DNA of 64,000 nt, taken from positions 5,664,001 to 5,728,000 of the forward strand of contig OY762069.1 of NCBI GenBank assembly GCA_963665095.1, read 5' to 3'. The notes beneath the pieces were generated by a model that worked only from the letters and a program-made list of their open reading frames with translations, did not search any database and was not told the DNA's origin. The DNA is from an uncultured Desulfobacter sp. Its GTDB lineage: Bacteria > Desulfobacterota > Desulfobacteria > Desulfobacterales > Desulfobacteraceae. Shown piece after piece: positions 1 through 64,000 of this stretch (position 1 is the stretch's first letter; every line of letters begins with the position of its first letter). Position numbers and translations under genes: made by a program.

Positions 1-488
1 AAGCCGTCATCACCATGCCCAGCGGGGTGTTCAAACCCTATGCCGGGGTCAGCACCGCCATCCTGGTCTTCACCAAGGTCTATGACAAGGAGGATAAGGT
101 CACGGAACCTGCCACCCAAAACGTCTGGTTCTATGAAATGGAGTCAGACGGCTATTCCCTGGATGACAAACGAAACAAGCTTGATACGTCAGGCGATCTT
201 CAGGATATCGTGGCCAAATTCAGTGCCCGTGATCCTGATAAAGACACGGACCGCAAAAACCCCAAAGGCTTTTTTGTTCCCTACCAGGAGATCAAGGATG
301 AGAAGTATGATCTGTCTCCCAGCCGGTACAAGAAGATGGTGTTTGAAGAAATTGAATATGAAAAACCGTCAGAGATTCTGGACCGGCTGATTGCCAATGA
401 AGTGGGGGAGATGGATGAGAAGGATCTGGCCAAGGTCGAGAAAGGGATTGTGCGGGAGTTATTGGAGTTGAAAGGGATGGTGGGATGA
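1..488 (+). CDS. hsdM: Type I restriction-modification methyltransferase subunit M, C-terminal part (5' end outside window)
   Basis: Frame open from the window edge; 'MPSGVFKPYAGVSTAIL', 'VWFYEM..DGYSLDDKR' and 'YDLS..RY' are typical HsdM C-terminal motifs; stop overlaps hsdS start (ATGA). Confidence 0.9.
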   Translation, partial: AVITMPSGVFKPYAGVSTAILVFTKVYDKEDKVTEPATQNVWFYEMESDGYSLDDKRNKLDTSGDLQDIVAKFSARDPDKDTDRKNPKGFFVPYQEIKDEKYDLSPSRYKKMVFEEIEYEKPSEILDRLIANEVGEMDEKDLAKVEKGIVRELLELKGMVG

Positions 489-2029
489 AGCTTGTTAAAT
501 TGGGAGAACTATTTAATATTTCTTCAGGAGGCACTCCAAGTCGAAAAAATATGGAATACTATGAAGGTGGTACCATCCCATGGGTCAAGACGAGCGACTT
601 GAAAAGCAAAGTTATTTTAGAAACACCTGAAAAAATAACTTCCTTGGGGTTGAAGTATTCTTCTGCAAAATTGTTTCCACCAAAAACAGTTTTGGTTGCA
701 ATGTATGGCGCTACAATCGGGGCTTGCGCAATATTAGATGCACAGGCTTCAACGAATCAAGCCTGTGCAGCATTTTTACCAAATGAAAAAGCTAACGAAG
801 AGTATCTTTATTACTATTTTAAGGCTATTCAAAATCAACTAGTTTGGTTGGGACAGGGAGGTGGCCAACCAAATATTTCTGCAAAAATTTTAAAAGCAGT
901 GAAAATACCTATTCCAGATAAGTTTGGCGACCAAACTAGAATCGCCACCCTACTGTCCAAAGTCGAATCTCTGATTGCCAAACGCAAAAAGAGCATCGCA
1001 GATCTGGATGAGCTGTTGAAAAGCACTTTTGGGGAGATGTTTTCCATAAAAGGTGAAGGATTTAAGAAGTGGGAAATAGATAATCTCTCAAAGCATTCTG
1101 AAATTGTTTCAGGCGTCGCAAAAGGGAAGAAATATAACAAAACAAAATTGATTGAAATTCCATATTTGAGAGTCGCAAACGTCCAAGATGGCTTTTTAAA
1201 TTTAGATGAAGTGAAAACAATTTTTGTTTCTGAACGTGAAATAGAGAAATGTCTGCTTCGGTCTGGTGATGTTTTGCTCACTGAAGGTGGAGATCCAGAT
1301 AAATTAGGAAGGGGCTCTGTGTGGGAGGGACCAATTGATGGTTGTATTCATCAAAATCACATATTCCGGGTTAGAATCAATAATAACAAAGTGTTAAATC
1401 CTAAATATTTAAGCGGGCTTATTGGTTCGGTTTATGGAAAATCTTATTTTCTAAAATCAGCAAAACAAACTACCGGAATAGCATCAATCAATTCGACACA
1501 ATTAAAGAAATTCCCAGTAATTTTACCCCCTATCAATCTCCAAAATAAATTCGCTGACATCGTTGAGAAGGTCGAAAGCCTAAAAGAAAAATACCAGAAA
1601 ATCCTCAACGATTTTGAAAGCCTGTATGGTGCACTGAGCCATAAGGCCTTCAAGGGGGAATTGGATCTGACCCGAATCCCGGTGGTGCATGACCTGGGAG
1701 TAGAGAGTGGATTGGGATTTGAGACAATAGTTGGAGAATTGACCGTCCAAGGGAAATCGGACAAAGCCCCGGAAACCCGGGAACAGGTCCTGCACCGCCT
1801 GTTTAAGGGGTTTATATCCGATGCGAAAAATGGCGCACTGTCCCTGGACGATTTTTGGCTGGAAGCAGAGGAAAAGCTTATTGATGTCATGGATGAAGAT
1901 GAACCGTCCCTGGGCGTGGCCGATTATGACCGGGTCAAGGACTGGCTCTTTGATATGCTGGCCCAGGGCAAGGTTTCCCAGGTGTTCAACGAACAGGAAA
2001 ACCGCATGGAGATTCGGCCTGTCCCATGA
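485..2029 (+). CDS. hsdS: Type I RM specificity subunit S with ~120-aa C-terminal extension
   Basis: Two TRDs ('SGGTPSR..IPWVK', 'YLRVANVQDG..TTGIASIN'), conserved helices 'Q.RIA.LL' and 'PPINLQNKFA', 'AFKGEL' end motif followed by extra sequence. Confidence 0.92.
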   Translation: MKLVKLGELFNISSGGTPSRKNMEYYEGGTIPWVKTSDLKSKVILETPEKITSLGLKYSSAKLFPPKTVLVAMYGATIGACAILDAQASTNQACAAFLPNEKANEEYLYYYFKAIQNQLVWLGQGGGQPNISAKILKAVKIPIPDKFGDQTRIATLLSKVESLIAKRKKSIADLDELLKSTFGEMFSIKGEGFKKWEIDNLSKHSEIVSGVAKGKKYNKTKLIEIPYLRVANVQDGFLNLDEVKTIFVSEREIEKCLLRSGDVLLTEGGDPDKLGRGSVWEGPIDGCIHQNHIFRVRINNNKVLNPKYLSGLIGSVYGKSYFLKSAKQTTGIASINSTQLKKFPVILPPINLQNKFADIVEKVESLKEKYQKILNDFESLYGALSHKAFKGELDLTRIPVVHDLGVESGLGFETIVGELTVQGKSDKAPETREQVLHRLFKGFISDAKNGALSLDDFWLEAEEKLIDVMDEDEPSLGVADYDRVKDWLFDMLAQGKVSQVFNEQENRMEIRPVP

Positions 2030-3753
2030 TCCTTTTACGGTTGAAAATAAACGAGCCGTTCCGCTGCCTGCAACAGGGATTTGAGCTCTATTTTCAAACC
2101 GAATGGGATCGAAGCGAAAGCCGGGGAGACTTTGCCCCGTATGTGCTTGCCGGGCCCAACGGCAGCGGGAAATCCAATGTGCTTGAAGCCCTGGCCGCCA
2201 TTTTTTACCATTTGGCGTGCCAGTATCTGGCCATCCGGCCCCAAGGGTTTGATTATGACGAAGAGGAGAATCCCCAGGGGTTCCGGGACGAGAAAGCCGT
2301 GCCCGATGCCTTTGAACTGGAGTATCTGACCTTCCCGCCGGTGAGTCCGGAATACGGGGATCAAAAGGTGCTGGTCCATATCAAAATCGTCAAGGTGCCC
2401 GGCAGCAGCGCCAGGATGTACCTGCTCAATCATCCGGATGTGGATGCGGACAAGCCCCTTCCAAGAACCGAGGCCGCCGAAATGCTGCCGGAATATGTCC
2501 TGGCCTATTCATCCGGAGAAAATGAGATTTTAAGCCTCCCGTTTTTTAAGATGCGGTTCATCAATTATGATGCTTACCTTTATCATCTTGTCCGGCAGTC
2601 GGATTATCCCGGCATTGAAGGCCGTATGGCCTTTCTGGATACCCAGATGAGCCAGGCCGTCCTGATCTGCAATTTTCTGTTCCAGGATAAAGAGGCCCTG
2701 GCCCCATTCCAGCTGGATGTGGGCGTGGAAGGTTTGAAACAATTTCGGATCATCATCCGGCAGCACCATCGTGTGGCATATGATTATGAGGCGATAAAAG
2801 ATTTCAAGGGGTCAATATCTGAGTTTCGGTCCGATGCCATGGTCGAATTAACAACCGGGTTGAAAAAAATATCTCATCTCAAAGACGGATCAATCCGGAA
2901 AATCGGCATCATTGACCGGTTGACCCACTGCGCGACCTGTTCATTTTACGATGATGAAACCGATTCCCTGATTCTGGATTACTGGGTGACGCCGGAAACC
3001 AGAACGGCATTTAAAAATCATTTTTCCGGTATACTAGATCTGTTCCAAAGCTTCCAGGCCCTGATCTTTTTGAACCTGTATTCGGTCAGCGATGCGCTGA
3101 AAAAAGATCTGTACAGATCCCAGAGTCTTTATTTGAATGAGACGGTACCGGTGCTGCCGTTGGATGAGCGGATCATCCGATTTGAAGATCTGGTCCTGTT
3201 CAAACAAGGGGTGACTGATCCTGTTTATGCCAAATCTCTTTCTGACGGGGAACATCAATTTCTGCATACCCTGGGGCTATGCCTGCTGTTCAAAGATAAA
3301 AATGCGCTGTTTCTGCTGGACGAGCCGGAAACCCATTTCAATCCGGACTGGCGGTCAAAGTTGATTTCACGGATCAGGGATTGTTTTGCCTTGTCCCGTC
3401 CAAAGACCATCCGGGAGATGCTGATTACCACCCATACCCCGTTTCTGATATCAGACAGTGAGCCTGAGAAAGTGATGGTGTTTAAAAAAGAGAACCAGGC
3501 CGTCACGGTTAAAAGACCCGATTACAATACACTGGGTGCTTCCATCAACAAAATCACCATGAAAACCTTTGATAAAAAAGAGACCATCGGCGGTTATGCC
3601 CAGAAGATTTTGAATGAGTTGAAGGAACGATTTAAAACCGGAGAAGACAAAGAAACGCTTCTTGAAGAGGTCAACCAACTGTTAGGGGATTCCATCGAGA
3701 AGGTTCTTTTTACCAAAACCCTGCTTGACAGTATGGAAAAGGATAAACGCTGA
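2026..3753 (+). CDS. Restriction-system-associated ABC/AAA-type ATPase (PtuA-like)
   Basis: Walker A GPNGSGKS, signature LSDGEHQ, Walker B LLDEPETH, H-loop ITTH; ATGA overlap with hsdS. Confidence 0.85.
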   Translation: MILLRLKINEPFRCLQQGFELYFQTEWDRSESRGDFAPYVLAGPNGSGKSNVLEALAAIFYHLACQYLAIRPQGFDYDEEENPQGFRDEKAVPDAFELEYLTFPPVSPEYGDQKVLVHIKIVKVPGSSARMYLLNHPDVDADKPLPRTEAAEMLPEYVLAYSSGENEILSLPFFKMRFINYDAYLYHLVRQSDYPGIEGRMAFLDTQMSQAVLICNFLFQDKEALAPFQLDVGVEGLKQFRIIIRQHHRVAYDYEAIKDFKGSISEFRSDAMVELTTGLKKISHLKDGSIRKIGIIDRLTHCATCSFYDDETDSLILDYWVTPETRTAFKNHFSGILDLFQSFQALIFLNLYSVSDALKKDLYRSQSLYLNETVPVLPLDERIIRFEDLVLFKQGVTDPVYAKSLSDGEHQFLHTLGLCLLFKDKNALFLLDEPETHFNPDWRSKLISRIRDCFALSRPKTIREMLITTHTPFLISDSEPEKVMVFKKENQAVTVKRPDYNTLGASINKITMKTFDKKETIGGYAQKILNELKERFKTGEDKETLLEEVNQLLGDSIEKVLFTKTLLDSMEKDKR

Positions 3754-4916
3754 TGCTGTTTCCGTACGTCTATGTCCCGCACCCCATGGAAATTCTGAAG
3801 CATTTTTTAGATTTTATTTTTTTTGAAGTCTGGTGCAAGGCGCCTGTGTCCGGCCCCTATAATTTTGACCTGTTTGATGACCTGCCGGAATTAAAAGAGC
3901 TGATGGAAAAATTTCATTATTCCGACACAAACGGGGCGGACTTTTTCAACGGGCATGTGGAGCGTATCTATCAAATTTTTTCAAAGCTTACCAATGCTCA
4001 GATTACGCAACTGGCCTCATGGTATGAGGCGAATAATGAAATTGAAAAAATTTGTTGTAATGATCCGTCTGTTTCAACGGTCCGGTACAGCGAACTGGAA
4101 GAGTTCCACCCCGAACTTGCAGGGCAGATCTCCGGATTTTTTAAAGGGCTTTACTCTCAAAAATTAATAGGTCTGGCTGCTGTAAGAGATAAGATTGGAA
4201 GCATAGATGATCACTACCACGCCTTTATGACCAAAAATAAAAAGGGTAAATGCCCCTTTTGCGGCATTCGTGGTGTTAAAGGCGTTTATCACAGCAAAAG
4301 AGAGGCATATGATCATTACCTGCCCAAAGGCATCTACCCGTTTAATTCGCTCAATTTTAAAAATTTGGCACCGGCATGCAATGAATGCAACAGTTCTTAT
4401 AAACTCACTAAAGATCCGGTAAATAACCCGAAAGATCCTTTGTTAACCCAAGCAAATGGCAATCGGAAAGCATTTTATCCCTACGCGGCCAATTCCCATA
4501 AAATTGAACTGAGCCTGAAATTGAAATGCGAGGATTTGAATAACATAACTCCCCAGGATATCGAAATAACCTTTGGGCCGGAGCAATTGCGGGAACAGAT
4601 CAATACCTGGGAGGATGTCTATGGAATCAAGGAACGATATAAAGCCCAATGCTGTGCAGAAAACGACGGCAAATATTGGATAGAGCAAGTCCTTGATGAG
4701 TGGAATGAAGACAACCGAAAACCAGATGATTTCTTAAAAATACTCTCCAGAAACACCGAGAAATCCCCATACGCCGAAGCAAATTTTTTAAAAGAACCCT
4801 TTCTGAGGGCTTGCAACGAGGCTGGATTGTTTGAACAAACAATAATTCAATCAGTTGAAAAACCAACTTATTCAAATCTGCTTCCAGAAGAATTCTCAAT
4901 TTCCCCAGGGGGGTGA
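3753..4916 (+). CDS. HNH endonuclease (PtuB-like) with long N-terminal domain
   Basis: CPFC...DHYLPK..YP....NL.PAC.ECN motif; TGATG overlap with the ATPase gene. Confidence 0.8.
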   Translation: MLFPYVYVPHPMEILKHFLDFIFFEVWCKAPVSGPYNFDLFDDLPELKELMEKFHYSDTNGADFFNGHVERIYQIFSKLTNAQITQLASWYEANNEIEKICCNDPSVSTVRYSELEEFHPELAGQISGFFKGLYSQKLIGLAAVRDKIGSIDDHYHAFMTKNKKGKCPFCGIRGVKGVYHSKREAYDHYLPKGIYPFNSLNFKNLAPACNECNSSYKLTKDPVNNPKDPLLTQANGNRKAFYPYAANSHKIELSLKLKCEDLNNITPQDIEITFGPEQLREQINTWEDVYGIKERYKAQCCAENDGKYWIEQVLDEWNEDNRKPDDFLKILSRNTEKSPYAEANFLKEPFLRACNEAGLFEQTIIQSVEKPTYSNLLPEEFSISPGG

Positions 4917-5230
4917 TTTACCCAAACCCGACAGTCACCGACAAAAAACGATGGCTGCCGGGTAGATGTTAGGCCTTGTCTCTTTATTTGTATGGAATCT
5001 CAAAACAATTTTTTAGTCCAACTTTTGCGTTGGATGGAAGTTTTTATCCTCGGAATATTCTGTATATGCCTGCGGTTAAAATTTCCATCCGTCTTGAATT
5101 TGAACCAAATTCTTTATTTTTAAATAGCTTCTATAAACATTCCAAAAACTCTTTTGCCCCAAGTGAAAGCGAACGCTTTTCTTCGATTCTGTGCGTTGCA
5201 AAAAATTAGCGCCGAATGTTCTGACTTACG

Positions 5231-5566
5231 GTGTCGGGGGGGGATACCAATATTGCCAAGGTAATTACGCCGTATCAGCTTTTTACGGCTGACGGATATT
5301 CCCAGGAGTATATCCGGGGTAAAATCGCACAGAATGGCTCAACTGAAAATCTTGATATTGTATCTAATACCCAAATTCCCCATAACTATGAGACTGCTGA
5401 TATAATTACCGGTGACACCGGGTGGGTGTGGGCTCAGTGGACGGAAGTCAGCAATCCTGTTCCGGAGCCTGCCACAATAATCCTTTTGGGTGTTGGCCTG
5501 CTGGGGGCCGCAGGTTTTTCCAGAAAAGAGACAAACCGTGTGTATGAAAATGAACAGGCGATGTAA
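5231..5566 (+). pseudogene. 3' remnant of a PEP-CTERM sorting-domain protein
   Basis: Ends 'NPVPEPATIILLGVGLLGAAGFSRK'; no signal peptide or RBS, and stops lie just upstream. Confidence 0.65.
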
Positions 5567-5633
5567 CTGGACACTTTTAATTTTTCTGATGGTCCCATGC
5601 CATTGATGTAACTTTCACCCGGCAGCGACCGAC

Positions 5634-6566
5634 TCAAAGTCGATAACTGCCGGGCTGAATGTTAAGCGCAATCTCTTTATTTGTTGGGAACTTTATATAC
5701 TTTGCCCCAGTAGGGGCGTTGTTCTGATCATCCACAGCTGTGATATAGACAAATTTTTCATCGGGAGAAAATGTCAGATTCGGGGCTGCCGGGGAGGGGA
5801 CATCCAGGGTTCTGATCAGTTTTTTGTCCGGGGAGACCACAAGAATCCTGCCCTTGCTGTACTGGCCGATGTAAAGATTGCCCTTGCTGTCAACTTTGAT
5901 GCCGTCGGGATAGGCAAAGGGGCCTGAATCCGGATCAACCTGGCCCACCCGAACGAATAGCCGTCTGTCTGATAAGACGCCATCTTTACCCACTGCAAAC
6001 TGAATCACACGACCGGCCTCGGATTCGGCAAGGTAAAGTGTTTTGCCGTCACTGGAAAGGGCCACGCCATTGGCATAGTGAAGATCATCCGCCACCATCC
6101 GGATGCTGGCTTTTGAATTCATGTAGTAAAGCTTTCCCACGATGGGATCACTCTCCCAGGGGCCGGAAGCCGTAAAATAAACACCGCCTTTTTTGTCCAT
6201 GGCAAAGTCATTGGGACCCTGGAATGCGCCGCCGGCATCATCTTTTTTGTAAAGGGCGGCTGTTTTTCCTTGGGAAGAAACCCTGGCGATGGCACCGCTG
6301 TCGTAACAGGTGACCAGAAAGTCACCGGAATCAAGCCGGACCACGGCAGATGGCCCGCAGCCGTCCATTTTCCAAAAGGGTTCATTGGTTTTACCGTCCC
6401 AGGTGGTAATGGTCTGGGACCCGTATTCCACATAGAACAGTTTTCCCTGGTGCCATAGCGGGCCTTCGGGAAATCCTGCTTTGGGATTAATCACCTCGGG
6501 GCTTTGGGCCCAGGATCCGGTGGCAAACAATACAGAAGCGAGCAGAGTGCATACAAACGTTTTCAT
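5634..6566 (-). CDS. Secreted SMP-30/gluconolactonase-family beta-propeller (probable frameshift near the 3' end)
   Basis: Signal peptide MKTFVCTLL..SWA, motifs FPEGP, GPND, ANG and YPDG; RBS GAGGAG before ATG 6566. Confidence 0.85.
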   Translation of the reverse strand: MKTFVCTLLASVLFATGSWAQSPEVINPKAGFPEGPLWHQGKLFYVEYGSQTITTWDGKTNEPFWKMDGCGPSAVVRLDSGDFLVTCYDSGAIARVSSQGKTAALYKKDDAGGAFQGPNDFAMDKKGGVYFTASGPWESDPIVGKLYYMNSKASIRMVADDLHYANGVALSSDGKTLYLAESEAGRVIQFAVGKDGVLSDRRLFVRVGQVDPDSGPFAYPDGIKVDSKGNLYIGQYSKGRILVVSPDKKLIRTLDVPSPAAPNLTFSPDEKFVYITAVDDQNNAPTGAKYIKFPTNKEIALNIQPGSYRL

Positions 6567-6618
6567 TTTTGATCTCCTCTCATAGGGTCTGCGGGTTAGG
6601 GGCAGGTTAGATCCCATT

Positions 6619-6643
6619 TAAAAGCCCGGGCTTTCGGCCCGGG
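6619..6643 (-). terminator. Intrinsic terminator after mttB
   Basis: Minus strand CCCGGGC-CGAAA-GCCCGGG followed by CTTTT. Confidence 0.6.
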
Positions 6644-6656
6644 GCGTTGCCTTGAT

Positions 6657-8138
6657 TTATAAGATCACCTGGTTTTTCTTCAGTCTGTAGTTTTGCTGTT
6701 CCTTTTGTTCAGTGATGTAATCGCTCAGTGCTTTTTCAATGGCCGGATCTATATCTGGTTTTTCATACTGGTCCAGCCGCTGTTTTAAAATTTTCGATGT
6801 TGCCTGGGCAGCGGACAGTGCACCCTGGGCATGCCACTTTGAATAGTCCTTTCTGTTAAACAGGCTGGTCTGGGATAAAATTCTGAATTGTTCAAATGTC
6901 TTGGGGTGACAAAGATACTGGCCTCCGATGCCGATCTCGGTAATGGTCTCTAAATCAAGGGCTGTATCACTGACATCTATGGGCTGCATCAGCTGCTTAA
7001 GCGTTGTACACACCTGCTCGTCAATGATCCATTTTTCAAAACTCACAGCGATATAGGAACCTATCTGACCACAGGCGTGGTAGATAAAATCCGCACCGTT
7101 TCTCATGACCGTGTTCAGCATCAGGACAGACTCGGCCATGGCCTGGGCATCAGGGATATGGGCATCTGTCAGACCGCCGCCCGTACGGCAGGGCAGATTA
7201 TAAAAATGAGCCAGCTGGATGGCGGCACTGGCAATTTTGACGGTTTCCACGGCGCCTACGGCCCCCACCATGGTTTTCATGTCCAAAGGAGCGGACGTGG
7301 TGCCGTAGATAACAGGGGCACCAGGACTCACAAGCTGGGTTAAAACAACGCCTGCCAGGATTTCAGCATTGGCAAGGGCCAGCAAAGAGGCAAGGGAAAC
7401 AGGTCCGGTACCCCCTGCCAGGATCATATTGGTAATAACGATTGGCTGGTTGTAAGCGGCCATCTCCACAAGGGCCTGGGTTTGTTCCCGGGAATACCGC
7501 AGAGGTGACAGGACATTGACGATTGAGGCCATCACCGGAATGGTTTTAAGTTTTTCTTTTCCGCCAAACAGGATACCTGCCATCTCCAGGGTATCTCTGG
7601 CCATGGGGCCGGAACCGGTGGCTCCGAGCATGGGCTTATCGCACAGGGTCATGTAGTTGAACATCATGTCCAGATGGGCGGTTTCCGCATCCACATCTCC
7701 GGGATGCACCATGAGATATCCGCCCATGTCCAGCAGATCAGAGGTCTGAATCAGCTTGCAGGCCTTTTGAAAATCCGCCAGGGTTCCCCGGCGCTGGGTT
7801 CCGTCCATCTGAGCCACATTGGGTACGCCGCCGGTGGGCATGAGCACTGGCATGTTACCCCTGACATGAACGTTGTATTCAGGGTTCCTTGCGTAAATGG
7901 TAAAATCGGGAATTGTCGTAGATAAGGCTTTCTCAACTTGACTCTCAGAGAAGAAGATAACATTCTCTCGGGTTTTAAAACCGTTCTGATGAAACAGCTC
8001 TGTTACAGACGCATCGTTAAAGTTGATCCCTGTGGTTTCCAGAATTTCCACAGAGGCGTTGTGAATCAGCGACAAATCGCTGGATGATAAAAAAGGCATC
8101 CGCTCTTCCGGGCTGCCGGGGTGAAATGTTGTGTTCAT
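6657..8138 (-). CDS. mttB: Trimethylamine methyltransferase (MttB) family, non-pyrrolysine
   Basis: 'IHNASVEILETTG', 'SPLRY', 'GGTGPVSLA', 'PDAQA..ES', 'GIGGQYL..PKT'; no in-frame amber codon. Confidence 0.88.
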   Translation of the reverse strand: MNTTFHPGSPEERMPFLSSSDLSLIHNASVEILETTGINFNDASVTELFHQNGFKTRENVIFFSESQVEKALSTTIPDFTIYARNPEYNVHVRGNMPVLMPTGGVPNVAQMDGTQRRGTLADFQKACKLIQTSDLLDMGGYLMVHPGDVDAETAHLDMMFNYMTLCDKPMLGATGSGPMARDTLEMAGILFGGKEKLKTIPVMASIVNVLSPLRYSREQTQALVEMAAYNQPIVITNMILAGGTGPVSLASLLALANAEILAGVVLTQLVSPGAPVIYGTTSAPLDMKTMVGAVGAVETVKIASAAIQLAHFYNLPCRTGGGLTDAHIPDAQAMAESVLMLNTVMRNGADFIYHACGQIGSYIAVSFEKWIIDEQVCTTLKQLMQPIDVSDTALDLETITEIGIGGQYLCHPKTFEQFRILSQTSLFNRKDYSKWHAQGALSAAQATSKILKQRLDQYEKPDIDPAIEKALSDYITEQKEQQNYRLKKNQVIL

Positions 8139-8165
8139 AGTTTTTCATCACACCAACAAAAAGGG

Positions 8166-10370
8166 TTAAATTGCCATTCGCGGATCATTCCGTTCCAGTG
8201 CCAGCTTCACCAGAGTTTCGGCGGGGATGTGGCACCGGATTTTATGACCGTTTGTAAGTTTTTGAAATTCCGGGGCCTTCTGCTCACAGATAAGTCCGTT
8301 TTCAGGCAACGCCGATCTGCGGGGACACCGGGTATGAAAAAAACACCCTGACGGTTGATTCATAGCGCTTGGCACGTCACCGGACAACTGGATCGGGTGT
8401 CTTTTTGATTTGGGATCCGGTATGGGAACCGATGAGAGCAACGCCTCTGTATAGGGGTGATACGGTGGGGGATAAATGGACTCCACCGGACCGAACTCCA
8501 CCACCTGGCCAAGGTATATGATTGCCACAAAATCTGAAATAAACCGGACCACACTCAAGTCATGGGCAATGAAAATCATGGTGGACCCCATATTCTCCTT
8601 GATTTCATTGAGCAGATTCAGGACCGCAGCCTGCACCGATACATCCAGGGCCGATACCGGTTCATCGCAGATAATCATGGAGGGCCGGGAGGCCAGGGCC
8701 CTAGCAATGCCAATGCGCTGTTTTTCCCCGCCGGACAGCTGCCTGGGATACCTGTCATAATAATAGGCAGACAGCTTCACCGATCTGAGCAGCCGCTCCA
8801 CCTCCTGGCGGACCTGGTTTCTGGGAACGGTTTTAAATTTTCTGATGGGCCGGGCAATCTGTTTGCCAATGCAGTAGGAGGGGTTCAGGGTGGAATCAGG
8901 ATTCTGGAATACCATCTGGAGCTCCCGAATAGTTGACAGATCCCTTGACTTCACCGGCATGCCGATATCGATCCCCATGAGTTCGGCTTTTCCACCGGTC
9001 AGGGGCTCAAGGCCGATCAAGCCTTTGACAAAGGTGCTCTTCCCGCATCCTGACTCTCCAACCACCCCCACTGTGGCGTTTTTGGGAACGGTCAGCGACA
9101 CATCATCCACAGCTTTGACATACTTTTTCTCCCCAAGGCCAATGAGCCCTTTCAGAGACCGGCTTTTATTTTTATAAAAAACTTTTAGATTCCGTGCCTT
9201 GAGAAGCGTCTCTTCCGATGCAAGATCACTGTCTTCATCAATGGAGTGGATCAATTTTTTGCGCTGTCCCTTGGCGTATTCATTCCAGGGCAGCTTCAAA
9301 GGCTCCCGGCCCAGGAAACATCTGGAACGGTGATCATCTGAAATATTAACAAGTTCCGGATGCCGGCGGGTACAGTGGGCCACCAGCTCCTCATTAAACT
9401 CAAGGCGTTTGCCGTCGGCAGGCACCCCTTCCCCGGTCTTGCTGCCGTATTTCCTGGAGTGGCTGAGCCAGTCACAGCGGGGGGCAAAAATACAGGCATC
9501 AGCCGTACGCTCTGACGGATGGGGTACCCGTCCCCGGATGGACCACAGCCGGTTGTTGGAGATATTATCCCCGAGCCGGGGCACACAACATAAAAGCCCC
9601 CGGGTATAGGGATGGGCCGGTTCCTCAAACATCTCTTCTATGCCGCTTTCCTCCACCATCTCTCCGGCATACATGACACAGAGCCGGTCGCTGACCTTGG
9701 CCACCACCCCTAAATTATGGGTGATGAAAATAATACCGGTGTTAAAATCTTTTTTAAGGTCTTCGATGAGCTCCAGAACCGCTGCCTCCACGGTCACATC
9801 CAGGGCGGTGGTGGGTTCATCCATGATCAGAAGGGATGGGTTGTTAAGCAGTGCCATGGCAATGATCACCCGCTGCTGCTGACCTCCGGAGATCATATGG
9901 GGATACCGTTTCATGACATTGGCGGGATCGGGCATATAAACCCGTTCCAGCATGGCAATGCATTTGTCCTTTGCCTGGGTGGCAGTAATGTTCTGATGGG
10001 CCGTTAACACTTCGGTCAGCTGGGACCCGATGGTCAGTGACGGGTTGAGCGCCTGCATGGGGTCCTGGTAGACCATGGAGATGTTATTGCCCCTAAGCCT
10101 TCGCAGCTCTGCCTTGGAAGCGCCCACCATCTCCTTGCCCATGAACTTGATGGAGCCGTTGACGATTTTTCCGTTGGCCCCTAAAAAATCAAGGATGCCG
10201 AATGCAATGGTTGTTTTCCCACACCCCGATTCCCCCACAACACCGATGGTCTCTTTCTGCCGGACCGTAAAGCTTACGCCTCTAACCGCCGGCACCAGCC
10301 GCTTGCGGGTCTGGTAAGAGATGGCAAGATCCTTAACTTCTAAAATCGGGACTTCATTACTTGTATCCAT
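8166..10370 (-). CDS. Oligopeptide/dipeptide-type ABC transporter, fused double ATPase (DppD-DppF)
   Basis: Two GESGCGK Walker A motifs, two SGG signatures, two oligopeptide C-terminal Cys motifs. Confidence 0.92.
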   Translation of the reverse strand: MDTSNEVPILEVKDLAISYQTRKRLVPAVRGVSFTVRQKETIGVVGESGCGKTTIAFGILDFLGANGKIVNGSIKFMGKEMVGASKAELRRLRGNNISMVYQDPMQALNPSLTIGSQLTEVLTAHQNITATQAKDKCIAMLERVYMPDPANVMKRYPHMISGGQQQRVIIAMALLNNPSLLIMDEPTTALDVTVEAAVLELIEDLKKDFNTGIIFITHNLGVVAKVSDRLCVMYAGEMVEESGIEEMFEEPAHPYTRGLLCCVPRLGDNISNNRLWSIRGRVPHPSERTADACIFAPRCDWLSHSRKYGSKTGEGVPADGKRLEFNEELVAHCTRRHPELVNISDDHRSRCFLGREPLKLPWNEYAKGQRKKLIHSIDEDSDLASEETLLKARNLKVFYKNKSRSLKGLIGLGEKKYVKAVDDVSLTVPKNATVGVVGESGCGKSTFVKGLIGLEPLTGGKAELMGIDIGMPVKSRDLSTIRELQMVFQNPDSTLNPSYCIGKQIARPIRKFKTVPRNQVRQEVERLLRSVKLSAYYYDRYPRQLSGGEKQRIGIARALASRPSMIICDEPVSALDVSVQAAVLNLLNEIKENMGSTMIFIAHDLSVVRFISDFVAIIYLGQVVEFGPVESIYPPPYHPYTEALLSSVPIPDPKSKRHPIQLSGDVPSAMNQPSGCFFHTRCPRRSALPENGLICEQKAPEFQKLTNGHKIRCHIPAETLVKLALERNDPRMAI

Positions 10371-10444
10371 ATGAATATGAATCCTTTAAATTACCTGTAA
10401 GGTTATATCCAACAACTGCATTCTCTTGCCTTATCAGCGACATC

Positions 10445-11401
10445 TTACTGGTAACGCATGGACTCCTCCCGGATGCCGTCGGCCAGCAGATTCAAGCCCA
10501 CCACCAAAGATGCAATGGCAATGGACGGCCATAAAGCGGCCCAGGGACTGCCCGTTAAAATAAAGGCCCGGCCCTTGGCCACCATGCTGCCCCAGTCAGG
10601 CGATGGTGGCGGCATACCTAAGCCCAGAAATCCCAAGGTGCCCAAAGCAAAGATGGCATACCCAACCCTGAGCATGGCATCGATGATAATAGGCCCCCTG
10701 GTATTGGGCAGAATCTCAACAAACATAATGAACCAGGCACTTTCCCCCCGGGTCTCTGCGGCCCGGATATACTCCCGGGTTTTAATATCCAGGGTCAGGC
10801 TGCGCACAAGCCGGGCAATGCCCGGCACCCCCACAATGGCAATGGCAATGACCACATTTATGGCCGAGGCGCCAATGGCAGCCACGATGATCAGGTACAG
10901 AAGAATCACCGGAATGGCCATCATGGCATCAAGCAGGCGCATGACGATTTCATCCACCCACCCGCCTTTATAACCGCCGTACAACCCTAAAAAGGCCCCG
11001 ACAAAAAGGGAGACAACCACCCCCCAGATGGCCGTACCCCCGGGCAGGGCAATTTTTTCATTAATGGGCAGCACCACCAGCACCACCCGGGCCCCGTAAA
11101 TAAGCCGGGCCCAAAGATCCCGGCCCAGTTCATCGGTCCCCAGAACATGCTGGGCAGACGGTCCCTGGTTGGGGGCCTTCCAATCCTGATCGTAGGGGGT
11201 GTACTGGGTCAGATACGGGGCAAAGATGGCCACAAACACCCAGAAAAGGACGATAACAAGCCCGGTCATGGCTGTTTTGGAACTCCATAAAATGGATAAC
11301 ACCGCCTTGACCTTGCGGGTCTTCTGCCCGGTGTTGTTTTCAGTGCTGTCCGTTGTATCAGAACCACTCGTATCAGATGTGTTGCAATGGCTGTCAGGCA
11401 T
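10445..11401 (-). CDS. ABC transporter permease (DppC/OppC)
   Basis: 'LGTDELGRD', EAA-like loop 'EYIRAAETRG', 'LGFLGLG..PP.PDWG'. Confidence 0.9.
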   Translation of the reverse strand: MPDSHCNTSDTSGSDTTDSTENNTGQKTRKVKAVLSILWSSKTAMTGLVIVLFWVFVAIFAPYLTQYTPYDQDWKAPNQGPSAQHVLGTDELGRDLWARLIYGARVVLVVLPINEKIALPGGTAIWGVVVSLFVGAFLGLYGGYKGGWVDEIVMRLLDAMMAIPVILLYLIIVAAIGASAINVVIAIAIVGVPGIARLVRSLTLDIKTREYIRAAETRGESAWFIMFVEILPNTRGPIIIDAMLRVGYAIFALGTLGFLGLGMPPPSPDWGSMVAKGRAFILTGSPWAALWPSIAIASLVVGLNLLADGIREESMRYQ

Positions 11402-12692
11402 ATCGGATCCTCGGGTTTAAAAAGGTGTAAATAATATCTGCCATAAGCTGGGTGCCCACAGCCGTGATCACCATGATCATGGCGCCGGCTTCCAGAGCAT
11501 TAAAATCCTTATAAAGAGCAGAATCCAGAAGATAGGCCCCAAGTCCGGGGTATCCGAAAACCACCTCCACAATGACAATGCCGCCTAAAAGCCAGTTCAC
11601 ATGCAGCATGATCACCGTAATGGGTGCAATCAAAGCGTTTCTGACGGCGTGCTTGATGACGACCTTTGAATAGGGCAGCCCTTTAAGAAAGGCTGTCCGG
11701 ATATAGGGGGATTTCATCACCTCCACCATGGAGGCCCGGGTGATTCTCAGCACATACCCAAGTTCTATCAGGGTCAGGGTTAAAACCGGCAGGATGAGCA
11801 TCATGGGTTTTTCCCAGGGCGGGGCGTCGCCCAGGACGGCGGCCCCGGGAAACCACCCCAGCCACACGGAAAAAATCAGGGTCAAAAATATTCCCGTGGC
11901 AAATTCAGGAATGACGGAAAACATCATGCCGCCAATGGAAAGAATCCGATCCGGCAACGACCCTTCCTTTAATCCGGCCACCATGCCGAAGAACAGGGCC
12001 AGGGGCATGACGATGATAAAAGCCGCAGAAGCAAGGACAATGGAATTTCTCAACCGGATAAATAGGGATTTACTGACCGGGCGGCCGGTCCTGAAGGAGA
12101 TGCCGGGATCGCCCCTGAGAAATCCTTTTTTCAAAGGGATATACTCCTTAGGGCCGCCCAGGGTCTCCATCCACCCTTTGCCTGTGATGAAACTCCAGAC
12201 CTTTTCCGTATCCCCGGACACCCATCTGACGGCATGGTTTTGATTATCAACGCCCCAGAATTGCTTTTTTCCATCTTCCAGAGCTTCCCAGCGCTGGTTG
12301 TCTTTCTCTTCGCGGACAGTGCCGTCAGCCGCACGAATCAAGGCAACCAGATCGTTTTCAACCACTTTCCACCGGACAAGAGTTCCGTCCTTTTTAACAG
12401 CCCACCACTCCTCAAACCCCTCATCCGTATTAATTTTGGTTAACGGCAGGCCTATTTTTTTTTCAGCAATAAAATCATTGCCAATGACCCAGTGCAGATA
12501 CCGTGTGGTCATGGGCTTATCCAGACCGTTCTGACTGATAAACGACGCCTCCTGTTCAGGTGTGATAAATGCACCCAGGACGTTTTTTGCGATATTGCCC
12601 GGGGAAGACTCGGCAATAAAAAACACCGCAATGGAGACAAACACCATGGTGAGGAATAGAAGCATAAAACGTCTGAGGATAAATACGGTCAT
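11394..12692 (-). CDS. ABC transporter permease (DppB/OppB) with enlarged extracytoplasmic loop
   Basis: Start reassigned to ATG 12692 (MTVFILRR, RBS AAGGAAG); 'YIRTAFLKGL..HAVRNAL', 'VEVVFGYPGLG'. Confidence 0.88.
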   Translation of the reverse strand: MTVFILRRFMLLFLTMVFVSIAVFFIAESSPGNIAKNVLGAFITPEQEASFISQNGLDKPMTTRYLHWVIGNDFIAEKKIGLPLTKINTDEGFEEWWAVKKDGTLVRWKVVENDLVALIRAADGTVREEKDNQRWEALEDGKKQFWGVDNQNHAVRWVSGDTEKVWSFITGKGWMETLGGPKEYIPLKKGFLRGDPGISFRTGRPVSKSLFIRLRNSIVLASAAFIIVMPLALFFGMVAGLKEGSLPDRILSIGGMMFSVIPEFATGIFLTLIFSVWLGWFPGAAVLGDAPPWEKPMMLILPVLTLTLIELGYVLRITRASMVEVMKSPYIRTAFLKGLPYSKVVIKHAVRNALIAPITVIMLHVNWLLGGIVIVEVVFGYPGLGAYLLDSALYKDFNALEAGAMIMVITAVGTQLMADIIYTFLNPRIRYA

Positions 12693-12737
12693 ATTACTTC
12701 CTTTTGCAGCTAAGAAGGAAATGGTCAAAATCAACCA

Positions 12738-12770
12738 GGATATGGCCCCAGACGTCATGGGGCCATATCC
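12738..12770 (-). promoter_or_regulatory. Perfect 13-bp stem-loop between binding-protein and permease genes (probable mRNA-stabilising hairpin)
   Basis: GGATATGGCCCCA-GACGTCA-TGGGGCCATATCC. Confidence 0.55.
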
Positions 12771-12802
12771 CGCTGACATTAAGCCGGATATAAACTTAGA
12801 AA

Positions 12803-14449
12803 CTAGCCGTTGACCCAGACATCATCCAGTTTCAGATAGAGACTGGGGTGGCCTTTCACGTTCTGCACCCGTTTTCTGGCCATGGTCCAGACATTGATCC
12901 AGAAGGCATTGGCAATGGAGCCTCTCTCCTGCTGGATTTTTTCAAGCTTGCAGAAAATCTTGCGGCGTTTATCCACATCCAGTGTGCCGTTGGCCTGGGT
13001 GAGCAGCGTGGTGAACTCTTCATCCACCCAGTTGGTTTCATTCCATGCGGCAGGTTTGCCGTCCGGGCCTGCGATATAGGCAAGGTTCAGAACCATGGTT
13101 CCCAAGGGACGATGGGCCCAGGTGGTAATGCCTAAGTCCACCTCAGTCCATTTTTCCCAGTATTGCGAGTTGGGCATGGTCTGAATATTGATTCTTAATC
13201 CTGCGGGGGCGGCATCCTGTTTCAGGATTTCAGCGTACCGGACGATTTCGGTCCATCCGCTGCCAACGGCAAGGTTGACATCTATACCATTGGGATACCC
13301 GGCTTCGGCCAGAAGCTGCTTGGCTTTGGCAGGATCATATTTGGGAGTGTCGATGTCACAGTATTCCGGATGTTTGGGGCTGACATGCATATCCTGGCCC
13401 AGCAGGCCCTCACCAAAATAGGCAAGGCCTAAGATCTTTTCTCTGTTCTGGCACAGTTTCAAAGCCTGACGGACACGGTTGTCATCCCAGGGTTTTTTAT
13501 CCACTCTCATGCGCAGAATACGGGTCTGGTTGGTGGTACACGGATAAATATTGATATTTTTGTCGTTTTTCAGTGCCAGGTAGGCTTCTGCACCGCCGAG
13601 GTCCGAAAAGTCTATCAAATCGATGTCACCGGACTTCATGGCGGAAACCATGGCCGGGACTTCAGTTCCCATGTCCACAAATTCTATTGTGTCCAGATAG
13701 GGCAGCGCCCCGCCGGCGGCATCTTTTCGCCAGTAGCCGTCTCTTCTTTTCAGGACACAGCGTTCCCCTTCAATGTATTTCTCCAGGGTATAGGGACCGG
13801 TGCCGTGGGGCGCCTTGACCAGATCGCCTTCAAATGTCTTATGGTTCATCACCATGGCCGGATAGTGAAACAAATGTTCAGGCACGGCAATTTCCGCATG
13901 TTTCAGGTGCAGTTTCACCTGGTAGTCATTGACCCTTTCAATGTCTGAGGGCGACAGATATGACCCCACCATTCCCATCATGGATGATCCCACATCTTTG
14001 TTCAACCACTGGTTAAAGGTGAAGATCACATCGTCTGCGGTAAAGGTGTCTCCGTTGTTGAACTTGACCCCTTTTCTTACGTTCAGGGTCCAGGTTTTTA
14101 AATCATCACTGGCCTGCCAGTTTTCAAGAAGATAGGGATGGGTCACATTGTTTTCGTCGGTATAGGTCAGATACTCCGCGACCTGGCGAAGCATGTTGGT
14201 CCCTGAAATCCAGGAAAACTGAGCAGGATGGGTGACTTTCTGGACCGGGGCCGCAATCTTAATGGAACCGCCTTTTTTAATGCCGGCGGCCAAGAGTTTT
14301 TTGGGCCATGCAAGTCCTGCCATCTGGGTGGCGGTATATGCAGAGACGCCCAACAGTGCAGAGTAGCGAATGAATTCGCGCCTGCTCAGTTTGCCCTTTT
14401 CCAAATCATTTTTTAGATCTTTAACTGATGGATGCAATTTCTTACTCAT
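12803..14449 (-). CDS. ABC substrate-binding protein family 5 (Tat-exported)
   Basis: Twin-arginine 'SRREFIRY'; 'WTLNVRKGVKF..G..FTADDV', 'GTGPY', 'YDPAKAKQLLAEAG'. Confidence 0.92.
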   Translation of the reverse strand: MSKKLHPSVKDLKNDLEKGKLSRREFIRYSALLGVSAYTATQMAGLAWPKKLLAAGIKKGGSIKIAAPVQKVTHPAQFSWISGTNMLRQVAEYLTYTDENNVTHPYLLENWQASDDLKTWTLNVRKGVKFNNGDTFTADDVIFTFNQWLNKDVGSSMMGMVGSYLSPSDIERVNDYQVKLHLKHAEIAVPEHLFHYPAMVMNHKTFEGDLVKAPHGTGPYTLEKYIEGERCVLKRRDGYWRKDAAGGALPYLDTIEFVDMGTEVPAMVSAMKSGDIDLIDFSDLGGAEAYLALKNDKNINIYPCTTNQTRILRMRVDKKPWDDNRVRQALKLCQNREKILGLAYFGEGLLGQDMHVSPKHPEYCDIDTPKYDPAKAKQLLAEAGYPNGIDVNLAVGSGWTEIVRYAEILKQDAAPAGLRINIQTMPNSQYWEKWTEVDLGITTWAHRPLGTMVLNLAYIAGPDGKPAAWNETNWVDEEFTTLLTQANGTLDVDKRRKIFCKLEKIQQERGSIANAFWINVWTMARKRVQNVKGHPSLYLKLDDVWVNG

Positions 14450-14509
14450 GTCTTCCTCCCTTTCTTTTACATTAAATAAAGGTGCTTTGGCCCGAACATG
14501 TTTATCTTT

Positions 14510-15817
14510 TTATCCGATTACGGAAAAAGTTGAATCCTCATTAATCTCCCTGTTTCTGCTGAAGAAACCGATATTCAGCGTGCGATCGATATACTTCATC
14601 TTATATTGATATGGCTCTGTATCATGGTCGTTTCCGTTCTCGCAGTATTGAATCAGTTCTGACATGAATGCACCCACCACCGGGGCATTTTTAAACTGGT
14701 TCCCGCTGGTGCCGATGGCAAGGTAAAATCCCGGCAGACTTGATTTATCGTAAATGGGGTACCAGTCATCAGATAGATCGTAAAGGTCCACCAGCCCCTT
14801 GGACTGATTGGGAATCTTTAGAATCGGCATGCGCATGGCCTCCCGGCAGGCCTGGGTCCTGTTCAGGTCTGTATGTTCCGTGTTGTAATCGTCCGGATCT
14901 ACATATTCCAGCGGGTCACACTTGGGTTCTTCACTGCCGATAAGAATATGATTCCCGGTTTCCGGACGGGTATAGACCCCTGTATCACTGTCTGAGGTAA
15001 TGACCCCTGTTTTTTCCCAGTCAATGCCGTCCGGACTTGGGACATGGGCCACTTCCACGCGAAGAGCCCTGGTTTTAATATTCATCTGGTCTATAATACC
15101 GGCCATCTCATTGATCTTGCTGGAGTGGGGTCCTGCCACATTTATAACCACAGGGGCGTTGATGGTGGTGCCGTCTTCCAGGGTAATCCCTGCCACCCGC
15201 CCGTCTTTTTTCAGAATCTCCACGACGTTTGCATTGAACAAAAAATCTCCCCCCACATGTCTTGTCGCCATTTCAACATTGTGTGTGGAGAGTTTCGGAT
15301 CACTGATATACCCGGATTCAGGCACATAGAGCGCTCCGTTCACGGTGCTCCCGGTGGGCATGCCGAAATCAGGGTCGTCCATTCTTTTCTGCGGATGAAA
15401 AGAACGGATGTCCACGCCCGGGATGTAGTCCTTAAGCTGATCCGGTTCGATATCCAGAAACCCCACACCAAGACTTTTGAGGGACGTTTTGATTTTGGTT
15501 AAATTGTGGTTGAGTTCGGTTTTAAAAACAAGGGCGCCTGTGTTCTTGTAATAGGCAATCCCGTCCGGATCATCCGCACCCAGGTACTTTGGCCAGTCCA
15601 GCCAGTAATAATATCCTTCCCTGGCCAGGGCCACCCCCTCAGGAGAGGAGTAATAAAGCCGTATAATGGCGCAGGAAGCGGCGGTGGAACCGAATCCAGA
15701 CCCGCTGAGTCTGTCCACACTCAGGGTCTTGAAGCCTTTTTGGGCAAGTTCATAGCTGATGCAGTTCCCGATAATTCCGGTACCGATGATAACGGCGTCG
15801 TAATTTTTGCTGGTCAT
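14510..15817 (-). CDS. FAD-dependent oxidoreductase (sarcosine oxidase beta / DAO family)
   Basis: GxGxxG 'IIGTGIIG', 'GSTAAS', 'VINVAGP', 'GTSGNQFK'. Confidence 0.85.
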   Translation of the reverse strand: MTSKNYDAVIIGTGIIGNCISYELAQKGFKTLSVDRLSGSGFGSTAASCAIIRLYYSSPEGVALAREGYYYWLDWPKYLGADDPDGIAYYKNTGALVFKTELNHNLTKIKTSLKSLGVGFLDIEPDQLKDYIPGVDIRSFHPQKRMDDPDFGMPTGSTVNGALYVPESGYISDPKLSTHNVEMATRHVGGDFLFNANVVEILKKDGRVAGITLEDGTTINAPVVINVAGPHSSKINEMAGIIDQMNIKTRALRVEVAHVPSPDGIDWEKTGVITSDSDTGVYTRPETGNHILIGSEEPKCDPLEYVDPDDYNTEHTDLNRTQACREAMRMPILKIPNQSKGLVDLYDLSDDWYPIYDKSSLPGFYLAIGTSGNQFKNAPVVGAFMSELIQYCENGNDHDTEPYQYKMKYIDRTLNIGFFSRNREINEDSTFSVIG

Positions 15818-15946
15818 TTTTTATATTCCGATCATGTTCTAAATATTCAACGGTAGCCCCCCAACATTGCATGATTTTTTTTAAGCGGCAACCTTAAGTG
15901 CCCTGAAACTAAAATCTTCATGACTTCTGCAACAGGGGAGTAAGCC

Positions 15947-17434
15947 CTATCTCTCTTTTTCCTTTTTTGCCAGAATCTCTTTTTCCCCTTCCTTTTGCAG
16001 CCTTTCCAGCTCGGAGATGACCTTATCTGACAGGGGTTCGGGCGTGTGGGTCTGGGTAAGATGTTCAATCTGCTCTTTTACCCGGTCGGCCATGGTCAGC
16101 TGGCCTGTGGCATTCCAGGTTTCAATATTCTGACGGTTAAAAAGCCTGGAGGACCACAGTTCTTCCTTGAAATGCTCTCTTGTGTGGGGTTGAACCAGAA
16201 AATGTCCCCCCGGGCCCACGTCTTCAATAATCTGCCGGGCCAGGGTCTCCTTTGTGACCTTGATGCCCTGCACAAAACGCCGGGTCATGCCCACCACCTC
16301 ATTACCCATGACCAGCTGTTCCAGGGAGCATGCCATGCCTGACGCCATGTATCCCACATCATGGATTAAATTTAAGCCCGAAAGCCCCTGGCTGAGAATG
16401 GAAAACGCACTCTCAAGGCCGGACTGGACATCCAGCAGTTTGGAATCAGTGGCCCCTGCCAGTCCCCAGGAGGGTAAATTAAATGAATTTGCCACCTCGG
16501 CCTGGGCGGCCAGGGCCAGATTGTTTTCCGGTGCCCCCATGGCCATCAGTGCGGTCCGCATATCAAGAATGCCGACGTTTCCGCTCATGGAGACAGGGCA
16601 TCCTCTGTTCCTGAGCTGGGCAATGGTAATATGGACCAGGGACTCCGCCGTAATCTGGGAGATCAGCCCTGCCAGGGTAACCGGCCCTGTGGCGCCGGCC
16701 TGTACAGTGGAACCGGAGAGCTGGGGCATAAAGCGGTCTGCGGCAACAAGGATACGTGCCACCACTTCATCAGGAAAAAACAGCGGGGCTATGGCTTCGG
16801 GGTAGGCAATGATAAAGGGCTTTTCCCTTAATTTGTCCTGACCGCCGGCAATGACGGAGGCCATTTCATATACATATTCACTGCCCAGCCCGGAATAGCT
16901 GATAAATACGGCGGGCTTGGTGGTATTGGAAACCATGGTGGGGAATTCATACATTTCCGCAGCATCTGCAGGTACGTCCTGGGCGGTTCCCATGGGCATA
17001 ACAAAATCAATCTCGTTCAGGGCATCGGCCACTTTTGCCCCTAATGCAATATCATTGAGAGATGTTTTCCGGATCTCTCCCGAAAAGGCGTCCCGGGTAA
17101 ACGGCGAGGCGGTGGAGGTCCCGTAATGACTTTTCTCCCCTTCAACCTCCATGGCCCGTCTGCCTGTCCGGTCATAAATGGTCCATCCCTGGGGGACACT
17201 TTTCAGACACTCCTGGACAATATATTTCGGGATTTTAATGTTATTGCCGTTGATCCACGCACCTGCCTGTTTCATCATTTTGTGAACAGCCTTGTGCCCG
17301 CATTTAAATCCAACCTTTTCAACAATGTCAAAAGCAGCCTGTCGGATTTCCCAGATCTGATCGTCGGTCAGTATTTTCATGCCGACAGATCTGGATTGAA
17401 TATTTGAAGACTGGATCAAGTTTGTTTCCTCCAA
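15947..17434 (-). CDS. mttB: Second MttB-family methyltransferase, non-pyrrolysine
   Basis: 'GATGPVTLAG', 'GATDSKLLD.QSG.E', 'GLNLIHDVGY', 'VGPGGHFL'; start uncertain (TTG 17434 or ATG 17380). Confidence 0.88.
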   Translation of the reverse strand: MEETNLIQSSNIQSRSVGMKILTDDQIWEIRQAAFDIVEKVGFKCGHKAVHKMMKQAGAWINGNNIKIPKYIVQECLKSVPQGWTIYDRTGRRAMEVEGEKSHYGTSTASPFTRDAFSGEIRKTSLNDIALGAKVADALNEIDFVMPMGTAQDVPADAAEMYEFPTMVSNTTKPAVFISYSGLGSEYVYEMASVIAGGQDKLREKPFIIAYPEAIAPLFFPDEVVARILVAADRFMPQLSGSTVQAGATGPVTLAGLISQITAESLVHITIAQLRNRGCPVSMSGNVGILDMRTALMAMGAPENNLALAAQAEVANSFNLPSWGLAGATDSKLLDVQSGLESAFSILSQGLSGLNLIHDVGYMASGMACSLEQLVMGNEVVGMTRRFVQGIKVTKETLARQIIEDVGPGGHFLVQPHTREHFKEELWSSRLFNRQNIETWNATGQLTMADRVKEQIEHLTQTHTPEPLSDKVISELERLQKEGEKEILAKKEKER

Positions 17435-17515
17435 ATGTTAAAGTTCCAATTAATTGTTAAACTGCCTTGGCTGCAGATTGGCGCGGGTACCGGCAGGCCG
17501 GAACCTCCACCGCGT

Positions 17516-19372
17516 TTATTCATGCAGTTCACCGGGCGGGATGCCGTTTTCATCCCAGCCCATGGCCTTGTAATACTCCTGGAGCATGGTCCTGAAATCG
17601 TTTCTGGAAATTTCAGGTGCTGCACTTTTTTTAAAAAACATCTCCGGCAAAGAGTCCTGCAAAGGTGCCGGGGCGTGCCTTAGGTTGAACCGTCTTTCAA
17701 TATCTGCGATCCTCATGCCGCTGTCATAAAGGGCGTCCCTGGTCAGATCCAGGTCACACAGCGCGTTGATCAATGGTATTTCATGCTCAAAGTTAAAGGA
17801 CCTGAGCAAAGAGAGCACCGGAACCTTGCAAAGGCCAAGGCTGTCTATCAGACAATTGTTTATAACGGCTTTCCGGATCAGCAGCCCCTTGGCGGATACT
17901 TTCTTAATATCCACCGCCTCCCTGCTGCCGAACGCTTTGACAGCCTCCTCTTCGGACATGGAATATTCCATGGATGCATAGACATTGTTGTAATCCCCAC
18001 CCCGGCTCGACACGGCATACCCCAATGCCGTGCCCATAATGGCCCCGGGGTGATAGGCGGTCAGTTCAAGCCCCTTGACATGGGCGGCATATGGCTCGGA
18101 GGCCTTACCAAACCGGTCTGCGGCCTGCTTCACACCCAGCCTGAGAATTTTTCCAAGCCCTTTATTCTGTACCATCTGAAACAGCAGCATTTTCATGGTC
18201 ACGGTATTGCCCCAGGTCAGATCAAGGCCTTCGGCAAGGGCTTCGGGCAAAAGTTTTCTATCAAAGAGATCCATGGCAAAGGCAATGACCGTGGCAGCCG
18301 ATGTCGAATCCATCCCCAGCCGGTTGCACAGATTGTCCAGTTCAATGACCTGCCGGATATCAGTGACACCGCATTTAGGTCCTAAATTGATCATGGGTTC
18401 AAATTCAGGCCGGGTAAAAGTCTTCTGTCCGGCATCCTTAAATACCAGATCGGCCTTGCACTGGACCGGACACCGGAAGCATCCGCTGGATTTTCGGATA
18501 TTCTTCTCTAAATTTTTCCCGTCAAGTTTGGAAATATAGTCTACTTCCAGGCCCGAATAATTTTTAGACCCCATGATGCCGAAATCATTCACCCAGGCCA
18601 CGTAACCAGCGCCCCCCAGACGGGAAAAGGTATCAAATTCCGGTGATTGCCTTATAAGCCGGACATAGTCCTGAACCGCTTTTTTCTGAACCGGTGTGAC
18701 TGCGGGAAAATTCTTATGGGAGCCTTTTTCAATCACAATGGCTTTTAAATTTTTAGCCCCCATCACGGCCCCCATGCCGGTGCGGCCGGCTGCATGATCC
18801 TTTCCACTGATAATGGCTGCAAACCGGACCAGATTTTCTCCTGCAGGGCCGATCACCAGTGTTTTGATCTTTTTGTGCCCATGCTTTGCGTTCAACAAAT
18901 TTTGGGCTTCAATGGTCTGTTTACCCCACAAATCTTGCGCATCGGCCAGATGGATATCATGGGGATTTATATAAAGGTAGACCGGACGGACTGATTTGCC
19001 GGTGATAATAATGGACGCAATATTACAGGACCGGAGCCAGGCCCCTGCATAGCCGCCGATGTTTGAACTGCCCAGGATGCCTGTGAGCGGCGACAGGGAA
19101 TTTATGTGCAGCCGGGAAGAGGCCGGTGCGGCAGAACCGGTTAATAAACCGCAGGAGATTAGCAGAATATTATCTTCACCCAGGGGATCCGTACCTTTTT
19201 CAAGGTGATTAAATAAATACCATATGTTGAACCCGCGTCCCCCTAAAAAGGATTTGCCTGTTTCAGAAAACTTGACCAAAGAGATGGTGCCGGCTGTCAG
19301 GTTTACATGAAGCAGATGTCCAAAATTGTGGGTGCCCTTTTTGTGCATTCTTTTCTTTCTATACCACTCCAC
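17516..19372 (-). CDS. Aldehyde:ferredoxin oxidoreductase (W/Mo-pterin) family
   Basis: 'LGGRG', 'IGPAGENLV', 'GRTGMGAVMGAKNLKAI', CxxCxxxC, 'HVKGLE', 'DSLGLC', 'EYY..MGWD'; start may be 19348. Confidence 0.92.
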   Translation of the reverse strand: MEWYRKKRMHKKGTHNFGHLLHVNLTAGTISLVKFSETGKSFLGGRGFNIWYLFNHLEKGTDPLGEDNILLISCGLLTGSAAPASSRLHINSLSPLTGILGSSNIGGYAGAWLRSCNIASIIITGKSVRPVYLYINPHDIHLADAQDLWGKQTIEAQNLLNAKHGHKKIKTLVIGPAGENLVRFAAIISGKDHAAGRTGMGAVMGAKNLKAIVIEKGSHKNFPAVTPVQKKAVQDYVRLIRQSPEFDTFSRLGGAGYVAWVNDFGIMGSKNYSGLEVDYISKLDGKNLEKNIRKSSGCFRCPVQCKADLVFKDAGQKTFTRPEFEPMINLGPKCGVTDIRQVIELDNLCNRLGMDSTSAATVIAFAMDLFDRKLLPEALAEGLDLTWGNTVTMKMLLFQMVQNKGLGKILRLGVKQAADRFGKASEPYAAHVKGLELTAYHPGAIMGTALGYAVSSRGGDYNNVYASMEYSMSEEEAVKAFGSREAVDIKKVSAKGLLIRKAVINNCLIDSLGLCKVPVLSLLRSFNFEHEIPLINALCDLDLTRDALYDSGMRIADIERRFNLRHAPAPLQDSLPEMFFKKSAAPEISRNDFRTMLQEYYKAMGWDENGIPPGELHE

Positions 19373-19844
19373 ACAGGGTTGATACCGGATCTGTTCCCCA
19401 AAACGGCCAATCTTATTTAAGGTAACTGTTGTTCTGTATCATTTCATGGCATTGCTATCAATATCTTGCATAATAAATATTTTTAATTTTTTTTTTGAGA
19501 CACCTAAATATTAAATTGATATATCAGAATATCTTTTTAATATAAATTACTATAATTTTTTTGCTGTACTAAGGCATTGCACAGAAATAAATTATGCAGA
19601 TTGCGCCGAATTTTTATTCGTATTTAAGGCGGGGCAATGCGCGCATAACGAGCTATGTAAGTGTTGCCCCAACGAAAAATCCGGATAAAAAGGCAAGCAA
19701 GATGTGTGATTTATTTTGTTGCAATGCCTAAGGTAAAAGAAATGAAAAATTCAGCCGGATTATCCTTGATTTTTAAGAGGACCACCCGGCTGAAGCTTGA
19801 TCAAGAAAGGCGATTGCGTGGTTTTTTATGCAGTATGTTCTGCT

Positions 19845-21017
19845 TTATTCTTTTAGAATTGCAGGTTTGGTCACCAGCTGGTATCCCCCCAGACACACCG
19901 CAAATACAAGGATGGCGGCCGCGGCAATGGTCCATGGTGCTTTCGGCCCGGACAGGTTGAACAGGTTTGTGGCAAAAGACAAAACAAAGGGAGATGCAAA
20001 CTGACCCAGGCCCGTGAAGACCACATACACTGACAGGGCAAGGGTGGATGCGGTTTTATGGGCGCTGTTGATGATCTTTAAGGTGAAATCCGGGTTGTAG
20101 AGGCCGAATCCCATGCCGAACAATGCGGCTGCCAGGTTGAATACCATCAGGGAGTCTGCATGAAGCATAATGAAAAAAGCAGTTCCCACACACCCGATGG
20201 CCAGTGTGATGGTAAATCGCTTTAACAGCAGTGACACTTTGCCGAATATCAGGCCGGCCACAAAGGCGGCGGCTGTGAATACCGTAAGAATCACACCGGC
20301 CTGTGTGGCATTGCCCGCCCCCGTGGTTGTCAGGACAATGGCGATATTGGTCATGAATGAAAACTGCAGGATATTGTAAAAGGCATTCATGATGGAAAGC
20401 AGATAGGTTCTGGCGGTAAGCCGGCTTTTGGTGTTTGCAGTACTGTCTAAGGTTTTAATTCCCGGGTCCGGCAGCCTTGCCCATATCAAAAGGGCAATGG
20501 GGAGCACCAGCAGAAATCCTAAAAATGCAAACCGCCAGTTGATGGCGGCAAGATACCCACCCAGCATCTGAAAAACAACACCGGCCATGGCCCCCACCGA
20601 GCTTTTAAACCCCATCAGTTTATCCCGTTCCCGGCCTTCAAACAGATCCGCGATGATGGAGGACGCCAGCGGAAAGACCATGCCATACCCAGCCCCGAAA
20701 ACAGCCCGCATGAGCAGAATAAAGGTAACCCCGCCGAAAAATGCCGGCATTATCCCGCCGCAAAAAAGCAGGCACAGCGCTATGTACAATATTTTCTTTG
20801 AACTTAAGAATCGTTCCAGCTGACCGCACACAAAGGAAAATATAACCATCATCAAAGAGGGGATGGTGGCGATCATTTTTATTTTATCCGGGCTGACATC
20901 GGGGAATGCTTTGGCGATCTCCCCTAAAGCAGGCGTGGTCATGGCCGTGGTATACATCAGCAGGGCCACAGAGAGGACTGCAGTTTTGGTCAGAGCATCA
21001 TATCTGGATTCGGGCAT
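19845..21017 (-). CDS. MFS transporter
   Basis: About 12 hydrophobic segments; 'RAVFGAGYG', 'IADLFEGRER'. Confidence 0.85.
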   Translation of the reverse strand: MPESRYDALTKTAVLSVALLMYTTAMTTPALGEIAKAFPDVSPDKIKMIATIPSLMMVIFSFVCGQLERFLSSKKILYIALCLLFCGGIMPAFFGGVTFILLMRAVFGAGYGMVFPLASSIIADLFEGRERDKLMGFKSSVGAMAGVVFQMLGGYLAAINWRFAFLGFLLVLPIALLIWARLPDPGIKTLDSTANTKSRLTARTYLLSIMNAFYNILQFSFMTNIAIVLTTTGAGNATQAGVILTVFTAAAFVAGLIFGKVSLLLKRFTITLAIGCVGTAFFIMLHADSLMVFNLAAALFGMGFGLYNPDFTLKIINSAHKTASTLALSVYVVFTGLGQFASPFVLSFATNLFNLSGPKAPWTIAAAAILVFAVCLGGYQLVTKPAILKE

Positions 21018-21553
21018 GGATGTTTCCTTTTAAAAAAACTGTTACAGACAGTAATGTACAATCATTGTGGCGGGTTAAAGTATTGTGTTAAAGGGGACCG
21101 ACCAAAGCTTAACATCTCCCAGCTTGATTTAAGACTTGGCAGTCCGTCAGTTGTCTCCTCCTTAAATTAACAGGGCAGCATTCATACGACCCATTGACCT
21201 CAAATATCTATTTTTAATTTCCAATCGTTTCCCAACTAAAGGTTTCATATACTTCTCTATAGGAGTTGTCAATTGATTTTAATAAGTTTTCACTAAGATT
21301 TACAAATCAGCCCTGCTTTTACATTGACAGATGAATCATAAAGCTGTTAGTAATCATGATCCCAGCTATGCCGGAAATATATCGGCAAAAAAGAACCATC
21401 TACCTAAATTCCAATCATTTTCCATCTTTATTAACATTTACAGATTTATAAGGCGTTGAGTAATGCGATGGCCTGAATGGCTCTCTTTTTAACGCTTTCC
21501 TGAAATTAAACCGATACAATAAAATTGTAGAATGTGCATTTAAGGAGCTGACT

Positions 21554-22621
21554 ATGAGCAAGATAACAGAAAGAGAAAACTTTTTTCGAATGATTCACCG
21601 GGAATCACCTGAATTTGTACCCTATCAGCCGGGTCTTCTGCAGATGGTGCTGCCTTCCGCCCTTCTGGATCGCCCGGAGGGGCATGTGGCAGGTTATGAC
21701 TGGTTTGGGGTACACTGGAGCGAGGATCCAAGCCTTCCCATGATGCTGATGGCCACGGTAAATGTCCCCCCGGTGCTTGATGATGTCTGCGACTGGGAGG
21801 AAAAAATCAAATGGCCGGATCTGGATGCCATTGACTGGGAGGCGTGTGCCAGAAAAGATGTTCCCGAAAAGGACCCGTCAAAGATTCTTTGTGCCATGAT
21901 GGTGTCCGGCCCTTTTGAGCGCCTTCATGACCTGATGGGATTTGAAGACGCCCTTTGCGCACTGATGACCGATCCTGAAGAGTGCAGTGCTTTTTTCAGT
22001 CGTCTGTGTGATTTTAAAATTGAACAGCTCAAGTATCTGAAAAAATACTATGACGTGGATATGGTCCACTTCCAGGATGACTGGGGAAGCCAGAAGGATC
22101 TGTTTTTTAACCCGGATATCTGGCGCAGCCTGATCAAACCCCATGTTCAGCGGGTGATAGACGCTGCCCACGACTTAGGTATCTATTTTGACATGCACTC
22201 CTGCGGAAAAATTGATCGCATTCTGGATGATATCATTGGAATGGGGGTGGATGTTCTGGATCCGGTTCAACCCATTAATGAACTTGACGTATGGGCACAA
22301 AAGTACAGTGGAAAGGTTATTTTCATGGGCGCGTTGGATGCCCAGAATGTTGTGGACAAAACAGGTGTCACCCAGGAGGAGATTGCCCGGGAGGTGCAGG
22401 AAAAGATTGATCTGTTTGCCAAAGACGGATATTTTATTCCTTTTTGTGTGGGACTCTCCCGAAAGGTCGGCAATGCTTTGGATGAATCATATATCTATGG
22501 GAGAACCTTTTATTCCGACAAATATGCCGATGATGTCGCCGCATTTATTAAACATCTTGAAACTAAAAAAGAGCCTGAAGCGCCTTCAGTGGTGCCGGGC
22601 ACTGATCTGAACCCAAGTTAG
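21554..22621 (+). CDS. Uroporphyrinogen decarboxylase-family corrinoid methyltransferase (MtaA/OdmB-like)
   Basis: 'DWFGVHW', 'GPFERL', 'DDWGSQ', Zn-ligand motif 'HSCG'; RBS AAGGAG. Confidence 0.8.
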   Translation: MSKITERENFFRMIHRESPEFVPYQPGLLQMVLPSALLDRPEGHVAGYDWFGVHWSEDPSLPMMLMATVNVPPVLDDVCDWEEKIKWPDLDAIDWEACARKDVPEKDPSKILCAMMVSGPFERLHDLMGFEDALCALMTDPEECSAFFSRLCDFKIEQLKYLKKYYDVDMVHFQDDWGSQKDLFFNPDIWRSLIKPHVQRVIDAAHDLGIYFDMHSCGKIDRILDDIIGMGVDVLDPVQPINELDVWAQKYSGKVIFMGALDAQNVVDKTGVTQEEIAREVQEKIDLFAKDGYFIPFCVGLSRKVGNALDESYIYGRTFYSDKYADDVAAFIKHLETKKEPEAPSVVPGTDLNPS

Positions 22622-22720
22622 CCTTTTTACATGGCATTGCCCCCTTGTCTTCCCACAGGGGCAATGCCACAAAAAAACATAGTCCGGCCAAAAAGTCATA
22701 TAGCTGACTTCAGACATATC

Positions 22721-22753
22721 AAAAAAAATGGCGCAGCACTATCGGCTGCGCCA
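22721..22753 (-). terminator. Intrinsic terminator
   Basis: Minus strand TGGCGCAGC-loop-GCTGCGCCA followed by T8. Confidence 0.75.
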
Positions 22754-22806
22754 ATGTAACACCCGAAGACGGCCAGGAAAAAATATTCATGGCCTGTTTG
22801 AACGTG

Positions 22807-23862
22807 TTATTTTGCGTAGAATTCGCTGGAATAATTGTAGAGCTCGCGATAGGCAGCCCTGCGAATGGCCTCATCCTGAACCAGGAAATCAATGGATCCG
22901 GCAATCACCTTTCCTCTTGGGGCATATTTGTCCACAAACTTTCTGACAACTTCCCGGGTCTCTTTTTCTGTTTTGGCATCGGCAAGTCCCTCGATATCAA
23001 CCACCAAAGCGATTTTTTCGCCATATTTTGCCGTAAGCATGTCAAGGTCGTTGATGGGTTGAGGATTCCATGAATCCAGGCCCATCTCGATGATCTCTTC
23101 GATATACTGCTGGGTCATGCCGCAGGAGTGCAGTTCCACGAATCGGCCTGTGGCGTGAATATAATCAATAACCTGCTTTGTATGGGGCATTAGAAACTCG
23201 CGAAACATTTCATTTGAAAAGAAACCGTGTTTCTGGGTTCCCCAGTCATCCCCGTAAATAACATAATCAATGGGGTCGTAGTACTTGAAAACCTTTTCAA
23301 GACACTTGATTTTATACGGCACCATGGCCTCAAAAAAGGATTTTACCGCTTCCGGCTCTTCGTACATGGCCACCAGGGTCTCATCCATGGGCATCAGTTC
23401 ATGCAGACGTTCAAAAATGCCCTCGGTGCAGTGAAACAGATGGGCTCGGCCCGGATCAAACCGCTGGGTCTGAAGCTTGCCGTCCCCTTCCCAGTCCACC
23501 GCATCCAGATCTGGAAACGTGACCTGTTCCTGCCATTTGGTGATGTCATAAATGATCCGGGTGCCGGGTTTGGGCATGGCACCGCCGGCAACATCAATGA
23601 ACACCCACTCCTGCCCAAACCAGTCCGGCCCGTCCGCCTCATACGGCGCGTGCTCCGCATAGACATCAGGCCAGCAGTACTGGCTGTCCACCAGGTTCAC
23701 CGGCATCCACGCAGGTTTTTCTCCTTTAAATATACGCAGAAGGTTTTCTTTAGGTGTAATAGGCCGATCCCCTGGATCAAGGGGCTTGGGCGGCTGCTGC
23801 GCCATCCAGGGAAATGTTGCTTCCGGTTGTTTTGACGGTGGAATTTTGTCGTAATCAATCAT
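22807..23862 (-). CDS. Second URO-D-family corrinoid methyltransferase
   Basis: 'DWFGQEW', 'GIFERL', 'DDWGTQ', 'HSCG'. Confidence 0.8.
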   Translation of the reverse strand: MIDYDKIPPSKQPEATFPWMAQQPPKPLDPGDRPITPKENLLRIFKGEKPAWMPVNLVDSQYCWPDVYAEHAPYEADGPDWFGQEWVFIDVAGGAMPKPGTRIIYDITKWQEQVTFPDLDAVDWEGDGKLQTQRFDPGRAHLFHCTEGIFERLHELMPMDETLVAMYEEPEAVKSFFEAMVPYKIKCLEKVFKYYDPIDYVIYGDDWGTQKHGFFSNEMFREFLMPHTKQVIDYIHATGRFVELHSCGMTQQYIEEIIEMGLDSWNPQPINDLDMLTAKYGEKIALVVDIEGLADAKTEKETREVVRKFVDKYAPRGKVIAGSIDFLVQDEAIRRAAYRELYNYSSEFYAK

Positions 23863-23944
23863 GCTGGTACCCTCATTAAGATTATAAATGAAACCGTTGA
23901 ACCACCTGTGGTTTTGGATGATTCATCTGACAGACTGCCAATTG

Positions 23945-24040
23945 GTGTTTGAACGGCTCGACGAGGGGCGCATGCCCACAAAGTCACCCAAATGCAGCTT
24001 TGCTTGCGCCTTGCATCTGGGCAACTTTGCGTCCAAGCAC
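23945..24040 (-). repeat. Degenerate/composite copy of intergenic palindromic repeats
   Basis: Reverse complement of 23993-24040 matches 41772-41819; 23947-23981 matches 47893-47927. Confidence 0.6.
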
Positions 24041-24366
24041 CAAACAAGGGGATTTCGTTCAGGCACCAATTAGATTCACAGCCTGTTTGTTAATAGAAAA
24101 AAGCGGTCCCGGGTGTAAAGCCGATAAAATGTCAAAAAAATCACTTTAAAACCATACATATTGTATGCAGATGCGATTCACCCCCCATTATTCCGGAAGG
24201 TTATAAGTATACAATTTGTATTTCCTGGAATGATGGATCAGGCATCCTGTTCGGTTCTCATTTAAATCAGTCTGCCTTGAACAGGATTTGCTCTTTAGAT
24301 TAAATCGGGATGTCTTAATTTAGGGGGGACCGGCCTGGCGGACGAAGAAGGGCCACTGAATTAGAA

Positions 24367-24768
24367 TCAGCTGATAATTTTGCCTGTATTACGCTCCACA
24401 CGAATAGCCCTGTCATCGTACAGGCGCTCCATGTAGAAATCCTTGATATTGGTGATTTCCAGGCCGCCAAGCCCGTTTTGAGCCAGCCAGGCCTGGATCT
24501 TGGGGATTTGTGCGGGATCACCGGCTCTGGCCGTAAAAATTTTAACCCGGATGCCACTGCTCACCATGCGCTGGACTTGTTCAACCATAACCGGCACCGG
24601 CGGGCCAATGCGGTCCAGGGAGGAACGGCTGTTCCAGACAGCCAGGGTGCCGTCCAGATCCACACCGAACCATGGCTCTGTGGAGTGCGGGTTATGGGCA
24701 GGCGGATCTGGTTCCCGACTGCCCGGGTCATCCTTTTTGGTGAATATTTTTTTTACTGATGAAAACAT
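24367..24768 (-). CDS. Small HAD-superfamily-like protein
   Basis: 'GVDLDGTLA', 'IFTAR', 'YDDRA'. Confidence 0.7.
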   Translation of the reverse strand: MFSSVKKIFTKKDDPGSREPDPPAHNPHSTEPWFGVDLDGTLAVWNSRSSLDRIGPPVPVMVEQVQRMVSSGIRVKIFTARAGDPAQIPKIQAWLAQNGLGGLEITNIKDFYMERLYDDRAIRVERNTGKIIS

Positions 24769-24788
24769 TGGTTTCCCTGTTTTGAACC

Positions 24789-25859
24789 CTATACGGAGAA
24801 CCGGATATTTAAAATATCTCCGTCCTGCACCACATACTCTTTACCCTCCACATAGAACTTACCGGCCTTTTTAAGCTCCGCTTCAGACCCCAGTTCAATG
24901 AGTTCATCATATTTAAACACTTCGGCCCGGATAAAGCCACGCTCAAGATCAGAGTGGATGACACCTGCGGCCGTAGGCGCTTTGGCCTCTTTTCTGACCA
25001 GCCACTGCCGGACCTCATCCTTGCCCACGGTGAAAAAGGAGATCAGGTTCAAGGATTTCAGACACAAAGAGGTTAACGTCTCCAGGGCCGTGGAGGTGAT
25101 GCCCAGGTCCTCAAGAAACTCCTGCTTCTCATCTGCACTGTCCAGCATGGCAATTTCCGCCTCCACCTTGGCCGACACCAGCATGGCTTCAATATTCAAA
25201 GTTTCACAACTGGCTTTAAATGCGTCCAGTATCTCTGTGTTGCCAAGATCATCCTCAGCCACATTCACTGCCACCACCAGTTTCTTTAAGGTAATAAAAG
25301 GATAAGAACGAATCAGTTTTTCCTCATCTTCGGACAGCTCCAAAAGCCGCAAAGGCTGTTCCTTCTCCAGATGCGCCAGCATCTTTTCCATGAGCGTCAG
25401 CTCTTTTTTCTGGTCCTCATCCTTGATCTTTTTCACCATGGCGGAAAGCCGTTCAATCCGCTTCTCCACAAAGATCTGGTCATGCATCACAAGCTCGGAA
25501 TTGACCATATCAAAGTCCCGCAGGGCATCCACAGATCCTTCGGCATGGTAGACCGCTTCATCTTCAAAGGCCCGGACCACATGGCAGATGGCATCCATAT
25601 CGGCAATATCTTTAAATATATCCCCCTTTGAAATGGTTTCGGCTTCCATCTTGGGCAGCAATACCAGATCCAGACGGGCCATCACCTCTTTTTTAGGAGA
25701 ATACATCTCCACCAGCCGGTTAAACCTGGAATCCAGAATATCTGCTGTGCCCGGGACCGGTTTAAATGCTTTGGCCGGATCTGTTATCTCGTTGCCCGTC
25801 AGAATCTGAAACAATGTCTTCTTCCCTGTCTGGGGAAGCCCGATAATACCTACCTTCAT
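24789..25859 (-). CDS. ychF: YchF/Obg-family protein (DUF933 C-terminus) with atypical NTPase motifs
   Basis: 'HVVRAF', 'SFFTVGKDEVRQW', 'AAGVIHSDLERGFIRAEV', 'EGKEYVVQDGDI'. Confidence 0.8.
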   Translation of the reverse strand: MKVGIIGLPQTGKKTLFQILTGNEITDPAKAFKPVPGTADILDSRFNRLVEMYSPKKEVMARLDLVLLPKMEAETISKGDIFKDIADMDAICHVVRAFEDEAVYHAEGSVDALRDFDMVNSELVMHDQIFVEKRIERLSAMVKKIKDEDQKKELTLMEKMLAHLEKEQPLRLLELSEDEEKLIRSYPFITLKKLVVAVNVAEDDLGNTEILDAFKASCETLNIEAMLVSAKVEAEIAMLDSADEKQEFLEDLGITSTALETLTSLCLKSLNLISFFTVGKDEVRQWLVRKEAKAPTAAGVIHSDLERGFIRAEVFKYDELIELGSEAELKKAGKFYVEGKEYVVQDGDILNIRFSV

Positions 25860-25914
25860 AATATGGTGTTTGTCCTTGTTTTTATTTTATAATTGTCACT
25901 GGGCCGCCAGTTGA

Positions 25915-26787
25915 TCACAGCAGAATATCCAAACTCTCAAAAATGTCTGACGGCATTACTCGTTTTCTTACGGAATCCATTTGAATACGGGTTGCCACAT
26001 TGCGGTCATCATGGGGAAATACCAGCACGGCATCTTCGGCAAGAGCCCGGTCCAGCATCAGCTTTTTTTCATCCACCAGGGTTTCCACGGCCCGGTCATA
26101 TCCCATGGTAATGGGCAGATTCACCCAGGGCAGCCCCGGTACCAGATCGCCGGTGTAAATAACCGTGCCGCCCTGAACACGTATCCAGGAAACCAGCATG
26201 CCCGGTGTATGCCCATGGCTCTGGGTAAACTCAATATCCAGGTGCCCCACTGTCAGGTGGTCGCCGTCCCGCTTCAGCATGAGGCGGCCTGTGGCCTGGA
26301 GTTTTTCAGCCAGTCCTGGAACAAATGAGGCCCGGTCTCTGTGATGGGGTGCTTTGGAGCGTTTAAAATTCTCCTCGCCTGCAATATAAAGGGCCTGGGG
26401 GAAAAGCAGTTCAGGCTCCCGGTCCGGCTGCCAGGCGCTTAAAAGCCCACCCGCATGATCAAAATGCAAATGAGACAACACCACATGGGTGATATCTGAA
26501 TCTTTCAGCCCCTGTGCGGCCAGGGATTCCAGCAGTACATGGGACGACTGCCTGACGGCAAACCGCTCTTTCATATCAGGGGACAGATACGCACCACAGC
26601 CGGTTTCAAACAGAAGATTATAGCTTCCGGCCTTAACCAGCAGACAGTTTGAGGCAATATCAATCATATTCCTATCATCCGCCGGCATCCATTTTTCCCA
26701 CAACGCCTTGGGCGCGTTGCCAAACATGCTGCCGCCGTCCAGTCTCATGCCATTGCCTTTGATTACAGTAAATGAGGTCTTTTGCAT
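25915..26787 (-). CDS. MBL-fold metallo-hydrolase
   Basis: 'LDGGSMFG', 'SHLHFDHAGG', 'GHTPG'. Confidence 0.9.
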   Translation of the reverse strand: MQKTSFTVIKGNGMRLDGGSMFGNAPKALWEKWMPADDRNMIDIASNCLLVKAGSYNLLFETGCGAYLSPDMKERFAVRQSSHVLLESLAAQGLKDSDITHVVLSHLHFDHAGGLLSAWQPDREPELLFPQALYIAGEENFKRSKAPHHRDRASFVPGLAEKLQATGRLMLKRDGDHLTVGHLDIEFTQSHGHTPGMLVSWIRVQGGTVIYTGDLVPGLPWVNLPITMGYDRAVETLVDEKKLMLDRALAEDAVLVFPHDDRNVATRIQMDSVRKRVMPSDIFESLDILL

Positions 26788-26825
26788 ACAGCTGTCAACT
26801 CCTGATAGCTTTTAGAAATTCTGAT

Positions 26826-27131
26826 TCAGCTCAGCTTGATTTTGCGTTTTTCCGGATCTGAATGGCTGCGAAAAAGGACAGCCACATGGCCTATGGTGCC
26901 GGCTATATGACAATGAAGCTGTTTTGCGACCTCATCCAGCAGGGCCGCTTTCACCTCTTTGTCCTTGTGGTCAATGAATTTTATCTTGATCAGTTCAGAC
27001 GCATTCAGGGCGTTTTCTACCTCCTGAATAAATGAGTCTGTCAACCCTTTCGCCCCGACCAGGGCCGCAGGGTTCAGGTTGTGGGCAAGCCCTCTTAAAT
27101 ATTTGCGCTGTGCGCCGGTAAGTTCTGTCAC
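26826..27131 (-). CDS. yhbY: YhbY/CRM-domain RNA-binding protein
   Basis: 'LTGAQRKYLRGLAH.L.P...VG..G', 'ELIKIK', 'IGH'. Confidence 0.9.
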   Translation of the reverse strand: MTELTGAQRKYLRGLAHNLNPAALVGAKGLTDSFIQEVENALNASELIKIKFIDHKDKEVKAALLDEVAKQLHCHIAGTIGHVAVLFRSHSDPEKRKIKLS

Positions 27132-27217
27132 GCTACATCCTTCAATAAAATATTTATTTTCAAATCAGGCATATTAACATAAATCAGATGAATGTGAATA
27201 CCCTGATCATCCTGTCA

Positions 27218-27709
27218 TCATACAGTAAGGGCACAGAAAAGGTCTTCCATTTCAGAGCGAAGCCGTTTGATTCGCTCCATTTCGACAAACAAAGACCGGC
27301 ATTGAAAAAGTGTTTTCTGTTCGGGGCAGAAATACCAGGAGCAGACAAAGGGACGCTGAGACCGGGGCAAATCACACCCGTTTGATGTTAAATGGCAGCA
27401 CTGTTTTCCAGCGGATGTATTAACCCTGAAAATCTGATGGTCTGGCAAAGGAGCTGGTCCGAAAAACAGATAAATAAGATCTTTTAAATCATACCAGATG
27501 GTGGCACGGGTACAACAGTTGTCCTGACATTCAGGACAGGTAATGTCACAAAGCAGGTCAACATCGCGGTCTACCCCCTCAAGGCAACGGTAGATATGAC
27601 AGGCCATTTCACGTATCGGCAAAAGCGATAGACCGGGACGGCCGTTTAGAACAGCCAGAGAAGATATGGCCTCACGGAATTTGGCCTGTTCTGCCCAGGG
27701 AATATTCAT
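27218..27709 (-). CDS. Cys-cluster protein (YkgJ/CxxCxxxCC-like)
   Basis: 'CPECQDNCC', 'CCHLTSNGC.L...RPFVC.WYFC'. Confidence 0.65.
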   Translation of the reverse strand: MNIPWAEQAKFREAISSLAVLNGRPGLSLLPIREMACHIYRCLEGVDRDVDLLCDITCPECQDNCCTRATIWYDLKDLIYLFFGPAPLPDHQIFRVNTSAGKQCCHLTSNGCDLPRSQRPFVCSWYFCPEQKTLFQCRSLFVEMERIKRLRSEMEDLFCALTV

Positions 27710-27749
27710 GATTCAAACGCCGGCAATGTATTTGCGAGAATAAGACCCA

Positions 27750-29045
27750 TCACAAAAGGCCTGTCAGATCAAAACTTTCGGATTTACCCAGGGTGAGAAT
27801 AAAGCGTTTGAGCAGTTCTTTGTCAAAACAGTGGGCCATGCCCTGATCCCGCAGTTTTACCCGGGCTTCCACCCGCTTTGCCGCCTCCTCTTCAAGCATC
27901 TGGCGCTCTCTTAAACGTCTCAGTTTTGCATCGTAATCATCCCGGACAAGGGTTGTGACAGGAGGGCGTATATTTTCCACAGCCTCGGCTTCAAACAGTT
28001 TTAATTTATCAAGATAGGGATTCTTACCAGCCATGATTTTTAGCGCCTCAAGCGGGGTTTTGCCTTTTTTATAAGGTCTTGCCGAAGTCAGTGCGTCAAA
28101 CACATCAGCAATATGGCTGATCTTTGCAGGCAGGGGGATCTGGTCTCCGGTGAGTCCACAGGGATATCCACTGCCGTCTTCATTTTCATGATGGTATAAA
28201 ATAGCCTCTATGGTCTCTTTTGGCAGCGCCTTGTCAAACAGCAGGGCCACGCCATAGGCCGGATGCGACTGCATTAAAACATACTCAAGGTTATTCAGGC
28301 GTCCCGGCTTGTGAATCACATTTTCAGGAATCTTCACCTTGCCAAGATCATGGAGAAAACCTGCCACAGATGCCTGAAGCAGCATCTGTTTCAACGTCTT
28401 TTTATCAGGATGGCCGAAAAGATCCTGGTTGGCATTGATAAACACGGCACCCAGCCAGCCCACCTTGACGGAATGGGTATGGGTATCGTAGTCATGGCCG
28501 ATCATGGAGGCAATGCCCTTTAAAGACTCCATGCTGGACAAAAAACCAAGGGCACGGGACACCAGTTTTTCCAAGTTGACAATGGTTTCACTGATCTTTG
28601 CCTCCGGAACAAACGGTGCGGCAAAGGTCTCCTTGATAACATCCGTGGAAAGCGCCACAAGAATATCTGTTTTCTTTTTTGTCTCAATGCCGTCATGACC
28701 AAGAATAAATTCTATATTATCCCTGACGTACTCTTTATAATCCTGAAGCTCATTTTTATGAATATAAACGGTATCCCATTTATCCAGCATGGATTTAAGA
28801 CGCGAAACGTCAATGGCCCGGGTATCAACCAGCAGGCAGCGGAATCTGGAAATCCCGTTTTTCGGAGGGTACCGTTCAAACAGTGAAAAATCGGTTAGAG
28901 AGGCTGGATTTATGGATAAAGGATCAACAGCCATAAAGGAACTGCCGTCATCATAGTATTCGGGTGCCAGGCCCATATCATCTGCTCCTAAATCTATAGC
29001 ACTATCTGGGGTGGGGCCGCTTCCCCAAATCGTCACTGTCCCCAA
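27750..29045 (-). CDS. HD-GYP domain phosphodiesterase
   Basis: 'HDLGK', 'HHENEDGSGYP', 'IADVFDALT..RPYK'; start uncertain. Confidence 0.88.
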   Translation of the reverse strand: MGTVTIWGSGPTPDSAIDLGADDMGLAPEYYDDGSSFMAVDPLSINPASLTDFSLFERYPPKNGISRFRCLLVDTRAIDVSRLKSMLDKWDTVYIHKNELQDYKEYVRDNIEFILGHDGIETKKKTDILVALSTDVIKETFAAPFVPEAKISETIVNLEKLVSRALGFLSSMESLKGIASMIGHDYDTHTHSVKVGWLGAVFINANQDLFGHPDKKTLKQMLLQASVAGFLHDLGKVKIPENVIHKPGRLNNLEYVLMQSHPAYGVALLFDKALPKETIEAILYHHENEDGSGYPCGLTGDQIPLPAKISHIADVFDALTSARPYKKGKTPLEALKIMAGKNPYLDKLKLFEAEAVENIRPPVTTLVRDDYDAKLRRLRERQMLEEEAAKRVEARVKLRDQGMAHCFDKELLKRFILTLGKSESFDLTGLL

Positions 29046-29217
29046 TCGCCATTCCCGGCTTCACGTCTACAAACGGCTTGAAAACCTGATTACTAAAGGA
29101 TTCCTGACAAATAACGAAATAATTATGAAATTAATTACCAGACATCCATATTTATGTAAAGAATGAATACCATAATCTCGTAATGATGGCACCTGCCCAT
29201 TGATTTTAAAAAGATAG

Positions 29218-29246
29218 TTGACACATGCGTTTAGATACTATACTCT
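29218..29246 (+). promoter_or_regulatory. Sigma70-type promoter of marR with overlapping operator
   Basis: TTGACA-17-TACTCT; GTTTAGataCTATAC at 29229-29243. Confidence 0.55.
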
Positions 29247-29253
29247 TTGAGGC

Positions 29254-29715
29254 ATGACAACGGATATCATGAAAATACATGGTAAATTTCAAACGCTTAT
29301 GGACCTGGCCCACCGACTTGACCAGGCACCCAAACAGTTCGGCACAGACCAGAGTATGTCCCATACCGAGATTCACCTGATTGAAATGATTGGAAATAAC
29401 GAAGGTTCAAGTGTCACAGATATTTCCACACTCATGGGTGTTACCAAGGGGGCTGTTTCCCAAACGCTTAAGCGGCTTGAAAAAAAAGGATTCACAATAA
29501 AAAAAACCGATCCGGACAACCTGTCCCGCAACCTGGTTGAACTGACAGCTAAAGGGAAGACCGCCTACTGGGCGCACCGGGACTGGCATGAAACCATGGA
29601 CGGGGGATTCCGGGAGTATCTCCAGAATCTTGATCCTGAGCAGGCTGCAGTAATTCTTGATTTTCTGTGCCGGATTGAAAATTTCCTGACCCGCCGGGTG
29701 GCGTCTCTGGAATAA
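29254..29715 (+). CDS. MarR-family transcriptional regulator
   Basis: 'EIHLIEMIG', 'GVTKGAVSQTLKRLEKKG', 'LTAKG'. Confidence 0.9.
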   Translation: MTTDIMKIHGKFQTLMDLAHRLDQAPKQFGTDQSMSHTEIHLIEMIGNNEGSSVTDISTLMGVTKGAVSQTLKRLEKKGFTIKKTDPDNLSRNLVELTAKGKTAYWAHRDWHETMDGGFREYLQNLDPEQAAVILDFLCRIENFLTRRVASLE

Positions 29716-29766
29716 AAAATTTTAATTCAAGTGTATACCAACTAAACACCAATTTGTGGAGGATTT

Positions 29767-30378
29767 ATGTACAACCCATCATTTCAGGGCGATGTCTGCA
29801 GTTACAGACATGCCTTTGTCCTTGACAACGTTATCAGGCGACTGCTCCAGAGCCCTAAAAAAATTGTCGGGCCCTATATTTCTTCGGGACATACGGTGAT
29901 TGATCTGGGCTGCGGCCCGGGATACTTCACCATTGAGATGGCCAGAATGGTCGGTGAAACCGGCCGGGTTATTGCCGTGGACATCCAGAATGAGATGCTG
30001 GCCAAAGTGGCAGGAAAAGCCGCACTTCTCAACCTTGAAGAGAGAATTTTCTTTCACCACTCAACCCAGGACGCCATTGGCCTTGGGGAAAATGTGACAG
30101 CCGATTTTATTCTGGCCTATTACATGGTTCATGAAACCCGGGATCAAGGGGCATTTTTCTCCCAGATCCGGAACCTGATTGCTGACGACGGGCTGGTTTT
30201 GATCGTGGAGCCCCCCTTTCATGTGACATCCCGGGAATTCGAACAGATGGCCCGGATTGCACAGAAAAGTGGTTTTACAATTGCAGACAGGCCCTCCAGA
30301 AAAGGAGGAAAAAGCCTCTTGCTGGCGGCAGCAGAGCAGCCAGTGGAAACGGAGGCAAACCCAAACAGTACTAATTAG
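29767..30378 (+). CDS. Class I SAM-dependent methyltransferase
   Basis: 'VIDLGCGPG', 'VIAVDIQ.EML'. Confidence 0.9.
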   Translation: MYNPSFQGDVCSYRHAFVLDNVIRRLLQSPKKIVGPYISSGHTVIDLGCGPGYFTIEMARMVGETGRVIAVDIQNEMLAKVAGKAALLNLEERIFFHHSTQDAIGLGENVTADFILAYYMVHETRDQGAFFSQIRNLIADDGLVLIVEPPFHVTSREFEQMARIAQKSGFTIADRPSRKGGKSLLLAAAEQPVETEANPNSTN

Positions 30379-30416
30379 ATTCTAACTATTTGAAAACACA
30401 AAAAATATTTTTCCGC

Positions 30417-30445
30417 TTGACTCCTTTCTTCAACGGGTTTATACA
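30417..30445 (+). promoter_or_regulatory. Sigma70-type promoter upstream of the aromatic leader
   Basis: TTGACT-17-TATACA. Confidence 0.6.
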
Positions 30446-30470
30446 GTCTTGTATAAAGAAGGAATCTTTA

Positions 30471-30551
30471 ATGAATACTCGCAAAACAGACAATTTTTAT
30501 TTTTATTTCTGGTATTATTTTTATACCGGCCTGCCTGTATTGCGATTCTAA
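30471..30551 (+). CDS. Aromatic-amino-acid attenuator leader peptide MNTRKTDNFYFYFWYYFYTGLPVLRF (26 aa)
   Basis: RBS AGAAGGAA, ten consecutive Phe/Tyr/Trp codons, followed by a terminator and the DAHP synthase gene; below the ORF-track size cutoff. Confidence 0.88.
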   Translation: MNTRKTDNFYFYFWYYFYTGLPVLRF

Positions 30552-30564
30552 TTTCTTTACAATT

Positions 30565-30605
30565 AAAAGCTGCAGGCAAACCAATCGCCTGCAGCTTTTT
30601 TATTT
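30565..30605 (+). terminator. Attenuator terminator
   Basis: AAAAGCTGCAGGC-9nt-GCCTGCAGCTTTT then TTATTT; ~40 nt before the DAHP synthase ATG. Confidence 0.85.
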
Positions 30606-30642
30606 CAAGTTTCAGGCGAAAAGCCCGCGAAAGGAATCAGCC

Positions 30643-31689
30643 ATGAAACAGATCAACGATGTCAATGTAGAATCAATTATTGCCCTGACAGCCCCGTCAG
30701 TCATTCTGTCGGAGTTCCCCGCTTCCGAACAGACCCGGAACAGTGTTGTCCAAGGCCGCAGGGAGATCGAAAACATCCTGACAGGGGAAGACAAACGCCT
30801 GATGGTGATTGCAGGCCCGTGCTCCATCCATGATACAGAAGCTGCCATGGAATATGGCCGGAAAATGAAAGCGCTGCGCGACGATGTGAAAGACAGAATC
30901 TGCCTGGTCATGCGGGTTTATTTTGAAAAGCCAAGAACCACCGTGGGCTGGAAGGGCCTGATCAACGATCCCTTTCTGGATTCATCCTATAATATGGAAG
31001 AAGGACTGAGACGCGCCAGATCCCTGCTCATCAGCATTAATGACCTTGGCCTTCCTACGGCCACCGAAATTCTTGATCCCATCACACCCCAGTACATTGC
31101 AGGACTTTTAAGCTGGGTGGCCATCGGCGCCCGCACCACGGAATCCCAGACCCACAGAGAGATGGCCTCGGGCCTTTCCATGCCTGTAGGTTTCAAAAAC
31201 GGAACCGACGGCACCTTAACCTCTGCCATCAACGCCACCCAGGCCGCAGCAGCCCCCCAGCATTTTCTGGGCATTGACCCGGAAGGCAAGACAGCTGTTG
31301 TATCCACCATGGGCAACCGGTTCGGTCACATTGTGCTTCGCGGGGGAACCTCTCCAAACTATGATCCCGTATCCGTGGGTAAAGCCCAGGACCAGCTGCG
31401 TGAAAAGGGCCTTCTTGATGCGGTCATCATTGACTGTTCCCACGACAACTCCGGCAAAAAATATACCGGCCAGTCCTTTGTATTCAACAGCGTTGTAGAC
31501 CAGCGTCTGGCCGGTAATGACAGAATTGTGGGCCTGATGCTGGAAAGCAACCTCCATGAAGGCAACCAGAAATGCAAATGCACAGGTGACGCCGCCAATC
31601 TCAAATACGGAATCTCCATTACGGATGAGTGCATCTCCTGGGAAACCACGGAAGAGCTGATCCGCTGTGCATTTGATAAATTAGCATGA
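30643..31689 (+). CDS. aroF: 3-deoxy-7-phosphoheptulonate (DAHP) synthase, class I alpha (AroF/G/H; isozyme not assignable)
   Basis: 'GPCSIHD', 'RVYFEKPRTTVGWKGLINDP', 'IGARTTESQ.HREMASG', 'DCSH.NS', 'YGISITD.C'. Confidence 0.95.
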   Translation: MKQINDVNVESIIALTAPSVILSEFPASEQTRNSVVQGRREIENILTGEDKRLMVIAGPCSIHDTEAAMEYGRKMKALRDDVKDRICLVMRVYFEKPRTTVGWKGLINDPFLDSSYNMEEGLRRARSLLISINDLGLPTATEILDPITPQYIAGLLSWVAIGARTTESQTHREMASGLSMPVGFKNGTDGTLTSAINATQAAAAPQHFLGIDPEGKTAVVSTMGNRFGHIVLRGGTSPNYDPVSVGKAQDQLREKGLLDAVIIDCSHDNSGKKYTGQSFVFNSVVDQRLAGNDRIVGLMLESNLHEGNQKCKCTGDAANLKYGISITDECISWETTEELIRCAFDKLA

Positions 31690-31914
31690 CCTTCTCCTGA
31701 TTACCATCGTATACAGCACCAGGCGCTCTGACATACTTCAGACCCCTGGTGCCGGCTTTGCGCCCCGGCTGTCGCATCAACACCTCGGAGTCGCATTTTT
31801 GCGTCTACCCCCTGAAAAACCTTTTTTACCCTGCCCTTGCGTACCCTGAAAAACGGTCTTATTTTCAATACATTGTGCTTAAAATTGTGCATAAACAGGC
31901 CAACTGTTTTTTGA

Positions 31915-31930
31915 TGGCACAGGACTTGCT
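31915..31930 (+). promoter_or_regulatory. Sigma54 (-24/-12) promoter
   Basis: TGGCAC-AGGAC-TTGCT matches the consensus; ~75 nt before ATG 32006. Confidence 0.8.
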
Positions 31931-32005
31931 ATGCTGGAATATACCCCGGACAGGCCGGAAACGGCTCCGGCTGAATACAAAACACCAAGTGTGGAGATAT
32001 AATTA

Positions 32006-32389
32006 ATGAAACAGGCTGTATTGGTAAGCAAAGAGAAAGATCAGTTCCAGGAACTATCGCAGATGTTGAACCGGAACAACATTGATATGAAGTGGGTTGA
32101 CTCAGGAAAAGCGCTATTATCCCAGCTTTCAGAAATGCCTGCCGGACAGTGGGTGGATCTTGTAGTGACTGAAGAACAGTTGGCAGACATGGATGCCAAA
32201 GCGCTTGTTGAGGCGGTGATTGCCCAAAGCCCCATGACCAATTGTGCAGTGGCGGGCACCATGGAGAAAAAAAAGTTCCATGATGTATATGAAGGATACG
32301 GCGTCCTCATGCAGCTGCCGCCCACGCCAGGACAGGCGGATGCCGACCTGCTCGAAGACCACTTGAAAAAAATCAGAGTGATAGGCTGA
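32006..32389 (+). CDS. Receiver-like small protein (orp-operon associated)
   Basis: CheY-like pattern 'DSGKALL..', 'DLVVTEEQLADM' without the canonical phospho-Asp; RBS GGAG. Confidence 0.65.
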   Translation: MKQAVLVSKEKDQFQELSQMLNRNNIDMKWVDSGKALLSQLSEMPAGQWVDLVVTEEQLADMDAKALVEAVIAQSPMTNCAVAGTMEKKKFHDVYEGYGVLMQLPPTPGQADADLLEDHLKKIRVIG

Positions 32390-32425
32390 TCTGCAACGAA
32401 TTTATCCGGCAAGGAGAGTAAATAT

Positions 32426-33280
32426 ATGATTATCAGCATTGCCAGCGGAAAAGGCGGCACAGGGAAAACCACTGTGGCCACCAACCTTTGCGCAAGTCTG
32501 GGTGCAGACCTGACGCTTTTGGACTGCGACGTTGAAGAACCCAATGCCCATCTTTTTTTAAATCCTGTTATCACCGACGAACAAAAGGTGAATGCACCGG
32601 TACCCAAAGTGGATGACACCCTTTGCACCTATTGCAGGAAATGCATGGAGATCTGCAGGTACTCGGCCATTGCCGTGGCAGGAAAGACGGTCGTGACCTT
32701 TCCGGAACTGTGCCACTCCTGCGGCGGCTGCGCAGTTGTCTGTCCTGAAAAGGCCATCACGGAAGTGGAGCGGTTTATCGGTACGGTGGAAACAGGTGAC
32801 CTGTCCACCGGCGCATCATTCGGCCGGGGACTTTTGGATATCGGCCAGGTCATGGCCCCACCGGTGATCCGGCAGGTAAGACAGCTTGAAGGCAAAAAAG
32901 AGCTGACCATCATTGACGCCCCTCCCGGCACCTCCTGTCCGGTGATTGCAGCCATGAAAGGGACTGATTTTGTCCTGCTTGTCACCGAACCCACCCCATT
33001 CGGACTGCATGACCTGAGCCTGGCTGTGGAAGCAGTAAAGCTTTTAGGCATTCCCTATGGCCTTGTCATCAACCGGGCCGGCCTTGGCAATGATGATGTA
33101 AAAACCTATGCCAAAAAAGAAAACCTGCCCATCTTGATGGAGATCCCCTTTGACAAGCGCATTGCCATGGCTTATTCAAAAGGCGAACTTCTGATAGAGG
33201 CCCTGCCCGCATACAAAGAGATGTTTAAAACCCTGTATGAGTCCATTAAATCAATCGTTAACCGGAAAGGGGCTGCCTGA
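32426..33280 (+). CDS. MinD/ParA-type P-loop ATPase with inserted 2x[4Fe-4S] ferredoxin domain
   Basis: 'SGKGGTGKTT', 'DCDVEEPN', two CxxCxxC motifs, 'DAPPGTSCPV', 'VTEPTPFG'. Confidence 0.9.
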   Translation: MIISIASGKGGTGKTTVATNLCASLGADLTLLDCDVEEPNAHLFLNPVITDEQKVNAPVPKVDDTLCTYCRKCMEICRYSAIAVAGKTVVTFPELCHSCGGCAVVCPEKAITEVERFIGTVETGDLSTGASFGRGLLDIGQVMAPPVIRQVRQLEGKKELTIIDAPPGTSCPVIAAMKGTDFVLLVTEPTPFGLHDLSLAVEAVKLLGIPYGLVINRAGLGNDDVKTYAKKENLPILMEIPFDKRIAMAYSKGELLIEALPAYKEMFKTLYESIKSIVNRKGAA

Positions 33281-34179
33281 TGAAAGAACTTGTTATTTTA
33301 AGCGGGAAAGGCGGAACCGGAAAAACCAGCATTACATCAGCTTTTGCAAGCCTTTCCGACAGCATGATGCTTTGTGATGCCGATGTGGATGCAGCTGACC
33401 TGCATCTGATTATGGCCCCGGATGTCCGTGAGACCCATGATTTTGCCGGCGGCTATGAAGCTGAAATTATCCCTGATGCCTGCATCGGCTGCGGCCAGTG
33501 CATGGAGCTGTGCCGGTTTGGCGCGGTGAGCCAGGTGGAAGGGCAGGAGATCTATTACATTAACGGCATTGACTGTGAAGGATGCGGGGTCTGCGCAGAC
33601 CTGTGCCCTGAATCCGCTATTAAATTCGAAGAAAAAATCTGCGGCCAGTGGTTTGCCTCCGACACCCGGTTCGGCCAGATGATCCATGCCCGTTTAGGCG
33701 TTGCCGAAGAGAACTCCGGCCGTCTTGTGGCCCTGGTCAGGGAAGAGGCCCGCAAGAGAGTCCTGGCCAACCGCATTGATCTTCTGATCACAGACGGCCC
33801 TCCGGGTATCGGCTGTCCCGTCATTGCCTCCATGGGCCAGGCCAATGCCGTTCTCATTGTAACGGAACCAACCGTTTCCGGCATCCATGACATGGAGCGC
33901 GTGGCCCAGCTGGCAGCCCATTTCAAAATTCCTGCCATGATCTGTGTCAATAAATATGACCTGAATCCGGAGCAGGCAAAAGCCATTGAAGCCATTGCAG
34001 AAAAACGGCAGTTGAACTTTGTTGGAAAAATTCCCTTTGATCCGGCATTTACAAAAGCCATGGTTCAGGGTAAATCCATCATGGAAACTCATGCGGACAG
34101 CCCGGCGGCCATGGAAATTAAAAACATATGGAACCGGGTCATGGATCATCCGGCCATGAAGATGGACCGGCTGTGCTGA
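33280..34179 (+). CDS. Second P-loop ATPase with ferredoxin domain
   Basis: 'SGKGGTGKTS', 'DADVDAA', 'CIGCGQC', 'CEGCGVC', 'DGPPGIGCPV'. Confidence 0.9.
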   Translation: MKELVILSGKGGTGKTSITSAFASLSDSMMLCDADVDAADLHLIMAPDVRETHDFAGGYEAEIIPDACIGCGQCMELCRFGAVSQVEGQEIYYINGIDCEGCGVCADLCPESAIKFEEKICGQWFASDTRFGQMIHARLGVAEENSGRLVALVREEARKRVLANRIDLLITDGPPGIGCPVIASMGQANAVLIVTEPTVSGIHDMERVAQLAAHFKIPAMICVNKYDLNPEQAKAIEAIAEKRQLNFVGKIPFDPAFTKAMVQGKSIMETHADSPAAMEIKNIWNRVMDHPAMKMDRLC

Positions 34180-34263
34180 TAAAAATGGAAATACGCAAAA
34201 CAAAAAAGGAATCCGTTTCTTTTTAAATTTATATCCATCAAGTAAAAGGAGTAATTAACAATC

Positions 34264-34650
34264 ATGGAAAACGGTAGAATTGCAATCCCCTCCAACGGTG
34301 AAGGCGGCCTCAACGGCACCCGCGCCGGTCATTTCGGACACTGTGACGTATTTACCTTTGTAGATGTCAAAGACGGAAAAATTGAAAATGTATCAACGCT
34401 CCCCAACCAGGAACATGTTCAGGGCGGCTGCATGGTGCCTGTCAACCTCCTGGCCGAGCACCGGGTCAACGCACTGATCGTGGGCGGCATCGGCATGCGT
34501 CCGCTCATGGGCTTCCGCCAGGTGGGCATTGATGTCTATCATGATGACCAGCGTCCGGACATCGAACCGGTTGTTATGGATCTGATTGCAGGCAAACTCA
34601 CCCAGATTAGAAATGACCAGGTCTGCGGCGGTGGCGGCGGCCAAATGTAA
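34264..34650 (+). CDS. NifB/NifX (MTH1175-like) cofactor-binding protein
   Basis: 'RIAIPS', 'HFGHC..F', 'LIVGGIG.RP'. Confidence 0.85.
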   Translation: MENGRIAIPSNGEGGLNGTRAGHFGHCDVFTFVDVKDGKIENVSTLPNQEHVQGGCMVPVNLLAEHRVNALIVGGIGMRPLMGFRQVGIDVYHDDQRPDIEPVVMDLIAGKLTQIRNDQVCGGGGGQM

Positions 34651-34678
34651 CTTCACGTTTCACCATCAGGATAAAACC

Positions 34679-35038
34679 ATGAAAATAGCCATTACATCAA
34701 CAGGAAAAGACCTTGATGCCCAGGTGGACCCCAGATTCGGCCGTGCGGCCTACATCATTGTGGTGGACATCGACACCCTGGATTTTGAGGTCATTGACAA
34801 CTCTGAAAATAAAAATGCCTTCAAGGGTGCCGGCATTACAGCGGCATCCTCGGTCTGTGACAAAGGTGCCAACGTGCTGATCACAGGCTTTTGCGGCCCC
34901 AATGCATTTAAAACCCTTGACAGTGCCGGCGTGAAAGTAGCCAACGATGCCACCGGCACCATCAAAGATGTCATTGAGGACTATAAAGCCGGAAAGTTCA
35001 TCTTTGCCGAAGACGCCAATGCCGAAGGCCACTGGTAA
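34679..35038 (+). CDS. NifB/NifX-family protein, orange protein (ORP)-like
   Basis: 'MKIAITS.G..LDAQVDPRFGRA', 'GAGI.AA', 'TG..GP.AF..L..AG'; start reassigned to 34679. Confidence 0.85.
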   Translation: MKIAITSTGKDLDAQVDPRFGRAAYIIVVDIDTLDFEVIDNSENKNAFKGAGITAASSVCDKGANVLITGFCGPNAFKTLDSAGVKVANDATGTIKDVIEDYKAGKFIFAEDANAEGHW

Positions 35039-35046
35039 ATTGTAAT

Positions 35047-35138
35047 TTGGAGAGCATCCTGTATTGGTGGCATCTTTTTACCCCTATCTTACCCCCGTCT
35101 CATTTAAAAAGGTGCTGCCAGTACAGGGTGTTCTCCAA
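35047..35138 (+). promoter_or_regulatory. 34-bp RNA stem (28 Watson-Crick + 6 G-U pairs) with 24-nt loop
   Basis: 35047-35080 pairs without gaps to 35105-35138. Confidence 0.75.
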
Positions 35139-35159
35139 TAAGTACAAAAAGGAGGCACC

Positions 35160-35414
35160 ATGCCTTTGTATGATTTCCACTGCCCGGAATGCAACCGGAT
35201 TGTTGAACTGCTCATGACCTCCCGGGATGACCAGGCGGTCTGCCCTGAATGTGGTAGTACCGGACTTAAAAAGCTCATGGCAGCCCACTCCAGCTTGTCA
35301 GGCAAATCCGGCAGTTCCATGCCCGGCCCCAATGATACCGCCTGCTGCGGGTCCCGGCCCGGGGAAAAAAGCGGATGTGCCGGCCCTGGTTCCTGCTGCG
35401 GCAGAACCTTTTAG
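35160..35414 (+). CDS. FmdB-family zinc-ribbon protein with Cys-rich tail
   Basis: 'MPLYDFHCPEC', 'CPECGS'; RBS AGGAGG. Confidence 0.88.
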   Translation: MPLYDFHCPECNRIVELLMTSRDDQAVCPECGSTGLKKLMAAHSSLSGKSGSSMPGPNDTACCGSRPGEKSGCAGPGSCCGRTF

Positions 35415-35441
35415 CCCGGTGTTTTCAATTATATTTAAACC

Positions 35442-36710
35442 TTGCCCGAAGCAATTCATAAAAAACCAACCGCCTTTGAAAAACGGGTCAAACGCCGTAT
35501 TTCAGGGCGACCCCATGTTTTTTTTGCCGTATGTCCCCCGGGGCTTGGCCGCATCTGTGAAGCTGAAATTAAAGGTATCAGTGCCAACGCCGCTGAAGAT
35601 GCCTCCTGCAATTACGCCATTACGGATATAAAACAGCTTCCCGGGGGCCTCGAATTCACCACAAGGCTGGATACTGCCTGTCTGATCAACCTGTTATCCG
35701 GCTCTGCCACCCGGATTCTTATGCGAGTGGCTGCATTTAAAGCGGATAATTTCCATAGGCTTGAACAGCAGGTTAAGGGCATTGACTGGGAATTATGCCT
35801 GCCCCGGGATGTCCAACCCGATATCCGGGTAACTACCCATAAATCAAGACTCTACCACTCAGACGCCATTGGTGATCGGATCCATGCCTGGGTTTGTGAA
35901 AAGCTGCAAACTCAAGGGGCTGCAACTGCATCCGGGAAATCCACCCCAAAAGATCTTTCAAAGCCTTGGAATCCGGTTCCCCAGATTATAACGGTACGTG
36001 CAGAAAATGACCGGTTTGAACTCTCCCTGGATATGTCCGGCATCCCTTTATACAAGCGCGGCATTAAAACCCACATTGTCAAAGCCCCTTTGCGTGAAAC
36101 CCTGGCCTTTGCCATACTGACCCGCTTAAACCTCTCCCCAAAAGACACGCTGGCAGACCCCATGTGCGGTTCCGGCTCTTTCAGCTTAGAAGGGGCCATG
36201 ATCCAGCGCAGTCTGCCCCCGGGGATATTTAGAACCTTTGCCTTTGAAGCATGGCCGGGATTTAAAAAAAAGGCCTTTGAGTACGCCAGATCCAGACTTT
36301 TAGACTATGCAGAAAACTGCATTGACACAGATAGCATCCCGCCCATACTGGCCCGGGATCTGGATCAGACCGCTATCAACCACCTGTCTGACACCACCCG
36401 TTTTCACGAAGCATTCCACCGTATCCAGCCGGAATGCGGTGATTTTTTTGACATGAGACCTGAACAGAAAAAAAACGGAGTAGTGGTTTTAAACCCGCCC
36501 TATGGCATCCGGCTTGATAAAGATGAAGACATCACCGGGCTGTACAAAGAGATCGGCCGGAAACTGAAAACAGATTTTAAAGGATTCCGTGCCGGCATTA
36601 TCTGCCCGGACAAAGACAAATTAAAGGCGCTGGATATAGGCCTGTCCCCCATGCCGCTTTTCCACGGCGGCCTGGATCTTTATGCGGCCATCGGCGTGAT
36701 CGGCACATAA
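35442..36710 (+). CDS. THUMP-domain RNA methyltransferase (RlmL-like)
   Basis: 'SRLYHSDA', 'APLRETLA', 'DPMCGSG', 'NPPYG.R'. Confidence 0.88.
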   Translation: MPEAIHKKPTAFEKRVKRRISGRPHVFFAVCPPGLGRICEAEIKGISANAAEDASCNYAITDIKQLPGGLEFTTRLDTACLINLLSGSATRILMRVAAFKADNFHRLEQQVKGIDWELCLPRDVQPDIRVTTHKSRLYHSDAIGDRIHAWVCEKLQTQGAATASGKSTPKDLSKPWNPVPQIITVRAENDRFELSLDMSGIPLYKRGIKTHIVKAPLRETLAFAILTRLNLSPKDTLADPMCGSGSFSLEGAMIQRSLPPGIFRTFAFEAWPGFKKKAFEYARSRLLDYAENCIDTDSIPPILARDLDQTAINHLSDTTRFHEAFHRIQPECGDFFDMRPEQKKNGVVVLNPPYGIRLDKDEDITGLYKEIGRKLKTDFKGFRAGIICPDKDKLKALDIGLSPMPLFHGGLDLYAAIGVIGT

Positions 36711-36872
36711 GCCCGCTTGATCAAATCCGCTGATTTTATTATATTCGCTTAAAAATGATTCCTGCGGCTTTGCGCACCTGGTCAAGAGCAGGATTTTGTA
36801 AAATAGTCTACTCTTCCGGATACGGAAACAAGCCGCCCGGTTTATTAATCTGCTGTGTAGGAGTAAATTGTC

Positions 36873-37340
36873 ATGACATTGATGGACGGCAGTCTGGATG
36901 AACTTGAAACTCAGATTATACTGGCCCTTCAGGAGGATGCCCGTAAATCATACAAAAGCATTGCCAAAGAACTCGGGGTTGCCGAGGGCACGGTAAGCAA
37001 CCGGGTCAACCGCCTGATCCAGCAGGGCATACTCAAACTTGAGGCCCGGGTCAACCCCTTTGCGCTTTCCAATAAAGTAGCGGCCATTTTAGGCATCAAC
37101 ATCAAGCGGCAGTTCCATGCCAAGGCCGTCAGCGAGATCATGGCACTTCCCAACGTCAATGCCGTATGGGTGACCACAGGCAAGTATGATATTTTTGTGG
37201 AGGTGATGGCAGACTCCATCAAGGAACTCAATATCTTTATATTTGAAGAAGGGTTGAGTAATGTGGAGGGAATTGAAGCCACTGAAACCCACATTATGCT
37301 GCATTCAGACAGCAAATTTTTTAAAATTAGCCCGCCGTAG
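36873..37340 (+). CDS. Lrp/AsnC-family regulator
   Basis: 'LQEDARKSY..IAKELGV..GTV..RV.RL', 'TTGKYD'. Confidence 0.92.
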   Translation: MTLMDGSLDELETQIILALQEDARKSYKSIAKELGVAEGTVSNRVNRLIQQGILKLEARVNPFALSNKVAAILGINIKRQFHAKAVSEIMALPNVNAVWVTTGKYDIFVEVMADSIKELNIFIFEEGLSNVEGIEATETHIMLHSDSKFFKISPP

Positions 37341-37593
37341 GGGGGAGAATCGGATCCAAGCCAGATCAAATTAACTCACATTCACTCTTATTGAAATCTG
37401 CCCAATAAAATTTCTTGTTTTTAAAATGGTGTATATTTGTATCATTTTTAATACGTTCTTTGTCGAACCACATCTAATTCGTTTGAATCTGTAATTTCGT
37501 ATAGCCGCTTGTCATGGAAAAAATGGATTGTTTTTACCGCAATTTTCATATCAGAAGATTTGCGTTTGGAAGAGAACGACTTTTTTCTAAAAA

Positions 37594-39151
37594 TTATAAT
37601 CCGTTCAAACTGGGGGCCTCTGACAGGTCCAGCGCCTTCTGGGCTCCGGAAGCGGCCGATTCCGCCTGTTGAGCAGACAGCTTGCTTGAGTAGTTGAGTT
37701 CTTCCACGGTAGTGTTGGTCTGCTGTACTGCCGATGCCTGCTGCCGGATCACAGCTTCCTGCTCCGTCACTGAGGTGGTAATCTGTGCGGAGGAGGAAGA
37801 CAGAATGCTGATAATCTGGTTCAAAGGCCGGCTGACGGTTCTGGCAAAAAGAATACCTATGCCCAGCACACCTAACCCGCCGGTGACACCGAGAACCATC
37901 ATGGCATTTCGCAGGTCATAAAAGGATTCAAAGGCCTCTGCCTCACCAATGGTTGTCACAACTGCCCATCGGGTGCCCAGGGTATCTAAAGGCGCATAGC
38001 CGGCAATAACTTGGACGCCCCGGTAATCAGTGGTGACGCCAACGCCTTCTTCTCCCTGTAATGCAGCATGGACCACGGGACTGTCATAGGGAAGAATGCC
38101 AATGGCGGATTGTTGGCGGTTGACCTGATCAATGGTTGCCTGATCCACCCCTGCGGCTAAAAGCTGTTTTGCCAGCAGCTCCGGGGCCTGGGCAAAATGC
38201 CGCGAGGAGGATCGAAATTTCATATCTGGCCCAATGAGCAGGTTTTCTCCGGTTTTTCCCAATCCCATGCTTTGCCATTTATGGTTATTGGTCATGATGT
38301 TATTAATACCTTCAATGGAAACCTGAAAAATGATCGCACCAAGGATTTTTTCTTTTTCAAAAACAGGGGCGGCAATGAACGCCGCCGGTTTATTATATAA
38401 TGGCGGGTAGGGTTTAAAATCAGCAAAAAAAGTGGTCCCTTCTTGTTTTGCGGCCACAGCCTGTTTATATACACCGGCAATATTGGTATTGGCATAGGGT
38501 CCTGTGAGCAGGCTGGTGCCAAAATCAACTGCTTTGGTCACCGAATAGCCAATGTTCCCGGTTTCAGCGTTCACCAGAAAAAGATCACGGGTACCAAAAT
38601 TCTCCACAAAACTGCGGTATACAGGGTGATAACGGCTATGAATTACAGAGTAGGAACTCTTATCGTCAGCTTTATCCAGTTTTTGTTTTTCATTGACGGG
38701 AAAAGGATTGTTTGCAATATACCGGTACTACAGATATTGAACTGACCAAGACCTGGGGCCACCACAGGGAAAGCGCATCAGGCGGGGCATTAATGGTATT
38801 GGACTGCTGATAGACATACCTGGCTTTCAGCCGGGAGTTGACCAGGGATTCCTCAGCGTAGAACGCGTGTTGTTCAGTCCTGTTGAACGACTTGAATCCC
38901 ATGGTTAAACGATCCATGGCATCAATGGTCATGATGTTTTGGGCCTGGGTCACCACCTGGCGCCGGACGGTATCCAGGTACAAGGCAATGGTTTCCTTTC
39001 GGCTTTCCTCCAGAAAAGAGAGCTGATCCATGGTCTTTTTTCTCAGTGCAGACTTTGAATTGAAAAATGCATAGGTGCTGATGGGACAAAAGGGCGTCAG
39101 GCCGATAAGTATAAATAAACCGATGAGTTTATGGAATAGTTTAAATTTCAT
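37594..39151 (-). pseudogene. Methyl-accepting chemotaxis protein (dCache sensor): frameshifted, nonsense-mutated and 3'-truncated
   Basis: TM1 in 38690-39151; Cache, TM2 and start of signalling helix ('QQASAVQQT..TVEEL') in 37594-38607; frame change plus TAG near 38730; ends early in the signalling domain. Confidence 0.8.
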
Positions 39152-39484
39152 GACATTTGCTCCCGGTGTGTTAATTCGTAATTTTATGGTTCACCACCAG
39201 CATGCCGTCGGTAAGGATATGCTTCAGATCAACTATTCATTTTAAAAATTCTGCTGAAAAAACGGGGTGTCTAATCATATTACCCTGGCAATCAAAAATA
39301 GAAGAATGAAATTCTTTGAAATCTATATGAAAATTTTTCAAAATACGAATCGCATCCGGACCAATACGATTATGCGATCCTTGTTTTGTCCCCAACCGCC
39401 TTGATTACTTAAGCGTGCTTATTTATTAGAGTTTTGTCAATATAAGATGTCGACCCAATATATATTATGGTGCCTGTACGAAAC

Positions 39485-41710
39485 CTAACGTGTTCGGACT
39501 TTCAGGGGCCGGGCCGCACTGGCCACGGCCGTCAATGTAATCAGGTTATGAATCAGTGCTCCCGCAAAGGGCGAAATAATGCCGGTGAGCATGAGCAGCA
39601 GGGTTGCACTGTTCAGGCCAATGGCCAGGGAATAGCTTTTGCGGATCACTGACAGGGCATGCTGCCCTAAGTCCAGGGTATCTGCCACACCACCAAGGCC
39701 GCCGTGCTGCAGAACGACATCCGCACATTCAAGGGTTAAATCTTCACCTGCCTCACCCACGGCAAAACTTAAGTGAGACCTGGAAAAGGCCGGGGTGTCG
39801 TTGATCCCGTCCCCTGCCATGGCAATAACGGCAAGGGGATTTTCCTGTTTTTTACCTGCAATCCATTCAGCCTTGTCTTCGGGCGACATCCCCCAGTGAA
39901 CCTCGTCAAAGGCAAGGCGCGCAATTAAATCCCGGGTGCCCTCCCGGGTATCTCCGGTGAGGAGGATGATATGCGAAATGCCCATCCGGCGCAGCCGGTC
40001 CAGGGTGTCGGCGCCGGCATCAGACCGGATCACATGGGTCGCATGGATGCATCCTAAAATATGATCATCAAAGGCCACATAGACAACTGAATCTGACGGA
40101 TATGCGTCGGCACGGCCCCGGGCCTTATGGGCCCCAGATCCGGGTGCACAGGACTCAGGCAGTTTCACACCCCTTTCGGCCATGAATTTGCCGGAACCGG
40201 CCAGAAGGGTGCGCAACCCGGTTCCGGTCCGGATATTTGCTTCAACCCCCTGGCCCACAACCAGTTTCCGGGTATCGCAGGAGGGCAGGTCCAGATCCAG
40301 CTCATGGGCTTTGACGGCCACAGCCCGGCTTAAGGGGTGGTTCCAGGTGGCAAGTGCGGCCGCAGCCAGCTTTAAAATGGTATGGTCCTTATAACGGCGG
40401 TCCACCGCCACCACCCGGGTCACTCGGGCCGTGTTTTCAGTCAGGGTGCCGGTTTTATCCAAAACCAGCATATTGACCCGGCCGGCGGTTTCCACATGGG
40501 AGCCGCCCTTGATCAGAATTCCTTTGGACGCTGCCTGGCCCATGGCGACAGACACAGCTGTTGACGTAGACAGACGAAGGGCACAGGGACAGGTCACCAT
40601 GATGGTGGCAATGGCAAGGAACAACGACCCGGTCATTAAAAAGGCAACCCCGGCCAGGGCCAAAGAGACGGGCACCATGTACTGGGAAATTTTCAGGCTG
40701 GCCCGGCCCATCTCCCCTAAATCGGTCTGGGCAGACTCAATGAGCCGGATAATGGAAGCCATCCGGGTCTGGTCCCCGGTCTTTTCCACCGCCACCCACA
40801 CATGGCCATCCTCCACCAGAGTACCGGCCAGCACCGTATGGTCAATATCTTTTACCACAGGCAGGCTTTCCCCTGTCATGACCGCCTCGTTGACAAGGGC
40901 AGTGCCTTTGACCACCCGGCCGTCCACCGGCACGGTACTGCCCTGGCAAAGAACGATGGTGTCACCGGGAAGAAGATCTTCAATACCCACCCGCACTTCC
41001 ACCCCCTCCACCAGTTTCCAGGCATGTACCTGACGTCCTGTCAGCATATCTGAAACCATTTTTCGCGTATGCTGCCGGATCCGCGATTCCATCCAGCCGG
41101 ACAGGTTATAAAGCCAGGCCACCACAAGTGCCGTAAGAATATTGCCGGTAATAAGTGAGAGATAGAGCAGGCCGGTGGAGATAAAACTCATGTCCATGCG
41201 CCCGGTGGTTTTAAAATTTTCCACGGCCTGGCGCTGGATGGGCATGGCCAGCCACAGGGTCAGCGCCACGGGCAGGCTGACCAGGCGGGCCAGAAGCGTG
41301 CCGGCGGTGGGCATCGGCGCAAATATCCGCTTGATGACCAGCCATCCAATGTAGATGCCGGATACGATCAGGGTGGCGCCGGATACGTGACAGGATTTGT
41401 CCGCATCCGGAGTTTTAAGGGAAAACGCGCCGGAACCACCGGCCGCCGCCTTTTGGATTTTCAATTTTTCAAGCGCAGCTGCCTGGCCGGATATCTGCCG
41501 GATCAGGGCGTTGAGATCCGGCACCCGCTCCGGGTGAACCAGAACAACGGAACCTGTCCCGGGCCGGACCTCAACAGAATGAAAACCACCCTGGTTTTCA
41601 AGCAGAGATTGGACATGGGTACAGCAGGCCGGCTGGTGCCGCAACCCCGGAAACTGAATCCGGGTCCGAAAAGATGTGACCTGCCTAAGTTTAAACCGCA
41701 TCCCGTCCAT
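39485..41710 (-). CDS. Heavy-metal P1B-type ATPase (TCPC motif)
   Basis: TGES, TCPC, DKTGT, HP, GDGINDTPA, TM6 'HNLIT'. Confidence 0.9.
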   Translation of the reverse strand: MDGMRFKLRQVTSFRTRIQFPGLRHQPACCTHVQSLLENQGGFHSVEVRPGTGSVVLVHPERVPDLNALIRQISGQAAALEKLKIQKAAAGGSGAFSLKTPDADKSCHVSGATLIVSGIYIGWLVIKRIFAPMPTAGTLLARLVSLPVALTLWLAMPIQRQAVENFKTTGRMDMSFISTGLLYLSLITGNILTALVVAWLYNLSGWMESRIRQHTRKMVSDMLTGRQVHAWKLVEGVEVRVGIEDLLPGDTIVLCQGSTVPVDGRVVKGTALVNEAVMTGESLPVVKDIDHTVLAGTLVEDGHVWVAVEKTGDQTRMASIIRLIESAQTDLGEMGRASLKISQYMVPVSLALAGVAFLMTGSLFLAIATIMVTCPCALRLSTSTAVSVAMGQAASKGILIKGGSHVETAGRVNMLVLDKTGTLTENTARVTRVVAVDRRYKDHTILKLAAAALATWNHPLSRAVAVKAHELDLDLPSCDTRKLVVGQGVEANIRTGTGLRTLLAGSGKFMAERGVKLPESCAPGSGAHKARGRADAYPSDSVVYVAFDDHILGCIHATHVIRSDAGADTLDRLRRMGISHIILLTGDTREGTRDLIARLAFDEVHWGMSPEDKAEWIAGKKQENPLAVIAMAGDGINDTPAFSRSHLSFAVGEAGEDLTLECADVVLQHGGLGGVADTLDLGQHALSVIRKSYSLAIGLNSATLLLMLTGIISPFAGALIHNLITLTAVASAARPLKVRTR

Positions 41711-41771
41711 TCACACCAAATCAAAAAGCGTTAAACTTTTTTAAATAAACCCTAAAATAACCATCTTTGCC

Positions 41772-41896
41772 GTATTTGGACGCAAAGTGGTTCAGATGCA
41801 AGGCGCAGGAAATGTTGCAACCGGAGCAACCTTAAGGTTGTGAGGATTGTAACTTTTCCTGCAACGCCGCAGGTGGGCCGCTTTGGGTTCAAATAC
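41772..41896. repeat. ~125-bp palindromic intergenic element (ERIC/MITE-like)
   Basis: Imperfect terminal inverted repeats GTATTTGGACGCAAAGTGG / CCGCTTTGGGTTCAAATAC, nested internal inverted repeats, centre CAACCTTAAGGTTG; partial copy near 24 kb. Confidence 0.7.
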
Positions 41897-42252
41897 TATT
41901 TTTTGCCTGCTGCTTCTGCTTCTACCTCTGCTTTAGCATCTTCAAACTTTTCCTTGATTTCCTCAACACCGGCGGATGCTGCTGCCACACACTTGGAAAA
42001 AGTTTTGACCACGGCTTTCTGTACCGTTTCATTGGTTACCAGAAGGGCCACGCCCGCCCCTAAAACGGCGCCCTTCCAAAAGGTGGCGGAGGTGGCATCA
42101 AGGCCCAAAAAAGAGGTGGCCGGGGCCTGTGCCACCTGCTGGGCCGCATAGGCCGGTTGCTGGACCTGGGCTGCTGCCGCTGCCGGGTCCTGATTCTGGG
42201 CAGATGCCTGATAATAGACCTGCTGGGTATTGGGATCAACATAGTAGCTCAT
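41896..42252 (-). CDS. Small GxxxG membrane protein with Q/A-rich N-terminus (Fez accessory-like)
   Basis: 'FWKGAVLGAGVALLVT' plus C-terminal coiled coil 'GVEEIKEKFEDAKAE'; RBS GAAGGA. Confidence 0.75.
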   Translation of the reverse strand: MSYYVDPNTQQVYYQASAQNQDPAAAAAQVQQPAYAAQQVAQAPATSFLGLDATSATFWKGAVLGAGVALLVTNETVQKAVVKTFSKCVAAASAGVEEIKEKFEDAKAEVEAEAAGKK

Positions 42253-42363
42253 AGTTTTTCCTTCTTATATGGAAATTAAATAACTTAACTGGATTAATAT
42301 CATTGCTTTGCTGCAGGCCGTACCCGGACAGATATCTGCTCCGAATATTGGCCATGGCCGTTA

Positions 42364-42789
42364 TCAGGAAACAATGCGGTGAATCAGGTAGCTGACGCCC
42401 GTGGCAGCGGCCACGGTAACTGCTAACCCTGCGACACCCCCGCTGGTCAGGCCGGCTGCGGCTGCTGTGGCGCAGGCTGCTGCCGTGCCGCCGATGGCTC
42501 CTTTGGCAAGGCTGTCCCCGGCGGCCTGCCCCAGGGTCATTTCACCTTTGCCCACCTTGTTGAGGTTGGCGCCCATGGTGCCGGTGGATACCACAATAAA
42601 CCCGAAAATCCCGGCGCCGGCTGTTTGCGATGCAGCAGGGACAGAGGCCTTTGCCGGATAATTCGCGGTGGACATTTTCACAGGTGCGGCCGGATAAACC
42701 TGCACCGGGACAGCCTGGACATTGCTGTACTGGTGCAGCGGTGTGGTCTGATGGGCCGGGGTATGGGTGGAACTTGACGCATTTTCCAT
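42364..42789 (-). CDS. Gly/Ala-rich membrane protein, MamC-like
   Basis: 'GANLNKVGKGEMTLGQAAGDSLAKGAIGG' between hydrophobic segments; RBS AAGGAG. Confidence 0.65.
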   Translation of the reverse strand: MENASSSTHTPAHQTTPLHQYSNVQAVPVQVYPAAPVKMSTANYPAKASVPAASQTAGAGIFGFIVVSTGTMGANLNKVGKGEMTLGQAAGDSLAKGAIGGTAAACATAAAAGLTSGGVAGLAVTVAAATGVSYLIHRIVS

Positions 42790-42816
42790 GGGGTAACTCC
42801 TTATATATGATAGCTT

Positions 42817-43503
42817 TTATTTTTTATCCGGATCCATATCCGGGGAAGGCGTCTGGGCCTGGGTCGCTTTATTCCCGAAAAGACTGCCAAACGTCTTTCC
42901 CATGCCTTTGCGCACGGATTCACTGGTCAAAAGAACGGTTGCAGCCGCCCCTACAATGGCTCCCTTCCAGAACTGGTCGTCCTGGGCGGTTTCCGAATAG
43001 AGCGTCTTTACGACATCCGCCACAGAGGCATCCCCTTCGGCAAAATCTTCAACCGATTTAATGATATTGGAAAAATCGGGCTGACGGGCAGCTTCCTGGG
43101 CCGGATCCTGAATTGGGATCTGTCCGGGGGCCGCCTGCTGGGCGCCATAAAAAAACTGGCTGCCGGGTGCCGCCATCTGCACGGGCTGTCCCTGGAAACC
43201 CGGGGCATAGTACAACTGGCCCGTGGCCGGGTCCATTAAAATATTGGGCTGATACGGTGCCTGCTGACCCGTTCCCTGGGCCTGGGCGTCCTTTGCCGGA
43301 TCTAACGTCTGCTGTTCTGAGCCAGAGGCCCGTGATGACATACCCTGATCTGCCAAATCCGGTTCAGGCATGCTGTCTGCCGCAGATTCCGGGTTGGAAG
43401 AAGCAGCGCCCCGGGCGCTGTTTTCCATGCTTCCGGTTCCAGTCTCCGGGACCTGAGAAGCCTGGGCGCCATCCACAGAAGACTGATTATCGTGGGATTC
43501 CAT
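42817..43503 (-). CDS. GxxxG membrane protein with long disordered N-terminus; paralogue of 41896-42252
   Basis: 'FWKGAIVGAAATVLLT'; RBS AGGAGG. Confidence 0.72.
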   Translation of the reverse strand: MESHDNQSSVDGAQASQVPETGTGSMENSARGAASSNPESAADSMPEPDLADQGMSSRASGSEQQTLDPAKDAQAQGTGQQAPYQPNILMDPATGQLYYAPGFQGQPVQMAAPGSQFFYGAQQAAPGQIPIQDPAQEAARQPDFSNIIKSVEDFAEGDASVADVVKTLYSETAQDDQFWKGAIVGAAATVLLTSESVRKGMGKTFGSLFGNKATQAQTPSPDMDPDKK

Positions 43504-43615
43504 CTATTCCTCCTAAAGGGGATATAAGTGTTATGTTAATCTAACATTTGGTATGTTTTTCAGAAAAAGAGCGCTCTTTTTTAATACCGAAAACAGCTCT
43601 GATTCTCAAGCTTTT

Positions 43616-44164
43616 TCAGGGAATCGGATCTGCAGAAGGGGTTCGTGCAAATTCTCCTTTACCTGAAATATCCACAATGTCTCTTACGGTCAGAAACAAA
43701 AGGCGCGGTGCCTTAAGCCCGTAGGCCCTGAATGACCACTTAAAATCCAGGTCAATGGAAAACCCTGATCCGTTCCGGGTGATCATGAAGTTCAAAGGCA
43801 GGCGGCGCCGGGCACCTATGAATTCCAGGGCAGCCTGCACACTGACCTGATACCGCGACTCATCCAGGCGTGAAAATCCTGTCTGTTCAATCATTTCAAC
43901 GCTGGCTTCAGGGTATTTATCAACCTGCATATACTCAAACATGGCCCGGTTGCGGTCATCAAACCCGGTATCAAAATGCCGGGTCTGGGCAACCGCCCGG
44001 GCATGGGTTAAAAGGCCTGAATGAAAATTAATTTCCATTTCCGCTTCCACCCCCTGACAGGTCCAGCCTTTAAAGGTATGAAGGGGGGCATATGCGATGA
44101 AACGAACGTCGTAGCCGCTGTTTAATGTATAGGTGTCAACAATTTCTTTAGTTTCGCAATTCAT
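43616..44164 (-). CDS. YceI-like (lipid/polyisoprenoid-binding) protein, no signal peptide
   Basis: 'PLHTFKG', 'FDTG..RN..M', 'KYP', 'YGLKAP.L..L.V.D.V'. Confidence 0.65.
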   Translation of the reverse strand: MNCETKEIVDTYTLNSGYDVRFIAYAPLHTFKGWTCQGVEAEMEINFHSGLLTHARAVAQTRHFDTGFDDRNRAMFEYMQVDKYPEASVEMIEQTGFSRLDESRYQVSVQAALEFIGARRRLPLNFMITRNGSGFSIDLDFKWSFRAYGLKAPRLLFLTVRDIVDISGKGEFARTPSADPIP

Positions 44165-46460
44165 CTTGGTCTTCTGACGGCTTTCCAGCCTTTTGTTCTA
44201 ATTTATGTCCCACAGGTTTCATGGGCTCACAGGGCGGTTCCCAGGAGAGAAGACGACCCGAATTGACCAGTATTCCTGCTGTATGAAAGATGTGAATCAT
44301 TCCGGCCATGACCGGAGAGAGTATTCCCAGCATGCCTAAGGCGGCACCTCCCAGGTCAGTAGATACCGCAAAATAGTGATTCTGGTCAATAACCTTCATG
44401 GTCTGGTGGCTTAAATTGCGCACTTTAATTAACCCTTCCAGGTTGGAATCAGCCAGGGCGATGTCGGCGGCTTCCAGGGCCACTTCGGCCCCACCGGCGC
44501 CTATGGCCACCCCGATGTCGGCCCGGGCCAGAGCCAGGGCATCGTTGACCCCGTCACCCACCATGACCACGCGATGCGCTTTTCGCAGTTCGTCCACCCG
44601 GTCGGCCTTTTCTTCGGGCAGCAACGGGGCCCGGCAATCGTCAAAGGGGAAGATATCCATCATGGTCCGGGCCACTTTTTCGCTGTCCCCGGTCACCAGA
44701 TGAATGGCCCTGACCCCGTCTTTTTTAAGACCCGAGAGCACTCTCACCGTTTCCGGACGGATGGGATTGGCGATCCCCATCATGCCCACGGCGCTGCCGT
44801 TCCTCGCCACATACACCACGGTGCGGCCCCTTGAAATTTCCCGGGCGCATATTTCGTCAAACCAGTCCGTCTCCACATCATTGTCAGACATAAATGCCTG
44901 GTTGCCCACCAGGACAACATCCTCGCATCCGATATTGCATGACACACCGCGGCCGGCCTGGAATTCACACACGGCATGAGCCCTGACATCCAGGTGGCGC
45001 GCCTTGGCCTCCTCCAGAATGGCCCGGGCCATGGGGTGCTGGTTGTGGGATTCTGCGGTGGCCGCCAGACTTAAAACATCATCTTCGGTCAGGTCAGGGT
45101 CCCGGCTTTCAATGGTCATGATCTGGGGGACATCACAGGTCAGGGTCCCGGTTTTATCAAAACAGTAGACATCGGTCTGTCCCACCAGCTCCAGATAGTA
45201 CCCGCCCTTGATCAAAATGGAGTGACGGGCCGCATTGGCCAGGGATGCGGTGATGGCGGATGATGCGGCCAGAACCGTGGCGCAGGGACAGGACATGACC
45301 AGCATCACGGTGAGTGCTCGCAACGGATCCAGTGTAAAGACCAGGGTGGCCAGGGTGGCGGCCAGGCCGATTTTCAAGAGTCGTGCGGCAAGCTCGTCCG
45401 CTTTCTGTTCCACCGGGGCCCGGTTGGCCAAAGAGTCCTCCACCAGACGCATGATACCGGCAAGATAGGTATCCTGTCCGGTTTTCATGGTGCGGATAAA
45501 CAAGGTTCCCTGGGAGATAATGGTTCCGGCGTATACCTTGTCGCCGATCTCCTTGAATACGGCTTCTGACCGGCCGTTAATTGTGGCCTCGTCCACCAGG
45601 GCGTCCCCGTCCAGGATAATCCCGTCCACAGGAATCTTCTCTCCGGTATGGGCTGCCACCACATCATCCGGGCGGATATCCGCCACCGGGGTCTCCACCT
45701 CCATACCGTCCCGCATTACATAAGCATTGGCCGGGGCCACCTCCAGGATGTTGCGGATGGCTTTTCTGGACCGCTGGGCCACATAGTCTTCGGTGAGCTC
45801 GGCCACATTGTAAATCCACAGAATCTGGATGGCGGAAAAGGCTTCCCCCATCATAATGGTGGCAATGGATCCGGCGGACAGGAACGGTTTGACCGTCACT
45901 TTTCTCTTTTCCGCCGTATCTTTGACAGCCTCTTTGATCAGAGGAATGGTGCCGGATATGGCGGCCAGCCCGAGAAAGGAAAGGGGGGTCTGGGCAAGGG
46001 CAAGGCCAAATACCCATTTGCGGATCAGGGCATAGACCATCACCCCAGAGAGCCAGCCCACCCGCCGGGCCTTGGATGAAAACGTAGCCGGCGTATCCAT
46101 TTCACACCGGCAACGGGTGCAGGCAGTGTTCTCATTTTCATTCTCAACATCACAGGTATCGGGAAAGGCCCTGGGGTTGGCCACCTGGATCAAAACAGCT
46201 GTAAGCAGGCCTGTAACATCTGCCTTTTCAGGATTAAATACAAGAATAACTGATCCGCTTGAGGGCCTGACATCAGCCTGGATGACGCCGGCATGAACCG
46301 CCATTACTTTCTGCATCCAAGCCGATTTTTGTTTGTTCTGACGGCAGACCGTCACTTGAACCCGCATCCTGCCCGGCATATACTGCCGGACCCGAATCCC
46401 GTTTTTTTTCAACAGGCCCGGGTTTAAAGGCCGGATTTTTCCATTTATCTTATTAGTCAT
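44148..46460 (-). CDS. Heavy-metal P1B-type ATPase (SCPC motif)
   Basis: N-terminal 'PGRMRV' HMA-like domain, SCPC, DKTGT, HP, GDGVNDA; start reassigned to 46460. Confidence 0.9.
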   Translation of the reverse strand: MTNKINGKIRPLNPGLLKKNGIRVRQYMPGRMRVQVTVCRQNKQKSAWMQKVMAVHAGVIQADVRPSSGSVILVFNPEKADVTGLLTAVLIQVANPRAFPDTCDVENENENTACTRCRCEMDTPATFSSKARRVGWLSGVMVYALIRKWVFGLALAQTPLSFLGLAAISGTIPLIKEAVKDTAEKRKVTVKPFLSAGSIATIMMGEAFSAIQILWIYNVAELTEDYVAQRSRKAIRNILEVAPANAYVMRDGMEVETPVADIRPDDVVAAHTGEKIPVDGIILDGDALVDEATINGRSEAVFKEIGDKVYAGTIISQGTLFIRTMKTGQDTYLAGIMRLVEDSLANRAPVEQKADELAARLLKIGLAATLATLVFTLDPLRALTVMLVMSCPCATVLAASSAITASLANAARHSILIKGGYYLELVGQTDVYCFDKTGTLTCDVPQIMTIESRDPDLTEDDVLSLAATAESHNQHPMARAILEEAKARHLDVRAHAVCEFQAGRGVSCNIGCEDVVLVGNQAFMSDNDVETDWFDEICAREISRGRTVVYVARNGSAVGMMGIANPIRPETVRVLSGLKKDGVRAIHLVTGDSEKVARTMMDIFPFDDCRAPLLPEEKADRVDELRKAHRVVMVGDGVNDALALARADIGVAIGAGGAEVALEAADIALADSNLEGLIKVRNLSHQTMKVIDQNHYFAVSTDLGGAALGMLGILSPVMAGMIHIFHTAGILVNSGRLLSWEPPCEPMKPVGHKLEQKAGKPSEDQDELRN

Positions 46461-46610
46461 ATTATTATCTTCAAAAGGGTTAATCTGGCCTGCCAAACTA
46501 TCACACCTCATTAGCCATTTCAAACTTTTATTTTATTTCTAATATTTTTTATAAAATAAATTTTAATTGTGAGTCTGCTCTAAATATTACATAGCTTAAA
46601 AAATTAATAC

Positions 46611-46639
46611 TTGACTATAAGATTAGTTGAAACTAATAT
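46611..46639 (+). promoter_or_regulatory. Sigma70 promoter with palindromic operator in the spacer
   Basis: TTGACT-17-TAATAT; ATTAGTTGAAACTAAT at 46622-46637. Confidence 0.6.
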
Positions 46640-46676
46640 GCCGTGACAATATATCAATTGCTTTTATGGAGGAGAT

Positions 46677-46817
46677 ATGGCACCCTTTATTCCAATCGCT
46701 TGTGGTCTTGCCACCGTACTTACCTGTGCCCTTGCCGTGGAAACAGGCAAGGGGACTAAAAAAACCATTGAACGCAGAAAAAGAAGAAATGCCAGAAAAA
46801 CTGGATCCCGAAGTTAA
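46677..46817 (+). CDS. Unannotated 46-aa membrane peptide MAPFIPIACGLATVLTCALAVETGKGTKKTIERRKRRNARKTGSRS
   Basis: RBS GGAGGAG 2 nt before ATG, hydrophobic N-terminus and basic tail; overlaps the start of the next gene. Confidence 0.65.
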   Translation: MAPFIPIACGLATVLTCALAVETGKGTKKTIERRKRRNARKTGSRS

Positions 46818-47028
46818 AAAAGAGATCGCTAAAATCACCATGACCGCCAGTTTAGGCGTGACCGTGATCACAGCGCCTTTTTTAAAAAAGAACAAAACTC
46901 TGAAAAATATCCATACCGGTGCCGGGGTATTGCTAGTGGGCAGTGCCCTGTGGCATCATTTTCTTTACCACTCTGAAAAAAAAGCAAAAAAGGCGATTCC
47001 TGCAGAACCGGAAACAAAAAAAGCCTGA
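46789..47028 (+). CDS. Small two-TM His-containing membrane protein
   Basis: 'KITMTASLGVTVIT..IHTGAGVLLVGSALWHH'; start reassigned to 46789. Confidence 0.65.
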   Translation: MPEKLDPEVKKEIAKITMTASLGVTVITAPFLKKNKTLKNIHTGAGVLLVGSALWHHFLYHSEKKAKKAIPAEPETKKA

Positions 47029-47284
47029 CGATTCTCCCGGCCCACTGATTCATGGTCAAAAATACTGTCCCTTGGGCTGGTTCGGCCGTTCCCTGATAAA
47101 TCTGGTACCAGGTGCCATGTCGGACCAACCCTTTAAAATTTCATACAGGTATCTGCATGTGAGCACCCGGATGTCATGATGCGGCTTTTTAACTTAGTTT
47201 AAAAAATAAAACTAGCAATCACAGACATTTATAAAAAATCAGCCCATGTTAGCGGTGATTAAAATATATAATAAAATTAACGCG

Positions 47285-47313
47285 TTGACAAATAAGATGA
47301 CGGGTTTTATGAT
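47285..47313 (+). promoter_or_regulatory. Sigma70 promoter
   Basis: TTGACA-17-TATGAT. Confidence 0.7.
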
Positions 47314-47386
47314 ATTGATCATGGGAAATATCCCTTTGGTAATTTCCATGAGTCAATAAAAAGATGTCAAGACAAAGGAGGAAATT

Positions 47387-47569
47387 ATGTTTTATCTGCC
47401 ATTGACAGCATCTCCCCTTGGCTGGATCATCCTTGGAGCCGGCGGGTACGCCCTTTATAAAGCCGGCAAGAGAAAAGGCCAGGATGAAGCAGCTGCATCC
47501 CAGATCACGGAAATTCCAAAAGAGGATGATAAAACCAAAACCACCACAGCCAAAGGAGCTAAATCATGA
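47387..47569 (+). CDS. Small single-TM protein (FezA-like character)
   Basis: RBS AAGGAGG; 'PLGWIILGAGGYALYKAGK'. Confidence 0.7.
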   Translation: MFYLPLTASPLGWIILGAGGYALYKAGKRKGQDEAAASQITEIPKEDDKTKTTTAKGAKS

Positions 47570-47835
47570 GTGTACCTGTAGTTGCGCATCCCTTGGGATG
47601 GATTGTTCTCGGCGCCGCCGGCTTTCTCACCTATAAGGCAGGAAAAAAAGCCGGTCTGGAAAACAGCCAGGATGTCACCAAAACCAGTTTGTCCGACCGA
47701 ATGGTCAAAGGAGCAATGAAAACCGTTTATAAAACCCAGAAAAATGTTTCCGAGGCCTTTGGAAAAACAAAAGAAAAATACGGCACCATGTGGTCAGAAG
47801 CCAGGGAAGAAGCAGAGGCAAAGCCAGCCAGCTAG
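47566..47835 (+). CDS. Small single-TM protein, paralogue of the preceding gene
   Basis: RBS AAGGAG; 'PLGWIVLGAAGFLTYKAGK'; amphipathic C-terminus ending 'EAREE'. Confidence 0.72.
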   Translation: MSVPVVAHPLGWIVLGAAGFLTYKAGKKAGLENSQDVTKTSLSDRMVKGAMKTVYKTQKNVSEAFGKTKEKYGTMWSEAREEAEAKPAS

Positions 47836-47933
47836 AAATTTGGCATGCTTGAGTGCTGATCTCCCCAGAAATAGAGCTTAGCACCCCCCTGCGTTTGAAC
47901 GGCTCGCAAGAGAAGTTCATGCCCACAACATTT

Positions 47934-48686
47934 TCAGGCAGTCCGGACGATGACTGCGCCAGCCTTTTCCGGCGTAAGAAAAAGGCGCAGTCCTCCCGGG
48001 CTTGATATGGTCACAGGTTCAGTATCAGGCCCGTGACCCTGAAGAGAGGTTGCCTGATCAATGGATTCCAGATACAGAGAAACACCGACCTTCACCCCAT
48101 GGGTCTCCAGATGCTGAACGCTTCTGGGACCGCCCATCAGCTCTGTCACTTCAAAGGCCACGCCTTTTTTTGCAAAATAGAACTGGGTCAGACCCTGGTT
48201 GGGATAATTGCCCCAGATTTTGGCCGCCTCCCCTTCTGACAGCCGGGTTCTTTCCCGGCCGTTGATCAGGGTCACATAATCCATATGCGGCATGGACCGG
48301 ATAAAACGGATATTTTCGTCATCAGGCAGGCCCAATCGCTCCAGGGCTTTTTCAAGAAAGCGACCCCCGGAATGGATCTCAATATGGCCCTTCTGGCCTT
48401 TTTCCATTTGTGCCAAAGGAATTTTTTCGCCGGATTCCAGATGTATATATAATTTCATCACAAGACCTGCGGGAATAATCACATCCCCCTTGGTCCCGTG
48501 CACCCGCACTGAATAAAAGTTGACTTCCTGGTCATGGCGAATGATCTTTGCCCCGGGAAACAGCCCCATATGTTTCAGCCATTTCTCCACATGGGAGTTG
48601 GTGACCTGGAGCAAAACAAGTTCGGTGTTTACCGGTGCATCAATCAATGACGAATAGATATTTCCATCTTTAGGCATGGTGATCAT
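47934..48686 (-). CDS. Protein with three tandem FeoA-like (SH3) domains
   Basis: Three repeats of the L..(M/L/H)G(L/V)..G pattern: 'LKHMGLFPG', 'LERLGLPDD', 'LETHGVKVG'. Confidence 0.7.
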   Translation of the reverse strand: MITMPKDGNIYSSLIDAPVNTELVLLQVTNSHVEKWLKHMGLFPGAKIIRHDQEVNFYSVRVHGTKGDVIIPAGLVMKLYIHLESGEKIPLAQMEKGQKGHIEIHSGGRFLEKALERLGLPDDENIRFIRSMPHMDYVTLINGRERTRLSEGEAAKIWGNYPNQGLTQFYFAKKGVAFEVTELMGGPRSVQHLETHGVKVGVSLYLESIDQATSLQGHGPDTEPVTISSPGGLRLFLTPEKAGAVIVRTA

Positions 48687-50787
48687 TGTCCTGTTTTGTA
48701 GTTTCCGGAATCATGGCCCGCTGCTCCCTCATTGCGGCATAGCCCAGAATCCCCACGGTGCTTGCATTGTGCAGAATAGCAGCGGCCACAGGTTTGAGCC
48801 ACCCCAAAGAGGCCATCAGCAGAAATGACGAATTCAGGGAAACTGCCGATACAAAGGACTGTTTAATGGTTCCCTGGCAGCGCAGTGCGATCAGGCGCCC
48901 GGTGAGCAGGCAGTTCAGGTCCTCCTTGAGCAGAATCACCTGAGCCGACTCCTTGGCAAGATCCGCCCCCGATGGCAGGCAGATGCCCACATCCGCCGAT
49001 ACCAGGGCAGGCGCATCATTCACCCCGTCTCCGGTAAAGCCTAGGATACAGCCTTCCTCCTTGAGCCGGGCAACAATATCAGCCTTATCCTCGGGCCTGA
49101 GATCTGCGTACACGTCGTCCACATCCGGCAGATATTGGGCCAGGGCCTTTGCCGTACGTTCCGTATCCCCGGTCAGAATTACTATTTTCTTAATGCCTGC
49201 GGCCTTGAGCCCGGAAAGCACGCTACACGCTTCCGGTCGAAGCTCATCCCGCAGACCCAAGACCCCTTCGAGCATCCCGTCCCGGGCCACATAAAGCAGG
49301 CTTTTTCCCTCCTCTTCAAAGGCCTGGGCCTCTTTGTCTGCGCCGGAACAGTCAATGCCTTCGTCGTCCTCTATGAAATGGCGGCTTCCCACCAGGACGT
49401 TGAGATCGTCAATATAGGCAGAGACACCATGTGCCACGATAAAGTCCACCTGGCTGGTGGGAGAAAATTCCAGATGTCTTTCCCGGGCCGCACCCACCAC
49501 GGCCGCTGCCACGGGATGTGCGTAATGCTCTTCCGCAGAGGCAGCCAGTGCCAGCAGCTGATCACTGTCAAGCCCGTTGACACTGACCACGTCCGTCACC
49601 TGGAGTTTGCCTGAAGTCAGGGTACCGGTTTTATCAAACACCAGGGTGTCCACCCGGGCCAGACTGTCCATGGCCTGGGCACCCTTGAGCAGCACCCCCT
49701 GCCGGGCCGCCGTGTGCATGGCCACCCGCACAGCCACGGGGCTGGACAGTTTAATAACGCAGGAGTAGTCCACGGTGAGTACGGCAGCTGCCTTTTCCAG
49801 ATCACGGGTAAGTGCAAACAGACCCACACCCAGCCCGAAAGTAACAGGCACCAGCTTATCCGCCAGCTCATCGCTTCTCTTCTGGGAATCGGATTCATAC
49901 CGCAAAGAGTCTTCCAGGAACTTTGAAATCCTGGCCACTGAAGTTTCCGCACCTACACGCACGGCCTCAAATATGATACGTCCCTCTTCAATCACGGAAC
50001 CGGAGATCACCTCATCCCCGGGTTTGACATGAACCGGCACAGACTCTCCGGTCACAGAACTCTGGTTGACAGCCGCCTCGCCTTCCAGGACCCGGCCGTC
50101 CAGGGGAATCATCTCGCCGGGCCCCACCACCACCCGGTCACCAATGCCGGCCTCTTCAAAGGGGATCTGGATCTCCTGCCCGTCTTTTTCGATCCATATT
50201 TTATCAACCTGGGGCTTTAACAGGCTTTTAAGCAGGCCCGTGGTCCTTGTTTCACTAATTTTTTCAAAATACTCGCCCAGGGCCAGGAGAAAGACAATGG
50301 AGGCTGCGGTAAAATAGTCCCGCCGCCATAAAGAAAAGGAAACCGCAGCCGCATCCAGCACCTCCACCTTAACCTGCCGGTTCCAGAGACAGGCCACCCC
50401 GTCAATGATCACCGGGGCCGACAGCATCAGGGCCAGGGGTGCACCAAAGAGTTTGGGAAGAAAAAAACAGGCCAGGGCCAGGGCGCCTTTTGCCGTCAGG
50501 CCAAGAAGGGACGGCGGCGCCTTTCTGTCGTTTTTTCCGTTAAAGACATCCAGAGGCAGATCCTGGATGCAGCCAAGCACAGCAGACCGGGTCTCTTTAC
50601 GGCTGTCATATTGGATAATCAGGGAGGAGGCACGACTGTTGAGCCGGGCCGATTCCACACCCGGAATAATCTCCAGGGTGGCTTCCAGGTAGTCGGGGTC
50701 TAGGTCCGGATCTCGCAGGAACCGCCCTTTCAGCCGCATTCGGTTCGGCAGTTCGCTGACAATGGTCAAGGGACGGGTCAGGCTCAT
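48670..50787 (-). CDS. fezB: P1B-6-type ATPase, ferrosome FezB-like
   Basis: N-terminal 'PNRMRL', TM4 'VDYSC..KL', DKTGT, GDGVNDAPAL, TM6 'HNAST'. Confidence 0.8.
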   Translation of the reverse strand: MSLTRPLTIVSELPNRMRLKGRFLRDPDLDPDYLEATLEIIPGVESARLNSRASSLIIQYDSRKETRSAVLGCIQDLPLDVFNGKNDRKAPPSLLGLTAKGALALACFFLPKLFGAPLALMLSAPVIIDGVACLWNRQVKVEVLDAAAVSFSLWRRDYFTAASIVFLLALGEYFEKISETRTTGLLKSLLKPQVDKIWIEKDGQEIQIPFEEAGIGDRVVVGPGEMIPLDGRVLEGEAAVNQSSVTGESVPVHVKPGDEVISGSVIEEGRIIFEAVRVGAETSVARISKFLEDSLRYESDSQKRSDELADKLVPVTFGLGVGLFALTRDLEKAAAVLTVDYSCVIKLSSPVAVRVAMHTAARQGVLLKGAQAMDSLARVDTLVFDKTGTLTSGKLQVTDVVSVNGLDSDQLLALAASAEEHYAHPVAAAVVGAARERHLEFSPTSQVDFIVAHGVSAYIDDLNVLVGSRHFIEDDEGIDCSGADKEAQAFEEEGKSLLYVARDGMLEGVLGLRDELRPEACSVLSGLKAAGIKKIVILTGDTERTAKALAQYLPDVDDVYADLRPEDKADIVARLKEEGCILGFTGDGVNDAPALVSADVGICLPSGADLAKESAQVILLKEDLNCLLTGRLIALRCQGTIKQSFVSAVSLNSSFLLMASLGWLKPVAAAILHNASTVGILGYAAMREQRAMIPETTKQDNDHHA

Positions 50788-51203
50788 TGGGCCTGCCCTT
50801 CCGGGGTATCACAGGAAGATTCCGGTGCCTTTTTCATTATCCGGTCAATCATGTACCCGGCCCCGGCCAGGGCTGCGGCGGTAAGCCCGATGTCCAGAAG
50901 GGTTTTCTTCTCGGTCAGGGAGAGAATCACGGTGGCAGCCACCCCTTTGGCCAGGCCATTGGCCACGGCGGCGGATTTGCTCAGGGTGCCGTTTTGCACA
51001 TCCACCATATTTGAGCCGAGGGTGGCGGCAGAGGCGATGGTCACGGTGATGGCTGCAAACTCCCAGGCGGGAAACTGCTCCCGGGGTATTGGAATGGGGG
51101 CAAAAAGTGCCGGTCCTGGAACCGGGGTTACGGGTATCGGTGTTGTGTCTGCAGCCAGGAAAGGATGCTGAACCGGTGCCTGAACCGGGGATTGTATATT
51201 CAT
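50784..51203 (-). CDS. Second MamC-like Gly/Ala-rich membrane protein with Pro-rich N-terminus
   Basis: 'LGSNMVDVQNGTLSKSAAVANGLAKG'; ATGA-coupled to fezB. Confidence 0.65.
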   Translation of the reverse strand: MNIQSPVQAPVQHPFLAADTTPIPVTPVPGPALFAPIPIPREQFPAWEFAAITVTIASAATLGSNMVDVQNGTLSKSAAVANGLAKGVAATVILSLTEKKTLLDIGLTAAALAGAGYMIDRIMKKAPESSCDTPEGQAQ

Positions 51204-51329
51204 TATGATCTGCCTTGTATTTGTTTTCCTGAAGATTATAAGCCATTGCTTAAATCAGGAAATATATTACGACAGACAACCGGCGTAACGCAAGACAAAA
51301 TCAACTATTCTTTACACAAAGAACTATCT

Positions 51330-51596
51330 CTACTTTAACTGACTATCTTTACTCCCTCTTCTATTAATGCCGGTTGACGCTGTCCGGGAGGCCTCATGCT
51401 CGGTCTGGCAGTCCACGCACAACCTCACCCCGGGCAGCGCCTTTCTGCGACCTTCCGGGATCTCTTCTCCGCATATCTGACAGTGGGTGAGGCTTTCACC
51501 TTTAGGCATCCTGCTCCTGGCAAGGCTTACGGCGTCTTCCACACCCGCATCAATCTGTTCCTGTACGGCCCCGTCCCGGGCCCATCCAACAGCCAT
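51330..51596 (-). CDS. DksA/TraR C4-type zinc-finger protein (YbiI-like)
   Basis: 'MAVGWARDGAVQEQID', 'CQICGEEIPEGRRKALPGVRLCVDCQ', 'NRRGSKDSQL'; start 51596. Confidence 0.9.
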   Translation of the reverse strand: MAVGWARDGAVQEQIDAGVEDAVSLARSRMPKGESLTHCQICGEEIPEGRRKALPGVRLCVDCQTEHEASRTASTGINRRGSKDSQLK

Positions 51597-51609
51597 AATT
51601 CCCTTCCTA

Positions 51610-52572
51610 TCAGGACATGTTGTCCCAGAATGACCGGCTCTGATCTTCCATTGATCCTGCATTGGCCTGTCTGCCGGAGGATCTGTTATCGTTTTTCGTC
51701 CAGGCGGCGCCTGTGGACACGCCTGCACTCCGAATGCCGGTAAGCCGGGCCACCCGGTCCTCAATGGATGGATGGGTGGAAAAAAGGTTCATCATCTGCT
51801 TTCCGGTCAAAGGATTGACAATAAACATATGGGCTGTGGAGGGACTGGCATCCACCTGGGCACCCCTGCGGCTGAAACCGCCCAGCTTTGACAGGGCGGA
51901 CGCAAGGCCGTTGGGATTGCCGGTGATGCTTGCTGCCGTGGCATCGGCCAGGTACTCCCGGGACCTGGAAACCGCCATCTGGACAATCATGGCGGCGATG
52001 GGCGCAATCATGGAAACCACCAGCACGCCAATGAACCCAAGGCCGCCCTCGTCATCATCCCGCCCACCGAAAAAGGCAGAAAACCTGGCAATGGACGCGA
52101 TCCACATAATAGCGCCGGCCAGGGTGGCCACAATGGTGGAAATCAGGATATCCCTGTTCTTCACATGCCCCAGTTCATGGGCAAGGACCCCTTCAAGCTC
52201 TTCCTGGTTCATCATGTTCAAAAGGCCCTGGGTAACTGCCACCACGGCATGTTCCGGGTTTCTTCCCGTGGCAAACGCATTGGGCGCGCCATCAGGAATC
52301 AGATAGACCTTTGGCATGGGAAGGCCTGCCTGCCGGGCCAGACGCGCCACAGTATCATACACCCCCGGGGCATGGGACCGCTCCAGAGGCTGAGCCCGAT
52401 ACATTTTCAACACCATTTTATCCGAATACCAGTAACTGGTTATATTCATCACACCGGCAAAGATCAGGGCGATGAACATGCCGGTCTGACCGCCCAGCAG
52501 ATATCCTATAAACAAAAACAGCCCGGTCATGATTATCAGCAACATGCCGGTTTTAAACTGATTTGCCATCAT
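51610..52572 (-). CDS. htpX: Zinc metalloprotease HtpX
   Basis: 'PNAFATGRNP', HExxH 'AHELGH', 'SRSREYLAD', 'STHP..EDR'. Confidence 0.95.
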   Translation of the reverse strand: MMANQFKTGMLLIIMTGLFLFIGYLLGGQTGMFIALIFAGVMNITSYWYSDKMVLKMYRAQPLERSHAPGVYDTVARLARQAGLPMPKVYLIPDGAPNAFATGRNPEHAVVAVTQGLLNMMNQEELEGVLAHELGHVKNRDILISTIVATLAGAIMWIASIARFSAFFGGRDDDEGGLGFIGVLVVSMIAPIAAMIVQMAVSRSREYLADATAASITGNPNGLASALSKLGGFSRRGAQVDASPSTAHMFIVNPLTGKQMMNLFSTHPSIEDRVARLTGIRSAGVSTGAAWTKNDNRSSGRQANAGSMEDQSRSFWDNMS

Positions 52573-52954
52573 ATTTCTCCAACCTTGTTCTTTGTTATAT
52601 ATAAATCATTTAATCCAAAGATGACCCCCATGAATATAAAACCGGCAATAAAAAAATCAACCAAGTGCAAGACAAATACGTGCCGGGAATCGTCAGGCCG
52701 GGCCTTAGGCTGTTACATAAACAGCCGGTTCCAACACCAGTGACCAGATTAATGTGAAAAAATATTCCTGTTTAAACAGGTAAAGTATAATCTTTCCAGA
52801 CAATAAAAAGCCATGGGTAATAATTCCAGCAGTACGGAATTTTAGTCATACCCATGGCTTCGATTCAAAAACTGATGTTTTCAGATTACTTTTTTAACCT
52901 TCTGCAAACAGTCCTTGAGTTCAGCAGAATTGAAATCCGGTTTCCGATTAAGCT

Positions 52955-54496
52955 TTATTGAACAACCACGACGTTACCCACGATGGGCAGTGCATCCGGT
53001 TCATTCTCCGGGTCTGTAACCGCTCTTACAACTACGATATAGTTACCGTTAAAAGGAAACGTAATATCGCAGGTATTCGCAGTGGAATACTCCTGTACCC
53101 TGTTCCACGTATCATCGGCACCCGAAATCCCATAATTTGCCTGATAATAGAACTCATAATAAATCGGATCGGAGGTGCTGTTGGATGCGGTTGCCGTAAA
53201 GGTCACTGTGTCACCGGCACTGATGGTGCCCGTTGCATTGGATGTGAGACTGCTAATGTTTACATGGGATCCGCTTCCTACAGTGACGACGCCTCCGATG
53301 ATCGGCAGGGCCTGGGGTTCATCGTCCGGAGAGGTTACGGTCCTGACAACCACAATATAGTTGCCTTCTGACGGGAATGTATAATTGCAGGTATTACTGG
53401 TGGAATAATCCTGCACCACGGTCCAGGGAGTACTGTCGTAACCGGAAGTGCCGTAGTTGGCGCAGTAATAATATTTATAGTAGACATCGGAACCGTCCAG
53501 GTTGCCCGCATTGACGGTGACCGTCATTGAATCCCCAGGGCTGATATTCCATGTTGCGTCAAAGCTAATGCCAATAATGTCCGGATTTGCGGACAGCACC
53601 CTGTAAGCAACAATGGTCTCATCAAGGTCCGGGACAAGGAGAAGATTTAAATAAGGGGAGTAAGAAATGTCAGCCAGCCATGTATATCCATCCCCTGCAA
53701 CAAGGGGCTCGGTAGTGTTATCCGGTTTCAATACACCAACAGTCATGCCGTTGGAATAAAAACAGTTTGAATAATTATCCCCGAAGATACCATCAACATA
53801 ATCTATGCCTGATACGCGGGTTGTAACTTCCAGGGTTGTGATATCCACAGAGGCGATACCGCCGTCGGTTCCCACGATAAGTTTTCCATCTTCCACATAT
53901 AATCCATTTGGATTTGGCACATCCGCACGGGCACTCAGCCACTCCCTCATGGCTGAAGCTCCGTCTTCCAATATATATATATTGCTGAAATTGGCATCAC
54001 TGGCATAAATATTTCCCGATGCGTCCACGGCAAGGCCATTCAGATTGGATCCTTCTACGCCGGTCTCGAAAATATCGGTAATCTCGCCGGTGGAAAGATT
54101 AACCGCCGTTAGCTGATCCCCGTCACCCACATATAATGTTCCACCTGTTACCGTGTTCTTTACAACCATGCCCAAAGGATCATTAAAAATTCCGCCTCCG
54201 GAGGATGTCCCTGCCCACTCTGCAGTATCGACAGTGCCGTCCGTATTAATTCTTGAAATATAGCCGTCCCCTTCTTCACTCCCGTTTAAGTTGGAGGCAT
54301 AAATATAATTGGTCACAGGATCATAGACAACAGATTCAGTATGTTGAAAACCAGTAGTTGTCCAAGCCTCGGTTACATTGTACAAGCTATTGGCAGAAAC
54401 GCCCTGACAAATAACAAACCCGCCTAAAAGGGCCAGAATCCATTGCATCAGGCCGGAATAAAAGATAAAGCCGTACCGGGGATTTTGTTTCTTCAT
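52955..54496 (-). CDS. Secreted SMP-30/NHL-like beta-propeller with two C-terminal Ig-like (triple-Tyr-type) repeats
   Basis: Signal-like N-terminus; 'ESVVYDP', 'GDGYISRI', 'PNG'; two ~90-aa repeats 'YY..YY.ANYG..W..VQ.YS..NTC..TFP..GNYIVVVR'. Confidence 0.7.
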   Translation of the reverse strand: MKKQNPRYGFIFYSGLMQWILALLGGFVICQGVSANSLYNVTEAWTTTGFQHTESVVYDPVTNYIYASNLNGSEEGDGYISRINTDGTVDTAEWAGTSSGGGIFNDPLGMVVKNTVTGGTLYVGDGDQLTAVNLSTGEITDIFETGVEGSNLNGLAVDASGNIYASDANFSNIYILEDGASAMREWLSARADVPNPNGLYVEDGKLIVGTDGGIASVDITTLEVTTRVSGIDYVDGIFGDNYSNCFYSNGMTVGVLKPDNTTEPLVAGDGYTWLADISYSPYLNLLLVPDLDETIVAYRVLSANPDIIGISFDATWNISPGDSMTVTVNAGNLDGSDVYYKYYYCANYGTSGYDSTPWTVVQDYSTSNTCNYTFPSEGNYIVVVRTVTSPDDEPQALPIIGGVVTVGSGSHVNISSLTSNATGTISAGDTVTFTATASNSTSDPIYYEFYYQANYGISGADDTWNRVQEYSTANTCDITFPFNGNYIVVVRAVTDPENEPDALPIVGNVVVVQ

Positions 54497-54979
54497 GTTT
54501 CGTCTCCTTAAAGCAATTTCACTCAAAAATTTCTATTTAGTTAACTATTATTGACCGTCCCAATTCAAAAATTTTCATCAACTTTTTCCGCCATTTTTCA
54601 AGTTTCCGACAGGGCGGTTCATCCTTTTGCAACATCTTGGAAATGCAAGGTGCATCGTAAAAATCAAACCCATTTAAAAGAGCAAGGTCCAGCTGAAAGG
54701 ACAATTCTTACAAATTTTGGGATTAAATATACTACAGTCCGCTATTTCCTCTGAATTCTCATGGTTGTGTTTGACTGATTGAAGTTTAAAAAAAACAATA
54801 TAAAAGGGCTTTCCATTTGTCAAACTGATTGAACTTTATTCAATTGTTTTCTTTTTGGATTTACGAACGGGGCGATGTGCTTATATTAGATAAAAAAGGC
54901 CTAATAGCCAGGGTCCGCAAACTTGTAACAAAACATAGCAGATTGACCATATAACCCGACAAACAGAGGAGGCGTCCCA

Positions 54980-55957
54980 ATGAAAACCAGAATCACCAAA
55001 CTATTCGACATTCAACATCCGATTATCCAGGGAGGCATGCATTATGTGGGACTGGCCGAACTTGCCTCAGCTGTTTCCAATGCAGGCGGTTTAGGCGTCA
55101 TTACAGCGCTTACCCAGAAAACCCCTGAGGCGCTTTCCAAAGAAATTGATAGATGTAAAGAGATGACGGATAAGCCGTTCGCAGTCAACTTAACCTTCCT
55201 GCCCACGGTAAACGCTCCGGATTACCCCGGATACATAAAAGTCATCATTGACAATAAGGTGCCGGTGGTGGAGACCGCCGGACGGAACCCGGCACAATAC
55301 CTGCCCATGCTCAAGGATGCCGGCATAAAAGTAATCCATAAATGTACCTCGGTGCGCCATGCATTAAAGGCCCAGAAAATCGGCTGTGATGCCGTATCCG
55401 TGGATGGATTTGAATGCGGCGGGCACCCCGGCGAAGATGACATTCCCAATATGGTGCTTCTGCCAAGAGCTGCTGAAGAGCTCTCCATTCCCTTTGCGGC
55501 ATCCGGTGGTATGGCTGATGCCAGAAGCCTTGTGGCCTCCCTGTCGTTGGGTGCCGACGGCATCAATATGGGCACCCGCTTCATTGCCACAAAAGAGGCC
55601 CCGGTCCACGACAATGTCAAGCAGGCTATCCTTGCGGCCAAGGAGATTGACACCCGCCTGGTCATGCGTCCACTGGGCAATACCGAACGGGTGCTGAACA
55701 ATCTGGCCACGGAAAAACTTTTGGAAAAAGAGGCGCGTCTGGGAAAGGATATTAAATTTGAAGATATCATTGAAGAGGTGGTGGGGGTCTATCCCAAAGT
55801 GATGACCGAAGGCCTGGTGGATACCGGTATCTGGTCCTGCGGTATGGTGGCAGGGCTCATCCACGACATTCCCACATGCCGCCAGCTTATTGATCGGATC
55901 ATGGCAGAGGCGGAAAAAATTATCCGGGACAGGCTGACCATTATGCTGGACCGATAA
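54980..55957 (+). CDS. Nitronate monooxygenase / FabK-like flavoprotein
   Basis: 'HPIIQGGM', 'AVSNAGGLG', 'DGFECGGHPG', 'MGTRF'; RBS GAGGAGG. Confidence 0.92.
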   Translation: MKTRITKLFDIQHPIIQGGMHYVGLAELASAVSNAGGLGVITALTQKTPEALSKEIDRCKEMTDKPFAVNLTFLPTVNAPDYPGYIKVIIDNKVPVVETAGRNPAQYLPMLKDAGIKVIHKCTSVRHALKAQKIGCDAVSVDGFECGGHPGEDDIPNMVLLPRAAEELSIPFAASGGMADARSLVASLSLGADGINMGTRFIATKEAPVHDNVKQAILAAKEIDTRLVMRPLGNTERVLNNLATEKLLEKEARLGKDIKFEDIIEEVVGVYPKVMTEGLVDTGIWSCGMVAGLIHDIPTCRQLIDRIMAEAEKIIRDRLTIMLDR

Positions 55958-56011
55958 AGCTGGAGGGGCTGGTTTTATAGGAGGTATCCGGACCCCAATT
56001 CCACACTACGG

Positions 56012-57007
56012 TTAAGGTACCCGGATTTTAAGATTGGCCGCCGGCTGACCGTTTTCAGTTATATCAATGATTTTTTTGGTGCCGATTTTTTCCATGATCT
56101 CTTTCATGGATTCGGTGTAGAGCAACTCCCATGCGGCCCCACCCTTTTCCCCGGCCTGGGCCAGAAGATTATTAAACCGCTGGGTTTTACCCTCTGCCGT
56201 TAAAATAACCTCCTGTTTATATCCCCTGGCCTGTTCCAGGGTCTCCATGGCGTCGGCTTTGGCTTTGGGCATGACTTCATTCCGATAGGACTCTGCCTCA
56301 TTGATATTTTTTTCCCGGTCAATGGAGGCTTTGACCACCTCGGAAAAATACTGGGCCACCCTGCCCGGCGGACTGATGTTGTTTATTTCCACAAAAGAGA
56401 CGCTGATGCCGGTTTCCAGCTGATCCAGCTTTGCCTGCAAGGCCTGCCGGATAAAACGTGCCACGGTCTGCTTGCCCCGGGTTAAAATCTCGTCAATGGG
56501 CATTCTTGCCATGCAGTGCAGAATGGTTTTGCAGGCAACATCCGTGAGCATGGTATCCGGATCTTTCACACAGAACAGATATTCATGGGGATTGAGCACT
56601 CGATACTGGATCACGCAGCTGACCATGGCCAGATTATTGTCCCCGGTAATGCAGTAGGAATCAAGACCCGTAGCCGCCTTAAAGCTGTCAGGGGACAGGT
56701 TCAGCCCCGTTGATTTTGTCACTTCCCAGAACGCCTCAATGGCCATGCGTTTAACCTGCCGGACAGCCACCTTTTCCACCTGGTCAACCGGCCAGGGCAG
56801 CCTGTAATGGATCCCGGGCTGAACAGTCTCATTGATAATGCGTCCGCAGCGCAGGTGTACACCGATCTCATTCTGGGAGACCGAATAGATCCCGGACAAA
56901 AGGTAGAGCAGAACAAGCCCTGCAAGAACCACCCTGGAAAAGATCCAGGCATGGCCAAGGGCCAGGTGAAAGGTACTGAGGAAAAAACCGGATTTTGCTT
57001 CATTCAT
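56012..57007 (-). CDS. hflK: HflK-like SPFH protein
   Basis: TM then 'PGIHYRLPWPVD', 'TGDNN', 'PP..V', 'INEAESYRNE..PKA'. Confidence 0.85.
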   Translation of the reverse strand: MNEAKSGFFLSTFHLALGHAWIFSRVVLAGLVLLYLLSGIYSVSQNEIGVHLRCGRIINETVQPGIHYRLPWPVDQVEKVAVRQVKRMAIEAFWEVTKSTGLNLSPDSFKAATGLDSYCITGDNNLAMVSCVIQYRVLNPHEYLFCVKDPDTMLTDVACKTILHCMARMPIDEILTRGKQTVARFIRQALQAKLDQLETGISVSFVEINNISPPGRVAQYFSEVVKASIDREKNINEAESYRNEVMPKAKADAMETLEQARGYKQEVILTAEGKTQRFNNLLAQAGEKGGAAWELLYTESMKEIMEKIGTKKIIDITENGQPAANLKIRVP

Positions 57008-57917
57008 GGCCAGGTTTATCCTGTAAATGTTTCAGCCGTCTGAAAAGATCGGAATCCGTGGACATGATTACCGTGCTCCTGTCATCCAGAATATCCTTGT
57101 ACAATTCCATGGATTTTAAGAACTCAAAAAATTCCTTATCCTTGGCATAGGCTCGGGCATAAATTTCAAGGGCCTTTTGATCCCCTTCCCCTTTCAAAAT
57201 TTCGGCCTGTTTAAAGGCTTCGGCCAGAATTTCTTTGGCCTGGCGGTTGGCTTTGGCCCGAATTTTTGTGGCCTCTTCCTTGCCTTCGGCCCTGAATTTT
57301 CGGGCCTCTTTTTCCCGTTCCGAGCGCATGCGGTTGTATACGGCGTCGGCCACCACAGCAGGGTACGCCAGTCTGCGCACGCCGATCGCAACCACCTCAA
57401 CCCCGTATCTTTCAGTGGCACTGGCATTGGTATTGCCCAGTATCCGCTGTTCCAACTGCTCAAGCTTTACCTTTGACGGGTCAGTATTGATGATATTGTC
57501 CAGCTTAAACGCACCTAAAACATTGCCCATCTGCGAATTCACCATGTCCGACAGTTTCTGAGTGGCAATCTGGCTGCTTAACAGCGACTGAAAAAACAGC
57601 AACGGATCTTTAACCCGCCAGCAGATATAACAAGTAATGATGATAGGATTTTTATCCCCAAGCAGCAGTTGAATGGGCTTGGTGTTAAAAATATGCGTCC
57701 GCCGTTCAATACGGTTCACGGTTTCAAGAAACCCGGGCCGTTTCAGGTGAAGTCCTGTGGCACTCATGGTTGCCACGGGTTTGCCGAACCGTGTGAGCAC
57801 CACATACTCCCGCTGGGATACCGTATATGTACAAAGCCAGGTCATCAGCAACGCAACAACAACCATGCCGAAAACCATATATTTGATTCTACCTTTTTTC
57901 ATGTTGGGTATGTCCAT
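57000..57917 (-). CDS. hflC: HflC-like SPFH protein
   Basis: 'VLTRFGKP', 'VYNRMRSER...A..FRAEG.EEA', 'GEGD..A..IYA.AY..D.EFF.F'. Confidence 0.9.
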   Translation of the reverse strand: MDIPNMKKGRIKYMVFGMVVVALLMTWLCTYTVSQREYVVLTRFGKPVATMSATGLHLKRPGFLETVNRIERRTHIFNTKPIQLLLGDKNPIIITCYICWRVKDPLLFFQSLLSSQIATQKLSDMVNSQMGNVLGAFKLDNIINTDPSKVKLEQLEQRILGNTNASATERYGVEVVAIGVRRLAYPAVVADAVYNRMRSEREKEARKFRAEGKEEATKIRAKANRQAKEILAEAFKQAEILKGEGDQKALEIYARAYAKDKEFFEFLKSMELYKDILDDRSTVIMSTDSDLFRRLKHLQDKPGHE

Positions 57918-57938
57918 TCATTGATAGTCATTAACCAA

Positions 57939-59678
57939 TTACCGGATAAACTCTTCACCAAAATCCATCCAGACATCCGGGGTGCCCGCATCAGGATCTA
58001 CAATGATCTTGGTTTTATTTTTAAGCGCATCCATCATGGTTTCATGATAGATCCGTGACATGGATATCTGCTTTTCGGCCCGGGTGGACGGCAGGCGCAG
58101 TTCAAACCGTGTGGCCTTGCCCAGGGCCTGACTCAAGCGCATGACACTGTCTGCGGCGGCTGTCTGAACCTGGTTTTCCGCCCGGCCCCGGGAATCAGGC
58201 AATACATTGTTGGCATAGCTGATGGCCTGATTGATCAATTCCTGTTTTTTCTGAAATCCTGCCACCACATTTTCAAAGGATTTGGCAATGGAGATGGGCG
58301 GATGGATGTCTTTAAAATTGACGCTGATCAGCTCTATCCCGCTTTTGTTCTGATCCAGTACCGCCTGAATGGTCTGTTTCATTTTCTCCTGCAGTGTTCC
58401 GCGCTCGGTGGTGGCAATATCGTAAAATGTCTTTTTTGCAAAAAGGGAGACAGCCGCCCTGTGTCCGGTTTCATTTAGAAACATCCGGGCATCCGAATAA
58501 TTGTATAAATACAGGTATGGGTTGCTCACCCGGTAATGAAGAATAATGTACGGGTAAAAAAAATTATTGTCCCCGGTTAAAAACGCCTCCTCACTGCCGT
58601 GCTTAAGGGTCCAGATAAAGGCATTTGCTTCGTCACTGCTGACATTGCCGATGCTCAGCTTCTCAATGGTGAATGTAGAGACCTTAAACACCTTGTCCAC
58701 CGGCCAGGGCAGTTTCAAATGAAAACCCGGCAACACGACAGCCCCCTGATTCAATGGCTGACCAAACCGTTCAACAATGGCGGATTCATTGACCGCCACC
58801 GTATAACAGGCGGTTGATCCGTAAAGGCCGACCAGCACAACAAGCGGGGCGGTAAGGATGGCCCTGTAAAGCAGGGTCCCCTTCCGGCTGCCACCAAAAA
58901 TGCGGACCAGGAGCTGATGAAGCTGTCCGGACAGCTGTCGAAGAGTCTGCCTGCTGAACACAGACAGCAGCGCGGTTAGAAACCGGTATGAGTGAAGGGA
59001 AGAACCGTTTCTATCCCGGTACACCCGGTAGGCATTGACAAAGGTATCAAGGGCCAGACAAAGTATGATAAACCCGATGATCCCGGCCATCCATTTATCA
59101 AGGTTCACGCCCATGGCATAAAGAATCAGGCTGAATCCTGTCAAAAGACTTGCAAACATATCTGCCTTGGCATGCATACCGTCGGAGACCAGTCCAAGTG
59201 AGGCCTGGGCTCTACCGATATGTGTCTCAAAGGTGGAGACCAGAAATGAGGCAATGGAAAAAATGATAAAAATGATACCGGAGAGCAACGGATTTCGAAT
59301 AATGATCTCCCGGGAGACCAGAACCTCTTTAAATACCAGGCAGGAAATCCCGAGAAGCAGAAGGCCGATACATACCGAGGCGGCAATTTCCATACGGCTT
59401 ACGGGCGTGGCACAGGCCTGCTCACAATCAGTTTCAGCGGTTGCCCCCCTGGACCTGCCGGAAACCAGAATGGCAATACAAACCAGTGCACTGGTGGCAA
59501 TATCGGTAAAGCTGTGCCAGGCCTCGGCCAGGACTGCCAGGCTGCCGGACAGCCAAAAGACAACAAATTTGAGCCCGGCAAGAACAACATTCAAGCCAAA
59601 GACAATGGCTGCTGCTTTGGATGTACTCGACCACCTTTCTGAAGATCCTTGCACTATTTCACCATTATTACCCGCCAT
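57939..59678 (-). CDS. Cation diffusion facilitator TM domain fused to an HflK-like SPFH domain
   Basis: CDF motifs 'SGSLAVLAEAWHSFTD' and 'SDGMHAKAD'; C-terminal 'ERFG..PGFHLKLPWP', 'LTGDNN', 'HPP'. Confidence 0.8.
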   Translation of the reverse strand: MAGNNGEIVQGSSERWSSTSKAAAIVFGLNVVLAGLKFVVFWLSGSLAVLAEAWHSFTDIATSALVCIAILVSGRSRGATAETDCEQACATPVSRMEIAASVCIGLLLLGISCLVFKEVLVSREIIIRNPLLSGIIFIIFSIASFLVSTFETHIGRAQASLGLVSDGMHAKADMFASLLTGFSLILYAMGVNLDKWMAGIIGFIILCLALDTFVNAYRVYRDRNGSSLHSYRFLTALLSVFSRQTLRQLSGQLHQLLVRIFGGSRKGTLLYRAILTAPLVVLVGLYGSTACYTVAVNESAIVERFGQPLNQGAVVLPGFHLKLPWPVDKVFKVSTFTIEKLSIGNVSSDEANAFIWTLKHGSEEAFLTGDNNFFYPYIILHYRVSNPYLYLYNYSDARMFLNETGHRAAVSLFAKKTFYDIATTERGTLQEKMKQTIQAVLDQNKSGIELISVNFKDIHPPISIAKSFENVVAGFQKKQELINQAISYANNVLPDSRGRAENQVQTAAADSVMRLSQALGKATRFELRLPSTRAEKQISMSRIYHETMMDALKNKTKIIVDPDAGTPDVWMDFGEEFIR

Positions 59679-59970
59679 GTTTTAAAGTTCCTGATAAACA
59701 CCGTTTCCGGTATTCAATTGAATTGTATTCCTGACAGAACAAACAACATCGTATATCATCTGTCAAAATTTTTATCATCCAAGCTAACAAAAGTGTTTCA
59801 GCCTGTATATAGGCGTAAATAATTTTTATCTTTTTCCTGCAAAGTACGGCCTTCCCAGCTAAAACATGCTTGACATCCTGTCTGTCTATGTACTAAAGGA
59901 CCCTTAAATCCTCCACCCAGAAGGGTGGAAAAAATTTAAAAAACAGCATTTTTTTCATAAATAACTGACC

Positions 59971-60027
59971 AACGGCCACGAAGGCTTTGCAATGTATTTG
60001 CAGATTCTTCGTGGCCGTTTTTTATTT
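59971..60027 (+). terminator. Intrinsic terminator in the 5' leader of the ABC operon
   Basis: AACGGCCACGAAG...CTTCGTGGCCGTT then TTTTATTT, 12 nt before ATG 60040. Confidence 0.7.
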
Positions 60028-60039
60028 GGATATCGTGTC

Positions 60040-61080
60040 ATGAAACCCGACCATACAAGAAAACTTAACGTGTCAGGGGCCGGTTCAGGGATTCTTTTTA
60101 TCATTCTGGTTGCCACCGGTCTGTTCTGTCTTCGGGCCGGCTCATGCCAGGTGCAGTCCACCATGTTATTAAAAACCATTTCATCCCACCTTTTTCACTG
60201 GCCGGCCCCTGACACTATTCCCGCACTGAACCACACCATCATCTGGGAGATCCGGCTTCCCCGGGTTCTTTTGGCAATAGCTTCGGGTATCTGCCTGTCT
60301 GTTTCCGGTGTGGTGTTCCAGGGCTGTTTCAGGAATCCCCTGGTGGAACCCTATGTGCTCGGCGCCTCTTCAGGCGCTGCATTTGGCGCAGCCCTGGGTA
60401 TTGTTTTTCCCTCCTTTTTCCTCTCTGTACAGATCATGGCCTTTTTGTTTGCGGCCCTGGCTGTGAGCATGGCCTATGCCATGGCCCGGACCGGCCCTGA
60501 CACCCCGGTGGTGACACTGGTGCTCTCCGGCATTATCACAGGCTCGGTGTTTTCCTCCCTGGTAGGTCTGCTCAAATATCTGGCCCAGGATACAGCCCTG
60601 CGGGAGATCGTATTCTGGCTCATGGGCGGATTTTACTATGCGGGATGGCAGGAGGTGGGCATTCTGTTTGCAGTGGCAGCCGTGGGATTAAGCGTCATCT
60701 GGACCTCCGGTTGGAAACTCAATGTCATGTCCATGGGAGAGGAAGAAGCCAGAAGCCTTGGTATCCATCCGGGCAGAACCCAGCTGCTGCTCATCGGCCT
60801 TTCCACCCTGATGACGGCCGCAGCCGTGGCATCCACCGGTATCATCGCCTGGGTGGGCCTGATGATCCCCCATGCGGCCCGGATCATTGTAGGCCCGGAT
60901 CATCGCCGGGTGGTACCGGCTGCTGCACTCATGGGGGCAATCTATCTTATTCTCTGCGACACCCTGGCAAGAACCCTGACCTCTGCCGAAATCCCCATCG
61001 GCATCATCACCTCCCTGGCAGGCGCCCCCTACCTGTTTTACCTGGTCAGAAGCCGGGGCGGCCAGATGTTTGGAAGATAA
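60040..61080 (+). CDS. FecCD/BtuC-family ABC permease
   Basis: 'IRLPRV', 'Q..FRNPL..P..LG.SSGA', 'GEEEA.SLG', 'VGLMIPH', 'EIPIGI'. Confidence 0.92.
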   Translation: MKPDHTRKLNVSGAGSGILFIILVATGLFCLRAGSCQVQSTMLLKTISSHLFHWPAPDTIPALNHTIIWEIRLPRVLLAIASGICLSVSGVVFQGCFRNPLVEPYVLGASSGAAFGAALGIVFPSFFLSVQIMAFLFAALAVSMAYAMARTGPDTPVVTLVLSGIITGSVFSSLVGLLKYLAQDTALREIVFWLMGGFYYAGWQEVGILFAVAAVGLSVIWTSGWKLNVMSMGEEEARSLGIHPGRTQLLLIGLSTLMTAAAVASTGIIAWVGLMIPHAARIIVGPDHRRVVPAAALMGAIYLILCDTLARTLTSAEIPIGIITSLAGAPYLFYLVRSRGGQMFGR

Positions 61081-61912
61081 CATGCTCAAAGTTGACCAGC
61101 TGACATTCTCATACGGCAAAAGCCTTCATCCGGTGCTTAAAAACATCAGCTTCCATATTCGCCAAGGGGAGTTATGTGCTCTTTTCGGCCCCAACGGAAC
61201 CGGAAAAACCACGCTGTTCAAATGCTGTCTGAAACTGCTTGTTCCGGACAGCGGCACAGTTTTCATCAATGGGAACAATACCTGCCGCATGAGTCCAAAA
61301 GAGATGGCCCGGAGGGTGGCCTATGTGCCCCAGGCCCACCAGTGTGCGTTCCCGTTTACTGTGCACCAGATGGTACTCATGGGCCGGACACCCCATCTGA
61401 ACCGGTTCTTCACCCCTTCAAAAAAGGACCGGGACATTGCCAGGCAGGCCATGGAGACCCTGGGGGTTACCCCTCTTTCAGAGACCCCCTTTAACCAACT
61501 CTCCGGCGGACAGCAGCAGATGGTGCTCATTGCAAGGGCCATTGCCCAGGAGACCGGACTGATCTTCCTGGATGAACCGGCTGCGGCCCTGGACTTTAAA
61601 AACCAGGTCAGCCTCTGGCAGACGCTCCAGGATATTGCTGCCCGGGGCACGGCCATCCTGGCCTGCACCCATGATCCCAACCATGTCTCCTGGTTCTGCC
61701 ACACCACCATGGTGTTAAACGACGCAGGCCTTCTTGCCAAAGGCTGTCCCGGGCAGGTGATGGACCAGCAGATGATGGATCAGATTTATGAAAACACCTG
61801 CCGGGTCAAAGATGTAGACGGACTTAAAATCATGATTCCCAAGGGGGTGACCCAAAATAGAGGCAAGATTGTTGACTTCCCCAAAGGACCGGAAAGGAAA
61901 AAGCACAAATGA
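61070..61912 (+). CDS. FecE/BtuD-family ABC ATPase
   Basis: GPNGTGKT, LSGGQQQ, LDEP, 'THDPNH'; start may be 61082. Confidence 0.92.
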   Translation: MEDNMLKVDQLTFSYGKSLHPVLKNISFHIRQGELCALFGPNGTGKTTLFKCCLKLLVPDSGTVFINGNNTCRMSPKEMARRVAYVPQAHQCAFPFTVHQMVLMGRTPHLNRFFTPSKKDRDIARQAMETLGVTPLSETPFNQLSGGQQQMVLIARAIAQETGLIFLDEPAAALDFKNQVSLWQTLQDIAARGTAILACTHDPNHVSWFCHTTMVLNDAGLLAKGCPGQVMDQQMMDQIYENTCRVKDVDGLKIMIPKGVTQNRGKIVDFPKGPERKKHK

Positions 61913-62778
61913 ACTATACGGATATCGACTGGAATAAGGCATGGGCCACAGAAACCGAGTTGTGGAACCAGTCTGCAGGGAAACCCTGCCAGGGATTCTG
62001 GGAGGATAAACAATCCGCCGAGGTCTTTGCAAAAAAAGATATTGAGCAGCACAGAGACAGACTGGAAAAGACCCTGGCCCATCTGACCATCACGCCGGAT
62101 ACAAAGGTGCTGGATATCGGGGCTGGCCCCGGCAACCTGGCCATTCCCATGGCCAAAAAAGCGGCATGGGTCACAGCTTTAGAGCCATCCCCCGGCATGA
62201 ACGAGGTTATGGCGGACCAGATTGCCGAGCACTGCGTTACCAACATCACCCAGATCCGGGCGGCCTGGGAGGATGTTCCAATGGAGGACCTTGTCCCGCC
62301 CTATAACCTGGTGGTGGCGTCTCTGTGTCTTGGCATGCCCGACCTTGCCGGGGCCATTGAAAAGATGAATCAGGTGTGCTGCGGCGAAGTGGCCCTTTTC
62401 TGGCATGCGGGCATCCCGGAATGGGAGAATATGCCACGGGCCCTGTGGCCGGATATTTTGGGCCGGCCCTATCACGGCGGCCCAAAATCAGACATTATTT
62501 TCCAGCTCCTTTATCAGATGGGCATTTACCCGCAGGTCAGTGTCTTTTCCAACTCCTTTTGCGAAATTTTTGATTCCATGGAAACGGCTGTGGGCTTTTA
62601 TGCCCGCAGATTCCAGATTCTTGCCCCGGAGCATGCGCCCATTGTGGAAGCCTATCTTGACCAGCACTGCAAACGGGATGAGCGGGGCCTGGTTCACCAG
62701 TTCACCCATCACATCATGAAACTGTCCTGGCAGCCCGTTGAGCGCTCTGTCACCAGCACCAGAGGAGATAAACCATGA
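61909..62778 (+). CDS. Class I SAM-dependent methyltransferase
   Basis: 'VLDIGAGPG', 'LEPS..M'; ATGA-coupled on both sides. Confidence 0.88.
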   Translation: MNYTDIDWNKAWATETELWNQSAGKPCQGFWEDKQSAEVFAKKDIEQHRDRLEKTLAHLTITPDTKVLDIGAGPGNLAIPMAKKAAWVTALEPSPGMNEVMADQIAEHCVTNITQIRAAWEDVPMEDLVPPYNLVVASLCLGMPDLAGAIEKMNQVCCGEVALFWHAGIPEWENMPRALWPDILGRPYHGGPKSDIIFQLLYQMGIYPQVSVFSNSFCEIFDSMETAVGFYARRFQILAPEHAPIVEAYLDQHCKRDERGLVHQFTHHIMKLSWQPVERSVTSTRGDKP

Positions 62779-64000
62779 CACCATACAGAATAAAGGCCCC
62801 CCTTTTCCAACTACGAAGATGGCGTACAGCTGCGGCAATCCTAATACTGATCTTTACAACCGGAATTCAGGTGCAGGCATCCCAAGAGGAGGCCTTCACC
62901 ATAACAGACTTCCATGGCCGCCGTGTTAAAATTCCAGCCCAAATCAACCGCGTGGTCACCATCAGTGACGGCATGATCGCAGGCGTCATGACCTGCCTGG
63001 GCGAGGCAAAAAAAATTGTGGGGATCGGATCGGCCTGCCTGCCGAAAATCTGGGAGTATGACATTCCTTCTACCATGGGCGCCAGCCATGAATACAGACA
63101 GGGCATGAATCCTGTATTCTTCCTTAATCCATTTTTGGCGGACCTGCCTCTGGTCAGCCAGTTTGGATCCGGAATCAACTTTGAGGCGGTTGCAGGTCTT
63201 AAACCGGACCTGATCATCATACGCACCGGCTCCTGCACCCTCTCCTATTCCGAGGATATTCTGGAAAAAAACATCCGGCTGCTGGCGTCGCTAGGGGCGC
63301 CCTTAGTGGTGCTTCACGGTCCCAATACCTTTGGCAAACCTGACATTGCCACGTTAAGCCGGGAAATTGAACTTTTAGGCAAAGTTTTTCAGAAAGAAAG
63401 ACGGGCCAAAGAGGTGGCGGATTTTCTTTTTCACACGGTCAGCGACATCAGGTCCCGCACCGCAGACATTGCCCCGGAAGCACAGAAGCGGGTATTAATG
63501 TTAGGACTCTCCCCCACGGCAAGGGAAAAAGGCGGGGCCGGCCATGTCAAAGGGGAAAAAACCATTCAGACCTATCTGCTCAATGAATTTGCCCATGCCC
63601 GCAATGCCTACTCCGGAACAGGGGCCTGGAATATTCTCAATGCAGAACAGCTCATCGCCCTGGACCCGGATCTCATTGTCCTTGTGACCGCCTGGGGCTA
63701 CCACCCCCCGGAAGAACTCTATGAAGCCCCCTATTATAAAAATCTGCAGCACCTGCGGGCCGTGAAAAACCGGGCAGTCACCGCGCTGCCCTGGACCCCG
63801 TGCAATTGTGAAAAACGGCTGGAATACCCCATTGATGTCATGGTCATGGCCAAGGCAGTCTATCCGGAAAGGTTTGAGGACATCGAGCTCTGTTCCTGGC
63901 TGACACAATTTTACATAAAGGTTTACGGCGTGGACTCAAAGACGGCTCAGGAACTGGTTGCCTGTCAGTGGATGGACTGGGCCTGCAAAGGAGATAACAA
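62775..64000 (+). CDS. Periplasmic binding protein (Fe-siderophore/cobalamin type), 3' end outside window
   Basis: Not in the ORF track; my translation MTPYRIKAPLFQLRRWRTAAAILILIFTTGIQVQASQEEAFTITDFHGRRVKIP.., later 'LKPDLII', 'LDPDLIV', 'LRAVKNRAV'; RBS GAGGAG. Confidence 0.88.
   Translation, partial: MTPYRIKAPLFQLRRWRTAAAILILIFTTGIQVQASQEEAFTITDFHGRRVKIPAQINRVVTISDGMIAGVMTCLGEAKKIVGIGSACLPKIWEYDIPSTMGASHEYRQGMNPVFFLNPFLADLPLVSQFGSGINFEAVAGLKPDLIIIRTGSCTLSYSEDILEKNIRLLASLGAPLVVLHGPNTFGKPDIATLSREIELLGKVFQKERRAKEVADFLFHTVSDIRSRTADIAPEAQKRVLMLGLSPTAREKGGAGHVKGEKTIQTYLLNEFAHARNAYSGTGAWNILNAEQLIALDPDLIVLVTAWGYHPPEELYEAPYYKNLQHLRAVKNRAVTALPWTPCNCEKRLEYPIDVMVMAKAVYPERFEDIELCSWLTQFYIKVYGVDSKTAQELVACQWMDWACKGDN

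Follow-up and report, generated by a model that had tools for sequence, protein, structure and literature searches.

A classical leader-peptide transcription attenuator probably controls the DAHP synthase gene of this Desulfobacter genome, admitting RNA polymerase into the gene when charged tRNA-Phe or tRNA-Tyr runs short, with Trp acting at most as a weak, lineage-optional third input; an additional lock is predicted at the DAHP synthase start codon. The sequence-only reading of the window, that is, of the whole stretch of 64,000 nucleotides analyzed, had proposed ribosome-mediated attenuation of this gene, and the proposal is supported by the conservation of the leader, the covariation of its helices, and a model of ribosome masking. 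All positions are those of the window, and all of its features described below lie on the forward strand.

Leader ORF, promoter, and DAHP synthase gene

The leader ORF (30471..30551) comprises 26 codons, of which codons 9–18 (30495..30524) are all aromatic, encoding four Phe, five Tyr, and one Trp (codon 14, 30510–30512). Its Shine-Dalgarno sequence, AAGGA (30459..30463), lies 7 nt upstream of the ATG, and a purine-rich box is found there in relatives; the ORF, ribosome-binding site, and aromatic run proposed from the sequence were thus confirmed. Ten aromatic residues in 10 codons occur in one of the 79,216 short ATG-to-stop ORFs of the genome, namely the leader ORF, and the next best has eight. 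The leader peptide matched no protein family. A 53-codon extension from a TTG start at 30390 was rejected because this start lies upstream of the promoter.

The sigma-70-type promoter proposed for the leader ORF (30417..30445) stood in part. Both boxes are present, TTGACT at 30417–30422 and, after 17 nt, TATACA at 30440–30445, and in 26 of 28 loci a -35 box reading TTGACW is conserved 54–69 nt upstream of the leader start. The register of the -10 box is uncertain: TATACA with a spacer of 17 was found in nine of the 28 loci and an alternative TA..T box with a spacer of 19 in others, and the consensus promoter scan made no call at 30417–30445. A 20-bp palindrome with perfect 8-bp arms (30438–30457) overlaps the -10 box; it was considered as an operator and rejected, having no counterpart in relatives.

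The gene claimed to lie downstream of the terminator is indeed a DAHP synthase (30643..31689, 348 aa), assigned to class Ia by TIGR00034 (472.7 bits, cut-off 173.2), with PRK12755 also over its cut-off and the AroG and AroH isozyme models below theirs. Its Shine-Dalgarno sequence was placed at 30631..30635 from the sequence and the alignment, and the enzyme groups with Desulfobacteraceae-labelled rows in a quick enzyme tree.

Terminator, antiterminator, and competing helices

The strong terminator claimed between the leader ORF and the DAHP synthase gene was borne out by folding and covariation. This intrinsic terminator (30565..30601) consists of segment 3 (30565–30578), segment 4 (30587–30595), and a U tract (30596–30601), and its stem (30565–30577/30587–30599) folds at -21.8 kcal/mol (z -6.5), none of 200 shuffles being as stable. 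Segment 2 (30528..30545), identified by folding and 2:3 covariation, forms the 5' arm of the antiterminator inside the leader ORF, so placed that 30532–30539 pairs with 30571–30578 (2:3 fold -13.6, z -2.2), and this pairing and the terminator are mutually exclusive. The antiterminator had been proposed at these same positions and is supported by the fold and by compensatory changes. Absent from the earlier account is the 1:2 helix, in which segment 1 (30479..30492) pairs with segment 2 and which, from the fold and the pairs kept in the family, may serve as an anti-antiterminator and possibly as a pause hairpin. An inner hairpin (30509..30529) joins the GG of the Trp codon, or of the NGG codon in its place, to the CC of the next Thr codon.

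Covariation was assessed in a 50-row alignment whose rows are kin and from which the structures themselves were drawn. The 3:4 terminator helix is paired in 92.2% of cells, the 2:3 antiterminator helix in 82.7%, and the 1:2 helix in 88.8% over its seven pairs; two-sided changes were found in 7/12, 6/12, and 4/7 pairs, respectively, and the covariation scores were 0.254, 0.276, and 0.121, the 1:2 helix being the weakest. For all three helices, none of 500 shuffles reached the percentage paired or the covariation score, and both exceed all slid registers, although two counts of pairs for 2:3 did not rise above shuffles (304/500 and 100/500). Compensatory changes in relatives, suggested earlier as a check on both the terminator and the antiterminator, are therefore seen in each. 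The two G-C pairs of the inner hairpin are kept in 92.9% of cells with no two-sided change. In seven loci searched against Rfam, nothing reached the gathering score; the best cis-regulatory match was the trpB motif (27.5 bits vs 59), and the eight weak matches included no Phe or Trp leader family.

Proposed switching and masking of the start codon

A ribosome stalled anywhere from codon 9 to roughly codon 16 would cover segment 1 and leave segment 2 free, allowing 2:3 to pair before segment 4 is synthesized. The terminator could then not form, because 2:3 would form ahead of segment 4, and the freed segment 4 would capture segment 5 and uncover the AUG of the DAHP synthase gene. A ribosome that has moved past the aromatic run would cover segment 2, upon which 3:4 would form and transcription would stop near 30600; any read-through RNA would keep the AUG masked by 5:6.

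The positions of the control codons were evaluated in a masking model with assumed ribosome footprint sizes (mask +12) and with the A site counted relative to the conserved Thr codon. While the A site is 12 to 5 codons short of Thr, the mean P(2:3) is 0.87–0.90; it is 0.09 at -1 and 0 from Thr onward, and the aromatic run ends at -2. As modelled, the control codons appear to lie where a stalled ribosome would leave segment 2 free and one that moves on would cover it. With a ribosome on codon 12, the terminator state lies about 9 kcal/mol below the antiterminator state at equilibrium (-45.0 vs -36.2), and since the terminator is favored despite the stalled ribosome, the switch must be kinetic. 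In ribosome-free transcripts lacking segment 4, 2:3 beats 1:2 in 36 of the 50 rows and 1:2 wins in nine, which suggests that 1:2 may be a weak competitor.

Segment 5 (30607..30619), which is conserved in the genus, has two predicted alternative folds, one with segment 4 and the U tract, that is, the terminator 3' arm (30585–30597; -16.3 kcal/mol), and one across the DAHP synthase start codon (30640–30649; -12.3 kcal/mol). Fold predictions mask the AUG in 21/23 genus loci without segment 4 and give an AUG pairing of <0.4 in 20/23 once segment 4 is present, with three of the 23 failing to switch. A new element is thereby predicted, in which segment 5 would mask the DAHP synthase start codon unless antitermination frees it; this 5:6 tier is evident within one genus only, where there is little variation. 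In 36/50 rows of the family alignment, the predicted pairing of the terminator 3' arm with the 75 nt that follow it exceeds that of 95% of shuffles. In many distant members (L025, L026, L036, and others), the partner is the 5' arm of a second terminator-like hairpin, which matches the 3' arm of the first terminator.

Conservation and range of the leader family

The DAHP synthase was present in 24/24 same-genus genomes searched. The leader ORF and its aromatic run, whose conservation the sequence-only reading had named as a check, are kept in all 22 same-genus loci with upstream DNA, and the leader was also found in five of six loci of other families. Desulfobacter records carry the same leader type. 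A DNA pattern scan over 185,579 species returned 109 matches, comprising 100 aromatic leaders and nine off-target matches. Long flanks were available for 80 matches, 74 of them true, and of these 41 precede DAHP synthase Ia, 26 a protein of 265–280 aa, and three pheA, the remaining four being unresolved. Four of the 26 proteins of 265–280 aa were scanned, and all four are ADH synthases (TIGR01949 over cut-off), which open the archaeal-type route and are unrelated to DAHP synthase. The off-target matches L033, L039, L055, L062, and L117 have no connection with the leader: in Burkholderiales-type records, they mark the end of a single conserved gene that is followed by a sensor-like ORF.

A covariance model built from 50 rows (threshold E 0.01) matched 115/121 genomes of the class Desulfobacteria and 63/151 genomes of the phylum. 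Some of the class genomes belong to the training set or lie close to it, and weak matches may be generic. Among the 168 class matches, 112 besides that of the window were inspected by eye, and the genes that follow are ADH synthase in 62, DAHP synthase Ia in 34, pheA in seven, DAHP synthase Ib in four, and aroA, aroK, aroE, and trpE in one each, one further match being cut off. The best 25 matches outside the class precede DAHP synthase Ib (8), ADH synthase (8), DAHP synthase Ia (2), aroK (2), and other genes (5). The occurrence of the leader before DAHP synthase Ia, DAHP synthase Ib, or ADH synthase indicates that it follows the entry step, whichever enzyme performs this step. Tyr-run leaders were also observed before an ADP-forming acyl-CoA ligase alpha-like gene at two loci (L175, with a model score below cut-off, and L185); they may point to Tyr being made from an aryl acid.

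The same comparisons bear on two rival readings. In one, the peptide itself acts, either as an arrest peptide that senses free amino acid, as TnaC does, or as a small hydrophobic protein, and its last residues do look conserved across families. However, what is conserved is single codons (Thr 47/48, Arg 48/49), a measure that is partly circular for the pattern-found rows and gives the same result in the protein-found rows; one position keeps its last two bases only and reads Val, Leu, or Met, and the bases of these conserved codons take part in helices 1:2 and 2:3. In distant matches, the C-terminus is free to vary, Phe and Tyr interchange, and the peptide belongs to no recognized family. Retention of C-terminal residues as single codons favors RNA pairing over an arrest peptide, and an acting peptide is very improbable. 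The other reading, which explains the ORF as an AT-rich accident and the hairpin as no more than the terminator of the marR-methyltransferase unit upstream, draws on the fact that this unit is on the same strand and ends at 30378. Such a hairpin would block the conserved promoter from its own gene, and the unique aromatic run, the conservation of the leader, and the covarying helices all stand against an accident. Of the 29 other loci, only four have the upstream methyltransferase gene in the flank that was retrieved, and conservation of the leader beside different upstream genes contradicts this explanation, whose probability is practically negligible.

Other aromatic leaders and regulators in the genome

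The genome holds five aromatic leaders, including that of DAHP synthase Ia. A paralogous Phe/Tyr leader without Trp and with a terminator precedes pheA-aroE-aroA-aroK (G000:C1:1399225-1399369, reverse strand). A Phe-only leader (L279:153-292; G000:C1:1978352-1978491) precedes a gene for a 623-aa fusion of DAHP synthase Ib, prephenate dehydratase, and ACT, a pairing that recurs in three family members. A Phe-rich leader with a terminator lies before a LivJ-type ABC binding protein gene (L278; G000:C1:6735737-6735909, reverse strand), which suggests that the gene belongs to a Phe or aromatic importer, and similar cases are found at L177 and L192. The fifth, a Trp-containing leader with hairpins, was read by eye before trpEGDCF (L281; G000:C1, about 1385990-1386180) and has no Rfam match.

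The proposal that a single leader integrates all three end products at the first step of the pathway is contradicted by this inventory, since the second DAHP synthase of the genome, the class Ib fusion, is under its own Phe-only leader; the entry step is performed by two enzymes with different leaders and has no one integrator. No TyrR-type domain was found over the cut-off in the genome. A stand-alone TrpR-like gene (L280:152-403; PF01371 over cut-off, TIGR01321 below) may add further control.

Amino acids sensed by the leader

Sensing of Phe, Tyr, and Trp together had been claimed for the leader. The mixed Phe and Tyr run holds, but the Trp part is weak, the codon being kept as Trp in 66/116 leaders and in 8/22 congeners. 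All of the 116 distinct leaders contain Phe (1–5) and Tyr (3–7), 67 contain one Trp, and none contains two. Their last 10 codons before Thr include 551 Tyr, 342 Phe, no TTA, no ATA, and one ATT, two of the ten codons being fixed by the DNA pattern itself in pattern-found rows. The counts leave out 10 duplicates, L014, two cut leaders (L024, L078), one locus without a leader (L028), and the nine off-target matches. In L014, a 1-nt deletion late in the run shifts the leader end, and in L058 the run is followed by a stop codon in frame; these are assembly errors or tolerated variants.

The Trp slot reads TGG in 66 leaders, CGG in 20, AGG in 14, GGG in 10, and another codon in five, and is missing from one. 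It encodes Arg, Gly, or Leu, mostly Arg or Gly, in 49 of the 116; within the genus, it is Trp in eight, Arg in nine, Gly in four, and Leu in one, so that 14 of the 22 congeners are non-Trp. The presence of NGG in 110/116 slots indicates that GG, not Trp, is the conserved part. Mapped onto a quick tree of 56 enzymes, the Trp label changes 15 times, with nine changes forced, against 17.7 in shuffles, and 58/500 shuffles are as low. A tally by eye, without statistics, found Trp in the run of 33/62 ADH synthase leaders, 14/34 DAHP synthase Ia leaders (three more borderline), and 2/7 pheA leaders, the last being too few for comparison and heading operons that also carry common-pathway genes. Trp input is not a conserved property of the family. 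In the source strain, the codon is well placed according to the masking model, and a weak Trp input is possible.

A true three-way sensor, in which limitation of Phe, Tyr, or Trp would each give clear read-through in this strain and the Trp codon has been selected for this purpose, is a minority possibility. It would be consistent with a modelled stall at codon 14, which leaves 2:3 free (P 0.99), with TGG being the commonest form of the slot, and with the few class members that hold Trp elsewhere in the leader or twice. Against these stand the single Trp codon, the pairing of the slot GG with the Thr codon, a Trp label no more clustered on the tree than in shuffles, the separate Trp leader before trpE in the genome, and the low sensitivity that few regulatory codons give in the modelling described in the available text of PMC1183508. 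At the other extreme, Phe alone (or Tyr alone) might be the effective signal. The precedent is the aroR leader of Corynebacterium glutamicum, whose Tyr codons bring no Tyr response in the available account (PMC11802643), so that codon content need not equal input; Phe-only leaders also occur in the present genome before the DAHP synthase Ib fusion and the ABC binding protein. However, these paralogues show Phe-only runs to be possible in this organism, and still its DAHP synthase Ia leader is mixed, and all 116 leaders carry both amino acids with Tyr in the majority, which makes a single signal quite unlikely. An attenuator responding to both Phe and Tyr, with Trp as an optional addition, is the preferred reading.

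Significance

In a large class of sulfate reducers, the leader probably exerts the main control over the synthesis of aromatic amino acids, TyrR not being recognizable in the genome tested. A more ambitious interpretation, unlikely as a whole, would see a phylum-wide aromatic leader family acting as an OR gate for three inputs, coupled to a lock on translation, in which one scaffold stays on the entry step while unrelated enzymes (DAHP synthase Ia, DAHP synthase Ib, and ADH synthase) are swapped, codon changes re-specify the leader per branch (Phe-only, Tyr-only, or Trp-rich), one base in NGG toggles the Trp input, and the whole replaces the TyrR regulon. The leader family is absent from Rfam and ready for an entry there. 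It could also aid annotation, by identifying ADH synthase as the enzyme of the entry step and by pointing to transporters and CoA ligases whose genes probably serve aromatic supply. The natural TGG, CGG, AGG, and GGG variants in close relatives offer a test of whether one codon in ten adds an input.

Comparison with known systems

The mechanism itself is textbook, and multivalent leaders such as those of thr and ilvGMEDA are established. Both operons are listed as attenuated in the available text of PMC1183508. Attenuation of a DAHP synthase gene has already been proven in C. glutamicum, where the Phe-Tyr-Phe leader of aroR-aroF was demonstrated experimentally (Neshat et al., 2014; PMC11802643, PMC4046766, available text) and responded to Phe, not Tyr (PMC11802643). 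Among sulfate reducers, Desulfobacterium autotrophicum has a predicted pheL leader (PMC3082878, available text), and predicted attenuators before aroA'-aroB'-pheA-trp of Desulfovibrio vulgaris and aroF-tyrA of Vibrio are given in Table 7 of PMC1173090, as far as its accessible part extends. The novelty in sulfate reducers suggested by the sequence-only reading was therefore overstated. No description of a Desulfobacteria aromatic leader family was found in the literature searched, and earlier attenuator surveys or their supplements could already list a member. The Lopatovskaya 2010 survey reportedly covered delta-proteobacteria. A Desulfobacteraceae genome was screened in PMC11109978, according to its accessible text.

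In the Desulfobacter leader, as in aroR-aroF, a DAHP synthase gene is preceded by codons for Phe and Tyr; the two are likened by description only, and aroR-aroF belongs to another phylum and has three control codons, whereas the Desulfobacter leader has ten. The uORFC-13-1 motif of Acholeplasma, a predicted uORF with a terminator before aroF (PMC8632094, available text), shares this arrangement before a DAHP synthase gene but belongs to another phylum and is described as having Phe codons only. The D. autotrophicum and D. vulgaris predictions likewise concern sulfate reducers with aromatic operons, one of which starts with ADH synthase; for these and the Vibrio prediction, the accessible parts of the sources describe no leader family, mixed run, or antiterminator. 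Mechanistic parallels are pheL-pheA and trpL-trpE of Escherichia coli, which share the 1:2/2:3/3:4 topology and control codons that end where the ribosome reaches segment 2. Unlike these leaders, that of Desulfobacter mixes Phe and Tyr, with or without Trp, controls the entry step, and carries the extra segment 5.
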